Origin: Nicoliella spurrieriana
GTDB lineage: Bacteria; Bacillota; Bacilli; Lactobacillales; Lactobacillaceae
Length of the DNA stretch: 32,000 nucleotides
Assembly (NCBI RefSeq): GCF_023380205.1
Contig: NZ_CP093361.1
Coordinates: 1,298,172-1,330,171, forward strand
Direction: 5' to 3'
A program made the translations under genes and the position numbers. The notes beneath the pieces were generated by a model, which ran no database searches, had not been told where the DNA came from, and worked only from the letters and a program-made list of their open reading frames with translations. Positions 1 to 32,000 of this stretch are shown piece after piece. The number at the start of each line of letters is the position of its first letter. The stretch's first letter is position 1.

Positions 1-269
1 TGGGCATCCGTAATCTTTAATGTCGATGGTTTCAAAAATTCAATGTCGTTAATGGAATCTAAGCCTTTAAAGTGTAAGATCACAAAGTTCTTTTGAGTCC
101 GCACCTTATCAATGGTTAATTCAACCTGCTGCCCATTATTTAAAAACGCAGTGACTTGGTTACCAATAAAGAACCGGTGCTCTGGAAAATCAGTGGTTGA
201 GATCACCCGGACCTCGCCCCGAATTCCCTGGGTATTTACAATTTTGCCAATATTATAGTATGAAATAAT
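1..269 (-). CDS. rimM: 16S rRNA processing protein RimM, N-terminal part (gene runs off the window start)
   Basis: Absent from the ORF track because it has no ATG/GTG/TTG start. My translation of the minus strand from 269 gives IISYYNIGKIVNTQGIRGEVRVISTTDFPEHRFFIGNQV..., the conserved RimM N-terminal signature. Its position after rpsP-khpA matches Firmicute synteny. An in-frame TAG lies at 276-278, so the start must be ATC (270-272) or ATT (267-269 or 264-266). Confidence 0.8.
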   Translation of the reverse strand, partial: MISYYNIGKIVNTQGIRGEVRVISTTDFPEHRFFIGNQVTAFLNNGQQVELTIDKVRTQKNFVILHFKGLDSINDIEFLKPSTLKITDA

Positions 270-291
270 GATTACCTACTTTCTAAATAGT

Positions 292-329
292 AAAAAAACC
301 CTTAAATAAAACCAGTGGTTTTATCTAAG
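292..329 (-). terminator. Rho-independent terminator/attenuator-like hairpin between khpA and rimM
   Basis: Arms 301-313 (cttaaataaaacc) and 317-329 (ggttttatctaag) form a 13-bp AT-rich stem with one A-C mismatch and a 3-nt loop. On the minus strand the stem is followed by GG plus T7 (292-298). Confidence 0.45.
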
Positions 330-334
330 AGCTT

Positions 335-586
335 TTATTTTTGACCGTCTTCAATAATCAATCTAACCCGCTTATTACCATTTACCCGAACACTGTAAAC
401 GATGGTCCGGATTGTCTGAGCGATATGGCCCTTTTTACCGATAATCCGTCCTACATCCTTTGGGTTGGTCTGTAAATGATATTCATAAAACCGGTCAGTT
501 TCATTATGCTGAATAGTAACGTCATCTGGATATTCCACCAGTGGCTTAACGATTGTTTTAATTAACTTGTCAAAATTAGTCGTCAT
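335..586 (-). CDS. khpA: KH-domain RNA-binding protein (YlqC/KhpA family)
   Basis: An 83-aa ORF with the KH GXXG loop region VGRIIGKKGHIAQTIR. It sits immediately downstream of rpsP, as in Bacilli. Confidence 0.85.
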   Translation of the reverse strand: MTTNFDKLIKTIVKPLVEYPDDVTIQHNETDRFYEYHLQTNPKDVGRIIGKKGHIAQTIRTIVYSVRVNGNKRVRLIIEDGQK

Positions 587-596
587 TACTAATCAC

Positions 597-872
597 TTAT
601 TTCTTAGTAGATTTTGATTCGTGGTACTTCTTCATGATTCCTGCATTAGATAATAAATTACGAACAGTATCTGAAGGTTGTGCACCCTTACCTAACCAAC
701 TCAAGATATCGTCTTCTTCAAGCTTTACTTGTGATGGCTTAGTAAGTGGGTTATAAGTACCAACGATTTGGATGAAGCGACCATCACGAGGACTTCTTGA
801 GTCTGCGACAACGACACGGTAGAAAGGACGCTTCTTTGAACCCATTCTTCTTAAACGAATTTTAACTGACAT
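597..872 (-). CDS. rpsP: 30S ribosomal protein S16
   Basis: [35 protein letters not shown]-like sequence is the classic S16 N-terminus. ATG is at 870-872, preceded by GGAGGTG. Confidence 0.97.
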
Positions 873-906
873 TCAAACACCTCCTATATTTCTTTTAACA
901 AATAAT

Positions 907-935
907 AATATACCAAGATTTCGATAAGATGTAAA
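907..935 (-). promoter_or_regulatory. Candidate sigma-A promoter for rpsP-khpA
   Basis: On the minus strand: -35 TTTACA (930-935), a 17-nt spacer, and -10 TATATT (907-912) with an upstream TGG (extended -10-like). It lies about 35 nt upstream of the rpsP ATG. Confidence 0.4.
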
Positions 936-971
936 GTGTTTTTTCTTTACACCACTTATTTTTTTAAATCA

Positions 972-1265
972 TTATTCAAACGGACTGAGTAATAACTGCT
1001 TAGATTCAGCCGTTACGTAGCTATTATTGTGTAAAATAAACGCCTGAACCGACTGATAATCATTAAAATCGACCCGTGCTTTTACCATTCCAGTAGCTAA
1101 TAGTTGTTTTGCAATTCCAATCAGTTCCGGTGTGATTTGATTGGGCATAAATGGATTATCATCGTCAATATCTTGCCAACGATCCTTTAACACACCCATT
1201 GCACGCTTAATTTTTGGATCACCGTTAAATAACATTTTTAGTGTTGTTGGTTCTAATAATGGCAT
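972..1265 (-). CDS. Hypothetical small protein (97-99 aa), third gene of the AAA+/VWA cassette
   Basis: The ORF track gives 972-1271. The first ATG (1269-1271) abuts the GGGGGG run (1272-1277) with zero spacing. The second ATG (1263-1265) has 6-nt spacing and is the more plausible start. The ORF begins 6-12 nt after the VWA gene stop (1278-1280). I recognise no family, signal peptide or TM segment. An acidic patch QDIDDDNPF lies at 1149-1175. Confidence 0.6.
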   Translation of the reverse strand: MPLLEPTTLKMLFNGDPKIKRAMGVLKDRWQDIDDDNPFMPNQITPELIGIAKQLLATGMVKARVDFNDYQSVQAFILHNNSYVTAESKQLLLSPFE

Positions 1266-1277
1266 CGCCATCCCCCC

Positions 1278-2543
1278 TTAATTAATTTGACGGTCAATGG
1301 ATACCGCCGTTCCTGGGTAGTGCTCGATCAGCGAAAAATCACGTTTAGACGTCGTTAAAATCCAGACTACGTTTTTAAATCCGTAGTCATTTAATTGTTT
1401 TTCGCCCTTGCCATCAGTCATGATGATGGTTAAAGTATCAATCAACTTTGAACGATGTTGATTCAAAAAGTGAAAGATTGCTTGAAAACTAGTCCCCCCA
1501 CCACCAATCCGTTGGTAATGAAGCTGTTGTGCGTTACTAGTCAGATAGCGAGCGTTAAAGTGGACCTGCGAATCAAAACTATAAATCGTTACTTCGATGC
1601 TCTCCTGGCTTAAAAAGTGGCCAATTTCATTCAACAGGTCCGTAATTTCTGAATCGCCCATTGAACCCGAATTATCAATAAATAAATTGATACGTCTAAC
1701 GGTATCACTAACCTTCCCGGATAATTCCATCCGGTACGCCTGGCGACGGTTAAAGCGAGCTCGTGATTCAAGCCGCCCAAATGGCGTGGTTCCTAACCCC
1801 ACTTTCAATAACTGGCGCCAGTTATTAATTTTAGGCGCCATTGCAGCGGCCGTTAAATTGGCAACCACGTTGCCAGGCAGCGTCCCGCGTTGCTTATCCG
1901 GCGTTTGCTGCCAAGCAAGGTTGATTAACTGCCTTAATTTGCCTTGTTGTAACGGGCGCTCTTGGTCGCCGAATTGCTGCCATCCCGCATGGGAATCATG
2001 CTGATTAGTCTGGGCTTGAATCATTTGTCGTGCAACTGTTGCGGCCGAACGATTACCACGTGGTTTCAATTTACGGAGTTGTGTTAAATAGTAATGCGAG
2101 CCCATGTCAGCTGCTAAATCGCTACCTAACTGAAAGTTTAATTGATCCAACGTATTAGCACTTTGCCGTCCTAAATATTGATCAACTACAATATCACACG
2201 CTAATTGATTGAGTGTATCTGCCCGTGGGTACATCAATGGATGGCCGAACGAAAGATGCAGGGCCACCTGCCTTAAAATGCTATCCAATTGGTCAACGGT
2301 CAAATCCGCATTAATGAAGCGGTCGGGATTGATCAATAATTCGATTTGATGGTCAAGCCAACCAATTCCAAGCGCACCGTTAAATAACGTTGCAAAGTGT
2401 CTTGGTAATTGTAATAACACTTCTCCGTAAAAACGGCTAGTTTGCTCGATTTTGATAATCTGCCCACCCACGATGGAATCAATCAATTGCTGCTTGTTTC
2501 CAGTCGGTTCCTGCAGACGGGCCAATTGTGATGCGACGTCCAT
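1278..2543 (-). CDS. VWA (MIDAS) domain protein with a DUF2201_N-like, HExxH-less N-terminal domain
   Basis: The C-terminal half (about 1344-1694) has a complete MIDAS set: DNSGS (1662-1676), GGGGTSF (T351) and MTDG (D377). The N-terminal half resembles the putative-metallopeptidase domain that precedes VWA in DUF2201-type proteins (RFYGEVLLQL...LINPDRF...LHLSFGH...ACDIVVDQYL), as I recall that family. The start is 11 nt after the AAA+ gene stop, behind GGGGGTGG. Confidence 0.8.
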   Translation of the reverse strand: MDVASQLARLQEPTGNKQQLIDSIVGGQIIKIEQTSRFYGEVLLQLPRHFATLFNGALGIGWLDHQIELLINPDRFINADLTVDQLDSILRQVALHLSFGHPLMYPRADTLNQLACDIVVDQYLGRQSANTLDQLNFQLGSDLAADMGSHYYLTQLRKLKPRGNRSAATVARQMIQAQTNQHDSHAGWQQFGDQERPLQQGKLRQLINLAWQQTPDKQRGTLPGNVVANLTAAAMAPKINNWRQLLKVGLGTTPFGRLESRARFNRRQAYRMELSGKVSDTVRRINLFIDNSGSMGDSEITDLLNEIGHFLSQESIEVTIYSFDSQVHFNARYLTSNAQQLHYQRIGGGGTSFQAIFHFLNQHRSKLIDTLTIIMTDGKGEKQLNDYGFKNVVWILTTSKRDFSLIEHYPGTAVSIDRQIN

Positions 2544-2554
2544 TTGACCACCCC

Positions 2555-3697
2555 CTAAAGCGTATCAAACCCAATTTGTTCCAAGCGTTGATATAACGCT
2601 TTAAAGCCGGCTGTCCCATTTTGCGCGTTTTTATAAAGTGCTGCCAGTTTATTGGAATCAGTTACTAACGCTAATCCACATGCATATTGACCATCTGGAT
2701 TGATTAGTTGCAATAACTGATCCAAGCGTTCAACAAAGGGGGGCTCTAGCCCCTGATTGCGCTCTAAAGCCGCTTTAATCACGGCCACCCGGCCCACTTG
2801 GTCAAGCGCCATAAACTGTGTCCTTGCATCGGACCATTCGCTGGTAAAGACATCCCTTGAGACCACCTGTTGGTCCGCTTGATTCAAAAACGTTTGAAGG
2901 GCGACCGCTGTTTGGGTCCCGATATCACCAGCAAAAACATCCAGTTGAATTGCCTGGCGTTCACTACTGGATAACTTTAATAACTGTTGATAGTTATTGG
3001 ATAATCGTTCCCATGCCCGGGGCGTCGGAAATAAATCATCACCACTGACCTTAGTGCTCAACATCTCAGGATGCTCAGTTAGATAATCAATAATGCGGGG
3101 GTGAATCGAATGTGTAGTAGTGGCCCAATTGAGCCAGTCATTGATGTCAGTTCTCATTACTAACCTAACCGTTCGGTCCTTGATCGCATCGTCGCCACTT
3201 ACCACGTGATAATCACGATCGGCAAAGTCACTCATGGTCGCATCGGGATTTTCAGCAATAATAATGTGGACCTGTTCGGGAAGTTTTAAACTGTTGATCG
3301 ACCGCTGCAAGACTAAGTTCATTAACTCACTTTGTACGCCCTGACTCCCCCGGTTAAATTCATCCAAGAACCAATAGATTGGGACTTCGGGGTGCCGCTC
3401 TGCAAATTGAATGATTTCAATCAACTGGTGGGAATAACCAAATTGAACGTCGGCTAACTTACCATACTGCTTAGTTTGGACGAATGAATCAGCAGTGAGC
3501 GGGGGCACTGGAATTGCTAAATCCCCCTTTTCGGATAAACTAACGACGGTCGTAAACAATTTGGCATTATTTTGACGTGCTAAATCAGCCACCAATGCTG
3601 ACTTCCCAATTCCAGCATCCCCAACAATATTAGGAACGTTTCCACCGCTAATGACCACGTTTACTGCCGTTAGTAATTGTTGATAACTTAATGCCAT
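2555..3697 (-). CDS. MoxR/AAA_5-like AAA+ ATPase (single module, 380 aa)
   Basis: Walker A is GDAGIGKS (3599-3622) and Walker B is IYWFLDEF (3359-3376). A sensor-1-like IIIAEN and a MoxR-type sensor-2 PTPRAWERL are also present. A strong SD (AGGGAGGG) lies 6 nt upstream of the ATG at 3695-3697. Confidence 0.85.
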   Translation of the reverse strand: MALSYQQLLTAVNVVISGGNVPNIVGDAGIGKSALVADLARQNNAKLFTTVVSLSEKGDLAIPVPPLTADSFVQTKQYGKLADVQFGYSHQLIEIIQFAERHPEVPIYWFLDEFNRGSQGVQSELMNLVLQRSINSLKLPEQVHIIIAENPDATMSDFADRDYHVVSGDDAIKDRTVRLVMRTDINDWLNWATTTHSIHPRIIDYLTEHPEMLSTKVSGDDLFPTPRAWERLSNNYQQLLKLSSSERQAIQLDVFAGDIGTQTAVALQTFLNQADQQVVSRDVFTSEWSDARTQFMALDQVGRVAVIKAALERNQGLEPPFVERLDQLLQLINPDGQYACGLALVTDSNKLAALYKNAQNGTAGFKALYQRLEQIGFDTL

Positions 3698-3709
3698 TTC
3701 AATCCCTCC

Positions 3710-3747
3710 CTAAAATAAAATAGCCATTGCACAAAAGCGGCAATGAC
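3710..3747 (-). terminator. Weak terminator-like hairpin downstream of ffh
   Basis: A 6-bp stem (CATTGC 3725-3730 / GCAATG 3740-3745) with a 9-nt loop. On the minus strand it is followed by the T-rich ctattttatttt. The stem is short, so read-through is likely. Confidence 0.3.
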
Positions 3748-3754
3748 CATTAAA

Positions 3755-5212
3755 CTACTTCTTCCGCTTTTTATTGCGGCGTTTCTTATTCTTTTTCATC
3801 TTGCGGGCCATGCGCTTCATTGCCATGTTAGACAACTTACCACCGATGCCACCACCCATTGCGGAACCATTGACACCGATGCTATTCATCATGTTTTCCA
3901 TCCCGGCCATGTTCCCGTTTGACATCTTATTCATCATTTTCTTCATCGAATTGAACTGCTTGATCATCCGATTGACTTCTTGAATAGGTCTTGCAGAACC
4001 CCGTGCGATCCGTCTGCGTCTCGATGGATTTAAAATATCCGGATTTTCCCGTTCCTGAGCGGTCATCGAATAAATAACCGCTTCAATGTGGGCAATATCC
4101 TTAGGGTCCATATTAACGTTCTTTAATGCGGGGTTATTCGCCATCCCTGGAATCATTTTCATGATGTCTTCGAGTGGACCCATCTTTTGAATTTGTTTCA
4201 TTTGATCCAAAAAGTCATTAAAATCAAAGGTGTTCTCACGCATCTTTTCGGCCATTTCTTCAGCCTGTTTTTGATCATAATCCTTTTGGGTCTTTTCAAT
4301 TAAGGATAGAATATCCCCCATCCCTAAAATTCGTGAAGCCATTCGATCAGGATGGAAGACGTCTAAATCAGTTAATTTTTCACCCTGTCCAACGAATTTA
4401 ATTGGTTTATCGGTCACCGCCCGAATCGAAAGAGCGGCTCCACCACGGGTATCACCATCTAACTTAGTTAGGACCACTCCGGTAATGTCTAATGCGTCAT
4501 TGAACCCCTCAGCAGTTTCAACCGCATTTTGTCCGGTCATTGCATCAACGACCAATAGAATTTCATCTGGATGAACCATTTCCTGGATGTCCTTTAGTTC
4601 ATCCATCAATTTTTCATCAATTTGCAGCCGTCCAGCCGTATCAATGATCACATAATCATTATGGTCTTCCTTAGCTTGAGCCATTCCCTTTTCAACGATT
4701 TCACGGGGATCCACATCGGTCCCCATTGAAAAGACTGGCACTTCAACTTGGGCCCCGACCTGTTGCAGTTGGTCAATGGCAGCTGGCCGATAAATATCGG
4801 CTGCAATTAGCAACGGACGAGCCTTTTGTTCGTCCTTTAACTTTAATGCTAATTTCCCAGCAGTCGTCGTTTTCCCGGCCCCTTGTAGCCCCGCCATCAT
4901 AATGACGGTCGGAATCTTATCTGATTTATTGAGCGGAACCGCAGTTTCACCCATCATCTTAGTTAATTCTTCATCGACAATTTTGACGATTTGTTGGGCG
5001 GGATTTAATCCCTCTAAGACATCCGCACCCTTGGCACGTTCTTGGACCTTTTTAACGAACTTTCTAACCACACCGAAGTTAACGTCGGCTTCTAGTAGTG
5101 CCAAGCGAATTTCACGCATCGTTGCGCGAAGGTCGGACTCACTGACCTTCCCCTTCCCACGGAGATTTCGCATGGCTTTTTGGAGTCGTTCGGTCAAACC
5201 TTCAAATGCCAT
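3755..5212 (-). CDS. ffh: Signal recognition particle protein Ffh
   Basis: Shows the N/G domain motifs GLQGAGKTTT, DTAGR and TKLDGD, a Met-rich M domain, and a long basic C-terminal tail. Confidence 0.97.
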   Translation of the reverse strand: MAFEGLTERLQKAMRNLRGKGKVSESDLRATMREIRLALLEADVNFGVVRKFVKKVQERAKGADVLEGLNPAQQIVKIVDEELTKMMGETAVPLNKSDKIPTVIMMAGLQGAGKTTTAGKLALKLKDEQKARPLLIAADIYRPAAIDQLQQVGAQVEVPVFSMGTDVDPREIVEKGMAQAKEDHNDYVIIDTAGRLQIDEKLMDELKDIQEMVHPDEILLVVDAMTGQNAVETAEGFNDALDITGVVLTKLDGDTRGGAALSIRAVTDKPIKFVGQGEKLTDLDVFHPDRMASRILGMGDILSLIEKTQKDYDQKQAEEMAEKMRENTFDFNDFLDQMKQIQKMGPLEDIMKMIPGMANNPALKNVNMDPKDIAHIEAVIYSMTAQERENPDILNPSRRRRIARGSARPIQEVNRMIKQFNSMKKMMNKMSNGNMAGMENMMNSIGVNGSAMGGGIGGKLSNMAMKRMARKMKKNKKRRNKKRKK

Positions 5213-5225
5213 TATTTCACCACTT

Positions 5226-5573
5226 TCATTCTTCTTCTATTTTTTCGAGATCATCCACTAACTCCACTAGCTGTTGATCATTCGCATAGTGTTGATGGAT
5301 GTATTCCTTAATTCGATCCGTCTTTTGATTCCGCGAAACAAAATCATAGTAAAGGTGGAGCTGTGATTCATACTTTTCTAAAATTAATTCGGTTCGTCTA
5401 ATATTATCATAAACCGCCTGGCGACTGATGGAAAACTCCTCGGAAATTTCTCCTAGGGAATAATCATCGACGTAATAGCGTTGCATGTAGCTATTTTGTT
5501 TCTTCGTCAACAGGGGCCGATAAAATGACAACAGGGAATTAATCCGGTAATTCTTGGCTAATTCCAAATCCAT
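5226..5573 (-). CDS. ylxM: UPF0122/YlxM putative helix-turn-helix protein of the SRP operon
   Basis: The ORF track extends to 5633. The internal ATG at 5571-5573 ([18 protein letters not shown]...) follows GGAGGA at good spacing and gives the usual ~115-aa YlxM. The gene lies directly upstream of ffh. Confidence 0.85.
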
Positions 5574-5633
5574 TCCTCCATTTGGATAATTGCACTCCAT
5601 TATAGAATACATAATTAAAAGGAACTTCGTCAA

Positions 5634-7163
5634 TTATTTTAACAGTCCCTTGAACAATCCATAAACAAAGTCACTGGCATCAAATGGTTGTAAATCGCCC
5701 ACCTTTTCACCCAGTCCAACGTATTTGACCGGAATGTGGAGTTCGCTTCTAATGGCTAGTACGATCCCACCCTTGGCGGTGCCGTCAAGTTTAGTTAGCG
5801 TAATTCCAGTCACGTCGGTCACCTTCTTGAATAACTTTGCTTGACTCAATGCATTTTGACCGGTCGTCGCATCTAATACCAACATCACTTCGTGGGGTGC
5901 CATTGGAATTTCACGGGTTAAAATCTTCTTCATTTTAGCCAATTCATTCATTAAATTGACCTTATTTTGCAACCGTCCAGCAGTATCGACGAACAACACA
6001 TCGTATTGTTCCTTTTTAGCCTTTTGAACCGCCTCGTAAACAACCGAAGCGGGATCACTTTTCTCGGGCCTTTTGACAATATCAACCTGATCCCGTTGTG
6101 CCCACACATCCAATTGCTGAATGGCACCGGCTCTAAACGTATCAGCAGCAGCTAATAGGACCTTTTTCCCCTGGTCACGATACAACTTTGCCATTTTCCC
6201 AATCGTAGTCGTTTTCCCAACCCCATTGACCCCCACAAAGAGGATTACGGTCGGCCCTTCCTTCGCAAAGTTAATGGTATTCTTTTCACCATTTCCGTTT
6301 TGATCATATAGCTCAATTAACTTTTGCACGACCACATTTTGAACTTCGTTCCTAGATTTAACGTTTCTTAGCTTTACCTCATCCCGTAACTCATCGGTGA
6401 GGTTTACCGCCATATCAAAGCCAACGTCAGATTCAATCAACGTATCTTCGAGGTCTTCAAAGAATTCTTCGTCTACCGACCTAAAGTTAGCAAATAATTT
6501 ATTTAATCGTTGACCAAACGAAGACCGCGACTTAGCTAAGCCGTGTTCGTATTTATTGGTTTCTTGATCTGCAGTTGGTTCTGCTGATTCTACTGCATCT
6601 GATTCCACTTCATTTGAATCATCAGTATCGGCAGCTGCTTTTGAATCACTAACGTCCGATGCTTCACTAGTGGCCGTTGGTTGCTCACTTGAAGTGGATG
6701 TCAATTCCGCCTCAACTGGGGCTTGTTCATCATGTTCTAATGACTCCTCTGCACCCGGAGTGGTCTCATTAGATTGAGTCTCTTGGCTGGTCTCTGATGA
6801 AGCAGAAACGTCATTCCTTGCAGAATCAACATTCGATCGTTCAATCGAAGCGGACTGCTTTGATTCCTCACTTGCTTCAGACTCCACCGCGTCAGTCGTC
6901 GTTGATGATTCAGCATCTGATTCACTTACAGCACTAGTTGCTTCCGCAGATTCAACCCCTGTTTCACTAGCTGAGGTCGCTTCAGATTGTTCCACACTCA
7001 CTTTTGCATGGGCTTGGTCAATAACGTTACTTTCACTATTGGGTAGAGTGTCATTACCCGATTCACTTGCACTACCAGTATGGTCAGCTCCAGTGGATGC
7101 TGGTGCTGGTGATTGCGATTGCTTCTTTTTGTTCCGTCGTTTGAAAATGTCAAATAATCCCAT
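5634..7163 (-). CDS. ftsY: SRP receptor FtsY with a long acidic low-complexity N-terminal extension
   Basis: The C-terminal NG domain has GVNGVGKTTT, DTAGR and TKLDGT. Roughly the first 200 residues are S/E/T/A/D-rich. Confidence 0.95.
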   Translation of the reverse strand: MGLFDIFKRRNKKKQSQSPAPASTGADHTGSASESGNDTLPNSESNVIDQAHAKVSVEQSEATSASETGVESAEATSAVSESDAESSTTTDAVESEASEESKQSASIERSNVDSARNDVSASSETSQETQSNETTPGAEESLEHDEQAPVEAELTSTSSEQPTATSEASDVSDSKAAADTDDSNEVESDAVESAEPTADQETNKYEHGLAKSRSSFGQRLNKLFANFRSVDEEFFEDLEDTLIESDVGFDMAVNLTDELRDEVKLRNVKSRNEVQNVVVQKLIELYDQNGNGEKNTINFAKEGPTVILFVGVNGVGKTTTIGKMAKLYRDQGKKVLLAAADTFRAGAIQQLDVWAQRDQVDIVKRPEKSDPASVVYEAVQKAKKEQYDVLFVDTAGRLQNKVNLMNELAKMKKILTREIPMAPHEVMLVLDATTGQNALSQAKLFKKVTDVTGITLTKLDGTAKGGIVLAIRSELHIPVKYVGLGEKVGDLQPFDASDFVYGLFKGLLK

Positions 7164-7168
7164 TTATG

Positions 7169-10100
7169 TCATCCTTTCGTTGTTTGGGCCCTCTTTAAAT
7201 CAACAGTTAACACCTTGGAAATGCCAGAATCTTGCATCGTTACTCCATAGAGATTATCGGCATAAACCATCGTTTCCTTCCGGTGCGTAATTACAATGAA
7301 TTGGGTCTGATTCTTAAGTTTTTGAATATAACGCGCAAATCGATCAACGTTCGCGGGGTCCAAAGCTGATTCCGCCTCATCTAAAATGGTGAATGGCACC
7401 GGCCGCAACCTTAAGATGGCAAATAATAACGCAATCGCCGTTAACGACCGCTCCCCACCAGAAAGTAACGTCATACTCCGAAACCGCTTTCCAGGGGGCT
7501 GTGCCATTATCTCAATTCCAGTCGTTAATAAGTGGACGGGGTCCGTTAATTTTAACTTCGCATCCCCACCCCCAAAGATTTCCTTAAACGTAGTCGCAAA
7601 TGCTTGTTGTAATTGGTCAAAGGTATCCTTGAACCGTTTTTTAACGGTCGCATCCATTTTACTCATTGTTGATTCTAATTGCTGTTTGGACTGAATTAAG
7701 TCATCAGCTTGTTGCTTTAAAAATTGGTAGCGTTCATTGACCGCTTGAAATTCAGTAATCGAATTAACATTGACCGGCCCTAAGGCATTAATTTGGCTCT
7801 TTAACGTTGTCATTTGCTGACTAAGTGTTTTTACATCCTCAGTCACTGGCAACTGGACTAGTTGTTTAAACCGTAGTCCGTATTTTTGAATCGCTGTGGT
7901 CTTAATGGCTTGGAGTTGGTCGGTCGCCGATTGCATTGCCCGCTGTAGCTTTTCAGAACTGGTCTGAGCGCTCAATAAAGCATCCTGGGCCTGATCAATT
8001 TGCGCATCAATTGGTTGAATTAGCTGCTTCAGCCGTTTTAATTCTGTTTGGCCCGCCGCAATTTGTTGATTTAAATCAGCCACTGAGCGTTTCAATACGC
8101 TAATTTTAGTATTTAAATCAGCATTGGTCAATTGGCCGTTAATTTGATCGGTTAGCGTCTTAATGAGTTGATTCAACTTGATTTGTTGGGCCTGATTATC
8201 AGCTAAGCGTTGCTTTAATTCCTGCATTCGTTGATCGATGTGTTCAAGTTCAGACTGCGCTAACAATAATTGCTCACGATTGCTTTGTTGGCTTGATTGA
8301 ACCCGTTGCTTGCGAGCGTTTAAATCAGTAATTTGTTGATTAACCACCTTAACTTGAGCTTGATTCCGTTCAATTTGGGCATTGAGTGATGCTAATTGAG
8401 CTTTAAGATCGTCATCTTGGTTAAGTTTCAAATTATCAGTCAAAGTCCGCAAGTTGATGCGTTGGGCGGCAACGTCACGCTGATGGCCATCAATTGATGA
8501 TTGAACTTGCTTCAATTTACCAGCTAGCGTTTGAACTGATTGTTGAAGCTCTAATTTAGTCTGCCCATACTTTTGATCATCAGCTTGCAGTTGCTTTAAC
8601 TCAGCTTGGGCAGCCTTGACCTGCTGTTCCAACGTTAGCACTTTTTGGTTCGCTTTAGCGACGGAACGTTTCAATTCATTGGCCTGTTCCTTTTGGGTCA
8701 GCATCCCGTTGAACTGCTTTTGCGTCGCTCCACCGGTGATTGAACCACCCGCATTCACCACCTGCCCGTCTAGGGTCACGACTCGATAACGGCGCCCAAT
8801 TGCAGCGCTGATTTGTGTAGCTGCCCGCAGGTTATTTGCAATTAACACGTTGCCCAACAACGCCTTACGCACTGATTGATACTGGCTAGGCAATTGCACT
8901 AATTGACTGGCGACAGCCACGTATCCATCAATTGATTGAATTTGGTTTATGGTCGCTGAAGGAATCACATGCTGATTCAAACTGTTGATCGGTAGCAACG
9001 TAACGCGCCCCAAACGGCGGCTAGTCATGAACTGAACTGCTGCTCGAGCGCTTTGATTATCACTGACCATGATTTGTTGAATCCGATTGCCAAGCGCAGT
9101 TTCAATCGCTTTAATATAAGGTTCGTCCACATTGATGAACTCAGCGACCGCACCAATAATCCCATTCAGTTCGGTCCGGTGGTTCAATAGGTTCCGACTC
9201 CCCTGGAAATAGCCCCCGTGTTGATTTTGATATTCAACCAGTCCGTTCAACTTAGCACGCAATTGTTGAGCACTCTTCATTTCAGCATACCACTGGGTTT
9301 GGGATTGATTTACAGTTGCTTGTAGCGTTTGCAATTGGTGGTCGACATCGGCGAACCGGTTCGTTTGTGCAGTTAATTCAGTTTGTTTGGCAGCTAACTG
9401 CGCAGCTAGTGCCTGCTTTTGGTGTTGTAAATCTTGAATGGCAGCATCGGCGACCGAAATGCGTTGATCAATCATTTGCTTTTGACGGTCAAATTGTGCA
9501 TTATCCTTATCGGCATACGTTAAGCGGTTCTTAGCAGCACTAGCTCGTTGCAATAAATCTAAATACTGTGCCCGCAACTCATCCAATTGCTTGGCATATT
9601 CTGCATCCGTAGCCGTTAGTTCGGCTACCTCTGGTGCTTGCGATGCAGACTGGAGATCATTGATCGTCGCTTGTTGCTCATTTTGTTTTGCTTCAACGGT
9701 CATGATTTGATCTTCTAGCTTAGAATATGCTTGCATCAAATTAGCTAAGTTTTCCTTAGCAGCGCTTAATTGTTCCGTTTTAAACGTGGATTGTTGGGTA
9801 TCAAGTTGAATTTGGGCGCGATCTTTTTCAATCTGGTTACTATTCTTTAATAATTTTGCTTGAAATTGATCTTGTTGGCTGGTCAATCCGTCAATTTGTT
9901 GTTGGGTGGTACGCTTTTGTTCACGAAGGCCCTCAATTTGGCTGGTCAGTTCGCTTGCTTGCCTCTGGCTAGCCTGTAACTGGGCTTCATCAGTGGAATA
10001 CTCCTTTAACAACCGGTTTGCATCGCAGGCCAGATGCTTTTGATGTTTCTGTGCTAACGTTTGGCTTAACGTTTGGTACTTAGTAGCGGCCTGACTCTGC

Positions 10101-10720
10101 TTAGCTAACGTTGTGACTTGGGATTCCAACTCAAAAATGATGTCGTTGACCCGGCTTAAATTATCATTAGTTTCCACCAATCGTTGATCAGCGACCTGTT
10201 TTCGTTGACGGTACTTAAAAATCCCAGCGGTGGTTTCAATTATATTGCGCCGTTCCTCCGGTTTACTGTTAAAAATGGCCTCAACGTTTCCCTGTGAGAT
10301 AATCGAAAATGAGCCTAAGCCAATTCCGGTATCCATTAACAGGTTATTAATATCCTTTAATCGACACTCTTTATGGTTCAAATAATAATAACTATCGCCA
10401 TTACGAAATAGCTTTCTGGTCACTGCGACCTCGGTATAATCGGTGTTTAAATAGTGATCAGAATTATCAAAGGTCAGGGTCACTTCAGCTCGGTTCAATG
10501 CTCGATGGCTCTTTGAACCCGAAAAAATAACATCCGCCATCTTAGTACTCCGGAGATGCTTAGCAGATTGTTCCCCTAGGACCCACCGAATCGCTTCGAT
10601 TACATTACTTTTGCCACTTCCGTTCGGGCCCACGATGGCTGTTAAACCGTTTTGAAAATCAATCGTTGTTTTTTCAGCAAACGATTTAAAACCAACTAGC
10701 TGCATTGATTTTAGTTTCAA
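7169..10720 (-). CDS. smc: Chromosome partition protein SMC
   Basis: An 1183-aa protein with N-terminal Walker [11 protein letters not shown]-rich coiled coils, a hinge, and the C-terminal signature [16 protein letters not shown] plus Walker B ILDEAE. The TTG start at 10718-10720 lies 7 nt after GGAGAA. Confidence 0.97.
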
Positions 10721-10744
10721 GTTAATTCTCCATCCTGTCCAAAT

Positions 10745-11434
10745 CTATTTAAAGTACTTTAAAGCCTGCTTTGCGGCACCCTGTTCAGCATTTTTCTTTG
10801 AGTGCCCAGTCCCTACGCCATATTCCTTTCCATCAATGGTAACGGAAATTTTAAAGCGGCGGTGATTTTCAGGGCCGTTTTCATCTAAAAGATGGTATTC
10901 AATTGCGACCGGGCCGTTTACCTGGGCCTTTTCCTGAAGTTCGGTCTTATGGTCAAAAAATTCGTCGAACCACCCCGCATCCAATTTAGGAAAAATGACC
11001 TTTTCACAAAACCGGATCACCGGTTGCATTCCCTGATCTAAATACACCGCCCCGATGAACGATTCAAAAATATCACAAAGTAACGAGTCCCGGTTTCTAG
11101 CGTTTGCTTTTTCTTCACCGTGCCCCAAGCGAATGTAGCGGTCAAAGTGACATTCCCGAGCAAAGCTACTAAAACTTTGTTCATTGACCATTGCCGCTCT
11201 CAATCTAGTAAGTTGGCCTTGAGGTAATTCGGGATACCGTTTAAAAATGTATTCTGAAACCACCAATTCATAAACGGCATCCCCAAGAAACTCAATTCGT
11301 TCGTAAAATCGTAGATGATGACCCGGATGTTCGTTAACGAACGAAGCCTGGGTAAAGGCCTCATCTAATAATGATTCATCATGAAACTTAATTCCATAGT
11401 TATCAGCTAATTCTTTATCAAATGCTGCATCCAT
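10745..11434 (-). CDS. rnc: Ribonuclease III
   Basis: Carries the RNase III signature ERIEFLGDAV and a C-terminal dsRBD (GHSKKNAEQGAAKQAL). The ORF-track TTG at 11441-11443 abuts GGAG with no spacer, so the ATG at 11432-11434 is more plausible. Confidence 0.93.
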   Translation of the reverse strand: MDAAFDKELADNYGIKFHDESLLDEAFTQASFVNEHPGHHLRFYERIEFLGDAVYELVVSEYIFKRYPELPQGQLTRLRAAMVNEQSFSSFARECHFDRYIRLGHGEEKANARNRDSLLCDIFESFIGAVYLDQGMQPVIRFCEKVIFPKLDAGWFDEFFDHKTELQEKAQVNGPVAIEYHLLDENGPENHRRFKISVTIDGKEYGVGTGHSKKNAEQGAAKQALKYFK

Positions 11435-11460
11435 TTCATTCAACTCCTATTTATTGATTC

Positions 11461-11490
11461 AATAAAAAGCGATTACAAAATGTAATCGCT
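11461..11490 (-). terminator. Rho-independent terminator after acpP
   Basis: A 9-bp stem (AGCGATTAC 11468-11476 / GTAATCGCT 11482-11490) with a 5-nt loop. On the minus strand it is followed by TTTTATT. Confidence 0.55.
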
Positions 11491-11508
11491 CTACTAATCA
11501 TATTTAAT

Positions 11509-11748
11509 TTAAGAATGACTAACAATATAATCAACGGCTTCGTCAACCGTATTTAATTTTTCTGCATCATCATCATCGATATTAGCGCCAAATTCACTTT
11601 CTAAGTTCAAAACGAATTCAACAAAGTCAATTGAATCAGCATCTAAATCACGCTTAAAATTTAAACTGCCAGTAATTTTGCTCCGGTCAATTTCAAATTG
11701 ATCAGCAATCATATCAGCAACTCGATCAAAAACCTGGTCCTTTGTCAT
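11509..11748 (-). CDS. acpP: Acyl carrier protein
   Basis: A 79-aa acidic protein with the phosphopantetheine attachment motif LDADSID. It lies between plsX and rnc. Confidence 0.93.
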   Translation of the reverse strand: MTKDQVFDRVADMIADQFEIDRSKITGSLNFKRDLDADSIDFVEFVLNLESEFGANIDDDDAEKLNTVDEAVDYIVSHS

Positions 11749-11765
11749 TATTATATCCCACCATT

Positions 11766-12803
11766 TTAGTTATTCTTTGCTTCTTGTTTAATCGCCTTCA
11801 TTGCGTCTGCATGGGCGTTAAAGTAATCAACAATTTGGCCAACCGTATTCGACTCGACCATTGTATGAATCTGGCCCAATGTATTCCGGACCGTAGTCGC
11901 CTTGCTACTTCCGTGCATTTTAACGACCGGGGCTTTCACTCCAATCAAGACCGCCCCACCATACTTAGAATAGTCTAACTTAGTATTAATTTCCTTAAAG
12001 GTATTCTTTAATAAATAAGCGCCCAATTTATCAGTTAAGCCACCATTCATTATACTACTTTTAATTAAATTTAGCATCGTCAGTGCAGTTCCTTCGGTAC
12101 TCTTTAAAGCAGCATTCCCGGTAAAACCATCGGTAACCACCACGTCAGCAGCTCCGTTCAATAGTTCACGGGACTCAACGTTCCCAATGAAATTTAAATC
12201 ATGGTTAGCAGCCAATAAATCATGGACTGCACGATGCAACTTATCACCCTTGTCAGCTTCAGTCCCATTGTTCAATAAACCTACCCGGGGATTCTTAATT
12301 CCCAAGACGGCTTTAGCGTAGTAATTCCCCATGAACGCATATTGATAAAGATGAAAGGGTCTTGAATCAGCATTTGCTCCAACATCTAACATTACAAACT
12401 TACTATTTGGACCCTCGACCATAGGTAACGTGGTCGTTAACGCTGGCCGCTCAATCCCCTTAATGCGCCCAACGATGAATAAGCCAGCCGTAAGGAGCGC
12501 ACCAGTATTACCACCGGATAAAAACGCATCTGCATCACCATTCTTAACAGCTTCAGCAGCTTTGACCATGCTAGAATCCTTCTTCTTCTTCACTGCCCTA
12601 ACTGGTTCTTCACCCATTTCAATTACTTGCTCAGTATGAATGACCGTAATCCGCTCGTTATTGGCGATTAGTGGTTCCACTTGATCCTTAGGGCCGTATA
12701 ATTGAAAATGCATATCGGAATATCGATCCCGTGCCATTTCAACCCCTTTAACTACTTCAGTGGGGGCATAATCGCCGCCCATTGCGTCAACTGCAATTTT
12801 CAT
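11766..12803 (-). CDS. plsX: Phosphate acyltransferase PlsX
   Basis: MKIAVDAMGGDYAP... is the typical PlsX N-terminus. The protein is 345 aa and the position is syntenic. Confidence 0.95.
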   Translation of the reverse strand: MKIAVDAMGGDYAPTEVVKGVEMARDRYSDMHFQLYGPKDQVEPLIANNERITVIHTEQVIEMGEEPVRAVKKKKDSSMVKAAEAVKNGDADAFLSGGNTGALLTAGLFIVGRIKGIERPALTTTLPMVEGPNSKFVMLDVGANADSRPFHLYQYAFMGNYYAKAVLGIKNPRVGLLNNGTEADKGDKLHRAVHDLLAANHDLNFIGNVESRELLNGAADVVVTDGFTGNAALKSTEGTALTMLNLIKSSIMNGGLTDKLGAYLLKNTFKEINTKLDYSKYGGAVLIGVKAPVVKMHGSSKATTVRNTLGQIHTMVESNTVGQIVDYFNAHADAMKAIKQEAKNN

Positions 12804-12816
12804 TTCTATCTCTCTC

Positions 12817-14832
12817 CTAATCTAGTGAATCGGTTAATGATTCATCGTTTAAGTACTTTACTAATGGTAAATTATCGGTCAACTCGTTCCAATGCGGACT
12901 GTTAACAATTCGCTTAGCCTCTTCTTGAGCGTAGGATAACATGACCAGGTCAGCCACTGGATCACCGATTTTAAATTGAACTTGGCCGGATTGTTGTTTC
13001 CCCATCACATCTCCGGACCCCCTCAATTCGAGGTCCTTTTGGGCAACTATGAATCCATCCGTGGTCTCGACCATCACATTCATCCGTTTTTTACCGACCT
13101 CAGTCTTTGGATCAGCAACCAATATACAATACGACTGCTGATCACCACGGCCAACCCGGCCGCGCAACTGGTGTAATTGGGCCAGCCCAAAATGATCGGC
13201 ATTAAAAATCATCATTAATGATGCATTGGGGACGTCCACGCCCACTTCAATTACGGTCGTTGAAACTAAAATTTGAATTTCACGGCGCTTGAACGCTTCC
13301 ATCACCGCATTTTTTTCAGCATCCTTCATTCTACCATGAAGTAAACCAACCTGAAATCCCGGAAACGAACGTTGAAACATCTCAAGCATCGTTTCGGTAC
13401 TTTGCATATCGGACTTATCAGATTCCTCAATTAATGGTGCAATCACATACATTTGTTCGTGGTGACTTAGATGCTGCAATAAAAATGGAAATGTTGTGGA
13501 AACCTGCTTACTATTGATCCACCTAGTCACAATTGGTTTCCGTCCGGCTGGTAATTCGTTGATGACTGAAACATCCATTTCACCATAAGTAGTAATCGTC
13601 ATTGTCCGTGGAATGGGGGTGGCTGTCATAGTTAAAACGTTTGGATCGTCGCCCTTTTTACGCAAAGCAGCTCGTTGGTTGACCCCAAAGCGGTGTTGTT
13701 CATCAATGATTGCTAACCCCAGATTATGGAAATTAACTTCATCTTGAATTAGCGCATGGGTCCCAATCACCAGGTTAATTTCACCGTCCTTAATTCGTGG
13801 TAAAATTTCACGACGAACCGCCGGCTTAGTATCACCAGTCAGTAAAGCAATGTTAACTGGTAAGTTTGCAAAAATTTTAGCTAACCCATTGGCGTGTTGT
13901 TCGGCTAAAATTTCCGTTGGAACCATCAAAGCGGCCTGATATCCAGCCGTTATGGTGGCATAAATGGCGATTGCGGCAACAATCGTTTTTCCGCTCCCCA
14001 CATCACCCTGTAATAGCCGATTCATTTGAGAACCGTCCCCTAAATTGTGTAAAATCTCAGTGACAACCTTATTTTGAGCACCGGTCAGTTTAAATGGTAA
14101 GGCGTTAATAAATTGATTAATTGCAGCAATATCGTAATTAATTCGGATGCCGGAAAAGTGATGATCACGCATTCGTAATAACTGCATGCGCATTTGAAAA
14201 ATAAAAAACTCCTCAAATTTAGCAGTCCGTAACGCTAATTTAGAGGCCCGCAGATCAGCTGGAAAATGCATATCATGCACCACTTGCCGGTGTGATTCCA
14301 AACGGTAGCGTTTCCGCAGTGATTCTGGAATGAAATCCTCAATTTGAGCTTGATATTTTTCATAGGTAGCTTGAATTAACTTCCGAAGCGTTTGCTGCTT
14401 GATCTGCTTATTGACCGAATAGATGGGCGCCATTTGATTAGTCGCATTGCTAATGATCTTCATCGCCGCCATTGCCATTTGTTGACGATCAAATCGACCG
14501 TAAACCACGAGTGGTTGATTGACTGTAATTTGTTTAGCTAACCAGGGTTGGTTAAAAAAATTCACCCGAACGGCCGCGTGCTCAACTTGCAGTAGAAATG
14601 TCAATTTTGATTTTTTATATCCATACCGATAAACGCTCGGTGAATCCACCACCACGCCTTTTAACGTCACTTGAGCTTGTGGTGGCAGCGTTGCTAACGA
14701 TTGAATCTTAAAATTATCATAACGAAACGGAAAGTAATTTAACAAATCGTTAATCGTTTTAATTCCTAAACTATTCAACACGAGTTCCTTTTTAGGACCG
14801 ATGCCCTCCAGGGTGCTAACAGAATTATTCAA
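12817..14832 (-). CDS. recG: ATP-dependent DNA helicase RecG
   Basis: Helicase motifs GDVGSGKT, DEQHRFG and QLHQLRGRVGRG, with an N-terminal wedge domain. The ORF-track start is TTG (14830-14832). An in-frame ATC at 14839-14841 has better SD spacing (see findings). Confidence 0.95.
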   Translation of the reverse strand: MNNSVSTLEGIGPKKELVLNSLGIKTINDLLNYFPFRYDNFKIQSLATLPPQAQVTLKGVVVDSPSVYRYGYKKSKLTFLLQVEHAAVRVNFFNQPWLAKQITVNQPLVVYGRFDRQQMAMAAMKIISNATNQMAPIYSVNKQIKQQTLRKLIQATYEKYQAQIEDFIPESLRKRYRLESHRQVVHDMHFPADLRASKLALRTAKFEEFFIFQMRMQLLRMRDHHFSGIRINYDIAAINQFINALPFKLTGAQNKVVTEILHNLGDGSQMNRLLQGDVGSGKTIVAAIAIYATITAGYQAALMVPTEILAEQHANGLAKIFANLPVNIALLTGDTKPAVRREILPRIKDGEINLVIGTHALIQDEVNFHNLGLAIIDEQHRFGVNQRAALRKKGDDPNVLTMTATPIPRTMTITTYGEMDVSVINELPAGRKPIVTRWINSKQVSTTFPFLLQHLSHHEQMYVIAPLIEESDKSDMQSTETMLEMFQRSFPGFQVGLLHGRMKDAEKNAVMEAFKRREIQILVSTTVIEVGVDVPNASLMMIFNADHFGLAQLHQLRGRVGRGDQQSYCILVADPKTEVGKKRMNVMVETTDGFIVAQKDLELRGSGDVMGKQQSGQVQFKIGDPVADLVMLSYAQEEAKRIVNSPHWNELTDNLPLVKYLNDESLTDSLD

Positions 14833-14856
14833 ACTATCGATTTTAAATCACCTCCG

Positions 14857-14884
14857 AATAAAAAAATCGGATTAGAATCCGATT
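14857..14884 (-). terminator. Rho-independent terminator after yloV/fakA
   Basis: An 8-bp stem (AATCGGAT 14865-14872 / ATCCGATT 14877-14884) with loop TAGA. On the minus strand it is followed by a T run (plus-strand A run 14859-14866). Confidence 0.6.
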
Positions 14885-14901
14885 CGTTTTAATTAAACTA
14901 A

Positions 14902-16581
14902 TTATTCAACGGATACCAAAAATGGATAAACTGGTTGGTTCCCTTCATGAATTTCAATTTCTAGGTCTTCATCAATTTTCATGATGTTATCCTTTAATTT
15001 CTGTGATTCACGCTCATTGGCACCTTGACCATAGATAATGGTAACGGCTTCGCTATCTTCATCCAACATGGCAGCAACCATCTGAGTAGTCGCATCAATC
15101 ATGTTCGAACTAGTAACGGTAATGTTACCATCCACAATTCCCATGAATTGATTCTTCTTAATATGCACTTGATCTAATTCAGTATCCCGAACGGCCCTGG
15201 TCACTTCACCACTCTTTACGTAATCCAAATTGGCCTCCATTGCAGATTTAATATCCGCTAATTTAGCGCTAGGATCATATTCAAGCATGGCCGTCATGCC
15301 CTGTGGAATCGTCTTTGTATGGACAATTGTGGTCGGAATGTCTGCCACCTTAGCAGCCTGCTCAGCAGCTAAAAAGATATTGCTATTGTTCGGTAAAATC
15401 ACTGCCCGGTTAGCGTGCGAATTATTAATGGCATCAACAATGTCTTGGGTACTAGGATTCATGGTCTGACCACCACTGATGATATCAGTTACACCCAGGC
15501 TATTAAATAACGTCCCAATCCCGTCCCCACTAGCAACCGCAATTACAGCTGTATCGTTAGGGCGTTCAATTTCTTGTTCGGCCGGCTGGTCGTCAGTATC
15601 TTGATTGATAATGTCTTCTTGTTGTAAGCGCATGTTATCAACCTTTACGGTGGCTAAGTCACCAACTTGTTGCCCCCATGCTAAAACCTTTCCCGGATGT
15701 TCGGTATGCACATGAACCTTGACGATTTCGTCATCATTAACAACTAACAACGAATCACCCAGCTTAGCTAGATAATCATAAAATGGCTGGTATTCGAACT
15801 TTCGTTCCACTTCCTTGCCATGACCAATCCTGACCATAATTTGAGTACAATAACCGTACTTAATGTCTTCTGGATTAATTTCACTTTGAACGCTCTTATG
15901 ATGCTTAGCATCAATCATTTCGTCCATTTCTTGACTGTCAGGCTCGTTTTTTTCAATCGATACCTCACGCCCATTCAAAGAATCGGCAAACGCCTTTAAA
16001 ATAAATGCTAGCCCCTGGCCACCTGAGTCTACGACCCCTACCTGTTTTAAGACTGGTAATAATTCGGTCGTTTGTTTTAATGCATCATCGGCAGCAACAC
16101 TCACTGCATCCATTAACGCTGCGACATCCAATTCTGAATAGACTTGTCGACTCTTTTCAGCAGCCCCTCGAATCACGGTCAAGATGGTCCCTTCAGTTGG
16201 CTTCATCACGGAACTATAAGCAGTTTTAGTGGCCTCCACTAATCCATCATTAAGGTCCCTTGCATCTAAAACCCTTTTACCGGCGACCGATTTAGCAAAT
16301 CCCCGAAAAATTTGGGACAAAATCACGCCAGAGTTACCACGAGCCCCCATTAAAAGACCCTTAGCCAACGCTTCAGCCAAATCCCCCACTGAATCAGCAC
16401 CGGAATTGGCAACGTACTTAGCACCGCTTGCTAATGATAAATTCATATTAGTCCCAGTATCACCATCTGGCACCGGGAACACGTTTAAAGAATTAACAAA
16501 ATCAGCATTATTTTTAAGCGTCGCTGAGGCCGCCTTGATCATTTTTCTAAATTGATTACTGTCAATTTCTGTCACACTCAA
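14902..16581 (-). CDS. fakA: DAK2-domain protein YloV / fatty-acid kinase FakA-like
   Basis: A 559-aa protein with an N-terminal Dak2/DhaL-like region (PDGDTGTNM). Its conserved position is between asp23 and recG. The TTG start at 16579-16581 lies 8 nt after GGAGG. Confidence 0.8.
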   Translation of the reverse strand: MSVTEIDSNQFRKMIKAASATLKNNADFVNSLNVFPVPDGDTGTNMNLSLASGAKYVANSGADSVGDLAEALAKGLLMGARGNSGVILSQIFRGFAKSVAGKRVLDARDLNDGLVEATKTAYSSVMKPTEGTILTVIRGAAEKSRQVYSELDVAALMDAVSVAADDALKQTTELLPVLKQVGVVDSGGQGLAFILKAFADSLNGREVSIEKNEPDSQEMDEMIDAKHHKSVQSEINPEDIKYGYCTQIMVRIGHGKEVERKFEYQPFYDYLAKLGDSLLVVNDDEIVKVHVHTEHPGKVLAWGQQVGDLATVKVDNMRLQQEDIINQDTDDQPAEQEIERPNDTAVIAVASGDGIGTLFNSLGVTDIISGGQTMNPSTQDIVDAINNSHANRAVILPNNSNIFLAAEQAAKVADIPTTIVHTKTIPQGMTAMLEYDPSAKLADIKSAMEANLDYVKSGEVTRAVRDTELDQVHIKKNQFMGIVDGNITVTSSNMIDATTQMVAAMLDEDSEAVTIIYGQGANERESQKLKDNIMKIDEDLEIEIHEGNQPVYPFLVSVE

Positions 16582-16617
16582 ATCGATTTCCTCCTAGACG
16601 AGGAGTTCAGGTCAGTC

Positions 16618-16980
16618 CTAATCATTTAAAACTTGAACCCCTTGGACTACAACGTTAACGGTGTTGGCAGTGATGCCAAGCATGGTTTCTAGATTATACT
16701 TCACCTTAGATTGAACGTTTCGGCAAACTTCCGAAATTTTAGTCCCATAACTAACGATGATGTTTACTTCGATTGCAATCCCGCTGTTTTCTTGTCTGAC
16801 TACTACTCCCTTAGAGTAGTTATCATTTTTTAAAATACTATTTACATTATCACGGAGCTGGTTTTTGCTAGCCATGCCCACAACCCCGTAGTTATCAGTA
16901 GTCGCACTTCCAACAACGGAAGAAATGACATCACTACTAATGTCAACGACTCCATACTTTGTCTTAATTTTAACGGCCAA
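16618..16980 (-). CDS. Asp23/Gls24 family envelope stress protein (YloU-like)
   Basis: A 120-aa protein with an Asp23-like sequence (YGVVGMAS...GIAIEVNIIVSYG). The TTG start at 16978-16980 lies 8 nt after AAGGAGG. Confidence 0.9.
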   Translation of the reverse strand: MAVKIKTKYGVVDISSDVISSVVGSATTDNYGVVGMASKNQLRDNVNSILKNDNYSKGVVVRQENSGIAIEVNIIVSYGTKISEVCRNVQSKVKYNLETMLGITANTVNVVVQGVQVLND

Positions 16981-17116
16981 TGTAATAGCCTCCTTAAAAG
17001 ATTCGAATCTATTATCTTATAATTATTAATGTTACCACAAGAATCGCAAAATCCAAAGAGTTGGTAATCAATTTAATTGAATATGCTGTCAAGTAAATAT
17101 ACTTGAAAGAAAACTA

Positions 17117-17145
17117 TTGCAAAGCTGCTCATAATATGCTAAATT
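17117..17145 (+). promoter_or_regulatory. Candidate sigma-A promoter for rpmB
   Basis: -35 TTGCAA (17117-17122), a 17-nt spacer, and -10 TAAATT (17140-17145) preceded by TGC (extended -10). It lies about 50 nt upstream of the rpmB ATG. Confidence 0.45.
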
Positions 17146-17195
17146 ATTGTAGTGGATTAAAACATTTATAAAAATAAATACAAGGAGGCATTCTC

Positions 17196-17381
17196 ATGGC
17201 TAAAGACTTTATCAGCGGTAAGAGAACCCATTTTGGTAACAAGCGTTCTCACGCCTTGAACTCTTCACGTCGTAGCTGGAAGCCAAACTTACAAAAAGTT
17301 CGGATTTTAGTTGATGGCAAACCTAAGAAAGTTTGGGTTAGTGCCCGGACCTTAAAATCAGGTAAGGTTACCCGCGTTTAA
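17196..17381 (+). CDS. rpmB: 50S ribosomal protein L28
   Basis: A 61-aa basic protein, [42 protein letters not shown] lies 7 nt upstream. It is the only + strand gene in the window. Confidence 0.95.
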
Positions 17382-17391
17382 TCATAATTAT

Positions 17392-17423
17392 AAAAAAAGA
17401 CCAGCGAATGCTGGTCTTTTTTT
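17392..17423. terminator. Bidirectional rho-independent terminator between convergent rpmB and thiN
   Basis: aaaaaaaGACCAGCgaatGCTGGTCttttttt: a perfect 7-bp GC-rich stem flanked by A7 and T7. It can terminate both strands, and its T tract overlaps the thiN stop codon (17422-17424). Confidence 0.8.
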
Positions 17424-18069
17424 ATTGGTCGCAACTTTGAATTACCGCGATGACGCCTTGGTCGAATGTAAAGTGCCCCGTCTCACCAACAAACTCGTTA
17501 CTAGCTAGTGAAACTGGATTTTGAATGGGGTATTGATTTAACTGGTACCGTTCATCAGCTAAGGTTAGCGTCATTTTAGTTAACGGAACAAAGGCTAAGT
17601 ATCGTTTACCAGGTTCCTTTTTAATCTCATGGGTTCCAGGTAAAAAATAACTAATGGTATTTTGAGCATCGATCAATCTGATTCGTTGTGCGAACGGTCG
17701 AAAGCGCATTTCTAACACCATGAAAAAATTGGCTAAGAAATGATCCAGCCGGCCCCCGGTCACCCCATAAATATCGATTGAATCAGCCGCAAAGCGTTGC
17801 AATGCCACCTTCAATCCCAATTGGGTATCGGTATCGTCTTTTTCCGGGTTAGATTGGTGAATCTCGCTTACGTGTTGTTTTACGAGTGCCAATTCTGCTG
17901 AATTCATTGAATCGAAATCACCAATTGCATAAATCGGATCGATCCCCAACTTGATCAAACGCAGGGTTCCGCGGTCAACTCCGATCCAATCACCATCAAC
18001 CTGATGCTCCTTAAGCGCCTTAGGCCAGTTAGCTACTGGGCCGCCACCAAGTAGGTTTAGATGCGTCAT
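17422..18069 (-). CDS. thiN: Thiamine pyrophosphokinase
   Basis: A 215-aa protein, YloS-like, with GGGP...GVDRG...GDFDS and GGRLDH motifs. Its ATG overlaps the rpe stop by 1 nt (TAATG). Confidence 0.85.
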   Translation of the reverse strand: MTHLNLLGGGPVANWPKALKEHQVDGDWIGVDRGTLRLIKLGIDPIYAIGDFDSMNSAELALVKQHVSEIHQSNPEKDDTDTQLGLKVALQRFAADSIDIYGVTGGRLDHFLANFFMVLEMRFRPFAQRIRLIDAQNTISYFLPGTHEIKKEPGKRYLAFVPLTKMTLTLADERYQLNQYPIQNPVSLASNEFVGETGHFTFDQGVIAVIQSCDQ

Positions 18070-18722
18070 TATTTAGTCGCATCCTTAATTGCTTGCACTT
18101 TACTTGCAGGATCATCGGCACCGAATACATATGAACCAGCAACAGCAACGGTAGCACCAGCTTCGTAAGCACCCTTAACGGTATGGTCATTGACCCCACC
18201 ATCAATTTCGATATCAAAATCATAACCTGCTTGCTTTTTAATTTCATTTAGTTGCTTAATCTTCTTGACCGTTTCAGGAATGAACTTTTGACCACCAAAA
18301 CCTGGGTTAACGGTCATTACTAATACTTGATCGACCATGTACAATACCGGTTTGATTGCCTCTACTGGCGTTCCTGGATTAATTACGACTTCAGCCTTAA
18401 TGTCGCGGTTCTTAATCATTTGAAGGGCCCGGTGAATGTGGGGCGTTGATTCAACATGAATCCCAATTAGATCGGCACCAGCATCCGCAAAGGTGTCAAT
18501 GTAGCGTTCTGGATTTTGAACCATCATATGCACATCTAAAATCATTTTTGAAATGGGTCTAATTGCCTTAACCCAGTTTGGGCCATATGAGATGGCAGGC
18601 ACGAACATGCCGTCCATAATATCAATATGGAGGTATTCAGCGCCCCCCTTTTCAACCTTTTCAATGTCACGTTGTAAGTTAACATAATCTGCACTTAAAA
18701 TGGATGGAGCAACTTTAATCAT
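18069..18722 (-). CDS. rpe: Ribulose-phosphate 3-epimerase
   Basis: MIKVAPSILSADY...HIDIMDGMFVP...VNPGFGGQKF are classic Rpe motifs. The ORF-track ATG at 18728 sits only 2 nt from GAGG, so the ATG at 18720-18722 fits the SD and the usual N-terminus. Confidence 0.95.
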   Translation of the reverse strand: MIKVAPSILSADYVNLQRDIEKVEKGGAEYLHIDIMDGMFVPAISYGPNWVKAIRPISKMILDVHMMVQNPERYIDTFADAGADLIGIHVESTPHIHRALQMIKNRDIKAEVVINPGTPVEAIKPVLYMVDQVLVMTVNPGFGGQKFIPETVKKIKQLNEIKKQAGYDFDIEIDGGVNDHTVKGAYEAGATVAVAGSYVFGADDPASKVQAIKDATK

Positions 18723-18732
18723 TTTCATTTCC

Positions 18733-19614
18733 TCATTTCTTTTTATTATAAATTGGCTTCCGATTTTTGATCATCTCAACCAGTTGTAAGTAATCATCAT
18801 AACGACTCTTTAAGATTTCACCATCATCGACCATTGCCTTAATTTTACAACCCGGTTCCTTAACGTGTAAACATTCACGGAACTTACACCCGGAAGCATT
18901 GCGAACAAACTCCGGAAAGTAATCCTTAACCTGACGGTAGTCAATCTCAAAAGTATCGTAAGAAGAAAACCCTGGTGTATCAGCAACTAGCCCGTCTGCA
19001 ATCGGAATTAAGGTGACCTTCCGGGTCGTATGCCGGCCCCGGTTTAACGCCTGTGATATCTCACCGGTCGCTAAATGGAGACTCGGCAATATTTTATTTA
19101 ACAGCGTTGATTTTCCAGCCCCAGTCTGGCCCATAAAAACGGTCACCCGGTTCGCAAAATAATCACGGAGCGGTTCGATTGGATCGTTATCACTTTGTTG
19201 ATCCGGACAAATCGTGACGTAGCCAATTTTTTGGTAGTCATTAGCAATTTGTCTAATCTTAGCAAAGCGTTCGGGAGTCAATAAATCGATTTTAGTAAAA
19301 TAAATAATCGGTTTGATCTTACTGATGCCAAGCGCTACTAATTGACGGTTCAATAGGTTCAAACTAAATTCAGCTTCCGTCGATGCAGTCACCACCACCG
19401 CTTGATCAATATTGGATAATGGTGGCCGAACCAATGCATTTTTCCTTGAATCCACCTTTAAAATATAGTCATTTTCAAACTCTACAATATCACCAACGAT
19501 GGGCTTAATCCCGTGCTTTCTAAAATTTCCACGAGCACGAGTCCGATATGTCTTACCGTCAGCGTGCACATCAAAAAAGCCACTTAGTGATTGATAAATT
19601 CTTCCAGTTGGCAA
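18733..19614 (-). CDS. rsgA: Ribosome small-subunit-dependent GTPase RsgA (YloQ/CpgA)
   Basis: Shows the circularly permuted GTPase motifs (TKIDL, GQTGAGKST) and the Zn-finger CKFRECLHVKEPGC. The TTG at 19612-19614 follows AAGGGGTGGTGAA and gives the usual N-terminus (PTGRIYQSLSGFF). The alternative ATG at 19666-19668 overlaps the pknB stop (TAATG). Confidence 0.9.
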   Translation of the reverse strand: MPTGRIYQSLSGFFDVHADGKTYRTRARGNFRKHGIKPIVGDIVEFENDYILKVDSRKNALVRPPLSNIDQAVVVTASTEAEFSLNLLNRQLVALGISKIKPIIYFTKIDLLTPERFAKIRQIANDYQKIGYVTICPDQQSDNDPIEPLRDYFANRVTVFMGQTGAGKSTLLNKILPSLHLATGEISQALNRGRHTTRKVTLIPIADGLVADTPGFSSYDTFEIDYRQVKDYFPEFVRNASGCKFRECLHVKEPGCKIKAMVDDGEILKSRYDDYLQLVEMIKNRKPIYNKKK

Positions 19615-19667
19615 TTCACCACCCCTTTTATTAATAATTATACTAAACTTTGGCACGTTAAAGAACA

Positions 19668-21578
19668 TTAATTAATATTTTTAACGTAGTTAATCGTCTT
19701 CCCATCCCGTACAATTTTATATTCTCCAGGTGTCTTACCATCCAATTTAAATGGAATAATGAATTTGGTATTTTGATAGATGGTAATTCGGCGGTACAAA
19801 TGACTCAAAGAATTATTAGCATCCTTAACGTAAATATCAATTTCATTTGACTGGTGATCATCAGATTGATACGGTAAATTAACGTTCACGTTCAACGTAT
19901 GCGGCCCATTTTGACTTCCAGATGTCTTGGCACCCTTTGAGACCGAGATAATTACATTATCGCCATTAAACACGGTTAATCCAGAATCTGGATTTTGGTT
20001 AAACACCATGCCAGCTGGATATTCATCGTTATATTGATAATCAAACGTTGGGTTCAACCCCATCATTTGAACGTAACTAGCGGCTTCGTCCTTAGTCATC
20101 CCCACTAATCGTTTCAATGTAAATTGTTTAATCCCATCTGAGACTACAAACTTAATCTTTTTATTATGGGGGCTATACGAATTTCCAGGAATGAAATTTT
20201 GTTTTAGGATTTTACCACTACCAAACGTATCCGAACTAGCAAGTTGTTTTTCAATTTTAAACCCACGGTCACTTAGTTCTTTGGCAGTCTGCTCAAAATC
20301 CTGGCCAATATAATTATCCAAACTAATTTTATCAACCCCATTACTTAACACTAGCGTAACGGGATTACTCCGTAAGACCCAACGATTGGTTTGGGGGATT
20401 GATGAAAATGCATGTCCAATTGGAACGTTATTAGCATACCGATATTGAATGGATTTCACTTTCAAACCAGCTGAATGCAAGCGTTGAATCGCCTGTTGCT
20501 TAGACAACCCCGTTAACGACGGCACCTGGGCAAAATAGAAATGGATCACTAATCCAAACGTCACCAATATAATTCCAACTACGCCGACCCAAGTGCTCCA
20601 AAATAATCGAGCGGGATGGTGGATGCCCCGTTTTGATGGCGCACTCGTAGTGGTCCCGCTTGCCGTATTGTCAAGGGCATTCAACTCGTTAAAATTCATG
20701 ATTTTAGTCTCATCTTCATCATCGAAGCCCATCTTGGGGACGAAGCGTTGCACGTGCTTTAAATTAAGCGCCTGATTTAATGCGGTTTGCATCTCAGCAA
20801 TCGATGCGAACCGATCATTTGGATTCTTAGCAGTTGCCCTGAGGACTACGTTTTCAACCGCTAATGGAATTGCCTGATTAGTCGCATTAATGGGTGGTAA
20901 CGGTGACTTAGAATGTTTTAAGGCAATTGAAACCGGATTATCACCATCGAAGGGGACCTTACCCGTCAAGAGTTCATACATAATGATTCCTAGTGAATAA
21001 ATATCCGAACGTTTCGTTGCCCCCTCACCACGAACTTGTTCCGGTGAAAGGTAGTGAATGGAACCAATAATTGAATGCGTTTGGGTCAACGTCCGTTCAG
21101 TGGTAAAAATGGCAATGCCAAAATCAGTGATTTTAACGTTCTCATTTTCATCAATTAAAACGTTTTCTGGTTTTAAGTCCCGATGAACGATGTTATTTTG
21201 ATGGGCTACATTTACTGCTAATAGAATCTGATTCATTATTTTTAAAACATTTGACACCGCAATGGGAGAATAATTATGAATGTAATTCTTGAGGTTCATT
21301 CCCCGAACGTATTCCATGATGGAGTACTGCACCCCATCGGTTTCTTCAAACCCATACACCTTAACAATGTTAGCGCTGCTCAACTGACTGATTGCCAACG
21401 CCTCACGTCTGAATTGGGCTTTTATTTTGGGATCATCCCTAAAATCAACCCGTAAGAATTTAACGGCAACGAGGCGGTTCGTCTTAATATCCTTGGCAAG
21501 GTAAACATCAGACATTCCACCCTGGCCAATTTGTTCAATCAATCGATAACGATGATTTAATAGCCGCCCACTAACCAT
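19668..21578 (-). CDS. pknB: Ser/Thr protein kinase PknB/PrkC with PASTA repeats
   Basis: Kinase motifs GQGGMSDVY, VAVK, HRDLKPEN and DFG, followed by one TM segment (WVGVVGIILVTFGLVIHFYF) and extracellular PASTA-like repeats. The ATG at 21576-21578 follows AAGGAG at 9 nt and overlaps the stp stop by 8 nt. Confidence 0.93.
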   Translation of the reverse strand: MVSGRLLNHRYRLIEQIGQGGMSDVYLAKDIKTNRLVAVKFLRVDFRDDPKIKAQFRREALAISQLSSANIVKVYGFEETDGVQYSIMEYVRGMNLKNYIHNYSPIAVSNVLKIMNQILLAVNVAHQNNIVHRDLKPENVLIDENENVKITDFGIAIFTTERTLTQTHSIIGSIHYLSPEQVRGEGATKRSDIYSLGIIMYELLTGKVPFDGDNPVSIALKHSKSPLPPINATNQAIPLAVENVVLRATAKNPNDRFASIAEMQTALNQALNLKHVQRFVPKMGFDDEDETKIMNFNELNALDNTASGTTTSAPSKRGIHHPARLFWSTWVGVVGIILVTFGLVIHFYFAQVPSLTGLSKQQAIQRLHSAGLKVKSIQYRYANNVPIGHAFSSIPQTNRWVLRSNPVTLVLSNGVDKISLDNYIGQDFEQTAKELSDRGFKIEKQLASSDTFGSGKILKQNFIPGNSYSPHNKKIKFVVSDGIKQFTLKRLVGMTKDEAASYVQMMGLNPTFDYQYNDEYPAGMVFNQNPDSGLTVFNGDNVIISVSKGAKTSGSQNGPHTLNVNVNLPYQSDDHQSNEIDIYVKDANNSLSHLYRRITIYQNTKFIIPFKLDGKTPGEYKIVRDGKTINYVKNIN

Positions 21579-22332
21579 GATTATCAACTCCTTGATCAGC
21601 CCGTGTCTCAATGATCAAAACCGTAATGTTATCAGAACCACCGTTTTGATTAGCCATTTCGGTTAGTTTTTCACACTTTTCAGCAATTGATCGATTGGAC
21701 TGCAACACCAACTTAATCACTGATTCAGATACTAAATCGGTCAATCCATCACTACAAAGTAAAAACTGATCACCAATTAAAATCCGGCCATCAGAAATCG
21801 TAGGCTCAGCATTGCTAGAAATACCCAGGCTACGAACAATCACATTTTTATATGGATAGGTCGCAGCGGCCTGTTTAGAGATTTTACCAGCCTTTAGTAA
21901 CTCGTTGACGTAGGAATGATCTTCAGTTAATTGGGTGAGTTCGGTATTGCGAAATAAATACCCCCTACTATCCCCAATGTTACAGATTACATAGTTTCTT
22001 CCGGTGTTAATAAAGCCCACGAACGTGGTCCCCATGCCTTTTAAGTGTTGATCGTGCATTGAGATTGCCAGGATTTCTTGGTTTTCAAAATCAATTTGAT
22101 TTTGAAACCACTTGCTGGCATGCTTTACGGTTTGAATCTGTTGATTGGTAAAGCGCTTGCCAATCCCATCCACTGCCATTTTAGAAGCCACTTCTCCGGC
22201 CCGGTTCCCCCCGATACCATCTGCAACGATTGCCAATATATTATTTGATTGGTCGTAAAAAAAAGATGCGTTATCCTCGTTTTTGGGCCGAATCTTACCA
22301 ATTATCGATTTATAAGCCACTTTTAACTTCAT
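21571..22332 (-). CDS. stp: PP2C-family Ser/Thr phosphatase Stp/PrpC
   Basis: PP2C motifs NEDN, ADGIGG, GMGTT, CSDGL and GGSDNIT. The gene is paired with pknB. Confidence 0.93.
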   Translation of the reverse strand: MKLKVAYKSIIGKIRPKNEDNASFFYDQSNNILAIVADGIGGNRAGEVASKMAVDGIGKRFTNQQIQTVKHASKWFQNQIDFENQEILAISMHDQHLKGMGTTFVGFINTGRNYVICNIGDSRGYLFRNTELTQLTEDHSYVNELLKAGKISKQAAATYPYKNVIVRSLGISSNAEPTISDGRILIGDQFLLCSDGLTDLVSESVIKLVLQSNRSIAEKCEKLTEMANQNGGSDNITVLIIETRADQGVDNHG

Positions 22333-22336
22333 TCAA

Positions 22337-23674
22337 TTAATCACCTGTTTTTACTAAATTTGCAACAAAGAAGCCATCAGAATCAAAATCATCCGGATAG
22401 ATTCTAATTTCACCCGGATTGGACTGCACACTATTTAAGTCAATCGGCTTCCGTTCAAATTCGGGGTGCTCCACTAAAAATTGCTCTAAGACTGCGTGAT
22501 TTTCCTGGTCAATGATCGTACAGGTGCTATAAGTTAATTGACCGCCGACTTTTATTTTAGGAGCAATTGAATTTAAAATTGCCAATTGAATTTCAGCCAA
22601 GTGTTTAATATCTTGAATTGATTTTTCATACCTAATCTCCGGTTTCCGACGCATCAAGCCTAACCCCGAACACGGTGCATCAACTAAGACCTGGTCGAAT
22701 GTTTCATTTGCATAAATTGAATCTAATTTTCTAGCATCCAAGGCTTTAGTTTGTACATAATCATTCAAATGCATCCGCTTTGCATTTTTAACGACCTGCT
22801 TCAAACGACTCTCGTGGAGATCTAATGCAACCACCCGCCCACTTTTTTGACGGGCTAAGCGTTCCGCAATCTGGGTCGTTTTGCCACCAGGTGCTGAACA
22901 GGCATCCAAAATCAACTGATTGGCACCAATCGGCATGGTTTCCACCGGTAGCATCGCACTTTCATCTTGAATTGTCATCGCCCCAGTTTTAAATTCCGGT
23001 GCAGAATTAGCCGATCGGTTAGATAGGATCAATCCCGCTTCGGCTAGGCTACTATTGGTAACGTCAAATCCACTTGCATGCAATTGAGTGGCTAGGGCAT
23101 CCCTGGTCTCCATTGCCGTATTGACCCGCACTGATTGCTTAGCGGGTTGATTCAATGATGCTAAAATGCTAGTGGTCTTGGTCATCCCCACCTGTTCAAT
23201 TAGTTGCTCAATGATCCACTTAGGCACACTAAATTGAAGTTGCATCCGTTCCAACGGATCCTTAATCTGAGCTGGATCTAAGACACCATTACGGTCAATT
23301 TGGTGTAAGACGCCGGTAACCATTTTACGAATTCCATCGTGTCCCATCACCTTAGCAATGTTAATTGATTCGTTAAAGATTGCCCGTTTCGGAATGCGGT
23401 CTAAGTACTCCATTTGATACAAAGCGGTTTTTAATAGCACTAACACCCATGGTTGCAGCCGCTTTTGCTTTTTGATGAACGGAGCAATTTGATATTCCAA
23501 CGTTAATTTGTGTTGAATGACTCCATAGACAATGTTGGTCAAGAGTTTTACATCCCGTTCATCAAGGGTACTATTTTGAATGATTTGATTTAATTGTAAA
23601 CTGGAATATGCTCCCTGTTCGATCTTGGTTAAGGTGGCAACTGCTAACTGCCTTGGATTATCTTTTTTAGTCAT
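22337..23674 (-). CDS. rsmB: 16S rRNA (cytosine967-C5)-methyltransferase RsmB (Sun)
   Basis: Has a NusB-like N-domain and SAM-MTase motifs DACSAPGGKT, DAPCSG and TCT. The ATG at 23672-23674 (MTKKDNPRQLAV...) overlaps the fmt stop by 8 nt. The ORF-track start at 23719 would overlap fmt by 53 nt. Confidence 0.9.
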   Translation of the reverse strand: MTKKDNPRQLAVATLTKIEQGAYSSLQLNQIIQNSTLDERDVKLLTNIVYGVIQHKLTLEYQIAPFIKKQKRLQPWVLVLLKTALYQMEYLDRIPKRAIFNESINIAKVMGHDGIRKMVTGVLHQIDRNGVLDPAQIKDPLERMQLQFSVPKWIIEQLIEQVGMTKTTSILASLNQPAKQSVRVNTAMETRDALATQLHASGFDVTNSSLAEAGLILSNRSANSAPEFKTGAMTIQDESAMLPVETMPIGANQLILDACSAPGGKTTQIAERLARQKSGRVVALDLHESRLKQVVKNAKRMHLNDYVQTKALDARKLDSIYANETFDQVLVDAPCSGLGLMRRKPEIRYEKSIQDIKHLAEIQLAILNSIAPKIKVGGQLTYSTCTIIDQENHAVLEQFLVEHPEFERKPIDLNSVQSNPGEIRIYPDDFDSDGFFVANLVKTGD

Positions 23675-24617
23675 TACTAATAATTTGCTCCCCAACTTGA
23701 ATGCTTTGCCCTGCACCATTCAAGTAATCTTTAATTTGTTGCTTCGGTTTACCAGCTGGTTGAATGACATCTAGTTGTAACGTCGTCGAATCCCCAGCCG
23801 CAACCACAAGCTGCTTTTTAGTCTTAGCTACCACACAACCAGGTGCTAGGTCCGTGGTTTCAGATCGTGGCGTGGTTTGCCATACCTTCGTCCGCTTACC
23901 CTTGATGGTCGTAAATGCACTTGGGTCTGGACGTAATGCCCGGACCTTCGCATCCACTAAGCGGGCGGGTTGATTAAAATCAAGCCGTTCCTCGCTCCGC
24001 TTAATCGTTGGTGAAAAAACAACTTGCTTCGGATCTTGAGGGGTCCTAGTCGCAGTCCCATCAATCAACTTTGGAATCGTAGCCAATAGCATCTTACGAC
24101 CTAAACCGCTCAATTTCTTAAACATTGAAGCGGTGTCATCGTCTGCTTCAATTGGAATGGATGATTGTGCGATCACATCACCAGCATCCATTGCTTTGAC
24201 CATGTCCATGATTGAAATGCCGGTTTCAGCATCCCCATTCATAATGGCGTATTGGACCGGGGCCCCTCCCCGGTACTTTGGTAACAATGACCCATGCACA
24301 TTAATTGCAGCCACTTTCGCAGCCGCCAGTAGTTTTTCAGGTAGGAACTGTCCGAAGGCAGCAGTGATGATTAAATCCGGCTTTAAATTAATAATTCGTT
24401 CCATTTCATCACTGCCACTAATCTTTTCGGGCTGGAATACCGGAATGTTGAATTTAATTGCGGCCTGTTTAACTGGTGAGGCCGTTAAGACCCGCTTTCT
24501 CCCCACTGGTCGGTCGGGTTGGGTCACAACTGCCTTAACGGCATAGCCGTTTTCAACTAGTCCGGTTAGGATCGGTACGCTGAATTGGGGTGTTCCCATA
24601 AATACAATTGATGTCAT
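23667..24617 (-). CDS. fmt: Methionyl-tRNA formyltransferase
   Basis: IVFMGTPQFSVPIL...VVTQPDRP...INVHGSLLPKYRGGAP are the canonical Fmt motifs. Confidence 0.95.
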   Translation of the reverse strand: MTSIVFMGTPQFSVPILTGLVENGYAVKAVVTQPDRPVGRKRVLTASPVKQAAIKFNIPVFQPEKISGSDEMERIINLKPDLIITAAFGQFLPEKLLAAAKVAAINVHGSLLPKYRGGAPVQYAIMNGDAETGISIMDMVKAMDAGDVIAQSSIPIEADDDTASMFKKLSGLGRKMLLATIPKLIDGTATRTPQDPKQVVFSPTIKRSEERLDFNQPARLVDAKVRALRPDPSAFTTIKGKRTKVWQTTPRSETTDLAPGCVVAKTKKQLVVAAGDSTTLQLDVIQPAGKPKQQIKDYLNGAGQSIQVGEQIISND

Positions 24618-24631
24618 TTTAAATCTACTCC

Positions 24632-27043
24632 TTACATAAAACTGACTGGTTCGGAATCAATCGAAATGTAAATTCCATGCCGAATCGCAGTTTGATATTT
24701 GTTCAACACGTGTTCTAGTGCTGATTGTAATTTTGGTTCATGTTTATACTTGATTAGCAACTGATAATAATATTTATTCTTAATTCTAGAAATTGCCGAG
24801 GGCGTGGGACCTAAAATAATGTCACCATTAGTCAGCGTCTGCCTTAAGTAACGGTCAATTTCATAGATGACCTTCGCCGATTGATTCTCAAACTTAGCGT
24901 TGGCAGTGATACGCACCGTAAAGAAGTACGGTGGGTAGTTTGCAATGTGCCTAATTCGCATTTCAGAACGGTAAAAGGCCTCATAGTCCTGTTCCTTAGC
25001 CAACTGAATGGCCTTATTATCAGGATTATAAGTCTGGATATAAACCTCACCCTGCTTTTGAGCTCGGCCTGCCCGGCCACTGACCTGCGTCAATAATTGA
25101 AATGTCTTTTCATTCGCCCGAAAATCAGGTAGATCCAACGAAGTATCGGCATTTAACACCCCAACTAACGTCACGTTCGGGAAATCAAGCCCCTTGGCAA
25201 TCATCTGGGTGCCCAGTAAAATATCCGCCTGCCCACTCCCAAATTGGGCCAATAAGCGTTCGTGGGCGCCCTTGCGTTTAGTGGTGTCAACGTCCATTCT
25301 AATTACGCTAGCATTAGGTAACAACTGATTTAATTGCTGTTCAACTTTTTCAGTTCCCGTCCCAAATGAACGAAGGCGCTGCCCATGACAATTGGGACAG
25401 CGATTGGGAATTGGTTGCTCAAATCCACAGTAGTGACATTGCATCCGATGCCCCTTTAAATGCAGGGTCAACGAGATATCACAATTGGGACACTTTAAAA
25501 CAAATCCACAATCACGACACATCAAAAACGACGAATAACCCCGCCGGTTCAGCATTAAAACGGTCTGTTCCTTCCGGGCTAATCGGTGCTGAATTGCAGT
25601 TAACAGCGGTTCTGAAAAATCAGTCTTACCATCATTGATTAATACATTACGCATATCAACGACGTTGACCGTGGGGAGTGATTGATTATTAATTCGGTGC
25701 GGCATCATCAATAGGTGGTAGACGTCCTTTCCGGCTCGGGCTCTTGACTCGAGCGAGGGCGTCGCACTGCCTAAGACCACTGGACAGTGATTATAAGCTC
25801 CCCGCCATTTAGCCACCTCACGGGTATTATAACGGGGAGTATCCTCTTGTTTATAGCTACTGTCGTGTTCTTCATCCATAATGATGACCCCGATGTTTTT
25901 TAACGGCGCAAAGACTGCAGAACGGGCGCCGACTACCACTTGAGCATCCCCAGCATTAATGCGCCGCCACTCATCGTACCGCTCACCGATTGAAAGGCCA
26001 CTATGTAGCATTGCTACCATGTCACCAAAGCGGCCCTTGACCCGGTTCACCATTTGGGGAGTCAATGCAATTTCTGGAACTAGCATCAAAGCTGTTTTTC
26101 CAGCTACCAATGCCTTTTGGATTGCCTGGAGGTAGACCTCCGTTTTCCCGGAACCGGTGACCCCTTCCAATAAATACACGTCTGCAGTTTCATTTTTGAT
26201 CGATGCAGCAATTTGATCAACCGCTTGTTTTTGGTCGTCATTTAATGCTAATGGATAGTTTCTGGCAATTGAATGTTTCGAGGGATCGCGTAATACGGTC
26301 ACCCGTTGTTTATTAACCCAGCCTTTTTTAGCGGCAGTGTTAATCGTTGAAATGGGGATTTGCAACATACTGGCGAGTCGAGGCTGTTCAATTGGTTGAT
26401 CAGGATGCTCGATTAACCACTTCAATAGTTTTTGTTGGGCAACCGCATTAGCAGCAACTTGTTCTAATACAGCTTTTAATTCGGCAACGGATTGTGCAGG
26501 CGTAATTTGGAGGACCTGTTTCGCCCGGGCCTGGTTTTTGACTACGTAGTCCAGCGTTAACTGTCCGGTCCGAACTGCATCGATAATCGCCTTCAATTGA
26601 TCAGGATTGAATTGATCCTCATCGTACTCCAATTCACTTTGTTTCCCGAATAGCGCTGCAATTGAGGGCTCCAATGGCGCCTTATTAATCCGCAATACCT
26701 TGGTCGCCTTAGCTCGCATCACGCTCGGTAGCATCGTCATGATGCAACTAATCCGAAATGAAAAGGTCGTTTGAGCTAGCCATGCAGATAGTTTTAACAA
26801 CTCATCATTAACCACTGGGGTTAGGTCAATGATCGAGTCAATTTGCTTCATTTTACCATCGTAATCAACATGATTGCTAAACCCCACAATAAAGCCCTGC
26901 ACCTTACGCTTACCACGGCCAAACGGAACGACCACTCGCATCCCCAGCTTTAGATCGCCCGCTAATTCAGATGGAATCTGGTAGGTATAGGGTTGATCAG
27001 TCTGCATGGTGGGTACATCCACTAATACTTCAGCGAATTTCAC
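24632..27043 (-). CDS. priA: Primosomal protein N' (PriA helicase)
   Basis: An 803-aa protein with GVTGSGKTEVY, DEEHD and the Cys-rich Zn-binding insert CRDCG...CPNC...CHYCG...CPNC. The start is GTG at 27041-27043. Confidence 0.95.
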   Translation of the reverse strand: MKFAEVLVDVPTMQTDQPYTYQIPSELAGDLKLGMRVVVPFGRGKRKVQGFIVGFSNHVDYDGKMKQIDSIIDLTPVVNDELLKLSAWLAQTTFSFRISCIMTMLPSVMRAKATKVLRINKAPLEPSIAALFGKQSELEYDEDQFNPDQLKAIIDAVRTGQLTLDYVVKNQARAKQVLQITPAQSVAELKAVLEQVAANAVAQQKLLKWLIEHPDQPIEQPRLASMLQIPISTINTAAKKGWVNKQRVTVLRDPSKHSIARNYPLALNDDQKQAVDQIAASIKNETADVYLLEGVTGSGKTEVYLQAIQKALVAGKTALMLVPEIALTPQMVNRVKGRFGDMVAMLHSGLSIGERYDEWRRINAGDAQVVVGARSAVFAPLKNIGVIIMDEEHDSSYKQEDTPRYNTREVAKWRGAYNHCPVVLGSATPSLESRARAGKDVYHLLMMPHRINNQSLPTVNVVDMRNVLINDGKTDFSEPLLTAIQHRLARKEQTVLMLNRRGYSSFLMCRDCGFVLKCPNCDISLTLHLKGHRMQCHYCGFEQPIPNRCPNCHGQRLRSFGTGTEKVEQQLNQLLPNASVIRMDVDTTKRKGAHERLLAQFGSGQADILLGTQMIAKGLDFPNVTLVGVLNADTSLDLPDFRANEKTFQLLTQVSGRAGRAQKQGEVYIQTYNPDNKAIQLAKEQDYEAFYRSEMRIRHIANYPPYFFTVRITANAKFENQSAKVIYEIDRYLRQTLTNGDIILGPTPSAISRIKNKYYYQLLIKYKHEPKLQSALEHVLNKYQTAIRHGIYISIDSEPVSFM

Positions 27044-27061
27044 GGTACATCGCGTCCTTTC

Positions 27062-28270
27062 CTATTTTAAGTCATCAGCGACCATATTCACAAGCCGTTC
27101 CGCAATTGCTATTTTCGGCAGGACCGGCGTTTGGACTGGCTCATGCCCCGCACGTAAGAACGTAACCTGATTATTGTCACTGCTAAATCCAATTTGGGGG
27201 TTAGCAACATCGTTTGCCACCAATAAATTAAGCCCCTTGGCGTGTAATTTTTTAAGCGCATTTTGCCTTAAATCATTCGTTTCAGCGGCAAATCCCACCG
27301 TATATTGATCAGGACGCTTAATTTTAGCAACCGCCTTTAAAATATCAGCTGCTTCTCTAAACTGGAGGGTAAATAAATCTGATTGGGCAGCTTTTTTAAT
27401 TTTTTGCCCAGCGACATGAACGGATTCAAAGTCAGCTACCGCAGCGGTCATCACTAACACATCCGTTTCAGGCATTAATTTCAACACGGCTGTTTTCAAT
27501 TCAGCACTTGTAACTACTGACACCACTTTAATTCCATCCGGAACTTTAACCCGCACATCAGCACAGATTAAAGTCACATCGGCTCCTAACCGTGCTGCTG
27601 CGCTAGCTACTGCAATTCCCATCTTGCCAGAAGATGAATTAGTAATAAACCGAACCGGATCAATGGGTTGCCGGGTCGCACCGGCAGTGACTAAGACCCG
27701 CTTCCCCTTCAATTTTAAATCAGCAGCAGGAGTGGTTAAGCGTTCAATCAACCGGAACACGGTTTTGGGTTCCGCCATTCGCCCCTTGGCCTGGTATCCT
27801 TCGGCTAAAAAACCAACTACTGGATCAACAATTTTACAACCGTCGGTCCGTAATTGCTCTAAATTCCGCTGCGTTGCCGGATTAGCAAGCATTTGATCAT
27901 TCATTGCTGGGACGATCATCTTGGGGGCACTAGTGGCAAGTAGCGTTGTCGTGGCCAAATTGTCAGCTAAGCCATTTGCTAATTTGGCAATTGTGTTGGC
28001 ATCAGCGGGCATGACCAAGGCTAAATCACTCCACTGTGCTAATTCAATATGGGTAATGTCAGAATCGTGCATTCCAAAACTATGATCAGTTAATACCGGG
28101 TGTTTGGATAACGCTTGAAAACTAAGTGGTTTGATAAAATCCAATGCTCCGTTAGTCATCACCACTCGAACGTTAGCGCCCGCTTTGACCAATAACCGGG
28201 TCATCAAAAGGCTTTTATAAGCAGCAATACTCCCCGTAACGTAAAGGGCAACGTTTAAATTTTGAATCAT
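27062..28270 (-). CDS. coaBC: Bifunctional phosphopantothenoylcysteine decarboxylase / phosphopantothenate-cysteine ligase
   Basis: A 402-aa protein with an N-terminal flavoprotein domain (VTGSIAAYK, PAMN) and a C-terminal CoaB domain (ITNSSSGKMG). Confidence 0.95.
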   Translation of the reverse strand: MIQNLNVALYVTGSIAAYKSLLMTRLLVKAGANVRVVMTNGALDFIKPLSFQALSKHPVLTDHSFGMHDSDITHIELAQWSDLALVMPADANTIAKLANGLADNLATTTLLATSAPKMIVPAMNDQMLANPATQRNLEQLRTDGCKIVDPVVGFLAEGYQAKGRMAEPKTVFRLIERLTTPAADLKLKGKRVLVTAGATRQPIDPVRFITNSSSGKMGIAVASAAARLGADVTLICADVRVKVPDGIKVVSVVTSAELKTAVLKLMPETDVLVMTAAVADFESVHVAGQKIKKAAQSDLFTLQFREAADILKAVAKIKRPDQYTVGFAAETNDLRQNALKKLHAKGLNLLVANDVANPQIGFSSDNNQVTFLRAGHEPVQTPVLPKIAIAERLVNMVADDLK

Positions 28271-28288
28271 TTAATTCCTCCATATATT

Positions 28289-28317
28289 AAAAAAGCCCTT
28301 GTGAATTTCACAAAGGG
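28289..28317 (-). terminator. Rho-independent terminator after rpoZ
   Basis: On the minus strand, CCCTTTGTGAA/TTCACAAGGG forms a ~10-bp stem with a 1-nt bulge (28296-28317), followed by CTTTTTT. The coaBC SD (GGAGG) follows immediately. Confidence 0.55.
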
Positions 28318-28338
28318 TTCTCTAGTAAAACAATTAGT

Positions 28339-28533
28339 CTAACGATCAATTTGTACAACGCCCGCTGCAATTTCTTCGAACGCCTTTCCAATTGACTTTT
28401 GTGACTTATATTCTGATAACAATGGCTTAGCACCGGCATCTAATTCGTGGGCCCGCTTACTTGCCAACATAATTAATGAATACCGAGAATTCACTTGGGT
28501 CAATAATTTATCAACTGATGGGTATAGTAACAT
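28339..28533 (-). CDS. rpoZ: DNA-directed RNA polymerase subunit omega
   Basis: A 64-aa protein, [31 protein letters not shown], which matches the omega signature. Its ATG overlaps the gmk stop (TAATG). Confidence 0.88.
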
Positions 28534-29150
28534 TAATCTTCATCTCCTAACATTGAAAGGTAATCAGGCATTACACGAGTAACCTTCAATCGTTCGCTGC
28601 GAACGATGTTTTTAATATTGGTAACTGCATTTTCCACCTTATCATTCAAAACGGCATAGTCATAATTGCGCATCATCTTGATTTCACCAACGGCAGTATG
28701 AATTCGCTTATTGATAACATCCATTTCATCGGTCCCCCGACCAATTAATCGATTTCTTAATTCTAATAAGTCAGGTGGCGTTAGAAATACAAAGACGCCC
28801 TCTGGTGAATTAGCACGAACTTGCATGGCACCATTCACTTCAATTTCTAAAAAGACATCCCGCCCTGAATCAAGGGTTTGATTAACGTATTCCAGTGGTG
28901 TGCCATAGTAATTGTCAACGTACTTAGCGTACTCTAACATTTCACCATTCTTAATTTTTTCTTCGAATTCTTCCTTTGATACGAAGAAGTAGTCAACACC
29001 ATTCTTTTCCCCATCACGTGGTTTCCTAGTCGTCATGGAGATTGAATATTGAAAATCAACATCTGGTTCATTAAAAAGTGCTTTTCTAACGGTTCCCTTA
29101 CCAACGCCAGAAGGCCCTGATAACACAATTAACATTCCTCTTTTAACCAT
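28533..29150 (-). CDS. gmk: Guanylate kinase
   Basis: [10 protein letters not shown]-loop plus the [21 protein letters not shown] signature. The ORF-track TTG at 29168 is probably upstream of the true ATG at 29148-29150 (SD GAAGGGA at 9 nt). Confidence 0.95.
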
Positions 29151-29185
29151 TTTTAAATATCCCTTCAAAATAAGCTATTATTTAT

Positions 29186-29214
29186 ATTATCACTTTTTTT
29201 AACCAATTTATCAA
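29186..29214 (-). promoter_or_regulatory. Candidate sigma-A promoter for the gmk-rpoZ unit
   Basis: On the minus strand: -35 TTGATA (29209-29214), a 17-nt spacer, and -10 GATAAT (29186-29191). It lies about 35 nt upstream of the gmk ATG. Confidence 0.4.
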
Positions 29215-29228
29215 CCCATTAATTTAGA

Positions 29229-30923
29229 TTAAACGTGTTTCTTTTCTGAAGCCATCTTAAGCATTTCATCAGCATGTTCTAATGTTAATTTTGTCACCTT
29301 TTTACCAGCTAACATTCTTGATAATTCAGTAACCTGCTGATCATGGTCCAGTTTTTGAATTGTGGTTTTAGTCCGGTTGTTAATCACCTGTTTTCCAATA
29401 AAGTAATGGTGGTCACCAATTGCTGCAACTTGTGGTAAATGGGTGATGCAAAGGACCTGTTCAGTCTCAGCAATCGCACTGATCTTTTCGGCCATTGCCT
29501 GTGCAACACGACCACTAACCCCGGTATCAACTTCATCAAAGATAATTGAAGTTACCCCCTGTGCGCTAACAAAGATGGTTTTTAAAGCCAGCATAATTCT
29601 GGACAATTCACCACCGGAAGCAATTTTGGCTAATTCATGAAATCCTTCTCCCGGATTAGTTTGAATGTAAAACGCCACCGCTTCAATCCCATTGCTAGTA
29701 AAATGGTGGGTGGCATTGGGCGTAAAACTAACCTCAAAGCGCGTTTGTTCCATGTATAAATCTGCTAATTGTTGGTGAATGCGTCCTTCTAATTTAACTG
29801 CAGATTGATGGCGAAGCGAACTCATTTGCTCACCTAACTGCTGTAACTTCGTTTCCACAGTTAATAATTGTTCATCTAAATCATTACTATCACTTTGATC
29901 CGCTTCGGTTTGTTTTAATTCTTTACTAATTTTTTGATAGTAATTCAAAATTTTTTCAATGGAATCTCCATATTTACGCTTTAGTTGGTAAATCAAATCC
30001 AAGCGCGCTTCAATGTCCGCTAAGCGATTTTCATCGAACTCCTGTAAATCAGTTTCCCGAGAAATTTGATTAGAAGCATCCTGTAAGGCGTAGTAAGCAT
30101 TCTGCAAGTCTTCACTAATCGCTTGATAGCTGTCATCGTATTGCTCAATGGATTGCATCGAATTCATTGCATCACCAATCATATCCAACGGGCTAATGGT
30201 TTCATCCCCATTAATTTGAACAAAGCTCCCCTTTAACGCATCGCTAATTTTTTGATGATTTAACAGCTGATCACGTTCCTTCACTAATTCGTCTTCCTCA
30301 TTTGGTTGTAACTCAGCTGCATTAATTTCATTCACTTGAAATTGGAGCATATCAATATGCTGTGCCCATTGTTGTTGATTATTATTCTTATCTTCAACTA
30401 GCTGCTTGAGCTTTTTAAAACGACGGTAATAATGCTGGTATGATTCCAAAATGGTTTTGATGGGTTTGCCGATGAACTCATCCAAAAGATGTAGGTGGCG
30501 CTCCGGTTGCAATAATTCCTGGTGGTCATGTTGGCCCTCAATATCAACGATGGTCTGCCCAATCCGTTTTAAAGTATTGGTATTGACTAACATTCCGTTA
30601 ACTCGACAAACATTCCGCCCATTTTGGGTAATCTCACGTTGTAAAATCACACTACCATCATCATGATCAATGCCTAGTTCATCTAATAAGCGGTAGGTCA
30701 GCCCGTCAGCTGGAAAGATAAATTGACCCTGTAAGACCAATTTATCGGCCCCCGATCGAATCAACGATTTAGAACCCCGCCCACCGGCAAGTAGGCCAAT
30801 TGCATCCATTACGATTGATTTCCCAGCACCGGTCTCCCCGGTCAGCACCGTCATATGGTCCTCAAAATTGACCTCAATATGATCAATAATGGCTAAATTC
30901 TTGATGTTTAATTCCTGTAGCAA
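29229..30923 (-). CDS. recN: DNA repair protein RecN
   Basis: A 564-aa SMC-like protein with N-terminal GETGAGKS, a coiled coil, and C-terminal SGGELSRIMLALK plus IFDEVD. The TTG start at 30921-30923 lies 8 nt after GGGGGA. Confidence 0.95.
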   Translation of the reverse strand: MLQELNIKNLAIIDHIEVNFEDHMTVLTGETGAGKSIVMDAIGLLAGGRGSKSLIRSGADKLVLQGQFIFPADGLTYRLLDELGIDHDDGSVILQREITQNGRNVCRVNGMLVNTNTLKRIGQTIVDIEGQHDHQELLQPERHLHLLDEFIGKPIKTILESYQHYYRRFKKLKQLVEDKNNNQQQWAQHIDMLQFQVNEINAAELQPNEEDELVKERDQLLNHQKISDALKGSFVQINGDETISPLDMIGDAMNSMQSIEQYDDSYQAISEDLQNAYYALQDASNQISRETDLQEFDENRLADIEARLDLIYQLKRKYGDSIEKILNYYQKISKELKQTEADQSDSNDLDEQLLTVETKLQQLGEQMSSLRHQSAVKLEGRIHQQLADLYMEQTRFEVSFTPNATHHFTSNGIEAVAFYIQTNPGEGFHELAKIASGGELSRIMLALKTIFVSAQGVTSIIFDEVDTGVSGRVAQAMAEKISAIAETEQVLCITHLPQVAAIGDHHYFIGKQVINNRTKTTIQKLDHDQQVTELSRMLAGKKVTKLTLEHADEMLKMASEKKHV

Positions 30924-30970
30924 TGGAGAAATCCCCCTATAACAAAAAAAGACTCAACGATTAAGTCCCT

Positions 30971-31426
30971 TTATTTTACCACTAGTTGATTTATTTTGTC
31001 TCTAAATTCGATAGCCGCTGCATCTGAAACACAGATAATCAAAACGGTATTATCATCACATAGGACCCCGAAGACGGAGTCGTAGTTCATTTTCTCCACT
31101 AACGAACTAAGAACGGCCCCGCTACCTGGAGAAACCTTGATCAAAACGTTCTTGTCCTGAACAGCGATTGAAATTAAAGAATCATCAACTGCTTGTTGGA
31201 GTTTTTTTTCGATATTAATTCTTTTTTCTTGTGGCAAGCTGTATTTATAGCCACCTAAACGGGAGGGCACTTTTACTAACCGCATTTCCTTGATGTCTCG
31301 AGAGACCGTTGCTTGAGTTACTTTGACCCCCACTTCATCAAGCATCTTAACGAATTCTGCTTGATTCCGGATTGCTTCTTTACTAATTAATTGTTTGATC
31401 ATGTGTTGGCGATCTCTTTTTTTCAA
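30971..31426 (-). CDS. argR: Arginine repressor ArgR/AhrC
   Basis: KKRDRQHMIKQLIS...VTQATVSRDIKEMRLVKVP is the winged-helix N-domain, followed by a C-terminal oligomerisation domain. The TTG at 31424-31426 (7 nt after GGGGGG) gives the typical N-terminus. The ORF-track ATG at 31441 abuts AGGA with no spacing. Confidence 0.9.
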   Translation of the reverse strand: MKKRDRQHMIKQLISKEAIRNQAEFVKMLDEVGVKVTQATVSRDIKEMRLVKVPSRLGGYKYSLPQEKRINIEKKLQQAVDDSLISIAVQDKNVLIKVSPGSGAVLSSLVEKMNYDSVFGVLCDDNTVLIICVSDAAAIEFRDKINQLVVK

Positions 31427-31449
31427 TTCGGAACCCCCCATTCCTAATG

Positions 31450-32000
31450 TTACTTTTTAATATTTAGTGCTTCATCTGCATTTTTTAGGACTTGCGCAAC
31501 AGACACGTCTGGTGAAATTTCTGGATGCTCAACGGACTTTAAATGAATTAAGAATTCAATATTACCCTCGCCACCCTTAATTGGTGAAAAGTCTAATCCT
31601 AAGACTGAATAGCCACTGGCAACTGAAAATTGGATAATATCATTCAATACGTCAACGTGCACTTGATGGTCACGAACAATTCCATGTTTACCAACGTTTT
31701 CACGACCAGCTTCGAATTGTGGCTTCACTAGCGCAACGACTTCCCCTGCCGGTTCAATGATTTGCTTCAATGGTGGCAAAATTAAATGTAGTGAAATAAA
31801 CGAAACATCAATTGAAGCAAACTCAGGACGACCATCAGTAAAATCTGCTAGCTTACTATACCTGAAGTTAGTATGTTCCATTACAATTACCCGGGGGTCA
31901 TTTCTTAACTTCCACACCAATTGATTGCTACCCACGTCTAATGCATAACTTTGCTTAGCACCCGATTGCAGCATTACATCGGTAAACCCACCGGTCGAAG
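31450..32000 (-). CDS. tlyA: TlyA/YqxC-family rRNA 2'-O-methyltransferase, C-terminal part (gene runs off the window end)
   Basis: The reading frame stays open upstream of the ORF-track ATG. My translation of 31975-31998 gives STGGFTDV, joining MLQSGAK..., the SAM-binding GASTGGFTD motif of TlyA-like enzymes. The tlyA-argR-recN order matches Bacilli. Confidence 0.85.
   Translation of the reverse strand, partial: STGGFTDVMLQSGAKQSYALDVGSNQLVWKLRNDPRVIVMEHTNFRYSKLADFTDGRPEFASIDVSFISLHLILPPLKQIIEPAGEVVALVKPQFEAGRENVGKHGIVRDHQVHVDVLNDIIQFSVASGYSVLGLDFSPIKGGEGNIEFLIHLKSVEHPEISPDVSVAQVLKNADEALNIKK

Follow-up and report, generated by a model that had tools for sequence, protein, structure and literature searches.

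The window, i.e., the whole 32,000-nucleotide stretch of Nicoliella spurrieriana DNA that was analysed, carries at positions 972-3697 of the minus strand three co-oriented genes that code for an AAA+ ATPase, a DUF2201 zincin-VWA protein and a small helical protein. The open reading frames, the sequence and the gaps bore out the original prediction that these three genes lie between ffh and rpsP. The features of the region are as follows (ffh, rpsP and khpA are taken from the ORF list).

3755-5212, minus strand: ffh
3712-3751, minus strand: intrinsic terminator of ffh, a hairpin (~3719-3751) followed by a T-rich tract (~3712-3722)
2555-3697, minus strand: AAA+ ATPase, 380 aa, single module, predicted MoxR-like (N4 gp24 / PHROG 1297 type)
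1278-2543, minus strand: DUF2201 zincin-VWA protein, 421 aa
~2256-2270, minus strand: motif QVALH (aa 92-96) of the zincin-like domain, a degenerate HExxH
~1329-1697, minus strand: C-terminal VWA domain (aa ~283-405), MIDAS intact
972-1265, minus strand: small subunit, 97 aa (972-1271 and 99 aa if ATG 1271 is used)
907-950, minus strand: promoter of rpsP, TTTACA-17-TG-n-TATATT; a conserved inverted repeat lies over its -35 element
597-872, minus strand: rpsP
335-586, minus strand: khpA

Organization and expression of the triad

The gap between the AAA and VWA genes, as read from the sequence, is 11 nt long and holds the Shine-Dalgarno (SD) sequence GGGGGTGG, and that between the VWA gene and the small gene is 6 nt or 12 nt, depending on whether ATG 1271 or ATG 1265 is taken as the start. 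These distances agree with the single, tightly coupled unit that had been proposed, and tight or overlapping junctions are kept in the loci of other species. Comparison with sister species gave pN 0.19-0.33 vs pS 0.60-0.85, which shows purifying selection on each of the three; they are real genes and not chance ORFs. Three antisense ORFs on the plus strand (1455-1613, 1597-2004 and 2857-3048) were set aside as they lie inside the conserved genes. The small ORF is present where it had been described, but its length required a correction. A G-run adjoins ATG 1271; since the second ATG (1265) is the start in every homologue and in the NCBI gene call, the product is most likely 97 aa long instead of 99.

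The terminator of ffh (RNA fold -16.2 kcal/mol, z -2.55) is located directly upstream of the SD sequence of the AAA gene (AGGGAGGG, ~3704-3711). A hairpin and T-run occupy the same place in all six loci with the ffh context, and alignment and folds showed that the stems vary by compensatory changes. Only ~15 nt separate the T-run from the AAA start codon, too little space for a promoter of the triad's own, and no promoter-like site was found between the terminator and this codon. The best promoter-like site of the region is that of rpsP (10/12 with an extended -10), the sequence of which is almost invariant across six genomes; a DNA-pattern scan for this motif in metagenomes gave nothing. This promoter lies outside the triad and marks the downstream boundary of the insert. 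Judging from this arrangement, in which the triad has the ffh terminator on one side, the rpsP promoter on the other and no promoter of its own, it probably owes a low level of expression to read-through from ylxM-ffh.

The three proteins

The ATPase motifs GDAGIGKS, LDEF and PTPRAW, quoted in the original prediction, are present and unchanged in 15 homologues. They correspond to Walker A (G26-S33), Walker B (L111-F114) and sensor-2 (P224-W229, with R227 as its Arg), and the sensor-1 residue N150 and the pair D174-R175 are invariant in the same set. The motifs stand in AAA+ order (Walker A, Walker B, sensor-1 Asn, DR, sensor-2 Arg). An AAA_5 or MoxR profile match had been expected, but the window protein did not reach it: the score against Pfam AAA_5 (PF07728) was 17.4 bits, below the cut-off of 22 and with the P-loop alone aligned, and the search of Pfam and NCBIfam gave sub-threshold P-loop matches only, missing the AAA_5 and AAA_3 cut-offs. 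The protein matches PHROG 1297 'ATPase' instead (7.9e-41, residues 3-313). AAA_5 was matched at E<0.1 by 12 of 12 family members (best 4.7e-7), and a distant cellular relative (locus L018; 26% identity to the window ATPase, E 4e-15) passes Pfam AAA_3 (PF07726, MoxR) with 28.6 vs 27. The C-terminal domain, of ~140 aa, is all-helical. The AF2 model is mediocre (pLDDT 72.6; TM ~0.22 to NorQ); Foldseek comparison with the PDB returned AAA+ proteins only, with MgsA first and the NorQ hexamer 9qh4 (9e-4, prob 0.99), dynein and CbbQ2 among the best. Searches of PDB sequences with the single ATPase and with the family profile gave spurious or P-loop matches only. The adjoining gene encodes a VWA domain with a MIDAS, as is the case in MoxR-class AAA+ pairs. 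The prediction of a single-module AAA+ ATPase is supported, with MoxR-like as its putative type. The identity of the AAA protein between lineages is always ~50%, and its alignment found one distant contig only among viral contigs.

The partner with a complete MIDAS was confirmed: D290, S292, S294, T351 and D377 are invariant, phage AR9 and the distant cellular relative included. The VWA domain matches PF09967 (DUF2201) with 35.5 bits, above the cut-off of 26.4, and the protein matches PHROG 1314 at 4.5e-35 over residues 32-401; a linker, RFNRRQ, is also conserved. A VWA profile run against the PDB found generic VWA domains only (Sulfolobus VWA2 5a8j, E 5e-4). Of the two DUF2201 profile matches expected, this left the N-terminal one, DUF2201_N (PF13203), for which the Pfam search gave no match in the window protein because the zincin motif is degenerate (QVALH for HExxH). 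Nonetheless, relatives at 35-41% identity carry PF13203 and PF09967 and their N-terminal region aligns over its whole length; by this sequence relationship the N-terminal domain appears to be homologous to DUF2201_N, yet degenerate.

In QVALH both the first zinc-binding His and the catalytic Glu are replaced, so the Nicoliella copy is predicted to be a pseudo-peptidase that does not cleave. In the alignment the Glu is lost in six of eight Lactobacillaceae lineages (Nicoliella, Philodulcilactobacillus, Levilactobacillus bambusae, Lactiplantibacillus pentosus, Weissella cibaria and Leuconostoc fallax) and retained in Acetilactobacillus, Limosilactobacillus, the phages and the distant relatives. 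To judge by this distribution, proteolysis can be lost and the MIDAS cannot. The protein appears to be a member of the family by descent and should not be named a peptidase.

The small protein had been regarded as an orphan, a view that must be abandoned. It belongs to a conserved family of ~40 clusters (a search of 1.84 billion proteins gave 40 representatives at E<=1e-3), confined to Lactobacillaceae among the members with a named organism, and its gene lies immediately 3' of the AAA/VWA pair in 15 of 15 Lactobacillaceae loci inspected. The protein is soluble and consists of six helices (AF2 pLDDT 89.7), with a conserved C-terminal LLxPF motif. As had been anticipated, the profile search was empty, with no match in Pfam or NCBIfam, nor in PHROG or PADLOC, and Foldseek detected no fold relative in the PDB (best E 4) or BFVD (best E 2). 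No homologue was present at the phage, plasmid and distant loci examined. The small-protein HMM also hit two giant proteins, P0138 and P0140, which were discarded as noise from repeats or low complexity; in the eukaryote-like, Asn-rich P0138 the repeats match one helix only. The conserved C-terminal PF(E/D) was considered as an HbYX-like docking motif and is not relied on, the aromatic residue being at -2 or -3 from the C-terminus.

Genomic contexts and possible roles

The triad was found in at least five genomic contexts. The order ffh-[triad]-rpsP is kept in four genera (Nicoliella, Acetilactobacillus, Philodulcilactobacillus and Levilactobacillus, the last represented by L. bambusae), and the other neighbours are a DNA glycosylase and PepO (Limosilactobacillus), a glpF-like gene and a TetR gene (Lactiplantibacillus pentosus), an M20 peptidase and DUF454 (Weissella cibaria), and prfA-prmC-sua5-upp and tgt (Leuconostoc fallax). 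In another Lactobacillaceae genome (L023) the same ffh-rpsP junction is occupied by a pntAB transhydrogenase cassette. At metagenomic loci with ffh and rpsP, 74 of 75 have no comparably large insert, the two genes being mostly directly adjacent, and none of 80 has the triad. The place between ffh and rpsP-khpA-rimM-trmD could suggest a factor for maturation or quality control of the signal recognition particle (SRP) or the ribosome. The gene order shared by four genera, probable transcription from the ylxM-ffh unit and the prfA-prmC-sua5-upp and tgt surroundings in L. fallax would fit such a role, as would the use of the MIDAS domain of the eukaryotic MoxR-like protein midasin in ribosome assembly (cited in PMC7159879). 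However, the triad also stands in the unrelated contexts of Limosilactobacillus, L. pentosus and W. cibaria, and the metagenomic counts mean that SRP and ribosomes do not generally depend on it. With so many contexts, and with pntAB at the same junction, the position carries little functional information, and we consider a role in SRP or ribosome biology very improbable. The site looks like a permissive insertion point and the chromosomal position incidental.

Defence against mobile elements was also considered. The pair would sense or trap a protein of an invading phage or plasmid, and the small protein would be a sensor, a decoy or an effector. Conflict systems of the ternary MoxR-vWA kind have been proposed by comparative genomics (PMC7159879), the relatives of the pair are mostly on phages and plasmids (more than half of the plasmid matches are on conjugative plasmids), and the distribution among Lactobacillaceae species is patchy. 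The amino acid sequences evolve 7-10 times faster than that of the flanking ffh (dN 0.22-0.33 vs 0.029), and an SNF2 helicase, matched in its helicase region by the DrmD, BrxH and ZorD models, is linked to distant relatives. However, PADLOC, candidate systems included, matched no AAA or VWA member tested: in PADLOC-DB v2 the window ATPase gave P-loop-level Avs2 matches only (E 0.007), the VWA and small proteins none, and the Limosilactobacillus and L018 AAA and VWA orthologues none. The five triad neighbourhoods are housekeeping loci with no adjacent defence, integrase or transposase genes. In addition, the triad appears to be stable within species instead of strain-variable (913 contigs carry the W. 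cibaria small protein, and the AAA cluster of Limosilactobacillus mucosae comprises 606 members). No effector such as a nuclease, pore or NADase was recognisable, and the sole enzymatic candidate, the zincin, is dead in the Nicoliella copy. The earlier suggestion of a defence module thus received no support from PADLOC or the neighbourhoods, and we regard it as distinctly unlikely.

A somewhat less unlikely, though still doubtful, alternative is the clearance of DNA-bound proteins or nucleoprotein complexes, in the manner of Wss1/SPRTN with Cdc48/p97. The distant cellular relatives form SNF2 helicase-AAA-DUF2201 operons, and the Limosilactobacillus triad begins 5 nt after a gene for 3-methyladenine DNA glycosylase. 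The pair of N4-like phages is among the middle genes, near dCTP deaminase and other genes of nucleotide metabolism, and that of phage AR9 is preceded by an annotated early promoter and has gyrase B and a DNA-binding protein as neighbours. Such early or middle timing is a poor fit for the role in virion assembly or processing that was proposed for the pair of jumbo phages (PMC7824862). Against this alternative, Pfam and NCBIfam detected no DNA-binding domain in the three proteins, the support consists of neighbourhoods alone, mostly those of distant relatives, and the peptidase it needs is, by its motif, inactive in most Lactobacillaceae copies.

The explanation that we find somewhat better than an even bet, by analogy with related systems, is that the triad forms an ATP-driven, MIDAS-dependent remodelling complex, a chromosomal version of the phage- or plasmid-type pair expressed by read-through at a permissive site. 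The cassette would be a vertically maintained form of an AAA+/zincin-VWA pair that is elsewhere characteristic of phages and of plasmids, conjugative ones among them, and the Lactobacillaceae version would have gained the family-specific 97-aa helical protein as third subunit. The ATPase may assemble into a MoxR-like ring, onto which the DUF2201 protein would dock via its VWA domain, as NorD does on NorQ, and the invariant MIDAS would grip an acidic group, borne by either a client protein or the small subunit. The zincin-like domain, with QVALH, would not cleave and at most could bind peptides, while ATP hydrolysis would cause the bound protein to be remodelled, extracted or released. The small protein could be an obligatory stoichiometric partner, either an adaptor or regulator or the client itself. 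We infer the remodelling activity by analogy with MoxR-VWA pairs, which act as a ring and a MIDAS adaptor. A more speculative proposal, which we judge as doubtful as DNA clearance, is that the triad is a captured and repurposed takeover module of mobile elements. The zincin would then be a dead substrate trap, and the AAA+ ring with the helical subunit would be a Lactobacillaceae-specific machine for extraction or quality control, or a decoy system against mobile elements.

The pair is one of few core gene pairs of N4-like phages and is widespread in jumbo phages and plasmids. The Lactobacillaceae triad offers a chromosomal, species-stable entry point to it in the tractable, non-pathogenic hosts L. 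pentosus, L. mucosae and W. cibaria, and the lineages that keep or lose the Glu are natural 'mutants' of the zincin. The 97-aa protein represents an unannotated family for which the structure is predicted with confidence but no fold relative can be detected. Once its binding partner is identified, the client class of the pair family as a whole, phage versions included, would probably become apparent. An implied SRP or ribosome function from the ffh-rpsP position is a false lead that is now removed.

Comparison with known systems

The AAA+/VWA pair is, by sequence relationship, of a known but uncharacterised type, related to N4 gp24/gp25, AR9 g028/g029 and plasmid-borne pairs. The novelty first claimed for it holds in part: there is no experimentally characterised homologue, and no functional study of the pair family was found in the searchable literature, but the DUF2201_N plus DUF2201 architecture of the partner was already known from N4 and jumbo phages. 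N4-like phages have 14 core genes, and N4 gp24 (ATPase) and gp25 (vWFA, DUF2201_N+DUF2201) are two of them; in this group the pair consists of phage-borne middle genes of unknown function (PMC4193335). Together with gp33 and gp36 of Achromobacter phage JWAlpha, which the JWAlpha annotation ties to N4 gp24 and gp25, they belong to the same two families as the window pair. Both window proteins match PHROG 1297/1314 over most of their length and their genes are adjacent, as in the N4-type pair, with AAA before VWA in both. The Lactobacillaceae HMMs recover JWAlpha gp33 (5.5e-15) and gp36 (1.6e-26), the latter with a MIDAS DxSxS like that of the window VWA protein. However, identity to the window proteins is only 21-25%, HExxH is intact in the N4-like proteins (HEIWH) unlike the window QVALH, and the N4-like pair has two small unrelated genes in between and no homologue of the 97-aa protein.

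Jumbo phages (Bacillus phage AR9, PBS1 and Staphylococcus/Listeria jumbo phages) carry a MoxR and metallopeptidase-vWA pair (Iyer et al. 2021, PMC7824862). AR9 g028 and g029, which are adjacent and co-oriented, have the same architecture and are the closest relatives outside Lactobacillaceae (29% over 308 columns, E 1e-34, to the window ATPase and 28%, E 7e-22, to the VWA protein, respectively). The AR9 zincin is intact (HELLH) and, unlike the window triad, AR9 has no small-subunit homologue. The AAA-hypothetical-VWA modules of the plasmids pBMC401 of Burkholderia ambifaria (conjugative) and p82 of Arcobacter (typed as non-mobilizable) have the same two families and gene order, with matches to the Lactobacillaceae HMMs of 4e-19 to 5.6e-30 (AAA) and 8e-23 to 3e-50 (VWA). 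They differ in a gene of ~310 aa between AAA and VWA and in having no small-subunit homologue; the pBMC401 module adjoins a PRTRC cassette and a type IV secretion system.

The resemblance to Wss1/SPRTN with Cdc48/p97, where a zincin-type domain is also coupled to an AAA+ remodeller, is a functional analogy only, and unlike them the triad has a zincin predicted to be catalytically dead and no DNA-binding domain. The vWA-MoxR-VMAP ternary conflict systems (Kaur et al. 2020, PMC7159879), compared by their description, include VMAP and vWA-fused effectors, unlike the triad, in which the third gene encodes a helical protein of 97 aa that matches nothing in Pfam and the vWA protein carries only the dead zincin. 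NorQ-NorD, CbbQ-CbbO and RavA-ViaA did not give significant sequence matches, and client genes of the client-linked MoxR-VWA chaperones, CoxDE and CobST included (nor, cbb, cox, cob, ldc/frd), were not present in the five triad neighbourhoods. The triad differs from the NorQ-NorD type in the extra zincin-like domain, the third small subunit and the ~140-aa helical C-terminus of the ATPase. Like the window pair, however, these systems combine a single-module AAA+ protein with an adjacent MIDAS-VWA partner, the structural comparison of the window ATPase placed NorQ and CbbQ2 among its best matches, and NorQD, as studied by cryo-EM (PMC13036017), supplies the mechanistic template of a ring and a VWA adaptor that passes force to a client.

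Anatomy and expression signals of the locus

The three genes between ffh and rpsP (window 972-3697) encode a AAA+ ATPase, a DUF2201 zincin-VWA protein and a small helical protein (together, the triad; the first two alone, the pair), and every gene of the ffh-khpA stretch is on the minus strand.

Genes of the ffh-khpA stretch, in window coordinates
3755-5212, minus strand, ffh, 485 aa
2555-3697, minus strand, ATPase (AAA) gene, 380 aa
1278-2543, minus strand, VWA gene, 421 aa
972-1271, minus strand, small open reading frame, 99 aa as listed
597-872, minus strand, rpsP, 91 aa
335-586, minus strand, khpA, 83 aa

The original prediction described three co-oriented and tightly spaced genes, and the gaps seen in the sequence agree with it. 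The 11 nt separating the ATPase and VWA genes are occupied by GGGGGTGG, and the VWA stop codon is followed at once by a G-run that abuts the ATG at 1271 and lies 6 nt 5′ of a second ATG at 1265. Because all homologues of the small protein start at the second ATG, the product most likely has 97 aa (972-1265); the predicted gene was confirmed, but its length of 99 aa was not. The locus lies on the chromosome of Nicoliella spurrieriana, and the VWA protein (421 aa) and the small protein (97 aa) match proteins of that species at 100% identity. When compared with the sisters 'Lactobacillus sp. Sy-1' and N. lavandulae, all three genes showed pN values of 0.19-0.33, well under the pS values of 0.60-0.85, and they are real genes. 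Their evolution is fast, with dN 7-10 times the ffh value: N. spurrieriana and Sy-1 share 95% identity in Ffh and 100% in RpsP versus 72% in the ATPase, 59% in the VWA protein and 68% in the small protein. GC content is 0.35-0.49 in the insert and 0.35-0.48 in the genes around it, overlapping ranges that give no clear foreign signature. As a separate observation, the neighbouring FtsY (window 5634-7163, minus strand; 1343-2905 in L001, another ffh-context locus) has at its N-terminus some 200 aa of low-complexity sequence with abundant Ser, Glu, Ala and Thr, an extension that diverges strongly between sister species and in Sy-1 consists of near-perfect tandem repeats (…SSNASSESASSAEASSEASAESDEAT…).

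A hairpin with a T-run lies directly 3′ of the ffh stop codon and about 15 nt 5′ of the ATPase start in all six ffh-context genomes (window 3712-3751, minus strand; L001, L002, L004, L007 and L011). Its stems vary among species by compensatory changes that keep the pairing, and the Shine-Dalgarno sequence of the ATPase gene follows within a few bases. No promoter-like site was found between the hairpin and the ATPase start. Of the promoter-like sites in the region, the best (TTTACA-17-TGnTATATT, 935-907) is 3′ of the small gene and belongs to rpsP. The triad is therefore flanked by the ffh terminator and the rpsP promoter, and it is probably transcribed by terminator read-through only. The rpsP promoter region, GGTGTAAAGAAAAAA-NN-CTTTACAT (window 907-950, minus strand), is almost invariant in six genomes of four genera and has an inverted repeat, TGTAAAG/CTTTACA, over the -35 element, followed by TGnTATATT. 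Since this conservation goes far beyond what a promoter alone would need, the region may serve the rpsP operon as an operator or RNA element.

The three proteins

Pfam and NCBIfam searches with the ATPase returned sub-threshold, P-loop-centred matches alone (AAA_16, 24.4 bits; AAA_5, 17.4 bits against a cut-off of 22 bits), while residues 3-313 matched PHROG 1297 ('ATPase') at 7.9e-41. AAA_5 was matched by 12 of the 12 family members scanned (best E 4.7e-7), and a distant cellular relative (L018; 26% identity, E 4e-15) scored above the Pfam AAA_3 (MoxR) cut-off. Walker A, Walker B (LDEF), sensor-1 N150, D174-R175 and sensor-2 R227 (PTPRAW) are invariant in 15 aligned Lactobacillaceae homologues. 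An AF2 model (pLDDT 72.6) showed a AAA+ α/β core and a lid, and its C-terminal domain, about 140 aa long, is helical and well predicted. Foldseek matched it in the PDB to AAA+ proteins only, MgsA first, with a 2026 NorQ hexamer (prob 0.99), dynein and CbbQ2 among the best matches, all with low TM-scores. The assignment as a single-module, MoxR-like AAA+ protein was accepted; taken alone, the window protein is a candidate for MoxR membership in the strict sense.

The VWA protein matched PF09967 (DUF2201, VWA-like) above cut-off and, over residues 32-401, PHROG 1314 (4.5e-35); relatives at 35-41% identity have both PF13203 (DUF2201_N, putative metallopeptidase) and PF09967. The PHROG 1314 label, 'HNH endonuclease', is evidently wrong: GenBank depositors describe a 'zincin-like protease fused to vWA domain', and this non-nuclease annotation, together with the PF13203 and PF09967 domains, leaves the nuclease label unsupported. 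RefSeq phage records, including those of phages AR9 (L010) and JWAlpha (L017), also call the protein 'HNH endonuclease' or 'homing endonuclease', names that appear to be inherited from PHROG 1314.

The MIDAS residues D290, S292, S294, T351 and D377 are invariant in all aligned sequences, including phage AR9 and the distant cellular relative, so that the complete MIDAS originally predicted was found throughout the alignment. The zincin motif showed a different pattern.

Residues at the HExxH position of the VWA protein
Acetilactobacillus: HEALH, intact
Limosilactobacillus: HEALH or HEVLH, intact
Phage AR9: HELLH, intact
Phage JWAlpha: HEIWH, intact
Distant SNF2-linked relatives: HEVMH or HEVLH, intact
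Three Nicoliella species, including the window: QVALH, QLALH or QLVLH
Philodulcilactobacillus: HVALH
Levilactobacillus bambusae: HLVLH
Lactiplantibacillus pentosus: HVALH
Weissella cibaria: HQVLH
Leuconostoc fallax: HVALH

The window motif is QVALH; therefore, the catalytic glutamate and the first zinc ligand are both lost, and the protein is a pseudo-peptidase. That the catalytic glutamate was lost repeatedly alongside an unchanging MIDAS is a new feature read from the alignment, and it indicates that across the family proteolysis is dispensable and the MIDAS is not. Just N-terminal to the VWA domain, at residues ~259-272 (window ~1728-1769, minus strand), lies an Arg-rich linker, SRARFNRRQAYRM, which shows high conservation in Lactobacillaceae; AR9 and the L018 relative also have its RR pair, and R266, R267 and R271 are invariant in the alignment with both. 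The linker could be an ATPase-engaging element or a processing site.

The small protein had no match in Pfam, NCBIfam, PHROGs or PADLOC, and a word-based search with it returned two proteins only. When the surroundings of VWA homologues were read, a gene for 95-99 aa was nonetheless present directly 3′ of the pair in every Lactobacillaceae locus; the products share 27-68% mutual identity and a conserved C-terminal LLxPF, and the tight or overlapping junctions of the gene are kept across species. A profile search gave 52 clusters, and an exhaustive HMM search of 1.84 billion representatives gave 40 matches at E ≤ 1e-3, 38 of them with at most 113 aa; the two giant matches are repeat-rich and were regarded as noise. 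All named sources are Lactobacillaceae: Nicoliella, Acetilactobacillus, Philodulcilactobacillus, Limosilactobacillus, Levilactobacillus bambusae, Secundilactobacillus paracollinoides, Lactiplantibacillus pentosus, Eupransor, Leuconostoc fallax and Weissella cibaria. The family HMM found exactly one copy after the pair per Lactobacillaceae locus, except for two in tandem in W. cibaria, and no copy in the scanned loci of phages, plasmids, viral contigs and distant cellular relatives. The W. cibaria paralogues (L014 6001-6580) overlap and have 95 and 101 aa; in L. fallax (L016 6297-6812) an extra 171-aa gene with a weak DUF4286 match (E 0.03) lies 3′ of the small gene. The protein is soluble, with a pI that differs among homologues, and its AF2 model is a confident six-helix structure (pLDDT 89.7, pTM 0.80) for which Foldseek found nothing in the PDB (best E 4) or BFVD (best E 2). 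The protein, which the original reading could not place in any family, represents a new small-subunit family, seen in Lactobacillaceae only and without a fold relative by Foldseek.

Genomic contexts and the ffh-rpsP junction

The triad occurs in at least five genomic contexts.

Contexts of the triad
ffh-[triad]-rpsP: three Nicoliella species, Acetilactobacillus jinshanensis, Philodulcilactobacillus myokoensis and Levilactobacillus bambusae
3-methyladenine glycosylase-[triad]-PepO: Limosilactobacillus
Between a divergent MIP-family (glpF-like) channel gene and a TetR gene: L. pentosus
After an M20 peptidase gene: W. cibaria
upp-[triad]-171-aa gene-tgt: Leuconostoc fallax

Integrase, transposase and defence genes were absent from the flanks of the triad in all five contexts, and PADLOC had no model for the ATPase or the VWA protein. 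The defence role suggested earlier is possible, but it has no positive support.

The triad was present in none of the 80 metagenomic ffh loci, and 74 of the 75 with both ffh and rpsP had no comparably large insert, the two genes being mostly directly adjacent. The exception was a metagenomic Lactobacillaceae contig (L023, 6438-9688), with an Ffh 77-80% identical to that of the window, in which the proton-translocating transhydrogenase genes pntAA-pntAB-pntB lie exactly at the junction, 3′ of the ffh terminator and 5′ of the conserved rpsP promoter. Because these genes fill the same place, the junction is a recurrent, permissive insertion point, a newly recognized terminator/promoter 'slot' that hosts pntAB elsewhere. 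The position of the triad between ffh and rpsP, initially stressed as special, is incidental.

Relatives elsewhere and comparison with known pairs

The pair without the small protein is also found in N4-like phages, Firmicutes jumbo phages, plasmids and distant cellular loci. The annotation of the N4-like phage JWAlpha likens its gp33 and gp36 to N4 gp24 and gp25, which are two of the 14 core genes of N4-like phages and are middle genes with no assigned function (PMC4193335). In AR9, g028 and g029 are adjacent and 3′ of an annotated early promoter. Relatives were present in 54 plasmid records, 29 of them on conjugative plasmids, and the two records inspected have the order AAA, a gene of conserved size (~310 aa), VWA: Arcobacter p82 (L021 2862-6106) and pBMC401 of Burkholderia ambifaria (L022 6001-9263), where the split pair has a PRTRC (ParB/ThiF-related) cassette on one side and a VirB-type type IV secretion system on the other. 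In distant cellular loci of metagenome assemblies, a SNF2 helicase of about 1,100 aa is encoded 5′ of the pair; two of these SNF2-AAA(AAA_3)-DUF2201 operons (L018 2589-8170 and L019 2696-8197) have about 25% identity, an intact HExxH and no small protein, and the surroundings of L019 resemble a mobile-element replication module (PHP, RNase_T, many small ORFs). Weak neighbourhood hints of a role in nucleic-acid transactions come from the link to SNF2, the adjacent DNA glycosylase gene and the early or middle timing in phages; those of a role in translation or SRP are weaker still.

No experimental study of any member of the pair family was found in the searchable literature, and characterised MoxR-VWA pairs, notably NorQD, served as the template for a proposed working. 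In NorQD, the VWA domain inserts a finger into the pore of NorQ, and NorD, remodelled by ATP hydrolysis, then acts on the client (PMC13036017). By analogy, the ATPase would form a ring on which the DUF2201 protein would dock via its VWA domain, with its invariant MIDAS holding a partner by an acidic group. The zincin domain, being dead, would bind peptide at most, and the 97-aa protein would be a stoichiometric third subunit serving as adaptor, regulator or client; we infer that a client exists. The closest relatives outside Lactobacillaceae are the Firmicutes jumbo-phage pair (28-29% identity), in which Iyer et al. (2021) saw a MoxR-vWA chaperone and co-chaperone carrying a fused metallopeptidase, proposing a role in virion assembly (PMC7824862). 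The triad is a lineage-specific variant of this known, mobile-element-associated AAA+/zincin-VWA pair family.
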